Origin: Tagaea sp.
GTDB taxonomy: Bacteria; Pseudomonadota; Alphaproteobacteria; CACIAM-22H2
Assembly (NCBI GenBank): GCA_965279525.1
Contig: CBDIIB010000005.1
Location: 1,024,001 to 1,088,000 of the forward strand
Direction of reading: 5' to 3'
DNA length: 64,000 bases
The translations under genes and the position numbers were made by a program. The notes beneath the pieces were generated by a model. It was not told the DNA's origin and did no database searches. It saw nothing but the letters and a program-made list of their open reading frames with translations. Positions 1 through 64,000 of the stretch are shown here, piece by piece (position 1 is the stretch's first letter; each line of letters starts with the position of its first letter).

Positions 1-760
1 CATCGGCTCGTCGACGGCGCCGAACACCGGCAGCGTTTCGCTGGGCGCACCGGCGAGTTCGGCAGGCGGCTTCGGGCTCAGCACCACGACGTATCCGCTG
101 CCTCTGGGGACGCCCGGCACCGTCGTGCTGCGCTACGAGATGTACGGCGCACCCGATGGTGCCGCACTCGTCTATAACGGCGGGACGGTCGCCACGACCG
201 GCGGTCTCGTTTCCGGCTCGGGCGTGCTCACCTTCGATTATGCCGGCGGCGCGCCCGCCAGCATCGACGTGGAAATGGATGGCGGGTCGGTCGGCACGGC
301 ATGGTCCTTCACGCTCGAGTTCGTCATGCCCACGCTCGTCGGCGCACCCAGCGCGCAGCCCACCGGCAGCTACAAGGTCATCGCGGACCCGCAGGGCAAC
401 CAGACCTCGATCCGCACGGTCGACGCGACGACGACGGGCCTCGGTCTCAATCCCTGGTCGATCACGCCGACGGCGACGGCGCTGACGGCCGTCGATTACG
501 CGCAGGAGCTTCTCGGGGTCCATATGGGTTACTACGCCGAGCGCACGCGCACGCTCGAGTCGGTGGCGCAGAACGCGCGCGTGTCGATGGACGCGATCGT
601 CACCGGCCTTGGGGCACTCGCCGACGCCGACATCGGCAAGGCACAGGCGATGGCGATCGCCGCACGCGCGCGCATCGATCTTGCCCAGCAGGGTGTGGGC
701 ATCGCCAACAAGCAGCAGCAGGCGATCCTCGGATTCCTGCAAGGCGCCAGGGGCGGCTAG
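1..760 (+). CDS. Flagellin-like protein, 5'-truncated by the window edge
   Basis: Frame is open from position 2. The C-terminus LGALADADIGKAQAMAIAARARIDLAQQGVGIANKQQQAILGFLQ resembles the flagellin C-terminal helix (DAD.A.E...L..QA...AN.....L). Confidence 0.7.
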   Translation, partial: IGSSTAPNTGSVSLGAPASSAGGFGLSTTTYPLPLGTPGTVVLRYEMYGAPDGAALVYNGGTVATTGGLVSGSGVLTFDYAGGAPASIDVEMDGGSVGTAWSFTLEFVMPTLVGAPSAQPTGSYKVIADPQGNQTSIRTVDATTTGLGLNPWSITPTATALTAVDYAQELLGVHMGYYAERTRTLESVAQNARVSMDAIVTGLGALADADIGKAQAMAIAARARIDLAQQGVGIANKQQQAILGFLQGARGG

Positions 761-1779
761 CGCCGCTTCGCGTCGGCCATCGCCTGCGCTTCCAGCGCCA
801 GTTCCGTCACCGTGAACGCGTGCGACTGGACCATCGCCGTCTGCGTGCGCTCGCGGATGTCGGCGGCAAAGCGCGTGAAATAAGGCATGCCGGCCCGGCT
901 TGCGTCGATGCGCTCGCAGCGGCTGCCGTTGACGAGGAACAGGTGGTCGGTGCCGGGCGCGCCGCCGACATCGACATATTTGCGAAGCTCGATCGTGCCT
1001 TCGGTGCCGAGCAGGACGAGGCGGCCGTCACCCCACGTGGGCAACGCGTCGGGCGTATACCAGTCGACCCGGATATAGCCGCGCCCCTGATCGCTTTTCA
1101 GCACGATCTCGCCGAAATCCTCGAAGCCGGGATGGGCGGGGTTGGCGTAGTTGTCGGAGTCGGCCGAAACGATACGGGCGGTCGTCGATCCGGTGAAGAA
1201 CAGGAACTGGTCGATCTGGTGCGAGCCGATATCGCACAGGATGCCGCCATGCGCCGCGCGGTCGTAGAACCACGCCGGGCGCAAATGCGCGTTGTGCCGG
1301 TGCGGCCCCAGCCCCACGGTCTGCACGACGCGCCCGATGGCGCCAGCCGCGACGAGATCGGCCGCCATCGTCACAGCCGGAACCTCGAAACGTTCGGAGA
1401 AGTTGACCGACCAGATGCGGCCGGTCTCGCCCACCGACTTGCGGAGTGCGGCCAGTTGCCCGGTCGAAACGCAGCCGGGCTTGTCGACCATCACGTCCTT
1501 GCCGTGCACCATCGCGGCGATGGCAAGCTCGGCGCGCGTCGACGGCACCGATGCGATCAGCACCAGGTCGATCGTCGCGTCCTCGAGGATCGCACGCCGG
1601 TCGGCCACGCGCGGCACCTTGGGGAAGCGCTCGCGGAATCCGGCGGCCGGGATCGGTTCGCCTTCGGTCCACCACGCCGCGGCCTCGCAGCCGGCATCGA
1701 GCATGCCCTGCAGCATGCCGTAGATGTGGCGATGGTCGATGCCGAGAACGCCGACGCGAAGCTTGCCGCCAGCACTCAT
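757..1779 (-). CDS. Gfo/Idh/MocA family oxidoreductase
   Basis: Starts MSAGGKLRVGVLGIDHRH and carries DVMVDKP and GGILCDIGSHQID motifs. ATG overlaps the stop of the upstream gene. Confidence 0.9.
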   Translation of the reverse strand: MSAGGKLRVGVLGIDHRHIYGMLQGMLDAGCEAAAWWTEGEPIPAAGFRERFPKVPRVADRRAILEDATIDLVLIASVPSTRAELAIAAMVHGKDVMVDKPGCVSTGQLAALRKSVGETGRIWSVNFSERFEVPAVTMAADLVAAGAIGRVVQTVGLGPHRHNAHLRPAWFYDRAAHGGILCDIGSHQIDQFLFFTGSTTARIVSADSDNYANPAHPGFEDFGEIVLKSDQGRGYIRVDWYTPDALPTWGDGRLVLLGTEGTIELRKYVDVGGAPGTDHLFLVNGSRCERIDASRAGMPYFTRFAADIRERTQTAMVQSHAFTVTELALEAQAMADAKRR

Positions 1780-2849
1780 GCGCCGGAACCCGCGACGCGC
1801 ACGCGCGTACCGGTGCGCGCGGAATCGAGGATCGCGTCGATCAGGCGATGGACCTCGAGTGCCGAGCGTCCGGTGATCGAAGGGGCGCGCCCTGCCGCGA
1901 TCGCGGCGGCGAAATCCTCGATCACGGCGCGATGGGCGCCATGGTCGAAGGCCATCGGATCGGCACCGCCGCCGGTCGCCTGCTTCTGGCCGATTTCCTC
2001 GACCCGGCCGTCGCGCCACGAGACCGACAGGCTGCCGCCGCGGAAGATCGCCGAACCGTGCTCGGCATGGATCGCCAGCGTCTCGGAATCGCCGGGATAG
2101 GCTGCGGTCGTGGCCATGATCGAGCCTTGCGCGCCCATCCGGAATCGCACGCCTGCGGCGGCGAAGTCTTCGGTTTCCATCCGGTGCAGGCTCGTGGTGC
2201 CGGCCAGCGCCTGCACCTCGTCGATCGGCCCCAGCAGCGACAGCATCAGGTCGAGCGCGTGGATCGCCTGGGAGATCAGCACGCCGCCGCCGTCGCGCGC
2301 ATGCGTGCCGCGCCCCGGTTCGTCGTAATAGGCCTGCGGCCGCCACCACGGCACTTCGAGCCGGACCAGGCCGATGCGGCCGAGCCGCCCGCTTTCCAGC
2401 AGCGCCTTCAGCGCCAGCGAGGCCGGCCGCAGTCGATGCTGGAACACGATGCCGAGCGCCACGCCGGCACGCTCGGCGATGGCGACGATCTCCTCGGCCG
2501 CCTTCGTCGTCCGCTCGACGGGCTTCTCCATCAGGATCTGCTTGCCGGCATCCGCGAACAGGCGCACGGCATCGAGGCGCGCGTTGGGCGGAGTGAGCAG
2601 CAGCACGGCATCGAGTGCCGGATCGGCGGCAAGCGCTTCGAGGCTCGTCGCTTCCGGCAGGCCGTGCGTGCGCGCGAACGCCTGGCGGCGTGCCGCATCG
2701 CGCCCGTAGACACCACGCACCTCGACCCGCCCGTCGGCGAGATCCTTGAGGGCGAGCACATGCGGCTTGGATGCCATGCCGAGCCCGACGACGGCAATGC
2801 GCACGGGGCGACCTTCGATCTTGTTCACGCGATGCTTCTCCCCGTTCAT
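1776..2849 (-). CDS. Gfo/Idh/MocA family oxidoreductase
   Basis: IAVVGLG Rossmann motif, ILMEKP, GGGVLISQAIHALD. Confidence 0.92.
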   Translation of the reverse strand: MNGEKHRVNKIEGRPVRIAVVGLGMASKPHVLALKDLADGRVEVRGVYGRDAARRQAFARTHGLPEATSLEALAADPALDAVLLLTPPNARLDAVRLFADAGKQILMEKPVERTTKAAEEIVAIAERAGVALGIVFQHRLRPASLALKALLESGRLGRIGLVRLEVPWWRPQAYYDEPGRGTHARDGGGVLISQAIHALDLMLSLLGPIDEVQALAGTTSLHRMETEDFAAAGVRFRMGAQGSIMATTAAYPGDSETLAIHAEHGSAIFRGGSLSVSWRDGRVEEIGQKQATGGGADPMAFDHGAHRAVIEDFAAAIAAGRAPSITGRSALEVHRLIDAILDSARTGTRVRVAGSGA

Positions 2850-3613
2850 TCGGCGACCACCGGATTGCGCAGGATGCCGACCTCGGGGATCTCGATCTCG
2901 ACCGTGTCGCCGGGCCGGACCGGGCCCACGCCCGACGGCGTGCCGGTCATGATGACGTCGCCCGGCAGCAGCGTGATGGCGCTGCTGATATGCGCCACGA
3001 GCCGGGCGATCGAATAGACGAGGTCGGACGTGTTCGAATGCTGGCGCTCGACGCCGTTGACCCGCGCGATGATCTCGATGTCGGCCGGATCGAGATCGGT
3101 CTCGATCGCCGGGCCGAGCGGATTGAAGCTGTCGAACGCCTTGCCGATGACGAGACAGCCCTGCTTCATCTCGGCCGCCTGGATCACCCGCTCGCTGACG
3201 TCGTTGCCGCAGGTGTAGCCGAGGATGTGTTCGCGCGCGTCCTTCTCCGCGATGCGGCGCCCACCCTTGCCGATCACGACGGCGACTTCGGCCTCGAAAT
3301 GGACGTTCTCGCCTTCGCGCGGATAGACGATGGGATCGTCCGGCCCGATCACCGCCGAGGCCGGTTTCATGAACAGCATCGGGACGGCCGGCAACGGCAG
3401 GTTCATCTCGCGCGCATGGTTCACGTAGTTGAGACCGGCGCCGTAGATGTTTCTCGGCACGACCGGTGACAGGAGCCGGACCTGGCTCACATGCGCGGTC
3501 CTGCCGTTCGGGACAAGGCTTTCGAACGGCGAGCCGGCGAGCTGGCGGATCGTGCCGTCGCGGTCGAGAAGGCCATGGCGGATTTCAGGATCGGCATAGC
3601 GGACGATGCGCAT
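2846..3613 (-). CDS. Fumarylacetoacetate hydrolase (FAH) family protein
   Basis: GLNYVNH, LFMKP, HFEAEVAVVIGK, GYTCGNDVS, LPGDVIMTGTPSGVG motifs. Confidence 0.93.
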   Translation of the reverse strand: MRIVRYADPEIRHGLLDRDGTIRQLAGSPFESLVPNGRTAHVSQVRLLSPVVPRNIYGAGLNYVNHAREMNLPLPAVPMLFMKPASAVIGPDDPIVYPREGENVHFEAEVAVVIGKGGRRIAEKDAREHILGYTCGNDVSERVIQAAEMKQGCLVIGKAFDSFNPLGPAIETDLDPADIEIIARVNGVERQHSNTSDLVYSIARLVAHISSAITLLPGDVIMTGTPSGVGPVRPGDTVEIEIPEVGILRNPVVAE

Positions 3614-3628
3614 GGTGCGGCTTTCCTG

Positions 3629-4912
3629 TCAGGTCTTCGGGACGGGCAATGCACCCCATCCCGCAAAGGCGGCCTTGCCGGCCAGATGTTCTTCAAGCCG
3701 CAGAAGCTCGTTCCATTTCGCGGTGCGCTCGCCGCGCGTGATCGAACCGACCTTTATCTGGCCGGCGTTCCAGCCGACCGCGAGATGCGCGATCGTCGTG
3801 TCTTCCGTCTCGCCCGAGCGGGCCGACACGATGGCGGCGATGCCGCCAGCGTTCGCAGCTTCGAGTGCGGCCAGCGTCTGCGTCACCGTGCCGATCTGGT
3901 TGGGCTTGATCAGCGCGCAGTTGACGAGCCCGCGGCGTGCCGCATCCGCCACGCGGGCAGGATCGGTCACCAGCAGGTCGTCGCCGACCACCTGCACGCG
4001 GCTGCCGACGGCTTTCGTGAACTTGCGGAAGCCCTCCGGATCGTCCTCGGCAAGCGGGTCTTCGATCGACAGGATCGGATAGCGTTCGACCCAGCGGACC
4101 ATCATCTCGCACATCGCGTCGCTGTCGAGTTCCCGATTCTCCAGTCCAAGCTTGTAGCGGCCCTTGCGGCCGAACTCGGAAGCCGCGATGTCGAGTGCAA
4201 TGTGTACCTCGTGGCCGGGCGTGTAGCCGGCTTTCTCGATCGCGGTCACGAGCAGGTCGAGGCCTTCCTCGTTCGTCGCGAAGGCAGGCCAGTGGCCACC
4301 TTCGTCGGCCACGCCTTGCGTGCGGCCGCTGTCGCGCAGCAGCCGACGCGCGGCGTGATAGACCTCGGCCGTGCGGTCGAGCGCTTCGGCAAAGCTGCCG
4401 GCCGACGGGCACACGACGAGGAAATCCTGCACGTCGACGCGCCGGCCGGCATGGGCGCCGCCGCCGAAGATCTGGATCTCGGGCAGCGGGATTCGCATGG
4501 GCCGTCCCCTGGCCAGATGCGCGAAGAGCGGCACGCTGGCGTCAGCAGCGGCGGCGTGAAGCACGGCCATCGACACGGCGATGACCGCATTGCCGCCCAG
4601 ACGCTTCTTCTGCGCGGTGCCGTCGAGTTCGATCAGGATCGCGTCGATGGCCGCCTGATCCGACGCATCGCACCCCTTGAGCGCTGCCGCGATCTCGCCG
4701 TCGACATTGGCGACCGCCTTGCGCACGTCGAGCCCTTCGAACGCCGTCCCGCCGTCGCGCAAGTCAGCCGCCTCGCCCGAGCCCATCGAAGCGCCCGCGG
4801 GTGCGATCGCCCGGCCGACCGCACCGCCCGCAAGCGTCACCTCGGCTTCGACCGTCAGCCGGCCGCGCGAGTCCCACACGCGCCGTCCATGCACCGATGC
4901 GATCTTCGTCAT
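3629..4912 (-). CDS. eno: Enolase paralog with a divergent active site
   Basis: DSRG, GASMG, LGGNA, DEGG, SIEDP, VGDDL, LIKPNQIG, SARSGETED motifs. Confidence 0.88.
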   Translation of the reverse strand: MTKIASVHGRRVWDSRGRLTVEAEVTLAGGAVGRAIAPAGASMGSGEAADLRDGGTAFEGLDVRKAVANVDGEIAAALKGCDASDQAAIDAILIELDGTAQKKRLGGNAVIAVSMAVLHAAAADASVPLFAHLARGRPMRIPLPEIQIFGGGAHAGRRVDVQDFLVVCPSAGSFAEALDRTAEVYHAARRLLRDSGRTQGVADEGGHWPAFATNEEGLDLLVTAIEKAGYTPGHEVHIALDIAASEFGRKGRYKLGLENRELDSDAMCEMMVRWVERYPILSIEDPLAEDDPEGFRKFTKAVGSRVQVVGDDLLVTDPARVADAARRGLVNCALIKPNQIGTVTQTLAALEAANAGGIAAIVSARSGETEDTTIAHLAVGWNAGQIKVGSITRGERTAKWNELLRLEEHLAGKAAFAGWGALPVPKT

Positions 4913-5937
4913 GTGCCGCTCCGTCCTGTCTGTGCGAGCCGCGCGGCCCATGCATCGCGGACCGCACCAAGCGATTCGGGCGGTCGTGCGACGAGCGGGA
5001 TCGCGACGCCGCGCACCAGATCGCGATCATCGTCCCGCACGATGTACTCGACCGGCGACTTGCCGTCGATGCGCGCCAGCAGCAGGGCCGGCAGCAGGTG
5101 TGCCGTGCGCGTCTCTATCTCGCGATCGCCCGGCCCTTGGAAATAGGCGGCCTTGAGCGCGTCGAACGCGGCGAGCAGCGGCCCGGTCGCCGCACGGTTC
5201 CACACGCATTTGAGCAGAAGATGATTGAGACAGAAGGCGAGATCGAACGCCGGATCGCCGTACCAGGCGCATTCGGCATCGAGGAAGACGGGACCCGTCG
5301 GGCCGGCAAGGATGTTCTTCGGGCTGACGTCGCCATGCACGAGTGCCTGATGGCAGGCGAGCGTGCGGCGCGACAGCGCGAACAGGCGTTCGGCCACTGC
5401 CGGATGCCGGGCGGCGGTCGCCTCGAGATAGGGCTCCAGCCGGATCGCGTGGAACGTGTCATCGAGCGCGAAGCGCTTCGCGACGCTGGCGTCGCCGGCA
5501 GTCGCGGCATGGATGCGGGCAAGCGCCTTCCCGACGGAACCCGCGAACGCGATGTCGACTTGTCCGTCGCGCAGTTGGGATTTCCAGACCGGGTACCGGT
5601 CCGGCGGCAGAAAATCCATCGCGAACAGGCCGGATGCCGGATCGTGGAACAGGATCTCCGGCGCGCAGCCGGGCACGATCCGGGCCGCGATGCGCAGCCA
5701 GTCCGCCTCGGCAGCGTTGCGGCTGACCGGTGCGCGCCAGTCGGCGGCGACCCTGAGCTTGGGCAAGGCACGCTTGACCGCGAAGCTGCGCGTACCCGCA
5801 TCGACCCGCCAGATGTCGGACGCGACTCCGCCAGTCAACGGTTCGAAGCGCACTTCGACACCGGCCGGGACGAGCCCGCCCGCGCGCAGCAGGGCTGCGA
5901 TCCCGTCGGTCGGCATGAGTTCGGGTTCAGCGCTCAT
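4909..5937 (-). CDS. APH/phosphotransferase (methylthioribose kinase-like) family kinase
   Basis: LTGGVASDIW, FAVKRAL, LVHGDVSPKNIL, FLDAEC, GDPAFDLAF motifs. Translationally coupled on both sides. Confidence 0.85.
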   Translation of the reverse strand: MSAEPELMPTDGIAALLRAGGLVPAGVEVRFEPLTGGVASDIWRVDAGTRSFAVKRALPKLRVAADWRAPVSRNAAEADWLRIAARIVPGCAPEILFHDPASGLFAMDFLPPDRYPVWKSQLRDGQVDIAFAGSVGKALARIHAATAGDASVAKRFALDDTFHAIRLEPYLEATAARHPAVAERLFALSRRTLACHQALVHGDVSPKNILAGPTGPVFLDAECAWYGDPAFDLAFCLNHLLLKCVWNRAATGPLLAAFDALKAAYFQGPGDREIETRTAHLLPALLLARIDGKSPVEYIVRDDDRDLVRGVAIPLVARPPESLGAVRDAWAARLAQTGRSGT

Positions 5938-6875
5938 GCGACGCGGTGGAGCAGGGGTTCGCCGGCGGCAAGCCGCCGGCAGTTCTCGACGATGACGGCC
6001 ACGCTGCGCTTCCAGGTGCCGGCGGTCATCCAGGCGATATGCGGCGTCGCCACGACGTTCGGCAGCACGAAAAGCGGGTTGTCGGCCCGGGCGGGTTCCT
6101 GCGCGAACACGTCGAGTCCGGCAGCGGCCACATGGCCCGTGCGCAGGGCCGCAACAAGGGCGCCTTCGTCGATCAGCGGTCCGCGTGCCGTGTTGACAAT
6201 GATGGCACCGCGCTTCAGCCGCGCGAGCCGACCGGCATCCAGCAGGTTGCGCGTCTCGGGCGTCAAGGGTACATGCAGCGAAACGATGTCGGACCGCGCG
6301 AGCAGGTCGTCGAGCGCCACCAGTTCGACGTCGGCGTCCTTCGCGCGCGGCGAATGCGCGATCACGCTCGCACCCATCGCCCGAAGCACGCCCGCCAGCC
6401 GCCGCGCGACCGCGCCATAGCCGATCAGCCCGACGCAGGCCCCGTCGATCTCGGCCGCGGCGTCCAGATGGGTCTGCGCCGCCGGCCAGCCCTTGCCGGC
6501 GCGCAGGTCGGCATCGATGACGGGGATCCGCCGCAGGCAAGCCAGCATCAGGCCAAGCGCCAGCTCGGCAACCGCAGCGGTGTTGGTGCCGGGCATGTTG
6601 CACACGGCGATGCCGTTGCGCTTCGCGTGTTCGCGGTCGATCGCGTCGACGCCGACGCCGATCTTCTGGACGAGCTTCAGCGACGGTGCCGCAGACATGA
6701 TCGCGGCGGTGACCGGCGACAGCACGTGCAGCAGGACCTGCGCGTCGGCGATCTCGCGTTTCAGGCCGGCTTCGTCGCGCTCGTCGACGATGGCGATCCC
6801 GAGATGTCGCCGGTCCACGCCTTCCAGGATGCGGCGCACCGCGGGCGACGCGTCGTAGGGCAGGACGGCTTTCAT
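5934..6875 (-). CDS. D-isomer-specific 2-hydroxyacid dehydrogenase
   Basis: GVGVDAID, VGLIGYGAVA, DIVSLHVPLTPETRNL, VNTARGPLIDE, TPHIA motifs. Confidence 0.92.
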   Translation of the reverse strand: MKAVLPYDASPAVRRILEGVDRRHLGIAIVDERDEAGLKREIADAQVLLHVLSPVTAAIMSAAPSLKLVQKIGVGVDAIDREHAKRNGIAVCNMPGTNTAAVAELALGLMLACLRRIPVIDADLRAGKGWPAAQTHLDAAAEIDGACVGLIGYGAVARRLAGVLRAMGASVIAHSPRAKDADVELVALDDLLARSDIVSLHVPLTPETRNLLDAGRLARLKRGAIIVNTARGPLIDEGALVAALRTGHVAAAGLDVFAQEPARADNPLFVLPNVVATPHIAWMTAGTWKRSVAVIVENCRRLAAGEPLLHRVA

Positions 6876-7795
6876 CTGCCGGCCAGGAATGCCGCGCGCC
6901 ACGCGTCGATCGCGGCATCGCTCGCCGCACCGTCGTGCGCGATCACGCGATAGCGCGCGCGCACCGGCTCGCCCTTGCGCAGCAGACGCTGGCGAAGACG
7001 GAAAGCGCCGACGCTGACCGCACCCCAGTCGGCGACGAACCACGACGCCTCCTCGTGGTCGCGCGGATCGGGGAAGACCGTCAGCCCGGCGACATTGCCG
7101 CCGCCGACGGGGCCGGAAAAGTCGACCCAGCTTGCACCTACGCCGCTCACGGCCTCGCCGCCAGTGCGCCCGCGATCGTCGCGCACCGTGCCGCCGAGCG
7201 AGGCAACCATGCTGTCGGCGACGCGCACGTTGAAGTAGGCGTGTCGCGTCGGGCCGATGGCGATGTCCCAGCTGTCGGTATGCAGGGTGGAGTCGACATC
7301 GATGATGTTGGCGTTGCCCGCGACACGGACCGTCAGACGGCGGTCTTCGCGCGCGACCAGCCGGCCCGATGCCGCACCCCATTCGACGGGGCCGCGCCAC
7401 TCGACGGTCTGCGCCAGCACCGCGTTGCCGAGCGGATCGTGCGACAGCTCGGTGGATTTCAGCAGCAGCGTCCCGGGTGCGCGGCCCTGGAACGTCTCGT
7501 CGACATAGAAGTTGTACGTGTACTCCTCGTAGCGGTCGCCGCCGACGGGAAAGCGCGCGTGCATGTGGTCGGCCGCGATCCACAGCGAATTGTGGTGCGG
7601 ATGGTCCGCGGGGCTTTCCGAGGTCACCGCGAAGCCGGCCGGCGTGAAGACCGGATAGGCATAGGGCCGCATGCGGCCCTGCGTGAGGCCGAGCACTGGC
7701 CTGCCGCGATGGCGCAGGATCTGGCGGTGCGTACGTGCGATGGCGCCGGGCGGAAGGGCGAGCGCATCGTCCGTCAGCGTGAATTCGTCGACCAT
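6872..7795 (-). CDS. DUF6807 ('PmoA-like') family soluble protein, probably sugar-related
   Basis: RPYAYPVFTPAG and P.DHPHHNSLWI motifs typical of this family; lies in a sugar-acid operon. Confidence 0.7.
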   Translation of the reverse strand: MVDEFTLTDDALALPPGAIARTHRQILRHRGRPVLGLTQGRMRPYAYPVFTPAGFAVTSESPADHPHHNSLWIAADHMHARFPVGGDRYEEYTYNFYVDETFQGRAPGTLLLKSTELSHDPLGNAVLAQTVEWRGPVEWGAASGRLVAREDRRLTVRVAGNANIIDVDSTLHTDSWDIAIGPTRHAYFNVRVADSMVASLGGTVRDDRGRTGGEAVSGVGASWVDFSGPVGGGNVAGLTVFPDPRDHEEASWFVADWGAVSVGAFRLRQRLLRKGEPVRARYRVIAHDGAASDAAIDAWRAAFLAGR

Positions 7796-7798
7796 CGT

Positions 7799-9679
7799 TC
7801 AGATCCCGAATATCCGGACCGGCACGAGGCTGAGCGCCGGCACGAACGTGATCACCGCCAGCCAGATCAGCAGGCCGATCATGAACGGCCAGCATGCGCG
7901 ATAGGCCAGATGGATCGGCGTGTTGGTCACTTGGGCCGCCGTGAACACGAGGACCGCGAGCGGCGGCGTCAGCGCGCCGATGCACAGGTTGGCGACCATG
8001 ACGACGCCAAAATGGACGAGATCGACGTTCGCCGCCTTGAGGACCGGCACCAGCAGCGGCACGAGGATGACCATAGAGGCGATCATCTCCATCGCCAGTC
8101 CGACGAACAGCAGGAACAGGTTGATCGCCAGCAGCAGGAGCACCCAGCTCGCCGACAGCGTGCCGAGGATCATCGTCATCTTCTGCGGGACCTGCTCGAT
8201 GATAAGCGCGTAGGCGAACGGTGCCGACGCCGCGATCACGGCAAGGACGGTCGTGGTCTCGATCAGCGATTCGCGCAAGGCATGCAGCAGCGACGACCCG
8301 TTCGCCGTGCGGTAGATCCACAGGCCGCAGACCAGCGCGTAGAGCACGGCGACCGCACCCGCCTCGGTCGCCGAGAACACTCCGTACCGGATGCCGCCGA
8401 CGATCAGGATCGGCAGGACGAGGGCCGGAAGCGACTGCCGGAACGCGCTGCCGCGCGCACTCCAGCTTGCCCGCGCGCCACTGTCGCCGATTTTCCGGCG
8501 CACGCATTCGAAATGCACGACGATCGACAGCGTCAGCGCCATCAAAAGGCCTGGCACGATCGTCGCCGTGAACAGCGCGCCGACCGACACGCTCGCAAGT
8601 GCGCCGAAGATGATGAGACCGAGGCTGGGCGGGATCATGTTCGCCAGGATCGAGCCGGAGCTCGTCAGGGCCACGCCGAACGGCTTGGGATAGCCGCGCC
8701 GCTCCATCTCCGGCACCATCGTCTTGGCGATCGCTGCGGCGTCGGCGGTCGACGAGCCGGAAACGCCGCCCATCAACGTGTTCGTCAGGACGTTGACGTG
8801 GGCGAGTCCGCCCCGGAAATGGCCGACGAGCGAGGAAGCCAGTGCAATCAGTTTCTCGGTGATGCCACCGACATTCATCAATCCGCCGGCGAGCATGAAG
8901 AACGGGATCGACAGCAGCAGATAGTCCATCGAGTTCGTCAGGCCCTGCGGCACCGGCAGAAGCGCGAGCGGGCCCTGCGGCAGGAACGCCACGAACGTGC
9001 CGAAGACGAGCGAATCGAAGATCGGGATGCCGGCCAGCATCAGGCCGATCGCGATGACGACGAGCGGTGCGACGACGCCGAACGACCCGATGAAGGTCGA
9101 TCCGACGGTGCTTTCCATAACGTAGTAGAGCGCGATACCCGTTGCCGTCGCAGCCGCACCCGTCCAGACATTCCGGAATCCGGCAACCGGCTCGAGGGCC
9201 AGGAATAGCAGCGCCAGTCCCGCACCCGTAGGTACGGCAAGATAGAGATACGCGTAGTTCCACTGGAGGGCGGGCGAGATGTAGCTTGCCTGCGACACGA
9301 GGCTGCCGCCGCAGGTGACGAGGAAGATCGCGCAGGATGCCGAGATCACGCGCACGACGAACGCATGCGTCCGCAGCGCGTCCGGCGACAGCGAACGGGG
9401 CAGCATGTCGATGGTGATGTGGCGGGCGCGACGCGTGACGAGTGCCGCACCCAGGAAGACGAACCAGACGAACGCGAAGCGCGCCATCTCTTCGGGCCAG
9501 CTCAGCGCGCTGTTGAGCACGTAGCGGCAGAAGACCTGCAGCAGGGCGATGGAGATCGTGCCGACGAGGGCGGCGACGGCGAGTGTCTCGACCGTGCGGT
9601 CGATCGCCAGCGAGACCCGCCCCATCGTCTGCGCGAGTCCGCCTGCGGGCAAAGTGCCCGCATCCGCTTCCTGATTCAT
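7799..9679 (-). CDS. TRAP transporter fused small/large permease (DctQ-DctM)
   Basis: N-terminal QVFCRYV..WPEEMARF (DctQ) followed by SIPFFMLAG, GVSGSSTAD, IPPS, GALTPP (DctM). Confidence 0.9.
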   Translation of the reverse strand: MNQEADAGTLPAGGLAQTMGRVSLAIDRTVETLAVAALVGTISIALLQVFCRYVLNSALSWPEEMARFAFVWFVFLGAALVTRRARHITIDMLPRSLSPDALRTHAFVVRVISASCAIFLVTCGGSLVSQASYISPALQWNYAYLYLAVPTGAGLALLFLALEPVAGFRNVWTGAAATATGIALYYVMESTVGSTFIGSFGVVAPLVVIAIGLMLAGIPIFDSLVFGTFVAFLPQGPLALLPVPQGLTNSMDYLLLSIPFFMLAGGLMNVGGITEKLIALASSLVGHFRGGLAHVNVLTNTLMGGVSGSSTADAAAIAKTMVPEMERRGYPKPFGVALTSSGSILANMIPPSLGLIIFGALASVSVGALFTATIVPGLLMALTLSIVVHFECVRRKIGDSGARASWSARGSAFRQSLPALVLPILIVGGIRYGVFSATEAGAVAVLYALVCGLWIYRTANGSSLLHALRESLIETTTVLAVIAASAPFAYALIIEQVPQKMTMILGTLSASWVLLLLAINLFLLFVGLAMEMIASMVILVPLLVPVLKAANVDLVHFGVVMVANLCIGALTPPLAVLVFTAAQVTNTPIHLAYRACWPFMIGLLIWLAVITFVPALSLVPVRIFGI

Positions 9680-9757
9680 TTCTTGTCTGCTTTCGAAGGT
9701 ACGTTCGTTCGGACGGTGGCGGGAAGGCAATCGCCTCCCCGCCCCGTTCCGAGGGAC

Positions 9758-10777
9758 TCAGGCGAGCGCGCGGATCTTGTCGATCATCATCTTCGTCGCC
9801 GGGCTCTTGCTGCCGAACTCGGCGAACAGCGACTCCGTCGCTTTCGCCCAGGCGGGGATGTCGGACAGCGTATAGACCGTGATGCCGGACGCCTTCAGTT
9901 CGGCGAGCGTCGCGGCGGTGTTGGCGCGGTTCTGGCGGCGCTGCTCGGCGAACACCGTCTTTGCGGTGTCGCGGACCAGTGCCTGCAGGTCGGCCGGCAG
10001 CGAGTCGAGCCAGCGCGCGTTGACGCGCGTGGCCTTGGGCAGGAACCAGTGGTTCGTCAGCGTCATGTGCTTGGCCTGCTCGCCCCACTTGAAGCCCTTG
10101 ATCGAGAACACGTCGGCTTCGAGCGAGTCGATCAGGCCGGTCGACAGCGCGCTGTACTGTTCGGCATAGGCCAGCGGCGTCGGGTTGGCGCCGAGCGCCT
10201 TCCAGAAATCGACCCAGATCTTCAGTTCGGGAACGCGGATCTTCAGGCCCTTGAGGTCGGCGAGGGCCTTCACCGGGCGCTTGGAAAGCACGTGGCGGAA
10301 GCCGACCTCGCCATAGTCGACGAACTCGACGCCGGTCTTCTGGCGCGCGATGCGCGAGACTTCCTTGCCGATCTCGCCCTGCAGCACCTTGTCGACGTGG
10401 GCCTCGTCCTTGAAGATGAAGCCGGGTGCACCGCCTGTGGCCGCGATCTCAGGAGCGACCGCTTCCTCTGTATCCGGGCCGCCGGTCGTGACCTGGATCG
10501 TGCCCAGGCGGTTCTGCTCGATATTCTGGGTGTAGCTGCCGAGCTGGCTGGCCGGGAAGTGCTGCGCGTCGATGCGCCCGCCGCTCTTCTCGTTGAGGAT
10601 CTTGGTCCACGATTCGAACGCCATCGTCAGCGGCGAGCCGATCGCTTCGGAATGGCCCATCCGGCAGACGAATTTCTGCTGCGCGCGCACGACGGCCGGA
10701 GCCGCGATCGCCGAAAGCCCTGCCGCGGCGGTACCCGCCACGAGCAACGAACGGCGCGAAATTCCCTTGGTCAGCAT
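9758..10777 (-). CDS. TRAP transporter substrate-binding protein (DctP), Tat signal
   Basis: SRRSLL Tat motif; DLKGLKIRVP; LGANPTPLAYAEQYSALSTG. Confidence 0.92.
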   Translation of the reverse strand: MLTKGISRRSLLVAGTAAAGLSAIAAPAVVRAQQKFVCRMGHSEAIGSPLTMAFESWTKILNEKSGGRIDAQHFPASQLGSYTQNIEQNRLGTIQVTTGGPDTEEAVAPEIAATGGAPGFIFKDEAHVDKVLQGEIGKEVSRIARQKTGVEFVDYGEVGFRHVLSKRPVKALADLKGLKIRVPELKIWVDFWKALGANPTPLAYAEQYSALSTGLIDSLEADVFSIKGFKWGEQAKHMTLTNHWFLPKATRVNARWLDSLPADLQALVRDTAKTVFAEQRRQNRANTAATLAELKASGITVYTLSDIPAWAKATESLFAEFGSKSPATKMMIDKIRALA

Positions 10778-10843
10778 GCTCCCCCCTTGTGAATCCACGC
10801 GGGACGTTCCCGGCGGCTTTCTTGATTGGCGCACGATGAATGC

Positions 10844-11052
10844 GTAATCGATTGCGGTCAATATAAATATGTAGTAACAAAATTATGTTCTAAATCAAAC
10901 GATTAATGAAGACAACCGTTTGCACAAACAGGATGTTGCAAGCAGGCAACCCGCAAAGAATAATACCAAAATGCTGCGGAATCGAGCCTGTTGGCAGCTA
11001 GGCCTGCGAACAAGCTGGCTTGCCGCCTATGGCATTTTGTGCAAACGATTGC
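10844..11052. promoter_or_regulatory. AT-rich divergent promoter region with LacI-type operator-like palindromes
   Basis: GTAATCGATTGC (10844-10855), ACAACCGTTTGC (10912-10923) and GCAAACGATTGC (11041-11052) are CG-centred, as LacI-family operators typically are. Confidence 0.55.
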
Positions 11053-11072
11053 GCGAACGGATCGGGGAACGC

Positions 11073-12146
11073 ATGGCACGTCAGATGAAGATGAAGGACC
11101 TCGCGCTCGCACTCGACCTCTCCGTCGCGACCGTGTCCCGTGCCCTCGCCGGTTCGCCGCGCATCAGCCAGAAGACCCGCGCGCGCGTGCGCGCCGCGGC
11201 GGAACGGCATGGCTACGTCGTCGACCTCGCGGCACGCACCATGCGCAGCGGCACCAGTTCGATCGTCGGGCTGCTTCTTCCCGACATCGAAAACGACTTC
11301 TACTCGACTGCTGCCAAGGCGATCGCCGACTGCTGCCAGGAGCGCGGCGCCCAGCTCGTCCTCGCCGTCACCGACGACAACGCCGATCTCGAGCTGCACC
11401 ACCTGCGCAACCTGCGCTCGGCGCGCGCACTCGGCGTGATCATGATCCCGTCGATCTCGCCGGCACCCGAAACGCGGCGGCTGATGCGCACGACGCCGCA
11501 CATCCAGTTCGTCCGCAGCGATCCGAATGTCGAGTCCGACTGGTTCGGCATCGACGACGCGCAGGCGATGCGGCTCGCCGCCGAGCACCTGATCGGGCTC
11601 GGCCACCGGCGGATCGCCTATGTCGGCTCGACGCTGGAGATCTCCACCGGCCGCGCGCGGCTCAACGGCTTCCGGCGGACGCTGGAGGATGCCGGCATCG
11701 CGGTCGACGAAGCGCTCGTCCACGCGGGCAGCTGCGACGCCGAATTCGGTTATGCCGCGATGGACGCCATCCTGTCGTCGGGTGCACGGCCGACGGCCGT
11801 GGTGACGGCTGGTGCACGGATCTGCGTGGGTGCTTATGACTGCATCCGCCAGCGCGGCATCGACGTGCCCGGCGAGATGTCGTTCGTCGGCTTCAGCGAC
11901 GGGCCGATGCTGCGCTGGTGCGGCCAGGGAATCACGACCCTGTCGCTGCCGGTGCGCGAACTGGCGCTCGTCACGACCGACCACCTGTTCCGCAAGGTCG
12001 GCGACGCGCGGCGCAAGAGCGAGGCGCCGTGCAAGGTCATGCTGCTGTCCTCGCTCGTGGCGCGCAGTTCGACGGGCGCACCGCCGGCCGACGCGTCGCG
12101 CCAGCGGTCCCGGCCCGATCCGGCCCTGGTCCTCGCTTCCAAGTAG
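11073..12146 (+). CDS. LacI family transcriptional regulator
   Basis: MKDLALALDLSVATVSRAL HTH followed by a sugar-binding domain (HLIGLGHRRIAYV). Confidence 0.95.
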   Translation: MARQMKMKDLALALDLSVATVSRALAGSPRISQKTRARVRAAAERHGYVVDLAARTMRSGTSSIVGLLLPDIENDFYSTAAKAIADCCQERGAQLVLAVTDDNADLELHHLRNLRSARALGVIMIPSISPAPETRRLMRTTPHIQFVRSDPNVESDWFGIDDAQAMRLAAEHLIGLGHRRIAYVGSTLEISTGRARLNGFRRTLEDAGIAVDEALVHAGSCDAEFGYAAMDAILSSGARPTAVVTAGARICVGAYDCIRQRGIDVPGEMSFVGFSDGPMLRWCGQGITTLSLPVRELALVTTDHLFRKVGDARRKSEAPCKVMLLSSLVARSSTGAPPADASRQRSRPDPALVLASK

Positions 12147-12278
12147 GCGGGGCGTCGTCGTCCGCACGCGCGCGGAAGCGATTGCTTCGCGCGGGCAACG
12201 TTCTATTGTGTCGCGTCGATACGCCACAAAACGCCGGCCACGCGCCAACGGACCGGCAACATCCAGACGGAGGAAGCC

Positions 12279-14063
12279 TTGAAGCGCCCACTACGGTCCC
12301 GCCAGTGGTTCAACAATCCCGAGAACCCCGGCATGACCGCTCTCTATCTCGAGCGGTATCTCAATTTCGGAATGACGCTCGACGAGCTCAAGTCGGGCAA
12401 GCCGATCATCGGCATCGCGCAGACGGGTTCGGACCTGTCGCCGTGCAACCGTCACCATCTCGAGCTCGCCAAGCGCGTGCGCGAGGGCATCCTCGCGGCC
12501 GGCGGCGTGTGCTTCGAATTTCCGTGCCATCCGATCCAGGAAACCGGCAAGCGCCCGACCGCGAACCTCGACCGGAACCTCTCGTACCTGTCGCTGGTCG
12601 AAGTGCTGTTCGGTTACCCGATCGACGGCGTCGTGCTGACGACGGGCTGCGACAAGACCACGCCCGCCCTGCTGATGGCGGCGGCCACCGTCAACATCCC
12701 GGCGATCGGCCTCAACGTGGGGCCGATGCTGAACGGCTGGAACGGCAAGGAACGCGTGGGTTCCGGCATGGTCGTCTGGAAGGCGCGCGAGCGCCACGCC
12801 GCGGGCGACATCACCTACGAGCAGTTCATCGACATCGTCAGCTCGTCGGCCCCCTCGAACGGCCACTGCAACACGATGGGCACGGCATCGACGATGAACT
12901 CGCTTTCCGAAGCGCTCGGCATGTGCCTGCCCGGCTCGGCAGCGATCCCGGCTCCCTACCGCGAGCGCGGCCAGATCGCCTACGAGACCGGCCGGCGCAT
13001 CGTCGCGATGGTCGCCGAGGACCTGAAGCCGTCCGACATCATGACGCGCGAAGCCTTCGAGAACGTCATCGTCGCCAATACGGCGATCGGCGGCTCGACC
13101 AACGCGCCCGTGCATGTCAACGCGATCGCCAAGCACATGGGCGTGAAGCTCGACGTCGCGGACTGGGAGAAGCACGGCTTCGACATCCCGCTGCTCGTCA
13201 ACCTTCAGCCGGCGGGCGAGTATCTGGCCGAAGAATATTACCGCGCGGGCGGCCTGCCGGCGGTGATCGCCGAGCTTATGAAGCACGGCAAGATCCATGA
13301 GAAGGCGATGACGGTTTCCGGCAAATCGATCGGCGAGAACTGCAAGGGTGCGAAATCCGGCGACCCGGACGTGATCCGCAGCTGGGACAATCCGCTGCGC
13401 AAGAACGCGGGCTTCCTCAACCTGAAGGGCACGCTCTTCGACAGTGCCATCATGAAGACGAGCGTGATCTCGAAGGAATTCCAGGACCGCTATCTCTCGA
13501 ACCCGAAGGATCCCAACGCCTTCGAAGGCAAGGTCGCTGTGTTCGAGGGGCCGGAGGATTATCACCACCGTCTGGACGATCCGGCCCTCGGCATCGACGA
13601 GCACACGATCCTGATCATCCGCGGTGTCGGCCCCATCGGCTATCCCGGTGCGGCCGAAGTCGTGAACATGCAGCCGCCGGCAGCGCTTATCCGGCGCGGC
13701 GTGCTGTCGTTGCCGTGCATCGGCGACGGGCGGCAGTCGGGCACGTCCGGCACGCCCTCGATCCTCAACGCCTCGCCCGAAGCGGCAGCCGGCGGCGGCC
13801 TCGGGATCCTGCGCACCGGCGACCGCATCCGCATCGATCTCAACAAGCGCACGGCCGACATCCTGCTGCCGCCAGAAGAGATCAAGAAGCGGCATGCCGA
13901 GCTGGCGGCCAAGGGCGGCTTCCCCTACCCGGCCAGCCAGACGCCGTGGCAGGAGATCCAGCGCTCGATGGTCGACCAGCTGAGCGAGGGCATGACACTC
14001 AAGCCGGCGGTCAAGTACCAGAAGATCGCCCAGACCTCCGGCACGCCGCGCGATAACCACTGA
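12279..14063 (+). CDS. IlvD/Edd family sugar-acid dehydratase (xylonate/galactonate dehydratase-like)
   Basis: [43 protein letters not shown] motifs. Confidence 0.92.
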
Positions 14064-14118
14064 TACTGGCACGCCCCTTGCGTCGTTCTCCCGATCTTCA
14101 CAGACCGGGAGAACGACG

Positions 14119-15165
14119 ATGGCCACGATTTACAAGTTCGAGCGCCGGACGTTCCTGAAATCCGCAGCGGTCGGTGCCGCTTTTTCGGGCCTTGCCGCCC
14201 CCCATGTGTTCGCACAAAGCGCACAGGTGCCGGTGCGCTTCACGCTGAACCTGCCGCGCAACGGCACCAATTCGCCCTTCATCCACGCGATGGAAAAGGG
14301 CTACTACGCGCAGGAAGGCATCCGCATCGTTTCGATGGATCCGGCCGCCGGTGCCGACGCCATGCAGCGCGTGGCGACCGACACCTACGACCTGGGTTTC
14401 GGCGATCTTCCGGCCCTTGCCGAGTGGCACCTCAAGAATCCCGATTCGACGCCGCTGGCGGTCTTCAACGTCTACCGTTCGACCCCGGCCGCGATCGTCT
14501 CGTGGAAGAGCTCGAAAATCGAAAAGCCGGCCGACCTCGTCGGCCGCACGGTCGGCGGCCCGCTCACCGACAACGCGTTCCGCCTGTTCCCGGTGTTCTT
14601 CCGCGCCAACGGGCTCGATCCGGCCGGCGTCAAGTTCAACAACGTGGACCTGCGCCTGCGCGAGGCGGTGTTCATGCGCAAGGAAGTCGACGCGGTCACC
14701 GGCTTCGACTCGACCGTATGGCTCAACCTGCGCGGCCTCGGCGTGAAGTTCGAGGACATCTCGATCATGCTCTATTCGAAGCACGGGCTCGATCTCTACT
14801 CGAACACCGTGATCGTCAGCCGCAAGTTCCTGCGCGAGAACGAGGCGTCGATCCCCGGCTTCCTGCGCGCGACGATGAAGGGCTGGCGCGATGCCGCCGC
14901 CGATCCGGTCGCTGTCACCGAATCGCTGTTCAAGGCCGACGGGCTCATCAACAAGGACATCGAACGCGACCGGCTCAAATGGATCCTCGAGAACCAGGTC
15001 ATGGGGCCGGAGACCGCGAAACTCGGTCTCGGCCAGATCGAGATCCCCCGGCTGCAGAAGTCGATCGAGCTGCTGGCCAAGGGCATGCAGCTGCCTGCCG
15101 TCGTCGCCTCCGACAAGGTCTGGAGCGACAAATACCTGCCGCCACTCGAACAGCGGAAGATCTAG
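14119..15165 (+). CDS. NMT1/THI5-like ABC substrate-binding protein, Tat signal
   Basis: RRTFLK Tat motif; AMEKGYYAQEGI; PADLVGRTVG. Confidence 0.8.
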   Translation: MATIYKFERRTFLKSAAVGAAFSGLAAPHVFAQSAQVPVRFTLNLPRNGTNSPFIHAMEKGYYAQEGIRIVSMDPAAGADAMQRVATDTYDLGFGDLPALAEWHLKNPDSTPLAVFNVYRSTPAAIVSWKSSKIEKPADLVGRTVGGPLTDNAFRLFPVFFRANGLDPAGVKFNNVDLRLREAVFMRKEVDAVTGFDSTVWLNLRGLGVKFEDISIMLYSKHGLDLYSNTVIVSRKFLRENEASIPGFLRATMKGWRDAAADPVAVTESLFKADGLINKDIERDRLKWILENQVMGPETAKLGLGQIEIPRLQKSIELLAKGMQLPAVVASDKVWSDKYLPPLEQRKI

Positions 15166-15704
15166 ACCGGCACCAGTGCCCGGAAGGGGCCGTCGGGAGC
15201 CAGCGCCCGGATCGCGTCGCCTGCGTGCACCTCGCCGCCTTCGCGCACGACCGCCATGATGCCGGCCTTGCGTATCAATGCACCGTGCGCATCGCGGTCG
15301 AGGACGGCCTGCATCAGCCCGGGGCGGAAATCGTCGAGCTGCCGGCAAGGATTGCGCAGGCCGGTCACTTCGAGGCGCACCGCCGGGCCGATCTCCAGCA
15401 CCGTGCCGATGCCAAGGCCAAGCAGGTCGAGCCCGCGCGTCGTCACGTTCTCGCCGATGTCGCCCGGGGCGATCTCGAAGCCGCGACCCCTGAGCTCGTC
15501 GAACAGTTCGGCGTGGATCAGGTGGACCTGACGCAGGTTGGGGACTGTCGGGTCGCGTGCCACGCGGCTGCGGTGCTTGACCGTGACGCCGCGATGCGCG
15601 TCCCCGGCTACACCCTCCCCGGCGACGAGACGGATCGACGCGCGGATATCTTTGGAAAACAGATGCCCGGCGCGCGCGGCCACGGCGACGACGTGTCCAT
15701 TCAT
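15162..15704 (-). CDS. MOSC domain protein
   Basis: GVAGDAH, RQVHLI, PGDIGENVTT, RNPC, RKAGI motifs. Confidence 0.9.
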   Translation of the reverse strand: MNGHVVAVAARAGHLFSKDIRASIRLVAGEGVAGDAHRGVTVKHRSRVARDPTVPNLRQVHLIHAELFDELRGRGFEIAPGDIGENVTTRGLDLLGLGIGTVLEIGPAVRLEVTGLRNPCRQLDDFRPGLMQAVLDRDAHGALIRKAGIMAVVREGGEVHAGDAIRALAPDGPFRALVPV

Positions 15705-15799
15705 CGGGACATGATAGCCGCAAAGTTGGCGGAATCGGCGATCTCCGATAGACTTGCCGGAACAAGGCCGGAATCGGGCCGATCCAGGGGAGTCACGCC

Positions 15800-17431
15800 G
15801 TGAAAGTCGCCGAGCCGTCGATCTCGCCGTTGAAACTCGTCTTTCTCGCTTTCACGCCGCGATACATCATCTACACGCTGAGCCTGATCGCGACGGTGGT
15901 GTTCGCGCTGGCGAGCCTGCGCGACACGTGGTTCCTGCTGCCCTTCGCGATCGCGGCCGTCCTTGCGGTCATCGGGACGCGGGACATAACCCAGACCCAG
16001 CGCAGCCTGCTGCGCAACTATCCCATCGCCGCCCATATCCGGTTCCTCCTCGAGGAGATCCGGCCGGAGATCCGGCAGTACTTCCTCGAGAGCGACCTCG
16101 ACGGCATGCCGTTCAACCGCAACAAGCGGTCGATCGTCTACCAGCGCGCCAAGTCCGATCTCGACAAGCGCCCGTTCGGCACGATGAGCGATGTCTACGC
16201 GTCCGGCTTCGAGTGGATGAACCATTCGCTGGCACCCAAGCACCATTCGGGCGAGCCGTTCCGCATCCAGATCGGCGGGCCGGACTGCAGCCAGCCCTAT
16301 TCGGCCTCGGTCTTCAACATCTCGGCGATGAGCTTCGGCTCGCTTTCGGCGAATGCGATCCGCGCCCTCAACCGGGGTGCGGCCATGGGCGGATTCGCGC
16401 ACGATACCGGCGAAGGCGGCTTCAGCCAGTATCATCAGGAATTCGGCGGCGACATCGTCTGGGAAATCGGCAGCGGCTATTTCGGCTGCCGCAACCCGGA
16501 CGGCAGCTTTTCGCCGGAACGCTTCGCCGACCAGGCGAAAGCGCCGCAGGTCAAGATGATCGAGATCAAGCTTAGCCAGGGGGCCAAGCCCGGCCATGGC
16601 GGCGTGCTGCCGGGAGCGAAGGTCTCGGCCGAGATCGCCGCGGCGCGCGGCGTACCGCAGGGCGTGGACTGCATCTCGCCGGCGAGCCATCCGGCGTTCT
16701 CCACGCCGCTGGGCCTCGTCGGCTTCATCAAGCAGCTGCGCGAGCTTTCCGGCGGCAAACCCGTCGGCTTCAAGATGTGCATCGGCCATCCGACCGAGTT
16801 CCTCGGCATCTGCAAGGCGATGCTGCAGACGGGCATCTATCCCGACTTCATCGTCGTCGACGGTTCGGAAGGCGGCACGGGCGCCGCCCCGCTCGAGTTC
16901 CTCGACCATATCGGCACGCCGCTGCGCGACGGGCTGGTGTTCGTGCACAACGCACTGGTCGGGCTGGGTATCCGCGAACGCATCAAGATCGGTGCGGGCG
17001 GCAAGATCACGTCGGCCTTCGACATGGCGCGCGTGATGGCGCTGGGTGCCGACTGGTGCAACGCGGCGCGCGGCTTCATGTTCGCCGTCGGCTGCATCCA
17101 GTCGCTGAGCTGCCACACCGATACGTGCCCGACCGGCGTAGCCACGCAGGACAAGTCGCGCCAGCGCGCCCTCGTCGTGCCCGACAAGGCCCAGCGCGTG
17201 GCGCAGTTCCACAAGTCGACCGTGACGGCACTTGCCGAGGTGATCGCGGCGGCGGGACTTTCCCATCCCAGCGAGCTCAGGCCCCACCACATCTCGCGCC
17301 GCCTCGGGCCCGAGCAGTGCGCCACGTTCGCCGAGGTCTACCGATTCGTGAAGCCGGGCGAGATTCTCGACGGCACCGACCATCCGGCCTTCGCGAAGAG
17401 CTGGCCGGCCGCGCGCGCGGAAGCGTTCTGA
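15800..17431 (+). CDS. FMN-binding glutamate synthase family protein (membrane-anchored)
   Basis: SAMSFGSLS, HDTGEGG, EIKLSQGAKPGHGG, DGSEGGTGAAP, GCIQSLSCHTDTCPTGV motifs. Confidence 0.93.
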   Translation: MKVAEPSISPLKLVFLAFTPRYIIYTLSLIATVVFALASLRDTWFLLPFAIAAVLAVIGTRDITQTQRSLLRNYPIAAHIRFLLEEIRPEIRQYFLESDLDGMPFNRNKRSIVYQRAKSDLDKRPFGTMSDVYASGFEWMNHSLAPKHHSGEPFRIQIGGPDCSQPYSASVFNISAMSFGSLSANAIRALNRGAAMGGFAHDTGEGGFSQYHQEFGGDIVWEIGSGYFGCRNPDGSFSPERFADQAKAPQVKMIEIKLSQGAKPGHGGVLPGAKVSAEIAAARGVPQGVDCISPASHPAFSTPLGLVGFIKQLRELSGGKPVGFKMCIGHPTEFLGICKAMLQTGIYPDFIVVDGSEGGTGAAPLEFLDHIGTPLRDGLVFVHNALVGLGIRERIKIGAGGKITSAFDMARVMALGADWCNAARGFMFAVGCIQSLSCHTDTCPTGVATQDKSRQRALVVPDKAQRVAQFHKSTVTALAEVIAAAGLSHPSELRPHHISRRLGPEQCATFAEVYRFVKPGEILDGTDHPAFAKSWPAARAEAF

Positions 17432-17435
17432 AGCG

Positions 17436-18323
17436 CTACTGGTTGAGGACGATCTCGCCGAGCCGCGAAAGATCGTAGCCGCCGAGCCGGTCGGCATGGC
17501 GCCGGCACTCGGGCCCGCGCGCGAAGGCGAGCAGGCGCTGCACGGGCGGTTCGAAGAAATCGCGCCGGCGCATGGCAAGATCGAAGCGCTCGCGGAACAG
17601 CGGCACGAAATCGATGCCGAGCTGGCCGGCCGACGCGGCGACGCCGAAGCCGGCATCGGCGCGCCCTTCGCGCACGGCAGCGGCGATCTCGGTCTCGTTG
17701 AGCGCCGGCACGTCCGGCGCATCGAGCGTGTCGAGACGGATCCCCGCCTCGGCGAGCAGATGCAAGAACAGCACGTGGCTGCCCGCCTGCGGTTGGCGCA
17801 GCACGATCCGCGCCTTGCGCCGCTTGAGGTCGGCAAGCTTGCGCAGGCGCCTGGGGTTTCCCTTGGCAACGAGCAGCCCCTGCTGGCGCCACGCCCAGCC
17901 GATCGCCACGATGTCCTGACCGGGCATCGCGGCGGCAAGCGCCGGCGCGTTGAAGTCGCCGCTGTCGGGATCGACGATGTGGAGGGCCGCGACCATCGCG
18001 CCACCGTCGCGAAGCGCGTCGATCCCGTCGAGCGAGCCGTGCGCCATCGTGGCAAGGCCCGAACGCGACCGGCGCAGCGCCCATTCGAGCAGCGGATCGT
18101 GGCTGCCGGCCAGGATCGGCGGTGCGGGCGCCGCGGTCACGCCCGAATCGCCGAACTCGGTATGCTTGAGGATCCATGCATCGATGAGGGCGCGCGGGAA
18201 CAGCCACTTCCCGCCGATCCGCGCGCACGGGATGCGCCGCGTGCGCACGAGTTCGTAGATCGTGCGCTCCTTGAGCCGCAGATAGGCGGCGACTTCTGCG
18301 GTGGTGAGGATCGCTTCCGGCAT
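17436..18323 (-). CDS. Excisionase-type HTH plus PBP (molybdate/tungstate-sensing type) transcriptional regulator
   Basis: LTTAEVAAYLRLKERTIYELV..IP...IGGKWLF HTH; GSHDPLL, GSLDG and RQPQAGS in the PBP-like domain; divergent from the tup genes. Confidence 0.85.
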   Translation of the reverse strand: MPEAILTTAEVAAYLRLKERTIYELVRTRRIPCARIGGKWLFPRALIDAWILKHTEFGDSGVTAAPAPPILAGSHDPLLEWALRRSRSGLATMAHGSLDGIDALRDGGAMVAALHIVDPDSGDFNAPALAAAMPGQDIVAIGWAWRQQGLLVAKGNPRRLRKLADLKRRKARIVLRQPQAGSHVLFLHLLAEAGIRLDTLDAPDVPALNETEIAAAVREGRADAGFGVAASAGQLGIDFVPLFRERFDLAMRRRDFFEPPVQRLLAFARGPECRRHADRLGGYDLSRLGEIVLNQ

Positions 18324-18420
18324 TGCCGGCACCGACTATGCATTTTCCTGCGGAAACCTGCAAATGGACCCGGGCGGGGCGATTGACGGCGCCGGGGGGC
18401 TGCCCGACCATCCCGCCGCC

Positions 18421-19125
18421 ATGCAGACCTTTTCCGACGCTCTCGCGACCGCTGCCGGCATGCTGGCGGCCGGCGACCTGCGGCTGTTCGCCATCGTCCT
18501 GCTGTCGCTCGAAGTGAGCCTCGCCGCCACGCTGATCGCGGCGGCCATTGGCCTGCCGCTGGGCGCGCTGGTGGCGCTGGCGCGCTTTCCCGGCCGGCGC
18601 GCCGCGATCGTGGCGCTCAATGCGATGATGGGCCTGCCGCCGGTCGTCGTGGGCCTTGTCGTCTACCTGCTGCTGTCGCGCGCCGGGCCGCTGGGCGCGC
18701 TCGGCCTGCTGTTCACGCCCGGCGCCATGGTGTTCGCGCAGACGATCCTGATCGTGCCGATCCTCGCGGCCCTCACCCGCCAGGTCGTCGAGGACGCATG
18801 GGCCGAGCATGGCGAACAGCTGCGCTCGCTCGACGCGAGCCTCGCGCAATCGGCCGCCACGCTGCTGTGGGATTCGCGCTTCGCGCTTTTCACGGTCGTG
18901 CTCGCCGGATTCGGACGCGCCAGTGCCGAGGTGGGTGCCGTGATGATCGTCGGCGGCAACATTGATGGTGTGACGCGCACGATGACGACGGCGATCGCAC
19001 TCGAAACCAGCAAGGGCGACCTGCCGCTCGCCCTCGGACTCGGCATCGTCCTGATCGCCACGGTCCTGGCCGTCAACGCGGCGGCCGGCTGGATCCGCGA
19101 AACGGCCGCACGGCGGTACGGCTGA
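18421..19125 (+). CDS. tupB: Tungstate ABC transporter permease
   Basis: MGLPPVVVGL, GFGRASAEVGAVMIVGGNI, TTAIALETSKG motifs. Confidence 0.9.
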   Translation: MQTFSDALATAAGMLAAGDLRLFAIVLLSLEVSLAATLIAAAIGLPLGALVALARFPGRRAAIVALNAMMGLPPVVVGLVVYLLLSRAGPLGALGLLFTPGAMVFAQTILIVPILAALTRQVVEDAWAEHGEQLRSLDASLAQSAATLLWDSRFALFTVVLAGFGRASAEVGAVMIVGGNIDGVTRTMTTAIALETSKGDLPLALGLGIVLIATVLAVNAAAGWIRETAARRYG

Positions 19126-19826
19126 TGGCGATCCTCCCCCTCACGCTCGACAGGGTGACGCTTGCGATCGGCGGCACGAAAATCGTTTCCGATTTCAGCC
19201 TGCGCCTTGAAGCGGGCATCCGCACCGTGATCGTCGGACCGAACGGGGCGGGCAAGAGCATGCTGCTGCGCCTGTGCCACGGGCTGGTGTCGCCCACGGG
19301 CGGCACGCTTGCATGGGCCGGCGACCCGGCAGGAAAGCAGGCGATGGTCTTCCAGCGCCCGTCGATGCTGCGCCGCTCGGTACTGGCCAACGTCGCCTAC
19401 GGGCTGAAGCTTCGCGGCGTGGGCCGTGCCGAGCGCGAGGCGAAAGCACGCGAGATGCTCGCGCGCGTGGGACTTGCACATCTGTCGGATCGGCCCGCGC
19501 GCGTGTTGTCGGGCGGCGAGCAGCAGCGCGTGGCGCTGGCGCGCGCCTGGACGCTCGCGCCCAAGATCCTGTTCCTCGACGAGCCGACCGCAAGCCTCGA
19601 TCCCGGCGCCTCCCTTGCGGTCGAGGAGATCGTGCTCGCGATGGCGGCCGAAGGCACCAAGATCGTGATGACCACCCACAATCTCGGCCAGGCACGCCGC
19701 ATCGGCGACGAGATCGTGTTCGTCCACAACGGCCGCATCGCCGAACGCGCTGCGGTCGACGCCTTTTTCCGCACGCCGGTCACGCATGAGGCCGCCGCTT
19801 TCCTCAAAGGAGAACTGCCATGGTGA
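19125..19826 (+). CDS. tupC: Tungstate ABC transporter ATPase
   Basis: GPNGAGKS, LSGGEQQR, LFLDEPTASLDP; coupled to tupB. Confidence 0.88.
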   Translation: MAILPLTLDRVTLAIGGTKIVSDFSLRLEAGIRTVIVGPNGAGKSMLLRLCHGLVSPTGGTLAWAGDPAGKQAMVFQRPSMLRRSVLANVAYGLKLRGVGRAEREAKAREMLARVGLAHLSDRPARVLSGGEQQRVALARAWTLAPKILFLDEPTASLDPGASLAVEEIVLAMAAEGTKIVMTTHNLGQARRIGDEIVFVHNGRIAERAAVDAFFRTPVTHEAAAFLKGELPW

Positions 19827-20650
19827 TGCTTCGTCGGATCCTTCTTGGCGTCCTGCTGCTTGGCGCCGCTCCAGCACACGCGCAGGAGCGCTTCATCACG
19901 GTCGCGTCGACGACGTCGACCGACCAGTCGGGGCTGTTCGGCCACCTGCTGCCGGCCTTCAAGCGCGCCTCGGGCATCGACGTGCGCGTCGTGGCGCTGG
20001 GCACCGGGCAGGCGCTCGACGTGGGCCGTCGCGGCGACGCCGACGTCGTGTTCGTCCACGACAAGGTCGCGGAGGAGAAGTTCGTCGCCGAAGGCTTCGG
20101 CGTCTCGCGTACCCAGGTCATGTACAACGACTTCGTCGTGATCGGCCCGAAGGCGGATCCGGCGAAGGCCGCCGGCCTCAAGGACATCCTCGAGGCGTTC
20201 CGGCGCATCCAGGCCACACAGGCGCCCTTCGTGTCGCGCGGCGACAAGTCGGGCACGCATGCCGCCGAGCTGCGCTACTGGCAGGACGCGAAGGTCGATC
20301 TCGCCGCGACGAAGGGGACCTGGTATCGCGACGTCGGCCAAGGCATGGGCCCGGCACTCAACACCGCGACGGGCATGAACGCCTATATCCTCGCCGACCG
20401 CGCGACGTGGCTCAACTTCAAGAACCGGGGCGAGCTCGATATCCTCGTGCAGGGCGACGAGAAGCTGTTCAACCAGTACGGCGTGATCCTCGTGAATCCT
20501 GCGCGCCATGCCGGCGTGAAAAAGGAAATGGGCCAGGCCTTCATCGACTGGCTCGTCGGCCCCGACGGGCAGCGCACGATCGCGGATTACAAGATCGGCG
20601 GCGAATCGCTGTTCTTCCCGAACGCGATCAGCGTGAAGCCACGGTCGTGA
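19820..20650 (+). CDS. tupA: Tungstate ABC transporter substrate-binding protein
   Basis: ASTTSTDQSGL signature, GTGQAL, MYNDFV, FVSRGDKSGTH, LFNQY. Confidence 0.92.
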   Translation: MVMLRRILLGVLLLGAAPAHAQERFITVASTTSTDQSGLFGHLLPAFKRASGIDVRVVALGTGQALDVGRRGDADVVFVHDKVAEEKFVAEGFGVSRTQVMYNDFVVIGPKADPAKAAGLKDILEAFRRIQATQAPFVSRGDKSGTHAAELRYWQDAKVDLAATKGTWYRDVGQGMGPALNTATGMNAYILADRATWLNFKNRGELDILVQGDEKLFNQYGVILVNPARHAGVKKEMGQAFIDWLVGPDGQRTIADYKIGGESLFFPNAISVKPRS

Positions 20651-20654
20651 GGCG

Positions 20655-22340
20655 CTAGAAGCGCATCGACACGTCCCAGTAGATGCGCAGCGGCCGCTCG
20701 CCCTCGGTGAGCGAGGGCACGCGGGTCAGCGGCTGGGCGAGCTCCAGCCCCGACGACAGCCAGTTGTCGTGCGCCACCTTGATGCCCACGCCAGCCGACG
20801 CGAGCGTCTGCGTGAACGACGAACCGCTGCCGCGCCGGTTCCACGCCCAGCCATAGTCGTAGAAGACGTAAGGCTGCCAGCCGGCCGTGGCGAGATCGCC
20901 GTAGCGGATGTCGAGCGCCGAGCCGGCACCGTTGACACCCGTGATCTCCGACGGATCGTAGCCGCGCCCGAAGCGCCCGCCGCCAAGCGAGAACTCCTCG
21001 CCCGAATAGAGCCGGTTGCGTGTCGCCTGGCCGGCCAGCGTCCACTGGGCGGTGAAGTCGTCGCTCAGGAGCTGGATGCGCCGGATCTCGCCGGTGAACT
21101 TGGTGAATTGCGGCTGCGCGTCGGAGCGGCTGTGCTGCAGGTCGTTCGGGTTCTCGGTGCCCAGCCCGATGATGCCCCGGACGATGCCCGCCGACAGCAC
21201 CGTGGCACCCTGCATGAAGCCCAGATGCGAGAATGTCAGCCGCGCGTCGGTCGCGAGGTAGCGGTCGCGCGTCAGGGGATCGCCGCGCACGAACGTCGCG
21301 GTGCGCGAGACGTAGGCCGACGTGTCGAACACGAGATTGACGCGCCGCGAGCGGATGACCGGATAGGAAAGGCGCGGCCCCAGGCGCCAGGCGGTCGTGT
21401 GGACCTGCAGCGCCTTCAGCGTGTGGCCGGGCCAGCCCCACGAATAGGTGGTGTCCCAGCCGAACACGAGCCCGTCGTCGCCGATCGGCTGGGTGTAGCG
21501 GAACACGCCCTGGCGCAGTTCGCGGTTGCTGTGCCGGGACGGGACCGTCGAGCCGCCGATCGTCAGCTGCTCGTTCAGGCCGAGCAGGCCGTTGAACGAC
21601 GTTTCGGCATAGACGGTGACCGGCCCCTGGAACTTCGACGCGCGGTTCGACACCGTCACGCTCGACTGCACCGTCTTCTCCTCGATCCGCACGAGGAGGT
21701 TGGACGAACCCGGCTCCTTGCCGGGGGCAAGCGTGCCTGCGGCACTGACGCCCGCAAGATCGCCGGCAAGCAGCAGCCCGCGTTCGATGGCCGCGAGGTT
21801 GGCGGGCCGTCCTTCGAAGGCGCGGCGCAGATAGGCGCGGATGCGCGCGCGCGCGGAATCCGAACCGCCGTCGAACTCGATCTCGGAAAGAAAGCCCTCT
21901 ACGACCTGGATGCGGAACGTGCCGTCGCCCACGCGCTGCGGCGGCACGAAGGCACGCGAAAGCACATAGCCGTCGGCCCGGTAGCGGTTCTCGATCGCCT
22001 CGGCCACCGCCGTGATCGCCGACAGGCCGAGCGTCTGGCCGATCAGCGGCTGGGTGAAGGCGGAAAGCTGGGCCGGGCTGTAGACGGTCGAGCCCTCGAC
22101 CGTGATTCGCGAAATGGGAAAGCGCAATTCGTCGACCGCCCGCCGGTCGGGTGCCCGCGGCTGGGCCGGGATCGACAGTTCGAGCTCGGCTTCGGGAACC
22201 GGCAGGCCGCGGCCGGGAATCCGTGGCTCGGCGGCCGGCGGCAGCACGAGCTGGGCCTGGGCATGGGTCGGCGCGACCGCGAGAAGCAGCAGCAAAAAGG
22301 CACGGATTACCAGTCGGGCGGGTCGTTTCGAGTCGGCCAT
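20655..22340 (-). CDS. ShlB/FhaC/HecB (TpsB) Omp85-family outer-membrane transporter
   Basis: Signal peptide; POTRA domain (ITVEGSTVYS...YRADGYVLSRAFVPPQ...IQVVEG); FSLGG..GRGY motif; terminal Phe. Confidence 0.88.
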   Translation of the reverse strand: MADSKRPARLVIRAFLLLLLAVAPTHAQAQLVLPPAAEPRIPGRGLPVPEAELELSIPAQPRAPDRRAVDELRFPISRITVEGSTVYSPAQLSAFTQPLIGQTLGLSAITAVAEAIENRYRADGYVLSRAFVPPQRVGDGTFRIQVVEGFLSEIEFDGGSDSARARIRAYLRRAFEGRPANLAAIERGLLLAGDLAGVSAAGTLAPGKEPGSSNLLVRIEEKTVQSSVTVSNRASKFQGPVTVYAETSFNGLLGLNEQLTIGGSTVPSRHSNRELRQGVFRYTQPIGDDGLVFGWDTTYSWGWPGHTLKALQVHTTAWRLGPRLSYPVIRSRRVNLVFDTSAYVSRTATFVRGDPLTRDRYLATDARLTFSHLGFMQGATVLSAGIVRGIIGLGTENPNDLQHSRSDAQPQFTKFTGEIRRIQLLSDDFTAQWTLAGQATRNRLYSGEEFSLGGGRFGRGYDPSEITGVNGAGSALDIRYGDLATAGWQPYVFYDYGWAWNRRGSGSSFTQTLASAGVGIKVAHDNWLSSGLELAQPLTRVPSLTEGERPLRIYWDVSMRF

Positions 22341-22469
22341 CGTCCTGACAACCGTAGTACACGACCGGACGGACTTTTGACAATTCGAGGTACCCGGCAA
22401 GCGTCGGTATTCGTTAAATCTTGTGGATTGAATGGATCGGCGCTAATTGACTCCTTGCGAGGAAAATCC

Positions 22470-23156
22470 ATGTCCATCCCCCCGTTTTCAGCCAAATCCG
22501 CAATTTCCGGCGCGATTCTGGCCGGCTTGCTCGTCGCCGCCGGCCCTGCCGATGCCCAGCAACGCCAGCCCCCCCCGCCGGCGGCGCCCGCCGCACCCGC
22601 GGCAGCGGCGGAGTTCAAGCTCAACGGATTCCGCTCGGCCAATTTCGGCATGACGGCCGAACAGGTCCGCCAGGCGATCCGCAAGGATTTCAGCCTCGGG
22701 CCCGACAAGATCGAGACGGCCGACAACGCGGTCGAACGCACGCAGATCCTTGCGGTCACGGTGAACGACCTGCTGCCCAACAGCGGCCCGGCGCAGGTCG
22801 CCTACGTGATCGGCTTCCGCACCAAGCAGCTCGTCGCGGTCACCGTGACGTGGGGCGGCTCGGTCAACCCGCAGCTTGCACCCGGACAGGCGGTCGAGTT
22901 CGCGCGCATGCTGCAGGGCTATCTGGCGGGCGTGGGGTACAAGCCCGAGACGATTGTCGCCGGCGCCCAGCAGGCGGACGGATCGATCGTGATGTTCCGC
23001 GGCGACGACTCGCAAGGCCGGCGCACGATCGTCGTGCTGGGCGGCGTGGCCGCACCCGAGGGCCAGAAGCCGGCCGGCCCGCCGGTCCTGCAGATCTCGT
23101 ACATCCGCGATCCGCAGACGCCCGACGTGTTCCAGATCCGGAAGGGCGACTTCTAG
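22470..23156 (+). CDS. Hypothetical exported protein
   Basis: Signal peptide ending AGPADA, Pro/Ala linker, GFRSANFGMT.EQV motif; RBS GAGGA upstream. Confidence 0.8.
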   Translation: MSIPPFSAKSAISGAILAGLLVAAGPADAQQRQPPPPAAPAAPAAAAEFKLNGFRSANFGMTAEQVRQAIRKDFSLGPDKIETADNAVERTQILAVTVNDLLPNSGPAQVAYVIGFRTKQLVAVTVTWGGSVNPQLAPGQAVEFARMLQGYLAGVGYKPETIVAGAQQADGSIVMFRGDDSQGRRTIVVLGGVAAPEGQKPAGPPVLQISYIRDPQTPDVFQIRKGDF

Positions 23157-23161
23157 ACGCG

Positions 23162-23677
23162 ATGTTCAAGCGCACGTTCCCCAAGGGCAAGGTCCTGTTC
23201 AAGGAAGGCGATCCGGGGCTCGAGGCGTTTCTCGTCGAAAAGGGCAAGGTGCTGATCCTGAAGATGGGGACCGAGGCGCCGATCATCGTGGCGAGCCTGG
23301 GTTCCGGCGCGCTGTTCGGCGAGATGGCGATCCTCGACGGCAGCCCGCGCATGGCGACCGCCGTCGCGGGCGAAGACACGGTGTGCGTGGTCATCAACAG
23401 CCAGCAGCTCACGCAGCGCATGATGATGCTCGATCCCGACCTGATGCGGCTCGCCACCTCGCTGATGGAGTACGTGCGCTCGACCGTGCCCTTCGAGATG
23501 CGCGCGAAGGCCGGCCTTTCCAACGAAGAGACCGTGCAGGACCGCCACGCGCGCCTGATGCTGCCGCGCCCGGAAGTGGTCGAAAGCTACGGCATCAAGG
23601 ACCCGATGCTGCGCGCGCTGTTCAACATGCTGTGCGACTACACGCGCCGGCGCCTGCCGCCCGCACCGGCCGGCTAG
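23162..23677 (+). CDS. Stand-alone cyclic-nucleotide-binding domain protein
   Basis: LFKEGDPG..AFLVEKGKV and FGEMAILDGSPRMATA motifs; no recognisable Crp HTH in the C-terminal extension. Confidence 0.88.
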   Translation: MFKRTFPKGKVLFKEGDPGLEAFLVEKGKVLILKMGTEAPIIVASLGSGALFGEMAILDGSPRMATAVAGEDTVCVVINSQQLTQRMMMLDPDLMRLATSLMEYVRSTVPFEMRAKAGLSNEETVQDRHARLMLPRPEVVESYGIKDPMLRALFNMLCDYTRRRLPPAPAG

Positions 23678-23681
23678 CGCG

Positions 23682-26600
23682 ATGCAGCCCTTTCGCGCGC
23701 GCTTGCTTGTTGCCGCATTGCTGGCCGGCACGGCCGCCGTTTCCGGCTGCCAGTCGGCGGGAAGCGGCACGGGCCTGTCGCGCGCGGCGGGCGAGAACCT
23801 GTCGGGCGATGCCTGCCGCGCCGAGCCGCGCCGGGGCCAGTCGCGCACCGATACGCCCGTTCTCGACATCACCTGCACGGGCAGTGCGCGCGTCGCGGGA
23901 TCGGTCGTCCAGCTCGGCGCGCAGCGCGGCGCCCCTGCCGACGGGCCGGCACGTCAGGCGCATTTCGCGCAAGCACTGGAATCAAGCGCCCCGATGCGGG
24001 CACTGGGTACGCGCGCCACGTGCGAAACGCCGCAATGGATCGCCACGCAAGCCGAACCCGAACTGCTGGTGGCGCGCTGCGCGCTGAAGGACGGCGGCTG
24101 GCCCTATCTGGTGGCGGGCCTCGCGGCGGGCGACGCGCTGGCGTTCGGCGAAGGCCAGCCGTCGGCTATTCCGGCCCTCGCCCATGCGATGCGCCAGGGG
24201 CTGCCGGGCACGGCCGCGCGCGACGTCGCCCCGCTTGTACCCGCCGAGCGCCAGGCGCTGACGGCGAAGCTCGAACAGGTTTTCGGCGGCGGCACGGCGC
24301 TCGCCGGCGATTCCGCCGGCGCCTATCAGGATTTCGTCGAGCTCGCGCGCCTCTACAACAGCACCGGCAACCACGCGGGCGCCGAGACGGCCTACCGGCG
24401 TGCACTCGAGCTGCAGACCGCGGCCCTCGGCGCCGAGCATGCCGGCATCGGCACGACGCTGACGCTGCTGGCGATGGAGATCTCGAACCAGGGGCGCGGC
24501 GAGGAAGCGGACGCGTTCTTCCGGCGCGCCGAAGCGCTCGTCATCAAGTCGCCCGATCCGGGCGAGTATCCGCGCTATCTGGGCTATCTGGGCATGCATG
24601 CGGCCAACCAGCGCCAGTTCGACCGGGCGCTGGCGGTGGCGCGCGACACGATCCAGCGCCGGCGCGACCTGATCGAGCGGCTCGGCGGCGGCATTCCCGC
24701 CGGGCTCGACGCGGGCGGCGGCGGGTCGATCTTCGGCGGGGCCGTCTTCCTGCAGGCGGAACTGGCGCACGCGCTGATGTTCGCGTCGGCGATGGCGCTG
24801 CGCACCGGCGACCTTGCCGGTGCGGAAGCCCATGCGCTCGAAGCGCGCCGCATCGTCGACCGCACGCCGGGCCTGCCGGCCTGGTGGCAGCCGCAGGCGA
24901 TCGGGCAACTTGGCGAGGTGCTCGCCGCGCGCGGCGATTTCCGCAATGCCGAACGGCTGCTCGCGTCGGCCGCCGAGTTGCGCTTGCGCGTGTTCGGCAC
25001 GGGCTGGCCGGTGGCGCAGGGGCTGATGGCGCTGGGCCGCGCGCAGTCGGCCGACGGCCGCTATCCGGAATCGATCGGGAACTATCGCGGCGCCTTGCGC
25101 CTCATCGTGGCCGAAACGCCGACGCGCAATCTCAATTTCGACCAGATCCGGCCCTTCCTGGAGGCAGGCGAAGCGCAAGGCCGCCGCGTGCCGGCCGAGG
25201 CCGCCGCCCTGCATGCCGAGATGTTCGCCGCCGTGCAGCTGATGCGCGAGGGCACGATGGGCCGTGCCGTCGCGCGCACCGCCCAGCGCGTGGCAGCCGA
25301 CGATCCGCGCATCGCGGCCCTGGTGCGCGACCATGGCGAGGCCACGCGCCGGCGCGACCGGCTGCAGGTCGACCTCGCCGGCGAACTGGGCCGGCCCAAT
25401 CAGTCGCGCGATGCCGCCCGCGTCGAGCGTCTGCGCGGCGAGCTGGGCCAGCAGAACCAGCGCATCGCCGCCCTCAATGCCGAGATCGAGACGGCCGCTC
25501 CCGGTTTCGAGCGGCTGGTGTCGCCCAAGCCCGTCGATCCGGCCACGCTCGCCAAGGCGCTAGGCCCGCGCGAGGCGTTGGCCGTCTATGCGGTCGGGCC
25601 GGACGGCGCGTTCGCGTTCCTCGTGCGCGCGTCGGGCGTCGTCGCGGTCAAGCTCGACACCGACGAAGTACAGCTCGCCGAGCAGGTCAAGGCGCTGCGC
25701 GGCGCTTTCGAGATCCGCGATCGCAACGTCGCCCCGTTCGACACCGCACTTTCCCACCGGCTCTACCGCACGCTCGTGGGTCCGCTCGAGGCCGAGCTTG
25801 CCGGCATCGAGCAGCTCTATGTCGTGGCCAACGGGGCACTCGCGAGCCTGCCCTTCGGCATCCTTGCCGCGGCACCGCCGGCGGCGGCTCCGGCCGGCGA
25901 CTATTCGCGCGTGGCGTGGCTTGCCCGCCGCGTGGCGATTTCCAACCCGCCGTCGGTGCGCGCGTTCCTCGAGCTGCGCGCACTCGCCCGCCGGCCGTCG
26001 GCGCCCGAGCCGCTGCTCGCGCTGGCCAATCCCGATTTCGCCGGCGGTGCGCCGGGCGGGCTTGGCGCCCTTGCCGGTGCGTGCCGCACCGAAGGGGCGG
26101 TACCTTCGGCGCTGATCCGGGCCCTTGCCCCGTTGCCCGAGACGGCCGACGAAGTGCGCCGCGTGGCCGCCACGCTCAATGCCGGCAGCGATTCGCTGCT
26201 GCTGGGGGCCAACGCCACGGCCGCCAACCTGCGTAGCCGCCAGCTCGACCGCTATCGCGTCGTCTACTTCGCCACGCACGGGCTGCTGCCGGGCGAGCTG
26301 CGCTGCCAGGCCCAGCCCGGCCTTGCGATGTCCGCACCGGCAACCGACGTGAGCGACCCGCTGGTCGACGGCCTGCTGGAAGCCGGCGAGATCGCGAGCC
26401 TGCGCCTGGACGCCGATCTCGTCGTGCTGTCGGCGTGCAATACGGCCGCGTCGGGCGAACGGCTGGGCGGGGAATCGCTGTCGGGCCTTGCCGAGGCGTT
26501 CTTCTTCGCAGGGGCCCGAAACCTGCTGGTGACGCACTGGCAGGTCCCCTCGCAGCAGACCGTGGCGCTGACCACGGGCATGTTCGAGCGGCTGGGCGGT

Positions 26601-26747
26601 GACCTCAAGCGCGGGATCGCGCCGGCCCTGCGCGCGGCACAGATGGCGCTGGCCGACGTGCCGGCCACCTCCCACCCGTTCTTCTGGGGGGCGTTCGTGC
26701 TGCAGGGCGACGGGGCGGCGGTGGCGCCGGCGGGCAACCCGAGCTAA
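23682..26747 (+). CDS. TPR-CHAT (caspase-like) lipoprotein
   Basis: Lipobox VSG-C, TPR-like helical repeats, CHAT motifs YFATHGLL, VVLSACNT, HPFFWGAFVLQG. Confidence 0.9.
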   Translation: MQPFRARLLVAALLAGTAAVSGCQSAGSGTGLSRAAGENLSGDACRAEPRRGQSRTDTPVLDITCTGSARVAGSVVQLGAQRGAPADGPARQAHFAQALESSAPMRALGTRATCETPQWIATQAEPELLVARCALKDGGWPYLVAGLAAGDALAFGEGQPSAIPALAHAMRQGLPGTAARDVAPLVPAERQALTAKLEQVFGGGTALAGDSAGAYQDFVELARLYNSTGNHAGAETAYRRALELQTAALGAEHAGIGTTLTLLAMEISNQGRGEEADAFFRRAEALVIKSPDPGEYPRYLGYLGMHAANQRQFDRALAVARDTIQRRRDLIERLGGGIPAGLDAGGGGSIFGGAVFLQAELAHALMFASAMALRTGDLAGAEAHALEARRIVDRTPGLPAWWQPQAIGQLGEVLAARGDFRNAERLLASAAELRLRVFGTGWPVAQGLMALGRAQSADGRYPESIGNYRGALRLIVAETPTRNLNFDQIRPFLEAGEAQGRRVPAEAAALHAEMFAAVQLMREGTMGRAVARTAQRVAADDPRIAALVRDHGEATRRRDRLQVDLAGELGRPNQSRDAARVERLRGELGQQNQRIAALNAEIETAAPGFERLVSPKPVDPATLAKALGPREALAVYAVGPDGAFAFLVRASGVVAVKLDTDEVQLAEQVKALRGAFEIRDRNVAPFDTALSHRLYRTLVGPLEAELAGIEQLYVVANGALASLPFGILAAAPPAAAPAGDYSRVAWLARRVAISNPPSVRAFLELRALARRPSAPEPLLALANPDFAGGAPGGLGALAGACRTEGAVPSALIRALAPLPETADEVRRVAATLNAGSDSLLLGANATAANLRSRQLDRYRVVYFATHGLLPGELRCQAQPGLAMSAPATDVSDPLVDGLLEAGEIASLRLDADLVVLSACNTAASGERLGGESLSGLAEAFFFAGARNLLVTHWQVPSQQTVALTTGMFERLGGDLKRGIAPALRAAQMALADVPATSHPFFWGAFVLQGDGAAVAPAGNPS

Positions 26748-26757
26748 TATGTACGCC

Positions 26758-27471
26758 ATGCGCAACGCGTGGCCCCTCCTCCTCGGCCTGCTGATCGGTG
26801 TCCCGCCCCTCTTTTCCCCGGGGGCCGGGGCGAACGAGCTTGTCGTGGTCGAGGCCAAGGGCGTGGAACTCGCCCCGGGTGCCAAGGTCGACGGCACGAA
26901 GGTGCTGCAGCTTGCCGCCGGCCAGCGCGTGACGCTGATCGCGGCCGACGGGCGCACGGTCAAGCTGCGCGGCCCCTATGAAGAAGCGCCGGCCCCCGCC
27001 GCCGGCCAGACCGCCAGCATGGGCGACGCGCTCAAGAACCTGATGAACCAGCGCGGCTCCGGCACGGCCCAGCTCGGTGTCGTGCGCGCCGCGGGCGACG
27101 CGGCCGAACTGCCCGAGCCGTGGCTCGTGGACGTGGGCCGTTCGGGTGCGCGCTGCCTCCAGGCCAGCGGCGTGCCGGTGCTGTGGGGACCGAAATTCGC
27201 CGCGAACACCGAGCTTGCCATCGAGCCCGCCGACCGCAGCTGGCGCGCCAAGGGCACGTGGCCGGCCGAGACCGACCGGCTGGCGCTCGCCGGCCGCATC
27301 CCGCTTGCCGACGGCGGCTCGTATGTGTTCGACGTCGGCGGCAATCCCGCCAACGTGACGATCCACCGGATGCCGGCGGGCTTCGCCGATCCGGTGCTGC
27401 AGGCGGCCTGGATGATCGAGAAGGGCTGCGAGGACCAGGCGCGGGCACTGGTACGCGAAGCGCAACGTTGA
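26758..27471 (+). CDS. Hypothetical exported protein
   Basis: Signal peptide; sits between the CHAT and cyclase genes with short spacers; host-like codon usage. Confidence 0.75.
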   Translation: MRNAWPLLLGLLIGVPPLFSPGAGANELVVVEAKGVELAPGAKVDGTKVLQLAAGQRVTLIAADGRTVKLRGPYEEAPAPAAGQTASMGDALKNLMNQRGSGTAQLGVVRAAGDAAELPEPWLVDVGRSGARCLQASGVPVLWGPKFAANTELAIEPADRSWRAKGTWPAETDRLALAGRIPLADGGSYVFDVGGNPANVTIHRMPAGFADPVLQAAWMIEKGCEDQARALVREAQR

Positions 27472-27493
27472 AGATAAGGGCCGGGGGTTGACG

Positions 27494-29494
27494 ATGGAAG
27501 CAGCGGCCGTCGTCAAGCGCGTCGCCACGACGCTCGTCATCGCGGCCATCGCCGGGTCCGTCACGTTCGGCATCTTCTATTTCTTCCCGTTCCTGGGCAC
27601 GGCCGAACGCTGGACGCGCGATTTCCGCATCGCGAACATGTCGCCGCCCGAGCCGCAGCACCCCGACATCGTCGTGGCGGCGATCACGGAAGAAACACTG
27701 TCGTCGTTTCCCTACCGCTCGCCGGTCGACCGCAAGTTCCTTGCCGACACGGTGCGCGCGATCGCGGCCAAGGGCGCCAAGGCGATCCTGATCGACGTGC
27801 TCTTCGACCAGGAGACCGAGGAAGACAAGGACGACGAGCTTCGCGAGGCACTGGCGGAACTGACGATCCCGTTCTCGATCAGCTACTCGGATTCGCCCAC
27901 CTACGTGACCGACGAGCAGCTCGCCTATCTCGACGATTTCGTGAAGCCGGCCTGGCGCGGCCTTGCCGACATCGAGCCCGACAAGACCGACGGCATCATC
28001 CGCTTCGTGCCGCCGCCGCGCCACGTCAAGGACGGCACCTACGTGCCCAACGTCGCGGCCCGCGTGGCCCAGCTGCTGGGCGCGACGATCCCCGACAAGC
28101 AGAGCATCATCGCCTGGCGCGGCGAGCCCGACAGCGCCACGCAGCCCTTCCGCGAATTCCCGGCGCACGCCGTGCGCGTGCTGCCGGAAGCGTGGTTCAA
28201 GAACAAGATCGTGCTGGTGGGTGCCAACCTGTCGCTGACCGACCGCTATCGCACGCCGTTCTCGATCGGCCGCGACGTGGGCGACAACCGCATGGCCGGG
28301 ATCGTGATCCAGGCGCACATCCTGGCGCAGATGCTGGAGATGCGCGTGGCGCCCGAGGAGCGCGCCTTCGTGCCGCATCTCGTGACGCTGGCGCTGCTCG
28401 CGTTGATCGGTGCGGCACTCGGCAGCACCGGCGTGCCGATCTCGGTGCGGCTGGGCGGCGCCACGCTCGCGGTCGTGCTGCTGTGGGCGGCGGGCTGGTA
28501 CCTGTTCAAGGCCGACCATCCCTTCGTGCCGCTGGTCGAGGCGATGACCGGCGGGCGCAACCTGCTTGTCCCGCTGATCGAGCCGATCGTGGCGCTGGGC
28601 ATGGCGCTGTGGCTGTCCGACGCATGGTCGGGGCGCGAAGAACGCCAGCAGAAGAAGTTCATCCAGGGCGTGTTCAGCAAATACGTGTCGGCCGAGCTGC
28701 TGAACGAGATCGTCAAGGATCCCAAGAAGCTCGATCTTTCGGCGAGCCGCCGGCCGATGTCGCTGATCTTCACCGACGTGCAGGGCTTCACGACGCTGTC
28801 GGAAAAGCTCGAGGCCGCCCATCTCGCCGACGTGCTCAACCGCTATCTCGACGGCGGCTGCCGCGAGATCTGGAAGTACGGCGGCACGATCAACCAGTTC
28901 ACCGGCGACGCGATCTACGCGATGTTCAACGCGCCGCGCGAGCAGCCCGACCACGCGAAGCTGGCGCTGAAAGCCGCGCTCGACATCGACACGTTCTCCG
29001 AAGCGTTCCGCGCGGGCGAGCGCGAGAAGGGCGTGGACATGGGCATGACGCGCATCGGCGTGCACACGGCCGAGGCGAACGTCGGAAATTTCGGTTCGCT
29101 CGACCGTTACGAGTATAAAGCGCTTGGCGATGCGGTGAACACGGCCGCCCGGCTCGAAGGCCTCAACAAGTACTTCGGTACACGCATCCTGATCACGCAG
29201 CAGACGCGCGACGCGAGCCCCGAGATCCCGTGCCGCAAGGTGGGCGGCGTGATCGTCAAGGGCAAGAGCGAGCCCATCCATGTCTTCGAGCCGCTGACCG
29301 GCGCGCGCGCAAACGACGAGAACACGAAGCTCTATCTCGCCGCGTTCGAACTCCTGAAGGCGAAGGACCCGGCGGCACTCGCCGCGTTCGAGGACCTCGC
29401 GCAGCGCTACCCCGACGACGCGCTCGCCGAATACCATCTCGACCGGCTGCGCGAAGGCGAGACCGGCGAGGTCTTCGCGATGGCGGAGAAGTAA
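27494..29494 (+). CDS. CHASE2-domain membrane class III nucleotidyl cyclase
   Basis: CHASE2 (DIVVAAITEETL..P.DR, IDVLF, KNKIVLVG, D.YRTP), TM helices, cyclase motifs FTDVQGFT, GDA, RIGVH, GDAVNTAARLEG, VKGK. Confidence 0.92.
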   Translation: MEAAAVVKRVATTLVIAAIAGSVTFGIFYFFPFLGTAERWTRDFRIANMSPPEPQHPDIVVAAITEETLSSFPYRSPVDRKFLADTVRAIAAKGAKAILIDVLFDQETEEDKDDELREALAELTIPFSISYSDSPTYVTDEQLAYLDDFVKPAWRGLADIEPDKTDGIIRFVPPPRHVKDGTYVPNVAARVAQLLGATIPDKQSIIAWRGEPDSATQPFREFPAHAVRVLPEAWFKNKIVLVGANLSLTDRYRTPFSIGRDVGDNRMAGIVIQAHILAQMLEMRVAPEERAFVPHLVTLALLALIGAALGSTGVPISVRLGGATLAVVLLWAAGWYLFKADHPFVPLVEAMTGGRNLLVPLIEPIVALGMALWLSDAWSGREERQQKKFIQGVFSKYVSAELLNEIVKDPKKLDLSASRRPMSLIFTDVQGFTTLSEKLEAAHLADVLNRYLDGGCREIWKYGGTINQFTGDAIYAMFNAPREQPDHAKLALKAALDIDTFSEAFRAGEREKGVDMGMTRIGVHTAEANVGNFGSLDRYEYKALGDAVNTAARLEGLNKYFGTRILITQQTRDASPEIPCRKVGGVIVKGKSEPIHVFEPLTGARANDENTKLYLAAFELLKAKDPAALAAFEDLAQRYPDDALAEYHLDRLREGETGEVFAMAEK

Positions 29495-29530
29495 AAAGAA
29501 CAGGTTACGACAGGTTACGGTAACCTGTTT
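29493..29530. terminator. Probable bidirectional intrinsic terminator
   Basis: AACAGGTTAC...GTAACCTGTT inverted repeat with an A-tract before it and TTT after it, directly after the cyclase stop. Confidence 0.55.
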
Positions 29531-29671
29531 ATCCCGTCGAAATTCAAAGGTTGTAACCTGCAACGTGCTTTTTCACGCGCTTTGTATGCCGAGCGAACCA
29601 GCAACATATTCACTTGTCAAAGAGCACGTTCCGACGGTTCCGAGCATGCCGGAACCCGCACAGGTTGTCAA
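29493..29671 (-). ncRNA. Candidate small RNA with its own sigma70-like promoter
   Basis: Minus strand TTGACA (29671-29666), 17 nt, CATGCT (29648-29643); then a boxA-like TGCTCTTTGACA, a long imperfect stem and a terminator. Confidence 0.35.
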
Positions 29672-29689
29672 GAATTTAGACCCATAAGG

Positions 29690-29780
29690 CCCTCACCCTA
29701 ACCCTCTCCCGCGCGCGGGAGAGGGGACCGCACCGGTCGAGTCCCCTCTCCCCTCCGGGGAGAGGGCTAGGGTGAAGGGG
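29690..29780. repeat. BoxC/REP-like palindromic repeat (paired inverted units)
   Basis: CCCTCACCCTAACCCTCTCCC..GGGAGAGGG followed by CCCTCTCCCC..GGGGAGAGGGCTAGGGTGA. Confidence 0.8.
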
Positions 29781-29783
29781 GTC

Positions 29784-30491
29784 TCACGCCGCCATCGACG
29801 CGCGGTCGATGAGGTTGGCCCAGGAATTCATCGAGGCGAAGTGGGCGTAGGCGACGGCGAGCCAGCCGCGTTTGCGCCAGTCGATGAAGGCGGCGTCGGG
29901 GAGCGTGTCGAACTTCGCGCGATCGAGGATGCGGAAGCCGCCGAGCACGATCTTGCGCCCGTCGGTGAGCGCGAATTCCGCGCGGTGGTCGGCGAGCAGG
30001 CCCGCACTGGCGCACGCGGCGGCGAAGGCCTGGGCGGCATCGGCCTGCACCTGGAACTCGCGCGAGAAGGCAAGCGCCTGCTCGACGAGCGGCGTTGGCT
30101 TCTCGCCGTCGAACAGCGGGATGCCGGCATCGCCGATCGCGTCGGCCGCCTCGTCCACGCACAGCACGAGTTGGTCGGCGAGCTGGGCGAAGGCGAAGGG
30201 ATAGCGGCGCACATAGGCCGGCACGTAGCTGCCCGGCCGCCAGTCGCCCGCCTCGTCGACGAAGAGGTTGCGGCCCTTCTCCACGCCGAGCAACGCGATC
30301 AGCCCGCCCGGTTCGGCGGCCGCGAAGACGAGCGGATAGTGGCGCGCGGCCACTTCGGCTTCGGCCGCCCCCAGCGGCACGGCGTTGGTTTCGCGCGCGA
30401 AGCCGAAGCCGACCGGGGCCGTATAGCGCTTGGTGGCGTGCGCCTCGCGCGAGATCGCCACCGGCCGGCGATAGAGGATCGGCTCGTTCAT
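29784..30491 (-). CDS. SapC family protein
   Basis: FGFARETNAVPL..E...A..YPLVF, LLG...NLFV, YVPAYVRRYPF motifs. Confidence 0.88.
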   Translation of the reverse strand: MNEPILYRRPVAISREAHATKRYTAPVGFGFARETNAVPLGAAEAEVAARHYPLVFAAAEPGGLIALLGVEKGRNLFVDEAGDWRPGSYVPAYVRRYPFAFAQLADQLVLCVDEAADAIGDAGIPLFDGEKPTPLVEQALAFSREFQVQADAAQAFAAACASAGLLADHRAEFALTDGRKIVLGGFRILDRAKFDTLPDAAFIDWRKRGWLAVAYAHFASMNSWANLIDRASMAA

Positions 30492-31321
30492 CTTGCGAGG
30501 AACGCCGCGACCGCGCGGTTGAACGCGTCGGGCACCTCGAAATAGGCGGAGTGGCCCGCTCCTTCGAACGACATGTGCCGCGCGTCGGGGAAGCCCTTGG
30601 CGAGGATCGGTGCCGCGAAAGACGGGAAGACCATGTCGGAACTGCCGGTGAGGAACAGCGTGGGCACCTTCAGGTTCGCCACGTCGGCAAGCTTGCGGGT
30701 GCGCATCTTGACGATGCGCGCGCGCAGATCGTCCTTGGGCAGGCTGGTCGCGAGCGCGTCCATGCCGCGATACAGATGGTGCATGGCCGGGTTCGCCTCG
30801 GCCATCGCGGCACCAAGGGCCGGATGGATCGCGCGCATGCGCAGGTCGGCATTGACCGCGACCGCCCGGTTGCTCCATTCGGCGAATTTCGCGGGATCGG
30901 CCTGGGCCGGATCGAGCGTGCCGCTCGTCGCCGCCAGCACCATGGCCTCGACGCGTGCGGGATGGCGCAGCGCGAATTCAAGCGCGGTCCACCCGCCCAT
31001 CGACTGCGCCACGATGGCGAAGCGCTCGATGCCCAGATGGGCCGTCAATGCTTCGAGGTCGCCGGCGAAATCCGCCGGATCGGGTTTCGTACCCGCCACC
31101 GTCGACGGCGCGAAGCCGCGATGGGAGAAGGTCACGCAGGTGTGACGCAGCCGGAAGAACGGCACCTGCTGCCACCACGACAGATGGTTGCCGCCCAGCC
31201 CGTGCGCGAAGACCAGCGCCGGGCCGTCGCCCGCGACCTCGTAATAGATGCGTGCACCCGGCCGCTCGACGAAGCCGGTGCGTTCGGCGCCGTGCGGCGC
31301 CCAGGGTGTCGTGTCGTTCAT
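30488..31321 (-). CDS. Alpha/beta hydrolase
   Basis: FAHGLGG, AQSMGG nucleophile elbow, GAGHSAYFE. Confidence 0.9.
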   Translation of the reverse strand: MNDTTPWAPHGAERTGFVERPGARIYYEVAGDGPALVFAHGLGGNHLSWWQQVPFFRLRHTCVTFSHRGFAPSTVAGTKPDPADFAGDLEALTAHLGIERFAIVAQSMGGWTALEFALRHPARVEAMVLAATSGTLDPAQADPAKFAEWSNRAVAVNADLRMRAIHPALGAAMAEANPAMHHLYRGMDALATSLPKDDLRARIVKMRTRKLADVANLKVPTLFLTGSSDMVFPSFAAPILAKGFPDARHMSFEGAGHSAYFEVPDAFNRAVAAFLAR

Positions 31322-31410
31322 GGCTGCCATCATCGCGCGCGGCTTGGCGGGCGGCAACTGCCGGGCTAGCCTTGCCTGCACAATTCCGGAAATTCGAGGA
31401 GTCCCGCCCC

Positions 31411-32400
31411 ATGAAATACGTTCCGCTCGGCCGTTCCGGCCTGATGGTAAGCCGCGTGTGCCTTGGCGGAAATTCGTGGGGGGCACGCGGCCGGCGTGCG
31501 TGGGCGGGCTTCGATGCCGGCGACAGCACGCCATTTTTCAAGCGGGCGCTGGATCGCGGCATCAATTTCTTCGACACGGCCGACGCCTACAACCTCGGTG
31601 CGTCCGAGACGATCATGGGCGAGACGCTGATGACCTATGCGCCGCGCGACGAGATCGTGCTCTCGACCAAGATCGGCCTCAAGATGGGCGACGGGCCCAA
31701 CGCGGTCGGGCTGGGCGCCAAGCACCTGCTGGCCGGCATCGACGCGCAGCTGAAGCGCCTGAAGACCGACCATATCGACGTCTACCAGGTCCACCGGCTC
31801 GATCCGCACACGCCGGTCGAGGAGTTCATGTACACGCTCGACGGCATCGTGCGCGCCGGCAAGGTGCGCTATATCGGCGGCTCGACGATGCCGGCGTGGA
31901 AATTCGCCCAGATGATCGCGCTCGCCGACCGGCACGGCTACGCCCGCCCCATCGCCATGCAGAACCTGCACAACCTGATCCAGCGCGAGGAAGAGCGCGA
32001 GATGAACGCGATGTGCGCGGCCGAGGGCGTGGGGCTCATCCCCTATTCGCCGCTGGCGCGCGGTTTCCTTGCCGGCAACCGGGTGCGTGGCGGCGGCGGC
32101 GAGACCGAGCGTTCGAAGAACGACGCGGGTGCGAAGCCCGACGCGTGGCGCGACTGCGACTGGAAGATCGTCGACGAGCTCAAGGCCATCGCCGCTTCGC
32201 GCGGCGTCAAGCCCACGCAGGTCGCCTTCCTGTGGCTGTGGTCGAAATCCTATATGGCGGCCCCGATCATGGGGGCGACGAAGCTCGACCAGCTCGACGA
32301 GGCGGCGGCGGCGGCCGACATGCCGGCCCTGACCGCGGAGGAAGTTTCGCGGCTCGAAGCGCCCTACCAGTGGCGCCCACATCCGGGCTGGAACAGCTGA
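31411..32400 (+). CDS. Aldo/keto reductase
   Basis: LGRSGLMVS, FFDTADAY, STK, IDVYQVH, PYSPLARG motifs. Confidence 0.93.
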   Translation: MKYVPLGRSGLMVSRVCLGGNSWGARGRRAWAGFDAGDSTPFFKRALDRGINFFDTADAYNLGASETIMGETLMTYAPRDEIVLSTKIGLKMGDGPNAVGLGAKHLLAGIDAQLKRLKTDHIDVYQVHRLDPHTPVEEFMYTLDGIVRAGKVRYIGGSTMPAWKFAQMIALADRHGYARPIAMQNLHNLIQREEEREMNAMCAAEGVGLIPYSPLARGFLAGNRVRGGGGETERSKNDAGAKPDAWRDCDWKIVDELKAIAASRGVKPTQVAFLWLWSKSYMAAPIMGATKLDQLDEAAAAADMPALTAEEVSRLEAPYQWRPHPGWNS

Positions 32401-32403
32401 CGC
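32371..32403 (+). repeat. 33-bp direct repeat, copy 1 (includes the AKR stop codon)
   Basis: TGGCGCCCACATCCGGGCTGGAACAGCTGACGC, identical to 33156-33188. Confidence 0.9.
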
Positions 32404-32422
32404 GTCCTGCGGATTCGTCGAG

Positions 32423-33142
32423 ATGGCAGCAATCACGCTCTATTCCGGTCCCTTGAGCATGTTCGGCGCGAAGGTGCAGATCGCCGCGCTGGAGAAGGGC
32501 CTCGCCGTCGATCTGGTGATGGTGCCCTTCGAGATGACGCGGCTGTACGAGCCCAAGCATCCGGATGTGCTGCGCATCAATCCGAAACGCCAGGTGCCGG
32601 TGTTGATCCACGGCGCGCTGGAATTGTACGACTCGACGCAGATCTTCGAATATCTGGAAGACCTGACGCCCGACCCGCCGCTCTGGCCGCGCGAGATTGC
32701 TGCCCGCGCCCGCGCCCGCCTGCTGGAGCATGAATCCGACGAAGTGTATTTCCCGCCGATCGTCCGCCTGATGGGCCTGCAGCAGACGCCCGACGATCCC
32801 GCCGCCATCGCCGCCCGCGCGGCGGTGGCGACCTTCTACGCGAAACTGGAAGCGGCGCTGGCCGACGGCCGCGACTGGCTGGCCGGCGAGACCTACAGCT
32901 TCGCCGACATCGCGTTTTTCATGGCGCAGATTTTCGGCGCCCGCATGGGCGCGCCGATGGCCGAAACAGGTGCCGAGCAGACGCCGCGCCTGCTGGCCTG
33001 GCGCGCACGCATGATGCGGCGCGAGGCCGTGCGGCAGGTGGCCGGTGCGATGGCGCGCTGGCTGCGCGGCATCGGCCGGACGCTGCCGCCGTTCATGGAC
33101 GAACTGGCGGCAACCGGGCGCGGGGTCGGGGACCGGCGCTGA
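32423..33142 (+). CDS. Glutathione S-transferase family protein
   Basis: INPKRQVPVL, LYDSTQIFEYLE, YSFADIA motifs. Confidence 0.92.
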   Translation: MAAITLYSGPLSMFGAKVQIAALEKGLAVDLVMVPFEMTRLYEPKHPDVLRINPKRQVPVLIHGALELYDSTQIFEYLEDLTPDPPLWPREIAARARARLLEHESDEVYFPPIVRLMGLQQTPDDPAAIAARAAVATFYAKLEAALADGRDWLAGETYSFADIAFFMAQIFGARMGAPMAETGAEQTPRLLAWRARMMRREAVRQVAGAMARWLRGIGRTLPPFMDELAATGRGVGDRR

Positions 33143-33155
33143 CGCACCCGACCGT

Positions 33156-33188
33156 TGGCGCCCACATCCGGGCTGGAACAGCTGACGC
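33156..33188 (+). repeat. 33-bp direct repeat, copy 2
   Basis: Identical to 32371-32403. Confidence 0.9.
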
Positions 33189-33235
33189 TTCTCGCGGTAT
33201 CGTCGCCGCCAAGATTCCGTTCTGGGGAGGAACGC

Positions 33236-34804
33236 ATGTTCGCACGCATCATCGCAACGGCGGCAATCGCCGCCGTGGCCTTCGTTTCCGTTTCGGCGGC
33301 ACAAGAACAGCCGCGCCGCGGGGGCGAATTCATCTTCGCGGTCGGCGGCGAGCCGGACACGACCGACTGCCATGCGGCGACGAACTTCGCGGTCGTCCAC
33401 CACCTGGCGCCGCACTATTCGACGCTGGTGAAATTCAACCCGCCGAAATATCCCGAGATCGTCGGCGACGTGGCCAAGGAATGGACCGTCTCGCCCGACG
33501 GCAAGACCTATACGTTCAAGCTCGTCCAGCCGATCAAGTTCCATGACGGCTCGGCGCTGACCTCGGCCGACGTCAAGGCGAGCTTCGATCGCATCAAGAC
33601 GCCGGTCACCGGTGCGCGCTCGGCGCGGCGCGACCATTTCGCCGACGTGGCTTCGGTCGAAGCCCCGGCACCCGACACGGTGGTGTTCAGGCTCAACAAT
33701 CCGAACCCGGCGTTCATGACCTACCTCGCCGCGCCCTTCAACTGCATCTACTCGGCAGCGAAGCTGGCGCAGGACCCGCGCTATCCCGAGAAGCAGGTGA
33801 TGGGCTCGGGCCCGTTCGTGTTCGGCGAGCGCGTTCCCGGCTCGCACTGGGCCGGCAAGCGCTTCGACGGCTATTTCCGTGCCGGATTGCCGCATCTCGA
33901 TGGCTTCCGCGCCACGACGATGAGCGGTGCGGCCATGCTCAACGCCGTGCAGGGCGGCCAGGTGATGGCCGAGTTCCGCGGCATCAGCCCGGCCGAGAAG
34001 GCGCGCGTCGCCGGCCCCAAGGTGACCTTCCAGGAAGCGCCGTGGCTGTCGGGCCTGATCCTGTCGTTCAACATCGAGCAGAAGCCGTTCGACGACGTGC
34101 GCGTGCGCCGGGCGCTGAGCCTCGCGCTCGACCGGTTCGGCTCGGCCCCGTCGCTGGCACGCGTGTCGCAGGTGATGTCGACCGGCTCGCTGCTGCGCCC
34201 GGGCTATGCCTATGCGCCGACCGAAGCCGAGCTGGCGACATATCCCGGCATGGGCCGCGACATGGCGCGCAACCGGGCCGAGGCGCGCAAGCTGCTTGCC
34301 GAGGCGGGCCAGTCGAACCTCAAATTCGAGATGATCTCGATGTCGCTGCCGCCCTTCCCGACCGTCGGCGTGTGGCTGATCGACCAATGGCGCCAGATCG
34401 GCGTGACTGTCGAGCAGCGCCAGGCCGAGCGTGCCACCTATTTCGGCGCGCGCACGTCGGGGGCGTTCCAGGTGATGCTCGATTTCACGACCGAGTTCGC
34501 CGACGAGCCGAACTTCCAGCTGCGCCGCTTCATCTCGTTCGACCGCGTGCCGGGATTCAACGTCAGCCGCCATCTCGACCGGCGCCTCGACGAGATCTTC
34601 GACCGGCAGGAGCGCGAGACCGACTTCAACAAGCGCAAGGCGCTGGTGCGCGACTTCCAGATCCAGCTGATGGACATGGCCTACACGGTGCCGCTGTTCT
34701 GGTTCACGCGCATCATCCCGCTCGCGTCCAACGTGCGCGGCTGGGACATCACGCCCTCGCACCTGCTCGGCCAGGACCTCGCGGGCGTGTGGCTGGCGCC
34801 CTGA
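33236..34804 (+). CDS. ABC transporter substrate-binding protein, family 5 (Dpp/Opp-like), orphan
   Basis: Signal peptide; SPDGKTYTFKL..KFHDGS.LTSADVK; GSGPF; PFDDVRVRRAL. Confidence 0.92.
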   Translation: MFARIIATAAIAAVAFVSVSAAQEQPRRGGEFIFAVGGEPDTTDCHAATNFAVVHHLAPHYSTLVKFNPPKYPEIVGDVAKEWTVSPDGKTYTFKLVQPIKFHDGSALTSADVKASFDRIKTPVTGARSARRDHFADVASVEAPAPDTVVFRLNNPNPAFMTYLAAPFNCIYSAAKLAQDPRYPEKQVMGSGPFVFGERVPGSHWAGKRFDGYFRAGLPHLDGFRATTMSGAAMLNAVQGGQVMAEFRGISPAEKARVAGPKVTFQEAPWLSGLILSFNIEQKPFDDVRVRRALSLALDRFGSAPSLARVSQVMSTGSLLRPGYAYAPTEAELATYPGMGRDMARNRAEARKLLAEAGQSNLKFEMISMSLPPFPTVGVWLIDQWRQIGVTVEQRQAERATYFGARTSGAFQVMLDFTTEFADEPNFQLRRFISFDRVPGFNVSRHLDRRLDEIFDRQERETDFNKRKALVRDFQIQLMDMAYTVPLFWFTRIIPLASNVRGWDITPSHLLGQDLAGVWLAP

Positions 34805-34806
34805 CG

Positions 34807-34853
34807 CCTCACCCTAGCCCTCTCCCCTTGCGGGAGAGGGCTAGGGTGAGGGG
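34807..34853. repeat. BoxC/REP-like palindromic repeat (second copy)
   Basis: CCTCACCCTAGCCCTCTCCC-CTTGC-GGGAGAGGGCTAGGGTGAGG perfect hairpin; same family as 29690-29780. Confidence 0.85.
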
Positions 34854-34889
34854 ATCGCCATCTTCGATCCCGCCACGGTCGGCCCCTAT

Positions 34890-37298
34890 TCAGTCGAGGC
34901 GAATCATTTCCACTGCTTTCCCCAGACGTTCAGCCGTTTTGTCAAGGTTGGCTAGAATGCCACCGACGTCTTTTGAGGCTTCAAGATAAATTGTTTTGTT
35001 CACGTACTTGGTTCCAGGTCCAATTGCCCACCCATCATTTTCAAGTATCCCCACCGCGGATGCCAGTCGATCTGGCCACGTTTTCTCGACTTTTGACCAA
35101 TCTGCCTCGGGATTTAATTGATTGTGGAACGTCAGAAGTACCGAGTTACTTTTTATGCTCCCCTTCAGAGCACAGAGCCGCCCCGGTCTTCCAATACGAG
35201 TGAAAGTTGCACCATCGTCGCTTGATAGATAGCTATTGTCGAATGCACGAGCAAATAGCTCTTCGGCGCAAATATCCGGGGTTATTGAAGTGAGCTTTCC
35301 TCCCAATGCGCGGTCGATTTGCGAGAGGATTGCCCCAAAAGTCCGGACAGTTATTCTAAGCTGTGATTCTGGATTGGTAGAGCTTCGAATCAACCAACGA
35401 AGACGCGCAGCTGCAGATTTCCATTTGACCTTTGGATCTTGCCTGACACCGCTAGAAATCAAACCCAACCAATCTAAAGACTTGCTTCCGCCACTTGGCG
35501 GGGGCTTACCAGTCGCGCAAAAGTACGCCGTCATTCCAATTCCATATGAGTCAACAAGTGCTGATCTTGCTGCTTCTGCGTTTCCATCAGGAAGCTGCTC
35601 GGGTGCGTAATATGCCGCCTCGTCAGTACTACCGGAAATGCTCTCGCCTTGGGCATTCGAATGCCAAGACATGTCATAGTTCAATAACGTAACACTATGC
35701 CGGGAACCTCCTTCGAATGCTTCACATGCTTCTTCATCCCAATAAAATCTGGGAACCATAATGTTTGAAGGTCTCACATCTCTATGCAACACGCTTTCAG
35801 GCAGCGCGTGGGAGTTCTCAATATGATCGCATACGTTGCAGAGAACTTTTATGCCGTCGAGCCAAAAGTCAAATTTACTATCCAGCGCGATTTGCGCCAA
35901 ATTGGCTCCGTCGACAAACTTCATAATCATGCATGATGGAATCTCAACTGCATCCACTATTTCCGCCGTACCGGGGACTTTAGCTTTTGTTAGATAACGT
36001 AGAGATTGTACACCCCGCCGGAAGCTCTCAAGTTGAGGGCCTTTTTCCAAATTCTCGATCTTAATGATCTTTAGTGCGTAGTCATTGCTCTCCGAATCCG
36101 AGATTCGCCAGATTGAAGAGAAGGGGTTGCTGGATATCTTTTCCCTAACCACATATCCAAGAAATACGTTCGATGGAGCCTCTGTTGTGACATGCCAAGA
36201 CATATAAACCGCTCTAGAGTACTTCTTTAGAAATTCTTTATACTCGGCTGAATCAGTATTTCCAGAATTGCGGGCCAATATATCTCTGGCGTATCCCGCA
36301 AGTTCACCTCGAAGTTGGTCGTCATTGTCTAGTTCAATAAGTTCTTTCGGCGTGCGGATCTTTGTGCTTCTAGCGACGGACCCTACAACTGCTGGCGCGG
36401 CAGAATCGCGAGATACAAAGTTTTTGAGACTTTCGAGAATCTCAACTATTGCCGTAGTGTGATCAATTGTGTCGTCTGAAGCTCTGGTTGGCTGATAATT
36501 TATAACCTGAAGCTGTGTTTTTGCCGCCCATTTAGCGGTAGTCCCATCATTCCTGCTCGTAATCCAAAAATGTTGGTCGAGATCAACATGACTTCTTGTC
36601 ATTTCCTCAAGGAAGCCACCAACCGCTAAGTCGTCGGCTGAAATCCCGAGAAAAACAATGGTCAAATCTTTGAGAATGTAGTCGATAAATTGCCGGTACT
36701 GGCTATTTGAAAGGAGATGACTCAAATCACCTTTAGTAAACACCCATGAGTCAGCGTTTTCATGAACGCCATGGAGATTTGCGATGAACGGCTTTCTCTG
36801 AGAAACCCGATGAATATACGGACCCGCATCTTTACCGGAAAACTCCATCGAATCTTCGTGCGAACGAATAAGGCGATGGGAACGACGGGCCATTCCATCG
36901 ATATTCAAAGTCAGAACACTCTTAACGCCGTCAAGCTTCCAAAGCTCTTCATACACTCTAGGTGGATCAACACGTTCGGCCTTCTCAAACACCTCTCGAA
37001 TCGCCGATCGATATTTTGCAGCCCCGAGAACATCCCGCAATGTCTCGAAGGAATCCCAAAGAGACGCATCCGATCCAAGACGCTCTAATCTGTCTTCAAT
37101 CTCATCTACTTTTGACGCTTCAGCAGTCAACAATTCTTGCTTAGCTTCATCGGCTAAAATGTCACGAAGTTCTGACCATGAAGGCAAGCCTGCTGGCTGG
37201 CTAATCCCCGCGCCAATCCAAAACGCAATATCCTTTGTCCGCTCTGCGTACCTGCGGCCCAAACGAAGAAAGCTACCTTGATTTGGATTGAAAAGCAT
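34890..37298 (-). CDS. SIR2-like (NADase-type) domain fused to a Ser/Thr kinase-fold domain; putative anti-phage protein on an AT-rich island
   Basis: SIR2: WIGAGISQPAGLPSW, LTLNID, NLHG, FLGISADD. Kinase: YALK, HRDVRPSNIM, YYAPEQ, DSYGIG. Markedly lower GC than the flanks. Confidence 0.8.
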   Translation of the reverse strand: MLFNPNQGSFLRLGRRYAERTKDIAFWIGAGISQPAGLPSWSELRDILADEAKQELLTAEASKVDEIEDRLERLGSDASLWDSFETLRDVLGAAKYRSAIREVFEKAERVDPPRVYEELWKLDGVKSVLTLNIDGMARRSHRLIRSHEDSMEFSGKDAGPYIHRVSQRKPFIANLHGVHENADSWVFTKGDLSHLLSNSQYRQFIDYILKDLTIVFLGISADDLAVGGFLEEMTRSHVDLDQHFWITSRNDGTTAKWAAKTQLQVINYQPTRASDDTIDHTTAIVEILESLKNFVSRDSAAPAVVGSVARSTKIRTPKELIELDNDDQLRGELAGYARDILARNSGNTDSAEYKEFLKKYSRAVYMSWHVTTEAPSNVFLGYVVREKISSNPFSSIWRISDSESNDYALKIIKIENLEKGPQLESFRRGVQSLRYLTKAKVPGTAEIVDAVEIPSCMIMKFVDGANLAQIALDSKFDFWLDGIKVLCNVCDHIENSHALPESVLHRDVRPSNIMVPRFYWDEEACEAFEGGSRHSVTLLNYDMSWHSNAQGESISGSTDEAAYYAPEQLPDGNAEAARSALVDSYGIGMTAYFCATGKPPPSGGSKSLDWLGLISSGVRQDPKVKWKSAAARLRWLIRSSTNPESQLRITVRTFGAILSQIDRALGGKLTSITPDICAEELFARAFDNSYLSSDDGATFTRIGRPGRLCALKGSIKSNSVLLTFHNQLNPEADWSKVEKTWPDRLASAVGILENDGWAIGPGTKYVNKTIYLEASKDVGGILANLDKTAERLGKAVEMIRLD

Positions 37299-37417
37299 TC
37301 CAGCACCCTTGAGATTTAATATTTTCTGGTTGTGTATTTTTTCAATTATAATTTAGTATGCATATCTCGCCGAATGTCAAATATTGGTCGACGATTCAAT
37401 TTGGACTTGTGCGGGCA

Positions 37418-38527
37418 CTACTCAATTGCCGCCACCGAACCCGCGACCGTCAGCTTCTCGACCGACGGCCAGTCCCATTCGATGCCGAGGCCCGGCGTGG
37501 TCGCCGGTGCCACGTGGCCGTCGGCGACGTGCACGGGGCTGGGGGCGACGGCGTCGAGCTGCGGGATGTATTCGAGCCAGGCCGAGTTGGGCACGGCGCA
37601 CACGAGTGCGAGGTGCAGCTCCATCAGGAAGTGCGGGGCGACGGCCACGTTGCAGCACTCGGCCATGTGCGCGACCTTCAGCCACGGCGTGATGCCGCCG
37701 ATGCGCGCCACGTCCACCTGAACGATGCCGCAGGCGTTGCGCTTCAGGTAGTCCGCGAACTGGCCGGGCGAATAGAGCGACTCGCCCACCGCGATCGGGA
37801 TCTGCGTGCCGGCCTGCAGGCGCACGTGGCCGTCCACGTCGTCGGCGGGCAGCGGCTCCTCGAACCAGTCGAGATCGAGATCGGCCCACAGCAGGGCGCG
37901 GCGCAGCGCTTCGGCCGCCGTGAAGCGCTGGTTGGCATCGACCATCAGGCAGAAGCCGGGCCCCACGGCCGCGCGCACGGCCGCAAGGCGCCTGCGGTCT
38001 TCGGCACCCGAAGGCTTGCCGACCTTGAGCTTGGCGCCCGCGAAGCCCTGTTCGCGCGCCTTCAGCGTCTCGTCGACGAGCTGTTCGGGGGGATGGTGCA
38101 GCCAGCCACCCTCGGTCGTGTAGACCGGGATGCGCGTCTTGGCCCCGCCGGCGGCCAAGTGCAGCGGCAGCTTCGCGCGCCGGCAGCGCAGGTCCCACAA
38201 GGCCGTGTCGATCGCCGCCATCGCCAGCGACGTGATGGCGCCCACCGTGGTCGCGTGCGTGTGGAAGAGCATGCCGTTCCAGATGCCCTCGATGGCGTCC
38301 GCGTCCTTGCCCAGCAGATACGGCCCCAGACAGTCGCGCAGCATCGCCATCACGGCCGAGCCGCCCGTGCCGATCGTGTAGCTGTAGCCCGTGCCCACGG
38401 CGCCGTCGGCGTCCCAGATCCGCACCATCGGCGTTTCCTGGCGCACGAAGGATTGGATGGCGTCTGTCCTTACGACCGGAGGTACGAGGTCGACCTGGCG
38501 GATTTCGATCCGGACGATGCGCGACAT
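37418..38527 (-). CDS. Mandelate racemase/muconate lactonizing enzyme family (enolase superfamily) protein
   Basis: AIDTALWDL, KLKVG, LMVDANQ, WFEEP, IAVGES, QVDVARIGGIT, APH motifs. Confidence 0.92.
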   Translation of the reverse strand: MSRIVRIEIRQVDLVPPVVRTDAIQSFVRQETPMVRIWDADGAVGTGYSYTIGTGGSAVMAMLRDCLGPYLLGKDADAIEGIWNGMLFHTHATTVGAITSLAMAAIDTALWDLRCRRAKLPLHLAAGGAKTRIPVYTTEGGWLHHPPEQLVDETLKAREQGFAGAKLKVGKPSGAEDRRRLAAVRAAVGPGFCLMVDANQRFTAAEALRRALLWADLDLDWFEEPLPADDVDGHVRLQAGTQIPIAVGESLYSPGQFADYLKRNACGIVQVDVARIGGITPWLKVAHMAECCNVAVAPHFLMELHLALVCAVPNSAWLEYIPQLDAVAPSPVHVADGHVAPATTPGLGIEWDWPSVEKLTVAGSVAAIE

Positions 38528-38639
38528 TTAGGCAGTTCCCCCGCTTTTTGAGCCCATGACAAGGGCGGTTCCGGTCGCTAGGATACCCCGGTATTCGCGA
38601 CGGGAAAATCCGCGCGACACGCATGAGGGAGGAATTCGC

Positions 38640-39638
38640 ATGCACACCAAACACGCGCGCGTGGCCGCACTGGCCGTCGGACTGGCCGTCGCCTGGGGGA
38701 TCGGTGCAGCCGATGCCCAGCAGCGCCTCAAGTTCGCCCATGTCTACGAGACCAACGAGCCCTATCACACCGAAGCGGTGTGGGCCGCACAGGAAATCCA
38801 GAAGCGCACGAACAACAAGTTCGCCATCGACGTGCATCCGGCGTCGGCACTCGGCAACGAGCAGCAGATCAACCAGGCGCTGCCGCTGGGCACGATCGAC
38901 ATGATCTATACCGGGGCCGCCTTCGCGGGCGCTTCGCATCCGCCCATCGCGATCTCGAACGCGCCCTACATGTTCCGCGACTTCAACCACTGGAAGGCGT
39001 ACTCGACCTCGGACCTGTTCAAGGAACTGGCCGACGGCTACGACCAGAAGACCAAGAACAAGGTCGTGGCGCTGACCTACTACGGGGCCCGCCACACGAC
39101 GGCCAACAAGGCGATCAACACGCCGGCCGACATGCGCGGCATGAAGCTGCGCGTTCCCCAGGCGCCGCTCTACCTGATGTACGCCAAGGCGGTGGGTGCG
39201 AACGCCACGCCGATCGCGTTCGCGGAAGTGTATCTGGCCCTCCAGAACAAGACCGTCGACGCGCAGGAGAACCCGCTGCCGACGATCCAGGCCAAGAAGT
39301 TCTACGAGGTGCAGACGCACATCAACCTCACCTCGCACATCTTCGAAAGCCTCGTGACCGTCATCGGCCCGACGCTGTGGAACCGCCTCAGTGCCGCCGA
39401 GAAGGAAACGTTCACGGCCGTGTTCCGCGAGGCCGCCGGCCGCGCCACCGACGCGATCCGTACGTCCGAACAGCAGCTTCCCGAGTGGTTCAAGGCGCAG
39501 GGCAAGACGGTCGTCACGCCCAACACGGCCGCCTTCATCCAGGCGGCGCAGCCGCTGCACAACGACGCCGCGGCCGGTGCGGGCTGGACCAAGGCCCACT
39601 ACGACCGCCTGCAGGCTCTGGGCAAGAGCGGCAGCTGA
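38640..39638 (+). CDS. TRAP transporter substrate-binding protein (DctP/SiaP-like)
   Basis: Signal peptide; YYGARH; GMKLRVP; AFAEVYLALQ..VDAQENP. Confidence 0.93.
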   Translation: MHTKHARVAALAVGLAVAWGIGAADAQQRLKFAHVYETNEPYHTEAVWAAQEIQKRTNNKFAIDVHPASALGNEQQINQALPLGTIDMIYTGAAFAGASHPPIAISNAPYMFRDFNHWKAYSTSDLFKELADGYDQKTKNKVVALTYYGARHTTANKAINTPADMRGMKLRVPQAPLYLMYAKAVGANATPIAFAEVYLALQNKTVDAQENPLPTIQAKKFYEVQTHINLTSHIFESLVTVIGPTLWNRLSAAEKETFTAVFREAAGRATDAIRTSEQQLPEWFKAQGKTVVTPNTAAFIQAAQPLHNDAAAGAGWTKAHYDRLQALGKSGS

Positions 39639-39695
39639 CGACCCGGCGGGCGGCACCCCCAAGGGGATGCCGCCCGCCCTTCTTTCCGCGACAAG

Positions 39696-40268
39696 GTGAA
39701 ATCCGTGACGAACGACAAGACCGGGCCCGATCTGGGCGACCCGATCCTGGGGCTGGCCGACGCGCCCGATCCTGAGCTGTCGAGCTACGGGCCCGAGGAC
39801 TGGGCGGCCTTCGTCTTCTTCTGGGTGCTCGCCTTCGTCGTGTTCCTGCAGTTCTTCTCGCGCTACGTGCTCAACGACTCGATCGCCTGGACCGAGGAGA
39901 TCGCGCGCTACCTGCTGATCTGCGTGTGCTTCGTGGGCGGCGGCATGGCGATGCGCAAGACCAGCCACATCCATGTCGAGTTCCTCTACGTCTATCTGCC
40001 GCGCGACGTCGGCAACTGGCTGTCGGTCGGGGTCGATGTCGTGCGCGTGCTGTTCCTGGGCTACGCCGCGTGGCTGTGCTGGAAGGTGACCGAGATCATG
40101 CATAACCAGCGCATGGTCGTGATCGACTGGCCGATGAGCATCGTGTTCGGCATCGCGACGTTCGGCTTCGCGCTGATGGCGGTGCGCGCCGTGCAGGTGG
40201 CACTCCGCCACTGGCGCGACGGCGACAGCCCGCTTACCCGCGTCAATGTCGAGGGGCGCCACCAGTGA
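39696..40268 (+). CDS. TRAP transporter small permease (DctQ)
   Basis: LQFFSRYVLNDSIAWTEEIARY; HIHVE. Confidence 0.9.
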   Translation: MKSVTNDKTGPDLGDPILGLADAPDPELSSYGPEDWAAFVFFWVLAFVVFLQFFSRYVLNDSIAWTEEIARYLLICVCFVGGGMAMRKTSHIHVEFLYVYLPRDVGNWLSVGVDVVRVLFLGYAAWLCWKVTEIMHNQRMVVIDWPMSIVFGIATFGFALMAVRAVQVALRHWRDGDSPLTRVNVEGRHQ

Positions 40269-41542
40269 CCGCTTTCCTGATGATCTCGTTCGTGGCGCTG
40301 CTGACGGTCGGCGTGCCGGTGGCCATCGCCCTTGGCGGCGCATCGCTGCTCTACGTCATGGCCGAGGACGTGTCTCCGCATCTTGTCGTCCTGCACCGGA
40401 TGGTGTCGGGCGTCGACTCGTTCCCGCTGCTGGCGATCCCGTTCTTCATCATGGCGGGCTCGCTGATGAACTCGGGCGGCATCACCGCGCGCATCTACGA
40501 TTTCGCGCTCGCCCTCGTGGGCTGGCTCAAGGGCGGGCTCGGGCACGTCAACGTCGTGGGCTCGGTCATCTTCGCGGGCATGTCGGGCACGGCGGTCGCC
40601 GACGCGGGCGGCCTTGGCAACATCGAGATCAAGGCGATGCGCGACCACGGCTACGACGTGGATTTCGCCGTCGGCATCACGGGCGCCTCCTCCACCATCG
40701 GGCCGATCATCCCGCCGTCGCTGCCGATGGTCATCTACGGCGTGATGGCCAACTGCTCGATCGGCCAGCTCTTCGCGGCGGGCCTGCTGCCGGGCCTGCT
40801 GATGGCCGGCACGATGATGTGCATGGTCGCCTGGTACGCGCATGTGCGCGGCTTCAAGCGCGACGCCACGTTCGAATGGGCCAGGCTCGCCTACACCTTC
40901 AAGCGCGCGTTCCTGCCGCTGATGACGCCGGTGCTGCTGATCGGCGGCATGACCTCGGGCCTGTTCACGCCGACCGAGGCGGCCATCGCCGCCACGGCCT
41001 ATGCGCTCGTGCTCGGCCTTTTCGTCTACCGCACGCTGTCGATCCGCGGCCTCATCCGCGTGTCGATGGAAACGGTCGAGACGACGGCGATCATCCTGTT
41101 CATCGTCGCGGGTGCTTCGATCTTCGGCTACATCATCACGACCACGAAGGTGACCGACGAGGTTGCCGGCCTCGTACTGTCGATCACGACCGAACCGTGG
41201 GCCATCCTGCTGCTCGTCAACCTGTTCCTGCTGGTCGTCGGCTGCTTCATGGAAACGATCGCCGCGATCACGATCCTGGTGCCGGTGCTGCTGCCGCTGA
41301 TGACGCAGATCGGCGTCGACCCGGTGCATTTCGGCCTGATCATGGTGCTGAACCTGATGATCGGGCTGCTCACGCCGCCGGTCGGCATGGTGCTCTACAT
41401 CCTCGCGCGCATCGCCAACATCAGCTTCGAGCGCACGACCAAGGCGTGCCTGCCGTTCCTGGTGCCGCTGCTCGCCACGCTCGGCCTCGTCACCTACTGG
41501 CCCGACTTCGTGATGCTGCTGCCGCGCTATTTCTACGGCTGA
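40265..41542 (+). CDS. TRAP transporter large permease (DctM)
   Basis: SFPLLAIPFF, GMSGTAVAD, IIPPS, TPTEA, GLLTPPVG. Confidence 0.93.
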   Translation: MTAFLMISFVALLTVGVPVAIALGGASLLYVMAEDVSPHLVVLHRMVSGVDSFPLLAIPFFIMAGSLMNSGGITARIYDFALALVGWLKGGLGHVNVVGSVIFAGMSGTAVADAGGLGNIEIKAMRDHGYDVDFAVGITGASSTIGPIIPPSLPMVIYGVMANCSIGQLFAAGLLPGLLMAGTMMCMVAWYAHVRGFKRDATFEWARLAYTFKRAFLPLMTPVLLIGGMTSGLFTPTEAAIAATAYALVLGLFVYRTLSIRGLIRVSMETVETTAIILFIVAGASIFGYIITTTKVTDEVAGLVLSITTEPWAILLLVNLFLLVVGCFMETIAAITILVPVLLPLMTQIGVDPVHFGLIMVLNLMIGLLTPPVGMVLYILARIANISFERTTKACLPFLVPLLATLGLVTYWPDFVMLLPRYFYG

Positions 41543-41546
41543 GCAC

Positions 41547-42422
41547 ATGGAACTCGTGCTGCTGGGCACCGGCTGCCCGCAATGCGACCCCGAGCGGCGC
41601 GGGCCGGCGAACCTTCTTCTCGCGCGCGGCCTCACGTTCCTCGTCGATTGCGGCTCGGGCGTCACCCAGCGCCTCGTCGAGGCGGGAACGAAGGGGGCAG
41701 CACTCGACGCCCTTTTCCTCACGCATCTGCACACCGACCATCTGGTCGATTTCTACCAGCTCGTGATCTCGGCCTGGCATCAGGGGCGCACGCGGCCGTG
41801 GCGCGTGTTCGGCCCGCCGGGCACGAAGGCGTTCGTCGACGGCACGATGGCGCTGTGGGCGACCGAGCGCGCACAACGCATCTCGCACGAGAAACGCGCG
41901 TCGACGTCCGGATTCGACATGGACGTGACCGAGATCGGCGCCGGCACGGTCTGGGATGAAGGCGGCGTGCGCGTGACCGCGGTCGCGGTCGCCCACCAGC
42001 CCGTCAAGCACGCCTTCGGCTATGTGTTCGAAGCGGACGGCCGCAAGGTCGCGTTCAGCGGCGACACGGCGTATTGCCCGGCCTTGATCGAAGCGGCGAA
42101 AGGCGCCGATGCGCTCGTCCACGAATGCTTCCTGCATGCCGAGATGCCGGTCGTCGCCGGTATACGCACAGCCGAGACGGTGGCGGCGGTCGCCTCGTAT
42201 CACACGCCGTCAGACCAGGTCGGCCGCGTGGCGCAGGAGGCGGGCGTGCGCGTGCTGATCCTCAACCATTTCGTGCCCACGCGCTTCGACCGCCACCGGC
42301 TGATGGACGAGGTCGCGGGCGGCTTCGCCGGTCCCGTGGCCATCGGCGAAGACCTGATGCGCTACGACTGCGTCCGGCGGCGCTTCACGCACCGCGACGG
42401 CGTGGTTACGCTGGGGGCATGA
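41547..42422 (+). CDS. MBL-fold metallo-hydrolase (RNase Z/AtsA-like)
   Basis: LLGTG, VDCGSG, THLHTDH, FSGDT, LVHE, YHT, LNH motifs. Confidence 0.88.
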   Translation: MELVLLGTGCPQCDPERRGPANLLLARGLTFLVDCGSGVTQRLVEAGTKGAALDALFLTHLHTDHLVDFYQLVISAWHQGRTRPWRVFGPPGTKAFVDGTMALWATERAQRISHEKRASTSGFDMDVTEIGAGTVWDEGGVRVTAVAVAHQPVKHAFGYVFEADGRKVAFSGDTAYCPALIEAAKGADALVHECFLHAEMPVVAGIRTAETVAAVASYHTPSDQVGRVAQEAGVRVLILNHFVPTRFDRHRLMDEVAGGFAGPVAIGEDLMRYDCVRRRFTHRDGVVTLGA

Positions 42423-43255
42423 ACCAGCGACCTGCACCGGGCGATCTCGTCCTCGACCACGTCGCGCACTGGGTGCCCGCGGCACCCGCGGCGGCGACGG
42501 CCCTTGCCGCCCTCGGCTTCACGGTCACGCCCTTTTCGGCACAGAGCACCGGCGACCCGCCGGTGCCCGCCGGGACCGGCAATCACTGCGTGATGCTGGA
42601 AAAGGGCTATCTCGAGTTCCTCGCCCCCACCGCCGAGACGCCCAACGCCGCCACGCTGCGCGCCGGCATCGCGCGTTACGTGGGCGTGCACCTGATCGCG
42701 TTCGGCACGGCCACCCCCGCCGCCGACCACGCAAGGCTGGCCACACAAGGCTTCAATCCGCTCGAACCCGTGGCGCTCAGCCGCCTGATCGGCACGCCCG
42801 AAGGCGAGCAGCGCGCGCGCTTCACGGTCGTGCGCACCGCCGCCGGCACGATGGCGGAAGGCCGCGTGCAGTTCGTCGAGCAGATCACGCCCGAACATCT
42901 GTGGCAGAAGCGATGGCTCGCCCATGCGAACGGCGCCACGGCCTTGCGCCGCGTCGAGCTTTGCGTCGCCGATCCGGCCGAAGCGGTCGCGCGCTTTGCC
43001 CGCTACACCGGGCTTGTTGCCGGCAGCCATGAAGGGGTGCCGTCGCTCGCGACCGCGCGCGGCGAACTCGTGTTCCGCGATCCGGCCGCCATGCGCGCCT
43101 ATCTGGGCATCGAACCGCCGTGCCTGCCCTGGATCGCCGGCTACGTGCTGGGCTGCGCCGATCTCGCGAAGGCGCCCGAGGGCCGCGAAGTCGCGAAGGG
43201 CCGCGTCGTGGCGCTCAGCGAAGCACTGGGTGGCGCCATGGTGTTCGAGGCTTAG
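42419..43255 (+). CDS. VOC/glyoxalase-like domain protein
   Basis: LDHV, LGF, GTGNHCVML..GYLEF, HANGA motifs. Confidence 0.82.
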   Translation: MNQRPAPGDLVLDHVAHWVPAAPAAATALAALGFTVTPFSAQSTGDPPVPAGTGNHCVMLEKGYLEFLAPTAETPNAATLRAGIARYVGVHLIAFGTATPAADHARLATQGFNPLEPVALSRLIGTPEGEQRARFTVVRTAAGTMAEGRVQFVEQITPEHLWQKRWLAHANGATALRRVELCVADPAEAVARFARYTGLVAGSHEGVPSLATARGELVFRDPAAMRAYLGIEPPCLPWIAGYVLGCADLAKAPEGREVAKGRVVALSEALGGAMVFEA

Positions 43256-43608
43256 ACGTACTCGATCGGGATCAGCGACTCGGTCGGCGGGCGCGAGAGT
43301 TCGACGACGAAGGCAACGCGGTCGTCGACCAGGCGCAGCTCCTTGTTCGCCTTCACCGGCAGCGGGATGCCGGTCTTCTTGCAGTGCCGGATCAGGGCCT
43401 GCGCCAATGCCGCCGAATGGAACTCGACCGACACGGCGTCGGCGCCCTTCTTGCGGAAGAACAGCTTCACCGTGAAGGTCTCGCGGTCGATCGACAGCCG
43501 GGTCGCCTGGCCCGGCGGCAGCTTGGTGCCTTGCGTGCGCGCATGCTCGATCAGCGCCACGACAAGTTCGCGGTCGTCGAAGAACACGATGCGGTATTCG
43601 CTGGTCAC
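43252..43608 (-). CDS. Hypothetical protein
   Basis: Host-like codon usage; SEYRIVFF..EL and ALIRHC....IPLP...K motifs; start uncertain (GTG at 43608). Confidence 0.65.
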   Translation of the reverse strand: MTSEYRIVFFDDRELVVALIEHARTQGTKLPPGQATRLSIDRETFTVKLFFRKKGADAVSVEFHSAALAQALIRHCKKTGIPLPVKANKELRLVDDRVAFVVELSRPPTESLIPIEYV

Positions 43609-43695
43609 GTCGGTCAAGGCCCCGGCGGCGGCTAATTCGAATAAGGGCGTCTTATAGACTTTCCGCGTCCGGGGCCACAACCCCGTCGGGAATGC

Positions 43696-44460
43696 TCAGA
43701 AGCGGTCCTTCGCACCCCGCACGGCGGCGAACACCGCGTCGGGCGAAGATCCGGCAAGCCCCATCGCCTGCGCCAGGCCCGCATCGTCGGCACGCAGGAA
43801 CGGATTGGTGCGCTTCTCGAGGCCCAGCAGCGACGGCACGGTCGCAAGGCCCTGCGCGCGCGCCGCGTCCACGTCCTTCGCGCGCGCGACGAGATCGGCG
43901 TTGCCGCCATCGACCGACAGCGCGAATCGCGCGTTGCTCTGGGTGTATTCGTGCGCGCAATAGACCTGGGTGTCGTCCGGCAGGGCGCGCAGCTTGCCCA
44001 GCGAGTTCCACATCTGCGCCGGCGTGCCCTCGAACAGCCGGCCGCAGCCAAGTGCAAACAGCGTGTCGCCGCAGAACAGCGCCTTTTCGGCGGAAAACCA
44101 GAACGCGATATGGCCGCGCGTGTGGCCCGGCACGTCGAAAACCCGGGCGGCAGCCTCGCCCAGCCGGTACGTGTCGCCGTCGGCGACGGCCACGTCGATT
44201 CCCGGGATTCGGGCGGCATCGGCCTGCGGCCCGACGATCGTGCAGCCCCAGCGCTGCTTAAGCGCAAGATTTCCGCCGACATGGTCGTCGTGGTGATGGG
44301 TATTCAAGATATGGGTGAGGATGAAGCCCCGGGCGACCAGCCTTGCCTCGACCGGCTCGGCATCGGCCGGGTCGACGACGGCGACGGCCCCGGTCTCCGG
44401 CTCATGGACCAGCCAGATATAGTTATCCGTCCGGCAGGGGATACGTTCGATCTCGAGCAT
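43696..44460 (-). CDS. gloB: Hydroxyacylglutathione hydrolase (glyoxalase II)
   Basis: DNYIW, THHHDDHVGG, PGHTRGH, GDTLF.LGCGR, CAHEYT, NPFLR. Confidence 0.95.
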   Translation of the reverse strand: MLEIERIPCRTDNYIWLVHEPETGAVAVVDPADAEPVEARLVARGFILTHILNTHHHDDHVGGNLALKQRWGCTIVGPQADAARIPGIDVAVADGDTYRLGEAAARVFDVPGHTRGHIAFWFSAEKALFCGDTLFALGCGRLFEGTPAQMWNSLGKLRALPDDTQVYCAHEYTQSNARFALSVDGGNADLVARAKDVDAARAQGLATVPSLLGLEKRTNPFLRADDAGLAQAMGLAGSSPDAVFAAVRGAKDRF

Positions 44461-44520
44461 CGCACCATTGTATCGGAGAAGAGCCAACAGTTAATATGCC
44501 CGTCTTCGCGGAGAGACGCC

Positions 44521-46266
44521 TTGGCCCTGTTCAGCAGAAAAGAAAGCTTCGAAGTCCATTGCCTGAAGGAGAACCGCTGGGTCATCGAGACCAGCATTCC
44601 CAATCAGACGGAGGCCGAGGCCTACGCGCGCAAGCTGCTCGAAAAGAAAGAGATCCTCGGCGTCAAGGTCGTGCGCGAGCGCGAAGGGCGTTCGTCGAAT
44701 ACCGAGGCGATCGTCTTCACCAAGGTGAAGGAAAAGAAGGAAGAGAAGATCACGATCGGCCAGATCGACAGCGCGCCGGTCTGCCAGACCGCCGGCGAAT
44801 GCTGCGAACTGCCCGCGCGCATGGCCCTCAACCGGCTCTTCCGCCAGTATCTCGACAAGCAGAACCTGACGCCCATCGAGATCCTGCACAATTACCGCGA
44901 GATCAAGCGCGTCCAGGATTCCGACTCGCTGATGACCAGTGCGGTCGGCCAGCTCGCCACGCTGCAGGCCGCCTCGGGGCCGGCGGCCGGCACCGTCATC
45001 CAGCGCCGCGACGCGCTCTACGGGTTCCTGGGCGAGCTCACCAAGCGCGCGAAGGATGTCGAGACCCTCCAGCTCCCGTCGATCAAGCAGATCGGCGTCG
45101 ACCAGATGATCGCGAAGATCGCACCGCGCGCCGGCGACGATCCGGAGAACGCGAACTACCTGTTCCGCGTGGCGGTCAGCCGCGAGCTGATCGACATCCG
45201 CAGCTATCTTGGCAAGCTCGACCGCTCGCTGATGTGGGTCGAGGACAGCCAGGACGACGAGGCCGCGCGCCTGCTCGACGATTTCGTGTGCGACGTGCTG
45301 GGGACCAGCAGCGTCATCCAGGACCTGCTCGGCGAGCAGCCCAGCCTGATGGCCGCGGTCAGCAAGCTGCTCGATCTGGCGCAAGGGCGCTGGGAAGCCC
45401 CGCCGCCGGGTGCCGGCGGAGCCGCCGCTGCCGGCGGCGAGGAAGACCGCATGGCCAAGATCGGCCGGCTGATCGCCAGCGGCCGCCTGCCCAATTGCGG
45501 GCGCGTGCTGGTCGAGCGCGTGCGCCTGCAGCTTGCCGGCGCCAATCCGCTGGTGCGTTCCGATCCCGAGCAGGAAGTGCCGAGCTTCCGCCTGCTGCTC
45601 GACCGGCTGGTGCCGGACAACGACGCGATCTTCGGCGGCACCGACATGATCGACGCGCTCGTCCAGCGCAAGATGCGCATCCTCAACCGCGGCGGAGCCG
45701 CCGGCTACCGGGCGGCGGCGACCTGGATCTGCATGGTGATGCTCAATCCCGTGCGCAAGACGCGCTTCCTGATCGCGCTGACGCAGTCGCCGACCGGCCA
45801 GCAATATCCCGAGGAGACGTTCGGGCTGATCGACGACGTGCTGGTCAAGGTCGAGTCGATCTCCGACATCGTCAAGGCGCGCGTCCCGCCCAACGAGAAG
45901 ATGGCCGGCATCACGCTGGTGTGGAACGAGATCCGCCGCGCCCCCCTGCCGCTCGAGCATGTCGAGCGCATCTGCACGCGCCTCGACGACCTGCTCGTCC
46001 ATTTCGTCAAGTCCGAGCGCATCCTCGAGAAGATCGACGATCCGGCACGACCCCTGCGCATGCGCACGATGATGCTGATGAAGATGTGCCTGCCCACCTC
46101 GCTGCCGCCGGGCAAGGCGTCGAACCTGGCGCGCGAGATCATTGTGGGCATGCTCAAGCGCCAGAATTTCGAGAACGAGGTCGTGGCCGACATCGTCGAC
46201 CCGGCCGAGAAGGCGCGCGCCCAGCGCGACCTGTTCGTGCTGATGCGCCAGGCCGGCTTCATGTGA
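44521..46266 (+). CDS. Hypothetical protein (helical, 581 aa)
   Basis: TTG start after GGAG, divergent from gloB; strong GC3 bias; no recognised domain. Confidence 0.75.
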   Translation: MALFSRKESFEVHCLKENRWVIETSIPNQTEAEAYARKLLEKKEILGVKVVREREGRSSNTEAIVFTKVKEKKEEKITIGQIDSAPVCQTAGECCELPARMALNRLFRQYLDKQNLTPIEILHNYREIKRVQDSDSLMTSAVGQLATLQAASGPAAGTVIQRRDALYGFLGELTKRAKDVETLQLPSIKQIGVDQMIAKIAPRAGDDPENANYLFRVAVSRELIDIRSYLGKLDRSLMWVEDSQDDEAARLLDDFVCDVLGTSSVIQDLLGEQPSLMAAVSKLLDLAQGRWEAPPPGAGGAAAAGGEEDRMAKIGRLIASGRLPNCGRVLVERVRLQLAGANPLVRSDPEQEVPSFRLLLDRLVPDNDAIFGGTDMIDALVQRKMRILNRGGAAGYRAAATWICMVMLNPVRKTRFLIALTQSPTGQQYPEETFGLIDDVLVKVESISDIVKARVPPNEKMAGITLVWNEIRRAPLPLEHVERICTRLDDLLVHFVKSERILEKIDDPARPLRMRTMMLMKMCLPTSLPPGKASNLAREIIVGMLKRQNFENEVVADIVDPAEKARAQRDLFVLMRQAGFM

Positions 46267-46724
46267 ACGACCAGGCGGCCGACGGCCCGGTCGCGCGCGC
46301 CGTCGCGCGCGGGACCGGCCGGCTGCTGGCGCGGCTGGGCTGGACATCCCTGCCCGAGTTCCCGCTCGCCAGCGGACGGCGGGCCGACCTGCTTGCCCTT
46401 TCGGAAGATTCGCGCGTGCTGGTCGTCGAGATCAAGTCGTCGGCCGCCGATTTCCGGTCCGACCGCAAATGGGCCGAATATCTCGACTGGTGCGACCTGT
46501 TCGCCTTCGCGGTTCCCGCCGATTTCCCGGTGGCCCTGCTGCCGCCCGAAGCCGGCCTGATCGTCGCCGACGCCTACGATGCGGTCATCGCGCGCGAATT
46601 CCGGATCCTGCCGAAGCTCGTGCCCGCGCGGCGCAAGGCGCTGGTGCTGCGCTTCGCGAAGCTGGCCGGCCAGAGATTGCACCGGCTGGCGGACCCCGAC
46701 GGGATGCGGGAAATCCCGTCCTGA
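46263..46724 (+). CDS. mmcB: MmcB (DUF1052) family DNA repair protein, PD-(D/E)xK
   Basis: EFPLASGRRADL, VEIKSS..DFRSDRKW.EYLDWCD, GLIVADAY. Confidence 0.9.
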   Translation: MNDQAADGPVARAVARGTGRLLARLGWTSLPEFPLASGRRADLLALSEDSRVLVVEIKSSAADFRSDRKWAEYLDWCDLFAFAVPADFPVALLPPEAGLIVADAYDAVIAREFRILPKLVPARRKALVLRFAKLAGQRLHRLADPDGMREIPS

Positions 46725-46789
46725 GCGGCGCTTGCCGCGCGCGAAGCGGCAGCGCTAGGGTGGCAGGCATCCTAGGAGACATACGGATC

Positions 46790-48532
46790 ATGCAAGACAC
46801 ACCGCGCCCGCATGTCGGGCTTGCGACGTTCCTCGTGCGCCTGTGGCGCCTGACCCGACCCTACTGGTTCGCCGAGGACCGCTGGGCCGCGCGCGGCCTG
46901 TTCGCGGTCGTGCTCGCGCTCACGATCGGCGGCGTCTATCTCGAGGTGCTGTTCAATTCGTGGAACAACGAATTCTACAACGCGCTGCAGGAGAAGGACG
47001 AGGCGACGTTCTGGACGCAGTTCGGCGTGTTCGGCTGGCTGGCCGTGCTGTTCATCGCGAACTTCGTCGCCACGCGCTATTTCAGCCTGTGGCTCCAGAT
47101 CCGCTGGCGCGCGTGGCTGACGAAACGCTATGTCGACAGCTGGCTCACGGCCCGCGCCTATTACCGCTTCCAGGTGACCGGCGCCGAGACCGACAACCCC
47201 GACCAGCGCATCGCCGACGACGTGCGGCTGTTCGTTTCGACGACGCTGGGGCTGGTCACGCAGCTCATCAACGCGGTGCTGACGCTCGCGGCGTTCCTCA
47301 CCATCCTGTGGGGCCTGTCGGGCGACTTCACGATGACGCTATTCGGCACCGAGATCGCGATTCCGGGCTACATGGTGTGGTTCGCCCTCGTCTATGCCGT
47401 GCTCGGCACGTGGCTCACGCATCTGGTGGGAAAGCCGCTCGTCCCGCTCAACTACGCCCAGCAGCGCTACGAGGCGGATTTCCGCTTCGCGCTCGTCCGT
47501 CTGCGCGAGAATGCCGAGCAGGTGGCGCTCTATGGCGGCGAGGGGCGCGAGCGCGAGAACTTCCTGCGCCGCTTCGCGGGCGTGGCATCCAACTGGTACG
47601 CGCTGATGTGGGCGGGGCTGAAGCTCAACCTGTTCACCAGCCTGTTCGGGCAGCTTGCCATCGTTTTCCCGTTCATCGTCGCGGCCCCACGCTATTTCTC
47701 GGGCGCCATGCAGCTGGGCGGGCTGATGCAGACCGCCTCCGCCTTCGGCCAGGTGCAGGGTGCCTTGTCGTTCTTCGTGCAGGCCTATTCGCAGCTCGCC
47801 GACTGGAAATCGGTCGTCGACCGGCTGCTCGATTTCGAGGCCGCGGTCGCGGCGGCCGAAGCCGCCGCGCGCGTGTCCCCGCTCGTCGAGGAAACGTCGA
47901 AGGACGGGACGCTCGCCATCGACGGCGTCGATGTCGGCCTGCCGGGCGGGGCCACGCTGATCGCGGGTGCGACCGCGCGCGTTGCACCGGGGGCGCGCAT
48001 CCTGCTGACCGGCGATTCAGGCTCGGGCAAGAGCACGCTGTTCCGCGTGTTCGCCGGCATCTGGCCGTTCGGCCGCGGCAAGATCGCGATGCCGGAACGC
48101 ACCGGCATCCTGTTCTTGCCGCAGAAACCCTACATGCCGATCGGCAGCTTGCGCGAAGCGCTGCTCTATCCGCATGCCGGCGGGGCCGACGACGCCACGC
48201 TCAGCGCCACGCTCGAAGACGTGCGCCTGCCAGATCTTGCCGGCCGGCTCGACGAGGTGGCGCACTGGGGCCAGCGCCTGTCGCCGGGCGAGCAGCAGCG
48301 CCTCGCGGTGGGGCGCGCACTTCTCGCCAAGCCCGCCTTCCTGTTTCTCGATGAGGCGACGGCGGCATTGGACGAAGCGACCGAAGCGCATGTCTATGCG
48401 TTGCTGGCCGAACGCCTGCCGCACACGGCCATCGTCAGCATCGGCCACCGGCCGGGGCTGAAGGCCTTCCACACGGCGTTCTGGCACGTGACGAAGTCGC
48501 CGGCGGGGCCGGCTAAGCTGGCGGTGGCCTAG
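46790..48532 (+). CDS. Fused ABC transporter permease/ATPase (YddA/BclA, ABCD-like)
   Basis: WNNEFYNALQ, DNPDQRI, EADFR..LVRLRENAE, GDSGSGKS, LSPGEQQR. Confidence 0.92.
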   Translation: MQDTPRPHVGLATFLVRLWRLTRPYWFAEDRWAARGLFAVVLALTIGGVYLEVLFNSWNNEFYNALQEKDEATFWTQFGVFGWLAVLFIANFVATRYFSLWLQIRWRAWLTKRYVDSWLTARAYYRFQVTGAETDNPDQRIADDVRLFVSTTLGLVTQLINAVLTLAAFLTILWGLSGDFTMTLFGTEIAIPGYMVWFALVYAVLGTWLTHLVGKPLVPLNYAQQRYEADFRFALVRLRENAEQVALYGGEGRERENFLRRFAGVASNWYALMWAGLKLNLFTSLFGQLAIVFPFIVAAPRYFSGAMQLGGLMQTASAFGQVQGALSFFVQAYSQLADWKSVVDRLLDFEAAVAAAEAAARVSPLVEETSKDGTLAIDGVDVGLPGGATLIAGATARVAPGARILLTGDSGSGKSTLFRVFAGIWPFGRGKIAMPERTGILFLPQKPYMPIGSLREALLYPHAGGADDATLSATLEDVRLPDLAGRLDEVAHWGQRLSPGEQQRLAVGRALLAKPAFLFLDEATAALDEATEAHVYALLAERLPHTAIVSIGHRPGLKAFHTAFWHVTKSPAGPAKLAVA

Positions 48533-49248
48533 GGCGCCTGCATTACGACGAAATTGAACGTCGTGCGCGGAACGAAACCGAGCCGCTCGTAGAGCGTGCG
48601 CGCCGAAGGGTTGTCGGCATAGAGATGCAGGAACGGCCGCTCGCCGCGCGCGGCAATGCTTGCCATCAGCGATTTGACCAGTGCGAGCGCATGGCCCTTG
48701 CCGCGAAAGTCGGGATGGACGCACACCGCGCTTATCTCGGTGAAGCCCGCGGGCCGCATGCGTTCGCCCGCCATCGCCGCAAGCCGTGCACCGGCGCGGA
48801 TGCCGATATAGCGGCCAAGCTCGTGCGTGCGCGAAAAGAACGGACCGGGCTTGGTCAGCGCGGTCAGCTCCAGCATTTCAGGCACGTCGGCGGGCCCGAG
48901 CGTTTGGGGCGCGAAGGCGGGATCGGCGGCGGGCAAGTCGGTCGCGATCATCTGCAGGATCCGCGCGGCGGCCCGGATCTCGAGCCCGTCGACCGGGGCG
49001 GGATCGGTCCCGTCGGGATAGAGCAGACCGACCGGGCCCGTACCCGCGACGTCGCGCAGTTCGCGACGTGCTGCCGGCGTTTCCTCGAGGAACGCCGCGA
49101 ACGGCGAGATCTCGGCGGGATAGCGCAGCACGGTTTTCCCGCGCAGTGCCAGATGGCGGTGGCCGGTCTTGAGCGCGGCCAGGATCGGCTGGTCGAGTGC
49201 GGCGGTCTGTTCGGGAGAAAGGCGGATCATGCGGTCGGAAAATACCAT
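48529..49248 (-). CDS. GNAT acetyltransferase (FR47-like)
   Basis: TKPGPF, AMAGER, EISAVCVHPDFRGKG, LYERLGF. Confidence 0.9.
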   Translation of the reverse strand: MVFSDRMIRLSPEQTAALDQPILAALKTGHRHLALRGKTVLRYPAEISPFAAFLEETPAARRELRDVAGTGPVGLLYPDGTDPAPVDGLEIRAAARILQMIATDLPAADPAFAPQTLGPADVPEMLELTALTKPGPFFSRTHELGRYIGIRAGARLAAMAGERMRPAGFTEISAVCVHPDFRGKGHALALVKSLMASIAARGERPFLHLYADNPSARTLYERLGFVPRTTFNFVVMQAP

Positions 49249-49281
49249 GCACGACCGGGCAGGCCAGTTCGAAATGAAAGA

Positions 49282-50415
49282 CTACAATCGTGGCGCGTGG
49301 ACCGCCATCCGGTCTGCGAAGCCCTTCAATTCGAATTCGCCAAGGGCGCGCAGCGGTCCCTCGACGAGGGCAGCGAAGTCGCCCGACATCACGATGGGCT
49401 CTTCGAGGGCGCCGCACAGCTTCTCGATGCGCGCGAGCAGGTTGACGTCGCGCCCGATGATCGTGAAGTCGAGCCGGTCGCCCGCACCGATGTTTCCATA
49501 CGCGACCTCGCCGACATGCAGCGCCATGCCCACGCGTCCGCCGCCGGCATCGTCGGACGCCAGCGCGGCTTTCGCCGCCGCAAGTGCGGCGGCACAGGCG
49601 GCCTTCGCATCGCGCGCGTCGGTGATCGGAAAGATGGCGAGCACGCCGTCGCCCATGAATTTCAGCACTTCGCCGCCCTCGGCCACGATGGCCGGTACGA
49701 CGCGGTCGAGATAGGCGTTGATCGCGGCGACCGTCGCCTCGGGTGTGCCGGCGTTGGCGAGCACCGTGAAGCCGCGCAGGTCGCTGACGAACAGGGCCGC
49801 GCGGATGCGCTTCACGTCGCCGCGCCTTATGGCGCCCTTGAGGATGCGCTCGGCGGGCTCCGAGCCCACATAGGCCTTCAGGATTTCCGACCACATGCGG
49901 TGGACGGCCTGGATGTTCATCACCGCGGCGAGGGTCGGGCGGATCGCGCGCAGCAGGGCGAGGTGTGCGGGCGAGAAACCACCCGGCTCGCGCGTGGAAT
50001 AGGAAATGCCGTTCAGCGGCTCGTTGCGGAACTTGAGCGGCATCATCAGGTAGTGGGTGTGGCCATCGTCGCGAAGTCCCGGCAGCAGGTCGTATTTCTC
50101 GATTTCCGGATCGTCGAGGTAGCGCTCGAACTCGGCGCCGGTTTCCTGCAGCACGTCGACGGAGTAGATTTTCGTCGCGTGCGTGATGACGGGATCGTCG
50201 AACGTGGCGCGGCGCAGGCGCATGTCGCTGCCCTGCTCCCACACGCGCATGGCGCCCACGAAGCGCGGATGCAGCGTCTCGACGATCGAGGCGACCCGCG
50301 CGACCGGCACGCCTTCGGCCAGCAGCTTGCCGGCAAGCTGCTCGATCAGCACGCCCATGTCGGGAAGATGGGCCGCTTCTTCGAGCAGCCAGTCGATGAC
50401 GCGGTTGGCATCCAT
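49282..50415 (-). CDS. Class III adenylate cyclase (soluble, N-terminal sensor domain)
   Basis: SDLRGFT, VLKFMGDG, GNIG..RLDFTIIGRDVNLLARIE. Confidence 0.9.
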   Translation of the reverse strand: MDANRVIDWLLEEAAHLPDMGVLIEQLAGKLLAEGVPVARVASIVETLHPRFVGAMRVWEQGSDMRLRRATFDDPVITHATKIYSVDVLQETGAEFERYLDDPEIEKYDLLPGLRDDGHTHYLMMPLKFRNEPLNGISYSTREPGGFSPAHLALLRAIRPTLAAVMNIQAVHRMWSEILKAYVGSEPAERILKGAIRRGDVKRIRAALFVSDLRGFTVLANAGTPEATVAAINAYLDRVVPAIVAEGGEVLKFMGDGVLAIFPITDARDAKAACAAALAAAKAALASDDAGGGRVGMALHVGEVAYGNIGAGDRLDFTIIGRDVNLLARIEKLCGALEEPIVMSGDFAALVEGPLRALGEFELKGFADRMAVHAPRL

Positions 50416-50417
50416 GT

Positions 50418-51323
50418 TCAGCGCCCTTTGAGCCAGAGGACGAGACCCGGCAGGCCGGCAGCGATCTGCGTCAGCCCGAAGGCGACCGATAGCGCGAGGG
50501 CTTCGCCCGCCGGCACGCCGACCAGCGCAAATCCTGCCACGGCTGCCCCTTCGCGCACACCCCAGCCGGCGAGCGAGATCGGCAGCGTGGTCAAGAGCAC
50601 GATGGGCGGGACAAGGACCAGGCACGCCGCGAAGCCGGCCGCGATGCCCAATGCCTGCGCCAGCAGCCACATCGTCGCGATCACGCCCAGATGCACGGCC
50701 ACCGCCAGCGCCACGATGTCGGGCCGCAAAAGCGCCGCGCGCAGGTCGCCGGCCAGCGCGGTGGCGAAACTCACGATCCGGCCCGGCGCGAACCGGCTCA
50801 GCAGGTGGCGCTCGGCGAGCGCCAGCAGGCCGAGGCCGGACAGCGTTCCGGCCACGAGCGCGCCGAGGAGGATGAGCAGGGCGGGATCGGGTGCCACTGT
50901 CGCCGTCAGCGGCAGGCACAGGGCGATGATCGCGACCAGCACGACGAGTGCCGTACCCCGGTCGACCAGCACGCCGCTGGCGGCGCGCGTGGCCGGCAGG
51001 CCGCGGCGTGCCGCAAGGGCGGCGCGCACGGCATCCCCGCCGATGGCCGAGGGCAGCGTCTGGCTGAAGAACTGGCCGATCAGCGCAAGCTCGATGGCAT
51101 CGCGCACGCCAAGGGGTGCCTCGATGGCCTGCTGGATGCGTGCCCAGCGCACGGCCGCGACGAGAAGCTGGGCCGCAAAAGCGCCGAGTGCTGCCAGCGT
51201 CCAGCCCGCATCGGCGGCACCAAGGCGTGCGCCAAGCGGTGCAAGATCGACGCGCGCGGCAAGCCAGGCGATCAGGCCAAGCGAGACCGCGAGCTTCAGG
51301 GAAAAGACGAGGAGCTTTTTCAA
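50418..51323 (-). CDS. Lysylphosphatidylglycerol synthase TM-domain (flippase-like) protein
   Basis: RW, FFSQTLPSAIGGDAVR, DR, LPISLAGWGVRE. Confidence 0.87.
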   Translation of the reverse strand: MKKLLVFSLKLAVSLGLIAWLAARVDLAPLGARLGAADAGWTLAALGAFAAQLLVAAVRWARIQQAIEAPLGVRDAIELALIGQFFSQTLPSAIGGDAVRAALAARRGLPATRAASGVLVDRGTALVVLVAIIALCLPLTATVAPDPALLILLGALVAGTLSGLGLLALAERHLLSRFAPGRIVSFATALAGDLRAALLRPDIVALAVAVHLGVIATMWLLAQALGIAAGFAACLVLVPPIVLLTTLPISLAGWGVREGAAVAGFALVGVPAGEALALSVAFGLTQIAAGLPGLVLWLKGR

Positions 51324-51427
51324 GGGGGCGACCGGTCCCGAACATGGCGGCTGGCGGGACCGGACGCAAGACTTGACGAAAGCGGCCGCCCGACGGACTC
51401 ATAGGCAAAGCGGAGTACCCACGAAGC

Positions 51428-52408
51428 ATGTTCCGAGCACTCCTACTCGAACGGCAGGACGGCAAGTTCAGCGCGAAGATCGCGTCACTCGAGGATTCGG
51501 CGCTGCCCGAAGGCGACGTGACGGTCGCGGTCGCGTATTCGTCGCTGAATTACAAGGACGGCCTTGCCATCGCCGACAAGGGCAAGATCGTGCGCAGCTT
51601 CCCGATGGTGCCGGGCGTCGATTGGGCCGGCACGGTCGAAAGCTCGACGTCGACGTCGTTCAAGCCCGGCGACCGCGTGATCCTGACCGGCTGGGGCGTG
51701 GGCGAAAACTACTGGGGCGGCATGGCCGAGAAGGCGCGCGCCAAGGCCGAATGGCTCGTCAAGCTGCCGGCCGGCACCGACGAGAAATGGGCCATGTCGA
51801 TGGGCACGGCCGGCCTGACCGCGATGATGTGCGTGCATGCGCTCGAAGCCAACGGCATGCGACGCGAGCGCGAGGTGCTGGTGACCGGGGCTGCCGGCGG
51901 CGTGGGGTCCATCGCCGTGGCACTGCTCGCCAAGCTTGGCCACAAGGTCGTGGCCTCCACCGGGCGGCGCGAACTCGACGCCTATCTCAAATCGCTGGGT
52001 GCCACGTCGGTCATCGACCGCGCCGAACTTTCCAGACCCGGCCGGCCGCTCGAAAGCGAGCGCTGGGGCGCCGCGATCGACACGGTCGGCTCGACGACGC
52101 TGGCCGGCGTGCTCGCCGGCATGGCGCGGCGCGGTGCCGTCGCCGCATGCGGACTTGCCGGCGGGGCGGACCTTCCGACCACGGTGATGCCGTTCATCCT
52201 GCGCGGCGTGCGCCTGATCGGCATCGATTCGTCGCAATGCCCGATGGCCGAGCGCGAGGCCGCCTGGCGCAAGCTCGCAGCCTTGCTGCCTGACGGCCTG
52301 CCCGGCGAAGCGCTCGCCGTGTGCGGCCTCAACGACCTGCGCCACCGCGCCGACGACATCGTCGCCGGCCGGATCAAGGGCCGCACGATCGTGGACGTGA
52401 AGAAGTAG
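51428..52408 (+). CDS. acuI: Acryloyl-CoA reductase AcuI/YhdH (MDR family)
   Basis: YSSLNYKDGLA, GTAGLTAM, VTGAAGGVGS, TVMPFILRGV.L.GIDS. Confidence 0.88.
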   Translation: MFRALLLERQDGKFSAKIASLEDSALPEGDVTVAVAYSSLNYKDGLAIADKGKIVRSFPMVPGVDWAGTVESSTSTSFKPGDRVILTGWGVGENYWGGMAEKARAKAEWLVKLPAGTDEKWAMSMGTAGLTAMMCVHALEANGMRREREVLVTGAAGGVGSIAVALLAKLGHKVVASTGRRELDAYLKSLGATSVIDRAELSRPGRPLESERWGAAIDTVGSTTLAGVLAGMARRGAVAACGLAGGADLPTTVMPFILRGVRLIGIDSSQCPMAEREAAWRKLAALLPDGLPGEALAVCGLNDLRHRADDIVAGRIKGRTIVDVKK

Positions 52409-52411
52409 ATC

Positions 52412-52843
52412 ATGGATCGCGATCGCGAAAATTCCGACGGCCCTTCCCAGCGCCAGCTGCGCGTGGGCGAGGCGCTGCGCCGGGCACTTACGGAAGTTTT
52501 GCTCGACGGGCATTTCCGCGATCCCGACCTGCAGGGCGTATCGATCACCGTCAGCGAAGTGCGCGCGACCCCCGACCTCAAGCACGCGACCGCGTTCGTC
52601 ACCACGCTGGGCGGCGGCAATGTCGAGACGGCGATCACGGCGCTGGGCCGGGCACGCGCCTATATCCGCCACGAGATCGCGCGGCGCGTGGATCTGCGCC
52701 AGGCGCCCGAATGGCATTTCCGGCGCGACACCGCGTTCGAGCATGCCGAGAAGATCGACCGCGCCTTCCGCGACCCTAAGGTCGCGATGGACGTGAGCGT
52801 TCCGCCGCCGCCAGCGCCCAAGCGCAAGCCGCGCAAGAAGTGA
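52412..52843 (+). CDS. rbfA: Ribosome-binding factor A
   Basis: PSQRQLRVGE, ITVSEVRATPDLKHA, LRQAP...F..D..F. Confidence 0.93.
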   Translation: MDRDRENSDGPSQRQLRVGEALRRALTEVLLDGHFRDPDLQGVSITVSEVRATPDLKHATAFVTTLGGGNVETAITALGRARAYIRHEIARRVDLRQAPEWHFRRDTAFEHAEKIDRAFRDPKVAMDVSVPPPPAPKRKPRKK

Positions 52844-53751
52844 GCGGGAAGTCGACGCGCGAGAAGGTCGACGGCTGGGTCATCCTCGACAAGCCGGTCG
52901 GCCCGTCCTCCACGCAGGCGCTGGGCCGCGTGAAGCGGATCTTCAACGCGGCCAAGGGCGGGCATGCCGGCACGCTCGACCCGCTCGCCTCGGGCGTGCT
53001 GCCCATCGCGTTGGGCGAAGCCACCAAGACGCTGGCGCACTTCGCCGACGGCACGAAGGAATACGAGTTCACGGTCCGCTGGGGGATCGCCACGGCCAGC
53101 GACGATGCCGAGGGCGCGGTCACGGCCACCAGCGATGCCCGCCCGGCGCAGGGCTCCATTGCGGCGGCCCTGCCTGCCTTCACGGGCGAGATCGACCAGA
53201 CCCCGCCGGTCTATTCGGCGATCAAGATCGAGGGGATGCGCGCCTATGCTCTTGCCCGGGCCGGCGAGGAAGTCGCGATGAAATCGCGCAAGGTGCTGAT
53301 TCACAAGCTGGAACTGCTTGAAATGCCGTCGCCGGACGAGGCCCGCCTGCGGCTTTCCTGCGGCTCCGGCACCTATGTGCGCAGCCTGGCGCGGGACCTG
53401 GCGGTCGCCTTGGGCACCGTCGGGCATGTCACGGCGCTGCGCCGGACGGCGGTGGGCCGGTTCCGCATCGAATCGGCTATTTCACTGGAAAAGCTGGAGG
53501 GCTTTGGGCATAGTCCCGCCCGCTTTGGGGCCCTCGCCCCGGTCGAGACCGTGCTGGACGACATCCCGGCTCTGGCCCTGACCGCGGAAGAAGCCGCTGC
53601 CCTTCGACAGGGACGCGTCTTGCGAGACCCCCGCGCGGAACATTCCCCGCCCGAGCCCGGCACGCTGGCTGTCTTCACCGACGGCAAGCTCGTCGCACTC
53701 GCCGAGGGGGGCGACGGTTTTCTCCGTCCCGCGCGCGTCTTCAACCTCTAG
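52840..53751 (+). CDS. truB: tRNA pseudouridine(55) synthase
   Basis: LDKPVG, GHAGTLDPLASGVL, PPVYSAIKI.G, GTYVRSLARD. Confidence 0.96.
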   Translation: MSGKSTREKVDGWVILDKPVGPSSTQALGRVKRIFNAAKGGHAGTLDPLASGVLPIALGEATKTLAHFADGTKEYEFTVRWGIATASDDAEGAVTATSDARPAQGSIAAALPAFTGEIDQTPPVYSAIKIEGMRAYALARAGEEVAMKSRKVLIHKLELLEMPSPDEARLRLSCGSGTYVRSLARDLAVALGTVGHVTALRRTAVGRFRIESAISLEKLEGFGHSPARFGALAPVETVLDDIPALALTAEEAAALRQGRVLRDPRAEHSPPEPGTLAVFTDGKLVALAEGGDGFLRPARVFNL

Positions 53752-53768
53752 GGTCCAAGGAGTGACCG

Positions 53769-54038
53769 ATGTCGATGAACGCCGAGCGCAAGAGCGCGAT
53801 CGTATCCTCGTACGCCATCAAGAAGGGCGATACGGGTTCCCCGGAAGTGCAGGTCGCCCTGCTGTCCGAGCGTATCAAGGAGCTCTCCGAGCACCTGACG
53901 ACGCACAAGAAGGATTTCCATTCGCGCCGCGGCCTGCTGATGATGGTCGGCCAGCGTCGTGCCCTGCTCGACTATCTCAAGCGCAAGGACACCAAGCGCT
54001 ACGAGACGCTGATCGGGCGCCTCGAGCTGCGCCGCTGA
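53769..54038 (+). CDS. rpsO: 30S ribosomal protein S15
   Basis: [30 protein letters not shown]. Confidence 0.98.
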
Positions 54039-54079
54039 AGCCGGCCGCTTGAAGCCCATCGCTTGAAGACTGCAATCCC

Positions 54080-54293
54080 GAACGACGCGCCGCGCATGCA
54101 CCCGAGGCGGGTGCCGGTGCGGCGCGTCTTCGTTTCCGACCCTTCAGAACCAAATCCCCGCGCGGCGGTCCATCGTACGACGCCGCGCATCGATAATCCG
54201 ACGTCCCGAAAAACTGGGGCGGTGTCGGTTGGGGCGAGTGCCATCCGGGCATTCGCGACCGGCACCACGTCGCGCGCATCAACGGGTGCGCGC
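54080..54293 (+). promoter_or_regulatory. Structured rpsO-pnp intergenic leader (series of hairpins)
   Basis: Consecutive inverted repeats: GACGCGCCGC..GCGGCGCGTC, GCGCGGCG..CGCCGCGC, CCGAC..GTCGG, GCGAGTGCC..GGCATTCGC, GCGCGCA..TGCGCGC. Confidence 0.5.
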
Positions 54294-54330
54294 CGGCGGG
54301 TCCGTACGCGGCAAGAAAGAGAGTAGAAAA

Positions 54331-56463
<2,133 letters not shown>

Positions 56464-56488
56464 GGGCGGCCACGGCCGAAACGACCCG

Positions 56489-56531
56489 AACCCCCCGCCG
56501 GACACGGATTCCGGCGGGGGGTTTTTCTTTC
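56489..56531 (+). terminator. Intrinsic terminator after pnp
   Basis: CCCCCCGCCGGA..TCCGGCGGGGGG followed by TTTTTCTTT. Confidence 0.85.
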
Positions 56532-56542
56532 AAGGACACGCA

Positions 56543-57286
56543 ATGCAAGCCAATCCTCCCCGCATCGTCGGCCACCGCGGCGCCAAGGCCGTCACGCCGG
56601 AGAACACGCTCGTCGCGTTCCGCCGCGCGCACGAAGACGGGGCAAGCTGGGTCGAGTTCGACGCCAAGCTGACGAAGGACGGCCACGTCATCATCCTGCA
56701 CGACGCCACGCTCGAGCGGACGACCGACGGCAAGGGCAACGTCGCGGACCGCACGCTGGCCGAGCTCAAGGCGCTCGACGCCGGCAAGTGGTTCGCCCCC
56801 GAGTTCGCCGGCGAGCGCATCCCCACGCTGGTCGAATCGATGGCGCTGTTCATGGAACTGGGCATGGGCTTCAACATCGAGGTCAAGCCGTGCCCCGGCC
56901 GCGAGGCCGAGACCGCGCGCGCTTGCTGCGAACTGATCGACCGCCACTGGCCGAAGACGGCACCCGTGCCCGTATTGTCGAGCTTCAAGCGCGCGTCGCT
57001 GGAAGCCGCACGCGACGCCGCCCCGCATATCCCGCGCGGCTATCTGGCCGAGGAACTCGGCAAGACGTGGCGGGCCGACGTCGAAGCGCTGGGCTGCGTT
57101 GCCGTGCATCCGGGCTGGAAGCTGCTGACCCGCCAACAGGTGCGCGACATCAAGGCCGCGGGCCTGAAGGCGCTGGTGTGGACGGTCAACGAACCCGAAC
57201 GCGCGCGCGAGCTGGTCGCGTGGGGCGTGGACAGCATCATCACCGACGATCCCCGGGCGGTCGGGGCCGCATTCGCCGTCGCCTGA
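56543..57286 (+). CDS. ugpQ: Glycerophosphodiester phosphodiesterase
   Basis: GHRGA..PENTL, VEFD, HD..LERTT, NIEVK, WTVN, GVDSIITD. Confidence 0.9.
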   Translation: MQANPPRIVGHRGAKAVTPENTLVAFRRAHEDGASWVEFDAKLTKDGHVIILHDATLERTTDGKGNVADRTLAELKALDAGKWFAPEFAGERIPTLVESMALFMELGMGFNIEVKPCPGREAETARACCELIDRHWPKTAPVPVLSSFKRASLEAARDAAPHIPRGYLAEELGKTWRADVEALGCVAVHPGWKLLTRQQVRDIKAAGLKALVWTVNEPERARELVAWGVDSIITDDPRAVGAAFAVA

Positions 57287-57328
57287 CGGGTGCATTCGCT
57301 TTGCGGTTTCTGCAAGGCGTGAGGATGA

Positions 57329-58276
57329 TCAGCGGAAGACGCCGGCCTCGATGCTCTTGAACGACCGCGCGAGATCCGCGAGCAGCCGCTTGGCGGCACT
57401 GCCGAGCGTGCGCGAGCGGCGGCGGCACAGGCACATCCGCGTATCGGTCTTTTCGGCACCCGCGAGATCGACCATCACGAGACGTTCTTCCGAGCGCGTG
57501 CCGTGCAGCGTCAGCTCCGGAACAATGGCCGCCCCCACGCCCGACAGCGCGTAAGCCTTCAGGGCCGCGATCGAATTGACGGTGAGCTGCGGCTGCATGC
57601 CGGCCATCGCGTCGGGCAGCAGCGAATTGAACGCGAGCCGGCTCGAATACGAGGCCGGCAGGGCCGCGAAGGGCACGGCGGCAAGCTCCGTGGCGTCGAT
57701 GCGCCGGCGCGTGGCGAGCGGGTGGTTCGGGCTCACCAGCACCGCGACGCGGTTGCCGCGCTCGGCGACGATCTCGATGTCGGCGTGTCGCGGCACCGTG
57801 AGGATCAGGGCGAAGTCGCCGCTGTCCTCGACGAGTGCGCGCTCGGCCTGCCGGCCGGCAGCGACCACGACGTCGAACTTCACGTTCGGATAGAGCCCCG
57901 CCGTCCGCACGACCTGGGGCATCAGGAAGTGCTCGACGAGCGACTGCGACACGAAGACCTTCACGGTGCCGCGTTCAGTCGAGTCCGCGTCGTCGATGTC
58001 GGTGGCGAGGCGCTCCATGCGCGCGATCATGTCGCGCGCGGCCGCCACCACGAGGTAGCCCGCATCGGTCGGCCGCATGCCGCGCGAGTGGCGCTCGAAC
58101 AGCCGGCAGCCGAGTTCGTGCTCGAGCTGGGCGATCTTCCGGCTGAGCGACGGCGAGGTGAGGTTCGCGAGCTGTGCCGCCGCGACGGTCGAGCCGTGGT
58201 CGGCGATCAGCACGACGTAGCGCAGCACTTCGAGCGGCAGCCGGGGCAGCACCCCGACGATCTTGGATCGACCCAT
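57329..58276 (-). CDS. LysR family transcriptional regulator
   Basis: GS..AAA..NLTSPSLSRKIAQLEHELGCRLFERHSRGM HTH. Confidence 0.92.
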   Translation of the reverse strand: MGRSKIVGVLPRLPLEVLRYVVLIADHGSTVAAAQLANLTSPSLSRKIAQLEHELGCRLFERHSRGMRPTDAGYLVVAAARDMIARMERLATDIDDADSTERGTVKVFVSQSLVEHFLMPQVVRTAGLYPNVKFDVVVAAGRQAERALVEDSGDFALILTVPRHADIEIVAERGNRVAVLVSPNHPLATRRRIDATELAAVPFAALPASYSSRLAFNSLLPDAMAGMQPQLTVNSIAALKAYALSGVGAAIVPELTLHGTRSEERLVMVDLAGAEKTDTRMCLCRRRSRTLGSAAKRLLADLARSFKSIEAGVFR

Positions 58277-58406
58277 TGCAGCTCCGTCGGCATTTCGATC
58301 CGGTTTGCAGGATCTGCAAACCTCTTGTGAACATACGCTAGTTGTCAACCGGGGTCACCGAACCGATTTTCGACGAAGCCGTCACAAGAATATTGGGAGG
58401 AAAACC

Positions 58407-59408
58407 ATGACCCGCTTTTCCGGCATCCTGTCCGCCCGCGCCGCGGCCGGGCTCGGCCTCGCCGCAGCTCTGGCGTTCGGCACCCCGACCACCCCCGCTC
58501 TCGCCCAGGGCAAGCAGCCTGCGGGACCGATCGACATCTCGGTCGGCGCCAGCCCCGGCGGCTCGCCGGACGTCGTGATGCGCTTCGTCGCCAAGGTCAT
58601 CGCCGACGAGAAGATCACGTCGGTCCCGATCGTCATCCAGAACCGGCCCGGCGGCTCGGGCGCGACCAGCTACAACCACGTGCTCGGGCGCAGCGGCGAC
58701 CAGAACCTCGTGCTGACGCTCAACCAGTCGAGCTTCACGACGCCGATGATGCAGGGCACGCCGTCGGTCCTCGACCGTCTCGTGCCGGTCGCCGACTTCA
58801 TCCAGTCCGACCTCGTGTTCCTTGTGCGCCCCAACGCGCCCTACCAGAACCTGCAGGGCTTCATGGCGGCGGCGAAGGCCGCCCCCCGCCAGATCCGCAT
58901 CGCCGGCGCGCAGGCCGGCGGCACCGACCATCTGGCGACGGCGCTGTTCATGAAGGCGGGCGGCGTGCAGCTCACCTACGTTCCCTTCGACAGCGGCTCG
59001 GTCGCGCTCTCGACCTTCATGGGCGGCAATGTCGAGGGCGTCTTCGCCACCCTCGAGGAAGGCGTGCCGCTGATCAGCACCGGCCGTGCCAAGCCGCTGG
59101 CCGTGCTCGCGGCCCAGCGCCGGACCGAGCCGGAGTACAAGGACGTCCCGACCGCCAAGGAACAGGGCTACGACATCGAGTTCGGCCAGTCCTGGGGCAT
59201 GGCGCTGCCGGGCGGCGTCGATCCGCAGGTCGCAGTGTGGTGGGACGGCGTGATGCGCAAAGTCGTCGCGTCCAAGCAGTGGCAGGACTCGGTCAAGTCG
59301 AAGTTCCAGCGCAGCGAGTACTACGGCCTCGACCGCATCAAGGCGCGTCACGCGGAGCTCGCCAAGCTCTACGGCGACCTGATGCGCGACGTCGGACTGG
59401 CGAAGTGA
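58407..59408 (+). CDS. tctC: Tripartite tricarboxylate transporter substrate-binding protein
   Basis: SPGGSPD, NRPGGSG, YVPF..G, VPTAKEQG motifs. Confidence 0.88.
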   Translation: MTRFSGILSARAAAGLGLAAALAFGTPTTPALAQGKQPAGPIDISVGASPGGSPDVVMRFVAKVIADEKITSVPIVIQNRPGGSGATSYNHVLGRSGDQNLVLTLNQSSFTTPMMQGTPSVLDRLVPVADFIQSDLVFLVRPNAPYQNLQGFMAAAKAAPRQIRIAGAQAGGTDHLATALFMKAGGVQLTYVPFDSGSVALSTFMGGNVEGVFATLEEGVPLISTGRAKPLAVLAAQRRTEPEYKDVPTAKEQGYDIEFGQSWGMALPGGVDPQVAVWWDGVMRKVVASKQWQDSVKSKFQRSEYYGLDRIKARHAELAKLYGDLMRDVGLAK

Positions 59409-59442
59409 GGCAACGGGCGGCGGTACGACGCGAAGGTCCGCC

Positions 59443-59898
59443 ATGCGGCTGAGCGTCGCCGTCGCCGCCTTTGCGGTCCTGGGCGTGTCGGCGACGGTCG
59501 TCGCCGACACCGCCCATCTCGACGTCTGGGACGGCTTCACGGCCGGGCCTGCCTTTTTCCCGCTCCTCGTCGGCGTCGGTGCGGCCGGGCTCGCGGTGGC
59601 ATTGCTCGTCCAGATCTTTCAGGGGCGCGATGCGCCGCTGGCCGAGGGATGGCCCGAAGGTCCGGGCCTGCGCCGGGTCGCTTCCGTCTACGCCACACTG
59701 GTCGCGTTCGCGCTGCTGGTTCCGGTCGCCGGCATGCTCGCGGCGGCGGCGGCGATGGTCGCCTTCATCACCGTGGTCATCCTGCGCCGCCCCGTGATCA
59801 CGGGCCTCGGTGCGACGGCCGCCAGCGTCGCGTTCCTGTGGCTGGTGTTCGCACGCTGGCTGGCTTTGCCGCTGCCCAAGGGCCCGTGGGGATTCTAG
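59443..59898 (+). CDS. tctB: Tripartite tricarboxylate transporter small subunit
   Basis: Four TM helices, GPAFFP, FARWLALPLP.G; start could be 59405. Confidence 0.82.
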   Translation: MRLSVAVAAFAVLGVSATVVADTAHLDVWDGFTAGPAFFPLLVGVGAAGLAVALLVQIFQGRDAPLAEGWPEGPGLRRVASVYATLVAFALLVPVAGMLAAAAAMVAFITVVILRRPVITGLGATAASVAFLWLVFARWLALPLPKGPWGF

Positions 59899-59905
59899 AT
59901 CCGGC

Positions 59906-61405
59906 ATGGAAAATCTCGACCTCCTCTGGCAGGGCTTCGCCGTCGCGACGACGCCGGCCAACCTGTTCTTCCTCGTCCTCGGCGTGGTGCTCGGCCAGAT
60001 CATCGGCGCGCTGCCGGGAATCGGGCCGGCGGCCGGCATGGCGCTGCTGCTGCCCTTCACCTATTCGATGGCGCCGGTCTCCGGCGTCATCATGCTTGCC
60101 GGCATCATGTATGGCGGCATGTATGGCGGGACGCTGACCTCGGTCCTCGTCAACGTGCCCGGCGAATCGTCGAGCCTGATGACCGCCGTCGACGGCCACC
60201 AGCTCGCCCGCAAGGGCCGCGCGGGGGCCGCCCTCAGCGTCGCGGCCATCGGTTCGTTCGTCGCCGGCATCGCGTCGGTGACCGCACTGGTGTTCGTCGC
60301 ACCGCCGCTCAGCGAGTTCGCCCTCAATTTCAGCTCGCCCGAGTATTTCCTGCTCGCGGCACTGGGCATCTGCGCCACCGCCAGCCTCGGCAGCGCCTCG
60401 GCGGTCAAGGCACTGCTCGCCGCCGCGGTCGGCCTGACGATCGCGCTGGTCGGCGTCGATCCGATCGTCGGCATGCCGCGCCTGACCTTCGGCGTGTCGC
60501 AGCTGATCGAGGGGATCGACTTCCTGCCGGTGGCGATCGGCCTGTTCGGGATCGCCGAGATCCTCGCGTCGCTCGAACGCGTGCATGCCATCCAGCCGAT
60601 CCGCACGCGCCTGCGCGACATGTGGATCACCGCCGAGGAATGGACGGACAGCCGCTTCGCGATCGTGCGGGGGACCCTGGTGGGGTTCATCGTCGGCGTC
60701 ATGCCGGGGGCGGGGCCGACGATCGCGTCGATGATGGCCTACGTCACCGAACGGCGCTTCAGCCGCAAGCCCGAGCGCTTCGGCAACGGCGCCATCGACG
60801 GTCTCGCGGCGGCGGAATCGGCGAACAATTCGGCCGCACAGAGCGCGCTTGCACCCATGCTCGCCCTCGGCATCCCCGGCTCGACGAGCACCGCGGTCCT
60901 GCTGGCGGCCCTGATCCTGCTCGGCATCCGGCCCGGACCCGGGCTGATGACCGAGCAGCCCGACCTCGTCTGGGGGCTGATGGCCAGCATGTTCCTGGGC
61001 AATCTCGTGCTGCTGGTGATCAACCTGCCGCTCGCACCCCTCTTCGCCTCCTTGCTGCGGATCCCCTACGCCTATCTGGCGCCGGCGATCCTCGCGGTCT
61101 CGCTGTTCGGCGCGTATTCGAGCTCGCTCAGCCTGTTCCCCGTGATCGTGGCGCTGATCTTCGGCGCCGTGGGCTGGCTGATGATCAAGCTCGATTTTCC
61201 CCGTGCACCGCTTGTCCTCGCCCTCGTGCTTGCACCGCTGCTGGAAAGCTCGCTGCGCCAGTCGCTGCTGCTGTCGCTCGGCAGCCCCGCGATCTTCGTC
61301 GAGCGGCCGATCTCCGCGATCCTGTCGTGCGCGCTTGTCGCGACCCTCGTCTGGCCGGCCGTCGCGGCGTTCCGCCGCCGTCGCGCGCGCGCCGCCATCA
61401 CCTGA
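59906..61405 (+). CDS. tctA: Tripartite tricarboxylate transporter large subunit
   Basis: GALPGIG, YGGMYGG, PGE, ESANNS, LGIPGS, PGP motifs. Confidence 0.93.
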   Translation: MENLDLLWQGFAVATTPANLFFLVLGVVLGQIIGALPGIGPAAGMALLLPFTYSMAPVSGVIMLAGIMYGGMYGGTLTSVLVNVPGESSSLMTAVDGHQLARKGRAGAALSVAAIGSFVAGIASVTALVFVAPPLSEFALNFSSPEYFLLAALGICATASLGSASAVKALLAAAVGLTIALVGVDPIVGMPRLTFGVSQLIEGIDFLPVAIGLFGIAEILASLERVHAIQPIRTRLRDMWITAEEWTDSRFAIVRGTLVGFIVGVMPGAGPTIASMMAYVTERRFSRKPERFGNGAIDGLAAAESANNSAAQSALAPMLALGIPGSTSTAVLLAALILLGIRPGPGLMTEQPDLVWGLMASMFLGNLVLLVINLPLAPLFASLLRIPYAYLAPAILAVSLFGAYSSSLSLFPVIVALIFGAVGWLMIKLDFPRAPLVLALVLAPLLESSLRQSLLLSLGSPAIFVERPISAILSCALVATLVWPAVAAFRRRRARAAIT

Positions 61406-61416
61406 AAGGCCGACCG

Positions 61417-62112
61417 ATGTCGTACATCTCGCTCCTCAGCGGCGGCGCCGCCCACGGCCTGGTGAGGTCGCTCGCCGACGCGTTCTCGGCCGAAACCGGC
61501 ACGCAAGTGCGCGGCGAGTTCGGTGCCGTCGGTGCCATGCGCGAGAAGCTGGGTGCCGGCCACGCCGCCGACATCGTGATCCTGACGCGCCCGATCGTCG
61601 ACGACCTCATGCGGCTGGGCACTGTCCTTGGCGACACGGTCGCCGATCTCGGCCGGGTACGCACGGCGGTCGCCGTGCGCACCGGCGATGCCGTTCCCGA
61701 CATCGGCACAGCCGAAGCGCTGCGCGCGGCACTGCTTGCCGCCGACGAGATCCATTTTCCCGATCCCGCACTCGCCACCGCCGGCATCCACTTCGCGAAG
61801 ATCCTCGAACGGCTCGGCATCGCGGCTTTGGTCGCGGGCGCCAGGCGCGTGCATCCCAACGGGTCGACCGCCATGCGGGCATTGGCCGCCTCGACGGCAC
61901 GCAACCCCCTCGGCTGCACGCAGGCGACCGAGATTCTCGACACGCCGGGTGCCGTCTTCGTCGGCCCCCTTCCCGATCCGCTGGCGCTCGAGACCGTCTA
62001 TACGGCAGCAGTGTGCAGCGACACCCGCAATGCGGCGGAAGCCCGGTCCTTCGTGGAACGGCTCACCGGCACGCTCAGCGTGTCGCAGCGCCGGCATTGT
62101 GGATTCGAATAG
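61417..62112 (+). CDS. ModA-like (SBP_bac_11) protein without a signal peptide
   Basis: FGAVG, ADIVIL, PDIGT.EALR.AL, DP..ATAG.HF..I..LGI, VGPLP. Confidence 0.8.
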   Translation: MSYISLLSGGAAHGLVRSLADAFSAETGTQVRGEFGAVGAMREKLGAGHAADIVILTRPIVDDLMRLGTVLGDTVADLGRVRTAVAVRTGDAVPDIGTAEALRAALLAADEIHFPDPALATAGIHFAKILERLGIAALVAGARRVHPNGSTAMRALAASTARNPLGCTQATEILDTPGAVFVGPLPDPLALETVYTAAVCSDTRNAAEARSFVERLTGTLSVSQRRHCGFE

Positions 62113-62118
62113 GCCGGC

Positions 62119-63504
62119 TCACGCCACCGGCAGGTAGACCGTGAAGGTCGTGCCGCGGCCGATCTCGCTTTCGATATCGAGCGTGCCGCGATGGCGGTTG
62201 ACGATGTGCTTGACGATGGCAAGCCCGAGCCCCGTCCCGCCCATGTCGCGCGATCGGCCGGCATCCACGCGGTAGAAGCGCTCGGTCAGGCGCGGCAGGT
62301 GTTCGCGCGCGATGCCCTCGCCGTCGTCGGCCACGCGGATCTCGACATAGCTTTTCGCGCGCGCCACGAAGCCCGGCGGCAGGGAAGCCGCGGGTCGGGC
62401 GGCCACGCGCACGGTGCCACCGGCACGCCCGTACTTGATCGCGTTGTCGACCAGGTTCTGGAACACCTGCGCAAGCTGGTCGCCGTCGCCGGTGACCGGC
62501 GGCAGGTCGGCGGCGATGTCGACCGCGATGGCCGTACCCTTCTCCTTCGCCGCGATGGCAAGCGCGTCGAGCGTGCCGGCAAGGATGCGCCCGGCATCCA
62601 CGCGCGTCGCCGGCGGCGTGTGCTCGGCTTCCTCGATCTTGGACAGCGACAGCAGGTCCTTGACGATGCGCGTCATGCGCGCGGTCTGCGTGCCCATGAT
62701 GGCAAGGAAGCGTTCGCGCGCGTCGGCATCGTCGCGCGCCGGCCCCTGCAGGGTCTCGATGAAGCCGACCAGCGTGGCGAGCGGCGTGCGCAGCTCGTGG
62801 CTGACATTGGCGACGAAGTCGCGCCGCATGCGCTCGGCCTGCCGGACCGAGGTCACGTCGGCGATCGCGAGCAGGGCGGCGGGCCGCGATCCCACGCCGC
62901 GCGGCAGCGGGACGGCGCGCACGCGCAATGCCCGCTCGACGGACCCGGCCAGGTGCACGTCGACCGCATCGGGATAGCCGCCTTCGAGGGCAAGGACGAG
63001 CGCATCGAGGACACCGGGATCGCGCAGATAGGCAAGGAGCGGCTTTTCCTCCAGCCCGTCGCCGAACAGGGCACGCGCGGCGGTGTTCGCGCGCGCGATC
63101 TGCTCGTCGGCGTCGATCTGCAGGATCGCATAGGGAAGTGCGTCGACGATCGATTCGAGGGCCGCCTCGCTCGCCATCGGCTGCACGCGCTCGGGCAGGG
63201 CGCGTTCGAGGCGCGCGACCGCCTCGGCGAGCGGAGCGGTCGGCCCATCCTCGGCCGACAGCGCCATCGCGTCCGGGGGTTCGCCCTTGGCCAGTTCGTC
63301 GAGCCGGCGCGCGTGCCGGGACAGTGCGCGCAGGTGCCGCGCCAGCAGGAAGGCCGTCACGAGCACCGTCGCACCGATGCCGGCAACCGCCGAAGTCCAT
63401 GGAATCGCGTGGATATATGCGAACGTACCGAGGACGGCCGCCGTCGGTGCGGCGAGTGCCGCCAGCGAGACCCAGAAATCGCCCGAGAGGCCGTTTCGAT
63501 CCAT
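62119..63504 (-). CDS. phoR: Phosphate regulon sensor histidine kinase
   Basis: Two TM helices, PAS-like region, RRDFVANVSHELRTP, NLVDNAIKY, RLTERFYRVD..RSR..GGTGLGL. Confidence 0.9.
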   Translation of the reverse strand: MDRNGLSGDFWVSLAALAAPTAAVLGTFAYIHAIPWTSAVAGIGATVLVTAFLLARHLRALSRHARRLDELAKGEPPDAMALSAEDGPTAPLAEAVARLERALPERVQPMASEAALESIVDALPYAILQIDADEQIARANTAARALFGDGLEEKPLLAYLRDPGVLDALVLALEGGYPDAVDVHLAGSVERALRVRAVPLPRGVGSRPAALLAIADVTSVRQAERMRRDFVANVSHELRTPLATLVGFIETLQGPARDDADARERFLAIMGTQTARMTRIVKDLLSLSKIEEAEHTPPATRVDAGRILAGTLDALAIAAKEKGTAIAVDIAADLPPVTGDGDQLAQVFQNLVDNAIKYGRAGGTVRVAARPAASLPPGFVARAKSYVEIRVADDGEGIAREHLPRLTERFYRVDAGRSRDMGGTGLGLAIVKHIVNRHRGTLDIESEIGRGTTFTVYLPVA

Positions 63505-63625
63505 GACCGCTCCGCTTGTGAAGGACGCCCCGCCTTGCGTCAAGCGCAGGGGCCTGCCGTTTGCCGGCCGGGCCATTGTGGCGTATAAACAGGGATAATC
63601 CCGCGTCCAGAAGAGGCGATTTGAA

Positions 63626-63835
63626 ATGGCTTCATCGATTTCCTCGAGTTCGACCTCCACCCTTCCGCCGGTCGCCGGCGGCGGCGCCCAGGTCGCGGCC
63701 GTCTCGAATTCCGATCCCGCCGACGAGACCCGCGCGTCGGCCAGCACGGGCAGCCGCACCGAGGAGACGTCGCAGACGAGCCCGGCGGCCCCCAGCGGTT
63801 CCGGCCGCGGGCAGAACGTCGACATCCTGGTCTAG
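63626..63835 (+). CDS. Small Ser/Thr-rich protein with C-terminal GRGQNVDILV motif
   Basis: RBS AGAGG upstream and a terminator downstream; the C-terminal G.G..VD..V motif resembles YjfB-like small proteins. Confidence 0.6.
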   Translation: MASSISSSSTSTLPPVAGGGAQVAAVSNSDPADETRASASTGSRTEETSQTSPAAPSGSGRGQNVDILV

Positions 63836-63861
63836 CGGAAACCTCCCCGGACCGACCCTTT

Positions 63862-63894
63862 GGAAAACCCGCCGGGCGACCGGCGGGTTTTTCC
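63862..63894. terminator. Bidirectional intrinsic terminator
   Basis: GGAAAACCCGCCGG-GCGA-CCGGCGGGTTTTTCC between convergent genes. Confidence 0.85.
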
Positions 63895-63918
63895 GTTTCG
63901 GGCCCGCTTCGTTTCAGG

Positions 63919-64000
63919 TCAGGCGAAACGCACGCTCGCGATCGGCGGGAGATTCCCGGCGACGAGCTTCCACGAGTTGCCGCCGTTCTCCGACACCCAC
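63919..64000 (-). CDS. 3' end of a BNR/Asp-box repeat beta-propeller protein (partial)
   Basis: Reads WVSENGGNSWKLVAGNLPPIASVRFA-stop and contains an Asp-box-like S.N.G.SW motif. Confidence 0.65.
   Translation of the reverse strand, partial: WVSENGGNSWKLVAGNLPPIASVRFA

Follow-up and report, generated by a model that had tools for sequence, protein, structure and literature searches.

A three-domain SIR2, kinase-like and chaperone-like protein encoded on a transferred low-GC island: a candidate one-protein anti-phage defence

In a 64,000-nucleotide stretch of the Tagaea sp. genome (contig CBDIIB010000005.1, positions 1,024,001 to 1,088,000; hereafter the window), we analyzed a single gene that encodes a SIR2 domain, a protein-kinase fold and a C-terminal alpha/beta domain in one polypeptide. 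Its family is rare yet widespread and is unnamed in the sources searched. We lean towards the view that the gene is a self-contained, one-protein defence of the abortive-infection (anti-phage) type. A previous sequence-only reading of this DNA had described an 802-aa ORF at this place, and the ORF list and translation show it on the minus strand with an ATG start. All SIR2 and kinase motifs quoted in that reading are found in the translation, in the order given. The gene and its parts are:

34890..37298, minus strand: whole gene of the SIR2 / kinase-like / chaperone-like protein, 802 aa (ORF list, Pfam, AlphaFold2); stop codon at 34890-34892
36414..37298, minus strand: SIR2_2 (SIRim) NADase-type domain, residues 1-295, with GAGxS (G29, G31, S33), N132, D134, H176 and D223
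36177..36413, minus strand: linker, residues 296-374; by DSSP on the model extended, then helices H317-321, H326-343 and H351-367
35304..36176, minus strand: Hanks-type protein-kinase fold with altered ATP site, residues 375-665 (Pfam, PDB profile, Foldseek, motif tables)
34893..35303, minus strand: C-terminal alpha/beta domain, residues 666-802 (137 aa), domain model pLDDT 92.1

The N-terminal domain is assigned to SIR2_2 by Pfam (PF13289; 44 bits over residues 127-266, cut-off 24.5), and its motifs are located at residues 29 (GAGISQ), 130 (TLNID), 174 (NLHG) and 218 (GISADD). The proposal that these motifs are intact holds throughout the family, with G29, G31, N132, H176 and D223 identical in 111/111 sequences and S33 and D134 in 110/111. 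One study describes the SIR2_2 subfamily as devoid of the zinc module required by canonical deacetylases (PMC12700824); in our protein this module is absent, since residues 1-300 contain no Cys. A SIR2 profile built from 23 sequences matched human FAM118B best among the solved structures (E 7.5e-15, residues 17-285), with the catalytic N and H of both proteins aligned, and it also matched ThsA (E 1e-11), KomC (E 2.4e-11) and DSR2 (E 8e-8). KomC (E 5e-9), ThsA and DSR2 were likewise among the structural matches obtained by Foldseek with the model. The closest solved relatives of the domain are thus all immune or NAD-processing SIR2_2 proteins, and the equivalent His is the residue mutated for inactivation in the PDB entries named 'DSR2 H171A' and 'KomC(H146N)'. 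Judged by its sequence, the domain has the complete active site of immune NAD+ glycohydrolases, and NADase activity is predicted. A homodimer prediction with two copies of the domain scored 0.00 and 0.01 against a mark of 0.42, which is uninformative either way.

The central part of the protein adopts a kinase fold, as recognized by Pfam (Pkinase, PF00069; residues 390-651, 41.8 bits against a cut-off of 31.7), by PDB profile matches to PknB-type kinases (E 1e-30) and by Foldseek against PknB (E 5e-10, TM to target 0.72). With both Pfam families above their cut-offs and a confident AlphaFold2 model, the two domain identities assigned from the letters alone are borne out. The kinase motifs are found at residues 389 (SSNPFSS), 407 (YALK), 426 (FRRGV), 505 (HRDVRPSN), 539 (LNYDMSW), 563 (YYAPEQ) and 582 (VDSYGIG). 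K410, H505-R506-D507, N512, D542, E567, D583 and R648 are kept, and three positions are substituted, namely the alphaC Glu by Gly (G429), the last glycine of the Gly-rich loop by Ser (S394) and the DFG Asp by Asn (N540). The first of these assignments follows from the profile alignment, in which FRRGV falls on FEREV of the S. aureus PknB kinase 4eqm.

Across the family, the beta3 Lys (K410), the HRD Asp (D507) and the APE Glu (E567) are present in 111/111 sequences and the catalytic-loop N512 in 110/111, and the alphaC Glu is missing throughout (Gly in 110/111, Ser in one). Loss of both the Gly-loop Gly and the DFG Asp is confined to 40/111 sequences, which form one monophyletic clade (support 100) that includes our protein. 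The kinase losses claimed at the outset are therefore real in this protein, but only that of the alphaC Glu extends to the whole family. The other 71/111 sequences keep the DFG Asp, and 65 of these look ATP-competent because they also retain the G..G loop. Fixed differences between the two clades are found at only 4/802 positions (394, 538, 540 and 541), all of which fall in the Gly loop or the DFG motif, and this pattern looks like a specific change of the ATP/Mg site and not like decay. In the clade of our protein, the kinase fold is most likely a non-phosphorylating ligand-binding or scaffold module, i.e. a pseudokinase; in the larger clade, autophosphorylation may persist. When metagenomes were scanned with the single protein, no match appeared; with the clade alignment, four contigs with the Asn state were found, two of which (L133, L134) carry a partial gene only.

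The AlphaFold2 model of the whole protein (pLDDT 92.6, pTM 0.92) shows three domains packed into one body. In the linker, R330 is invariant, and L333, A337, Y353, F356, Y360 and W368 are kept in at least 90% of the sequences. Nothing was found for the C-terminal domain by Pfam at the sequence level, and residues 663-802 had no usable match in the ESM Atlas. At the structural level, Foldseek ranked ExsC first (E 5.6e-4, TM 0.45), followed by SchA, YbjN, SicP and CesT. VIA-align returned Spa15 (Z 7.4-7.6, 117-119 residues aligned), SycN (Z 7.1) and DR_1245 (Z 6.7-7.4), with Arp2/3 p34 (Z 7.7-8.0) tied with Spa15 and all Z values middling. The type III secretion chaperone / YbjN (TY-chaperone) fold is a five-strand meander sheet with flanking helices. 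The model suggests a fold of this kind for the C-terminal domain, with scores (Z below 8, TM 0.45) that can also reflect merely a common arrangement.

Next, we considered the extent of the family. Proteins of ~790 aa form 401 clusters at E<=1e-30, and among the matches listed PF13289 and PF00069 occur together in 119/120. A search with residues 300-802 gave 57 matches, and every one of at least 653 aa has SIR2; the domain is missing in just four short matches (466-583 aa). This search returned no relatives with a swapped effector, only SIR2-bearing proteins or short fragments, and matches to residues 1-300 include only five proteins shorter than 441 aa, of which three come from contigs of ~1-2 kb. 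As far as these sequences tell, the three-domain architecture is fixed across the family. N-terminal extensions of two members (P0041, P0155) read like mis-called starts, and a third (P0185) has a helical-repeat-like extension of ~296 aa as a single case. The nearest relative of our protein among the matches listed is 49% identical. The 54 loci studied span 12 phyla, and the gene is found in 0/20 genomes of the same genus and in 1/400 other genomes of the class. Searches of 72,556 plasmids and 50,697 phage records detected no full-length relative. In 5/26 genomes, the gene copy has an internal stop or is split in two. Some of these disrupted copies come from bins of long-read metagenomes, in which sequencing errors may account for the frameshifts.

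The gene lies in a block of 0.446-0.492 GC (500-nt segments from 35000 to 37249) between flanks of 0.63-0.72; the housekeeping genes on either side have 65-72% GC and the ~2.5-kb block 45-49%. In six congeners (G012, G019, G007, G011, G016, G014), the corresponding site is empty and the flanks are 24-128 bp apart. The low-GC block is a true insertion that is missing from congeners, in line with the AT-rich single-gene island seen by the sequence-only reading. The following features belong to the insert and its junctions:

34884..37424, no strand: inserted segment, ~2.54 kb (junctions compared by BLAST with the empty sites of six genomes of the genus, and junction read-out)
37299..37417, minus strand: AT-rich upstream region carried by the insert (sequence and promoter scan)
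34854..34883, plus strand: left copy of an imperfect 30-nt direct repeat, resembling the 3' end of the MR_MLE gene
37425..37454, plus strand: right copy of the direct repeat, inside the present 3' end of the MR_MLE gene (compared with the empty site of G019)
34807..34851, no strand: REP-like perfect palindrome with 20-nt arms and a 5-nt loop, adjoining the insertion point (repeat search)

The two direct-repeat copies match at 21/30 positions, a score equalled in 6/2000 mononucleotide shuffles, and the REP-like palindrome has many copies on both strands in the host genome and its congeners. According to the junction read-out, the upstream MR_MLE gene takes its new stop codon from the insert. 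No integrase, transposase or tRNA was found in or beside the island. The upstream region contains one promoter-like site (37345-37318, TTGAAA-16-AATATT), which is not above chance because the scan found two such sites against 2.8 expected. By Pfam, the insert is flanked in the window by a solute-binding protein and an enolase-superfamily enzyme, the neighbours are metabolic, and none of them has a PADLOC match. At the same site, the congener G010 carries another low-GC cargo, with a DUF3800 protein similar to the PADLOC candidate PDC-M04A (E 4e-18); given this different cargo, the insertion site is a hotspot. No RNA runs containing the stretch are listed, and the four DNA runs all belong to one study.

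A foreign composition is the rule in the family. The gene is more than 3 GC points below its flanks in 50/54 loci and more than 8 points below in 40/54 (mean -12.2), compared with 1/26 and 0/26 for control 2.4-kb blocks placed 150 kb away in the same genomes (n=26). The gene moves alone by horizontal transfer. No neighbour is conserved, the largest neighbour cluster being UvrB in 4/54 loci, and the conserved housekeeping context that would have spoken against a defence role is thus not seen, though many of the loci are flanked by ordinary housekeeping genes such as UvrB, ribonucleotide reductase, GlnE and tRNA synthetases. Conjugative-element genes lie beside the family member in three loci (TrwC in L020 and L040, TrwB in L050). 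With regard to the suggested enrichment of homologues near defence genes, a clear defence gene was found within four called genes in 15/54 loci versus 2/26 controls (Fisher p=0.045), but the difference faded to 17/54 versus 4/26 when no hand curation was applied (p=0.18) and to 4 versus 2 among the 26 loci with their own control (p=0.67). This excess is modest, weak and not robust, and it is gone in the matched subset; in 39/54 loci there is no known defence gene nearby. Individual cases include the gene between hsdR and hsdM (L014, L041), between a type III methylase and DruH/DruE of Druantia (L047), next to Wadjet JetABC (L063) and next to HEC-01 (L026). All 49/54 loci with a readable motif belong to the DFG-Asp clade, the remaining five being unreadable, and the sole annotated context of the clade of our protein is this window with its metabolic neighbours. 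PADLOC 'mad3' matches near homologues were not taken as defence: by Pfam they are ABC-transporter ATPases and UvrA, and control loci gave the same matches. Partial matches of the PycC-like, GajB-like, RecD-like and PD-T4-6-like kinds were left uncounted in real and control loci alike.

Under the defence reading that we favour, the kinase-like and C-terminal domains would keep the SIR2 domain inactive in the resting state. Upon infection, the C-terminal domain could capture a phage protein or peptide as the trigger; alternatively, the trigger could be a change in nucleotide or phosphorylation state that the kinase fold reads. The protein would then rearrange or oligomerise, comparable to ThsA, DSR2 and KomC, and the activated SIR2 domain would hydrolyse cellular NAD+, so that the infected cell stops growing before phage release. 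Here we infer the trigger, the autoinhibition, the oligomerisation and the sensing by the kinase fold. A more far-reaching version, which we put forward only tentatively and as a rather unlikely one, makes the kinase fold a true regulatory switch of an immune NADase, in the manner of RNase L and IRE1. In this version, the chaperone-like domain would first capture an unfolded or newly made phage polypeptide, and in the ancestral clade ATP binding or autophosphorylation would license SIR2 activation. In the clade of our protein, the coordinated changes Gly394Ser, Val538Leu, Asp540Asn and Phe541Tyr would have made the kinase a pseudokinase that reads a different nucleotide or none, perhaps to evade kinases or ATP-site inhibitors of the phage.

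Other functions can be assigned to the same architecture. It seems unlikely, but is in keeping with several observations, that the gene serves growth arrest as a selfish or stress-linked module with no relation to phage, either an NAD-depleting toxin domain restrained in cis and maintained through its mobility or a factor in dormancy or in competition between bacteria. The gene has a foreign composition nearly everywhere, conjugative-element genes adjoin it in the three loci named above, broken copies are as expected of a costly gene, and the defence-neighbour excess is weak. However, there is no conserved antitoxin-like partner and, by Pfam, no secretion or delivery domain; in three loci the gene is embedded in restriction-modification and Druantia operons, and some of the broken copies, coming from long-read metagenome bins, are possible sequencing errors. 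We regard as distinctly unlikely a conflict protein that works without NAD+ depletion, in which the SIR2 domain either makes an NAD-derived signal or ADP-ribosylates a protein of the phage, a protein of the host or the kinase domain to which it is fused, and the kinase executes or co-executes the response as in Stk2 and PD-T4-6. Sirtuin domains may act as ADP-ribosyltransferases in conflicts, according to one source (PMC9503650). The kinase part scores against the PD-T4-6, MADS mad6 and MkoA models, most relatives retain the DFG Asp (71/111, 65 with the G..G loop), and K410, D507 and N512 persist even in the altered clade. On the other hand, NAD+ hydrolysis is the activity described for the nearest characterised SIR2_2 relatives, and the alphaC Glu is missing in every sequence. 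Moreover, the clade of our protein has lost the Mg-binding Asp and the Gly loop while the SIR2 catalytic residues are all invariant, and therefore the SIR2 domain is the constant enzymatic element.

Two further explanations are very improbable. The metabolic or DNA-repair flanks in this window and many other loci would suit a housekeeping regulatory enzyme, such as a protein deacylase or an NAD sensor tied to Ser/Thr-kinase signalling. Judged by the family distribution, with 0/20 congeners and 1/400 other genomes of the class, this reading is close to refuted, and it is further contradicted by the clean insertion with intact empty sites, by a GC content averaging 12 points below the hosts, by the lack of Cys in residues 1-300 and by the lack, throughout the SIR2_2 subfamily, of the zinc module needed by canonical deacetylases (PMC12700824). 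The gene in this genome would also be only with great difficulty explained as an inactive relic of a past transfer. Although its promoter-like site does not exceed chance expectation, the reading frame of 802 codons is uninterrupted, all family-invariant residues are present, and the nearest relative is just 49% identical, so that the lineage has long been kept under constraint.

If the family protects against phage, it would add a new sensor type to NAD+-depletion immunity. In that case, the kinase-competent and the pseudokinase clade, with their four ATP-site differences, would constitute a natural two-state experiment, and their contrast would help to reveal how kinase folds are reused as switches.

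The known sensors of SIR2 effectors that deplete NAD+ include SLOG, helical-repeat, HerA, Argonaute and STAND modules. In the literature, we found no described case of a protein-kinase fold as covalent regulator of a SIR2 NADase. No named defence system matched the gene in PADLOC-DB 2.0.0 (2023; without Kongming models) or NCBIfam, and a description of the family was not found in full-text literature searches, which agrees with the sequence-only reading, where the architecture was not recognised as a named system; the supplements of the SIRim/FAM118 papers may list the architecture. A close parallel is DSR2 (PDB 8k98, 8wyb, 8wyc), which also combines in one chain an N-terminal SIR2_2 domain of the NADase type with a C-terminal sensor part, putative in our protein. 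In DSR2, recognition of a phage tail tube protein leads to NAD+ depletion (PMC11087589). However, the sensor of DSR2 is a long helical region in a ~1000-aa protein, in contrast to the kinase fold and 137-aa alpha/beta domain found here. The PADLOC Dsr1 profile (1227 positions) matches residues 21-245 only (E 2.5e-7), short of a full-length match, and NCBIfam Dsr1 reaches 11.7 bits against a cut-off of 1400. ThsA of Thoeris (PDB 6lhx, 8bto) shares the SIR2_2 NADase effector and, by the title of entry 8bto, is activated by assembly into a helical filament. In Thoeris, the separate TIR protein ThsB produces a signal that ThsA senses through a SLOG or Macro domain. Our protein has neither domain by Pfam and no conserved partner, and its PADLOC ThsA match is limited to residues 21-51. 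KomC of Kongming (PDB 8zsf, 9v0g, 9v12) is a SIR2 NADase with a similar fold and sequence profile, but it is a stand-alone protein of 264-278 aa that, by the PDB titles, works with KomB and a dITP signal, unlike the three-domain fusion without partners described here. For Lamassu, the match to LmuA is restricted to the SIR2 part (residues 22-299), and an SMC-like LmuB partner was found neither by PADLOC in the window nor as a conserved neighbour in the 54 loci.

With regard to the kinase part, PD-T4-6, Stk2, MADS mad6 and BREX PglW share a Hanks-type fold in a defence setting, and the MkoA, mad6 and PD-T4-6 models of PADLOC match residues 357-667 only (E 1e-15 to 1e-17). These proteins have no SIR2 domain, whereas our protein adds one, and its kinase fold is without alphaC Glu, Gly loop and DFG Asp. 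It falls outside the single-kinase class of PD-T4-6 and Stk2, as the kinase is not its sole enzymatic domain and no model matches over the full length. In RNase L and IRE1, a nucleotide-binding kinase-like domain dimerises and thereby switches on a covalently attached effector nuclease. The likeness to our protein is one of shared logic only, with homology limited to the kinase fold, an NADase as effector and a reversed domain order. The best solved sequence match of the SIR2 domain, human FAM118B (PDB 9r3e, 9r0p), is a vertebrate protein in which the kinase and chaperone-like domains are absent. FAM118B is described as a filament-forming, NAD-processing member of SIR2_2 (PMC12700824). The family is also linked to the human SIR2_2 proteins FAM118A and FAM118B, the closest solved relatives of its enzyme domain.

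The 802-codon gene encoding a SIR2, kinase-like and chaperone-like protein lies in a block whose GC content falls to 0.446–0.492 over 35000–37249, compared with 0.63–0.72 on either side in a sliding window. Ordinary metabolic genes flank it, and no integrase, transposase or tRNA was found at the island. The features of the site, by position in the window, are as follows.

33155–34804, plus strand: flanking metabolic gene, family-5 solute-binding protein
34807–34851: REP-like perfect palindrome with 20-nt arms; the insert lies just beyond it
34854–34883 and 37425–37454: imperfect 30-nt direct repeat bounding the insert, 21/30 positions matching
About 34884–37424: insert, from the junction read-out
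34890–37298, minus strand: SIR2-kinase ORF, 802 codons, from the ORF list and translation
37418–38527, minus strand: flanking metabolic gene, enolase-superfamily MR_MLE enzyme
Beyond the MR_MLE gene: TRAP transporter genes

A search with the query gene gave no match in 20/20 genomes of the same genus or in four further genera of its family. The site is empty in six congeners, where only 24–128 bp separate the flanks. According to the junction read-out, the MR_MLE gene lost its final codons to the insert, which supplied a new stop. The score of the bounding repeat was reached by 6/2000 shuffles, and the palindrome occurs in many near-identical copies on both strands of this genome and its congeners, often as pairs about 90 bp apart. 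At the same site, the congener G010 has 1.15 kb of other low-GC DNA (L091 1625–2773 on G010:C6, equivalent to 34805–37417 of the window), which encodes a 280-aa DUF3800 protein matching the PADLOC candidate model PDC-M04A (E 4e-18). We therefore regard the site as an apparent minor hotspot of accessory genes. The sequence-only reading had described an AT-rich single-gene island with an 802-aa ORF, and this description is confirmed.

Among nine tested flanking gene products, none matched PADLOC at E≤1e-5, except for a generic cyclase-domain match in a CHASE2 protein. A 1021-aa TPR-CHAT protease-like protein (23682–26747, plus strand) is encoded less than 1 kb upstream of a CHASE2-adenylate/guanylate cyclase (27488–29494, plus strand) on the same strand, and the pairing may be functional. 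A 1222-aa ATG-started ORF (48625–52293, plus strand) has neither a Pfam (E≤0.01) nor a PADLOC match; in such high-GC DNA it could be spurious, and the opposite strand has an overlapping long ORF.

The SIR2 and kinase motifs quoted earlier are all present in the translation in the order given, and two Pfam domains exceed their cut-offs.

Residues 127–266: SIR2_2 (44 bits, cut-off 24.5)
Residues 390–651: Pkinase (41.8 bits, cut-off 31.7)

An AlphaFold2 model of the whole chain, built from 111 family sequences, reached a pLDDT of 92.6 and a pTM of 0.92, with pLDDT below 50 solely in the activation loop (547–555); the high pTM indicates that the domains are held in a fixed mutual arrangement. Within the SIR2 domain (residues 1–295), G29, G31, N132, H176 and D223 are invariant in 111/111 sequences; the catalytic motifs are intact, as had been proposed. 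There is no cysteine in this domain and hence no zinc module. The closest solved relatives by sequence profile are human FAM118B (E 7.5e-15), a streptococcal USG protein, ThsA, KomC and DSR2; KomC, ThsA and DSR2 were likewise among the Foldseek matches of the model. The SIR2_2 subfamily is described as having no zinc module and as consisting mostly of NAD glycohydrolases, for which multimerisation is a frequent means of activation (PMC12700824).

The kinase fold (residues 375–665) is nearest to PknB-type kinases. The beta3 Lys, HRD, catalytic-loop Asn, APE Glu, alphaF Asp and alphaH-alphaI Arg are conserved throughout the 111 sequences with at most a few exceptions. Three departures run through the whole family: the alphaC Glu, placed by alignment to 4eqm, is Gly in 110/111, the catalytic-loop Lys is Arg in 104/111, and the third DFG position is Asp in 111/111. 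Both the G..G loop and the DFG Asp are present in 65 sequences, 40 have neither, and six retain the Asp without the loop. The earlier view of a degenerate kinase fold thus holds family-wide for the alphaC Glu, but not for the Gly-rich loop and DFG Asp, which are jointly missing in only 40/111 sequences. In a tree built with the Gly-loop and DFG motif columns left out, these 40 sequences, which include the query with Asn at the DFG Asp position (N540), form a single clade with support 100, so that both losses count as one change. Fixed differences between the two clades are confined to 4/802 positions (394, 538, 540 and 541), each of them belonging to the ATP/Mg site. We read this as a specific alteration of the nucleotide-binding site in a domain that is otherwise kept under constraint.

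Modelled alone, the C-terminal domain (residues 666–802) gave a pLDDT of 92.1. Type III secretion chaperones and YbjN proteins rank first in Foldseek (ExsC, E 5.6e-4, TM 0.45), and VIA-align returned Spa15 (Z 7.4–7.6), SycN (7.1) and DR_1245 (6.7–7.4) in a tie with Arp2/3 p34 (7.7–8.0). Since these scores are middling, the predicted chaperone/YbjN-like fold is a lead and not proof. Peptide-binding chaperones of this type are described from other NAD-centred conflict systems (PMC9503650).

This architecture is fixed across a rare but widely scattered family. A word-indexed search retrieved 142 proteins, with PF13289 and PF00069 together in 119/120 of those listed; among the listed matches, most are 770–820 aa long and the nearest relative of the query is only 49% identical. 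An exhaustive search of 1.84 billion cluster representatives yielded 401 clusters at E≤1e-30. At least 304 species have a relative in a scan with each species represented by one genome, and the 54 homologue loci studied span 12 phyla. Looking for other domain architectures turned up none: searching with residues 300–802 retrieved only SIR2-bearing proteins or short fragments, and residues 1–300 matched just five proteins shorter than 441 aa. In a single case (P0185, 1085 aa), an N-terminal extension before the SIR2 domain (residues 1–296) reads as helical, HEAT-like repeats.

Low GC content is common to most of these loci. Relative to its flanks, the homologue is over 3 points lower in 50/54 loci and over 8 points lower in 40/54 (mean −12.2). 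For 2.4-kb control blocks at a distance of 150 kb, taken from 26 of these genomes, the mean is −0.2 (below −3 in 1/26, below −8 in 0/26). In the four metagenome contigs with the Asn state, the gene is likewise lower in GC than its flank. No neighbour is conserved, the largest neighbour cluster, UvrB, occurring in 4/54 loci. In three Rhizobiaceae genomes (L052, L056, L064; gene −1) uvrB lies directly upstream of the homologue, and in L062, an unclassified proteobacterial bin, it follows two genes downstream (gene +2). Such a position may mean that the insertion site is shared or that the copy is inherited vertically.

All 341 called genes within four genes of a homologue were compared with PADLOC. 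A gene counted if it matched a genuine defence family at E≤1e-20; generic ABC, UvrD, RecD, cyclase and kinase hits were dropped once checked against Pfam. Such neighbours, 26 genes in total, occur at 15/54 loci.

L014 7235–16781 (Ignavibacteria genome) and L041 421–8153 (Bacteroidota genome): type I restriction-modification, homologue between hsdR and hsdM
L047 59–15849 (Pirellula bin): homologue, as a shortened frame of 561 aa, flanked by a type III methylase and by DruH/DruE from type III Druantia
L063: Wadjet
L026: HEC-01
L025: DUF262 protein
L019, L028, L046, L054: methyl-directed restriction enzymes
L042: type IIG enzyme
L015: LmuA-like protein
L044: PDC-S02
L051: PDC-S01
L066: type III methylase

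The hsdR genes of L014 and L041 cluster together, and their layout may therefore be a single ancestral arrangement; L014 also contains a SoFic-like gene. The same procedure applied to 186 genes at the 26 control positions gave five genes at two loci (CRISPR-Cas I-E; PDC-S01/S27). Fisher tests gave p=0.045 for curated loci, p=0.02 for genes, p=0.18 for uncurated loci (17/54 vs 4/26) and p=0.67 for the 26 loci with their own control (4 vs 2), which makes the association with defence genes suggestive, not robust. All 49 motif-readable loci belong to the DFG-Asp clade; the query's clade is known from the window and unannotated metagenome contigs alone.

Altogether, the SIR2 site of the family is intact and of the immune type, it is always joined to a kinase fold whose ATP site is remodelled and to a small alpha/beta domain, and the gene spreads horizontally on its own. 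We consider it somewhat better than an even chance that the query is an NAD+-depleting single-protein sensor-effector. The non-SIR2 part would sense infection: either the C-terminal domain would capture a protein or peptide, or the kinase fold, which in the query's clade most likely acts as a pseudokinase, would read a nucleotide or phosphorylation state. Sensing would then release or assemble the SIR2 NADase and lead to abortive infection. A different SIR2 or kinase chemistry, still serving a conflict role, is improbable. A selfish or stress-linked growth-arrest module is unlikely, if the least so of the alternatives, and a housekeeping enzyme or an inactive relic seems very improbable.

Three loci adjoin conjugative-element genes, and full-length relatives are absent from 72,556 plasmid and 50,697 phage records. 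Of 400 other genomes drawn evenly from the class to which the window belongs, one has the family, and each of 26 host genomes checked has a single copy. In five of these 26 (G050, G051, G055, G063, G064) the copy is interrupted by one internal stop or broken into two frames; either a costly gene is truly decaying there, or the long-read assemblies contain errors.

The putative sensor-effector had been put forward as an architecture without a named system, and the two databases searched, PADLOC-DB 2.0.0 and NCBIfam, concur. In openly searchable full text, we found no description of a SIR2-protein-kinase fusion and no hyphenated names such as 'SIR2-kinase'; an earlier mention outside it is possible. 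The word 'kinase' does not occur in the main text of the SIRim preprint. NCBIfam gave no match near a cut-off. In PADLOC-DB 2.0.0, likeness to known systems is at the level of single domains, the kinase part matching MkoA, mad6 and PD-T4-6 and the SIR2 part LmuA, Dsr1 and ThsA.
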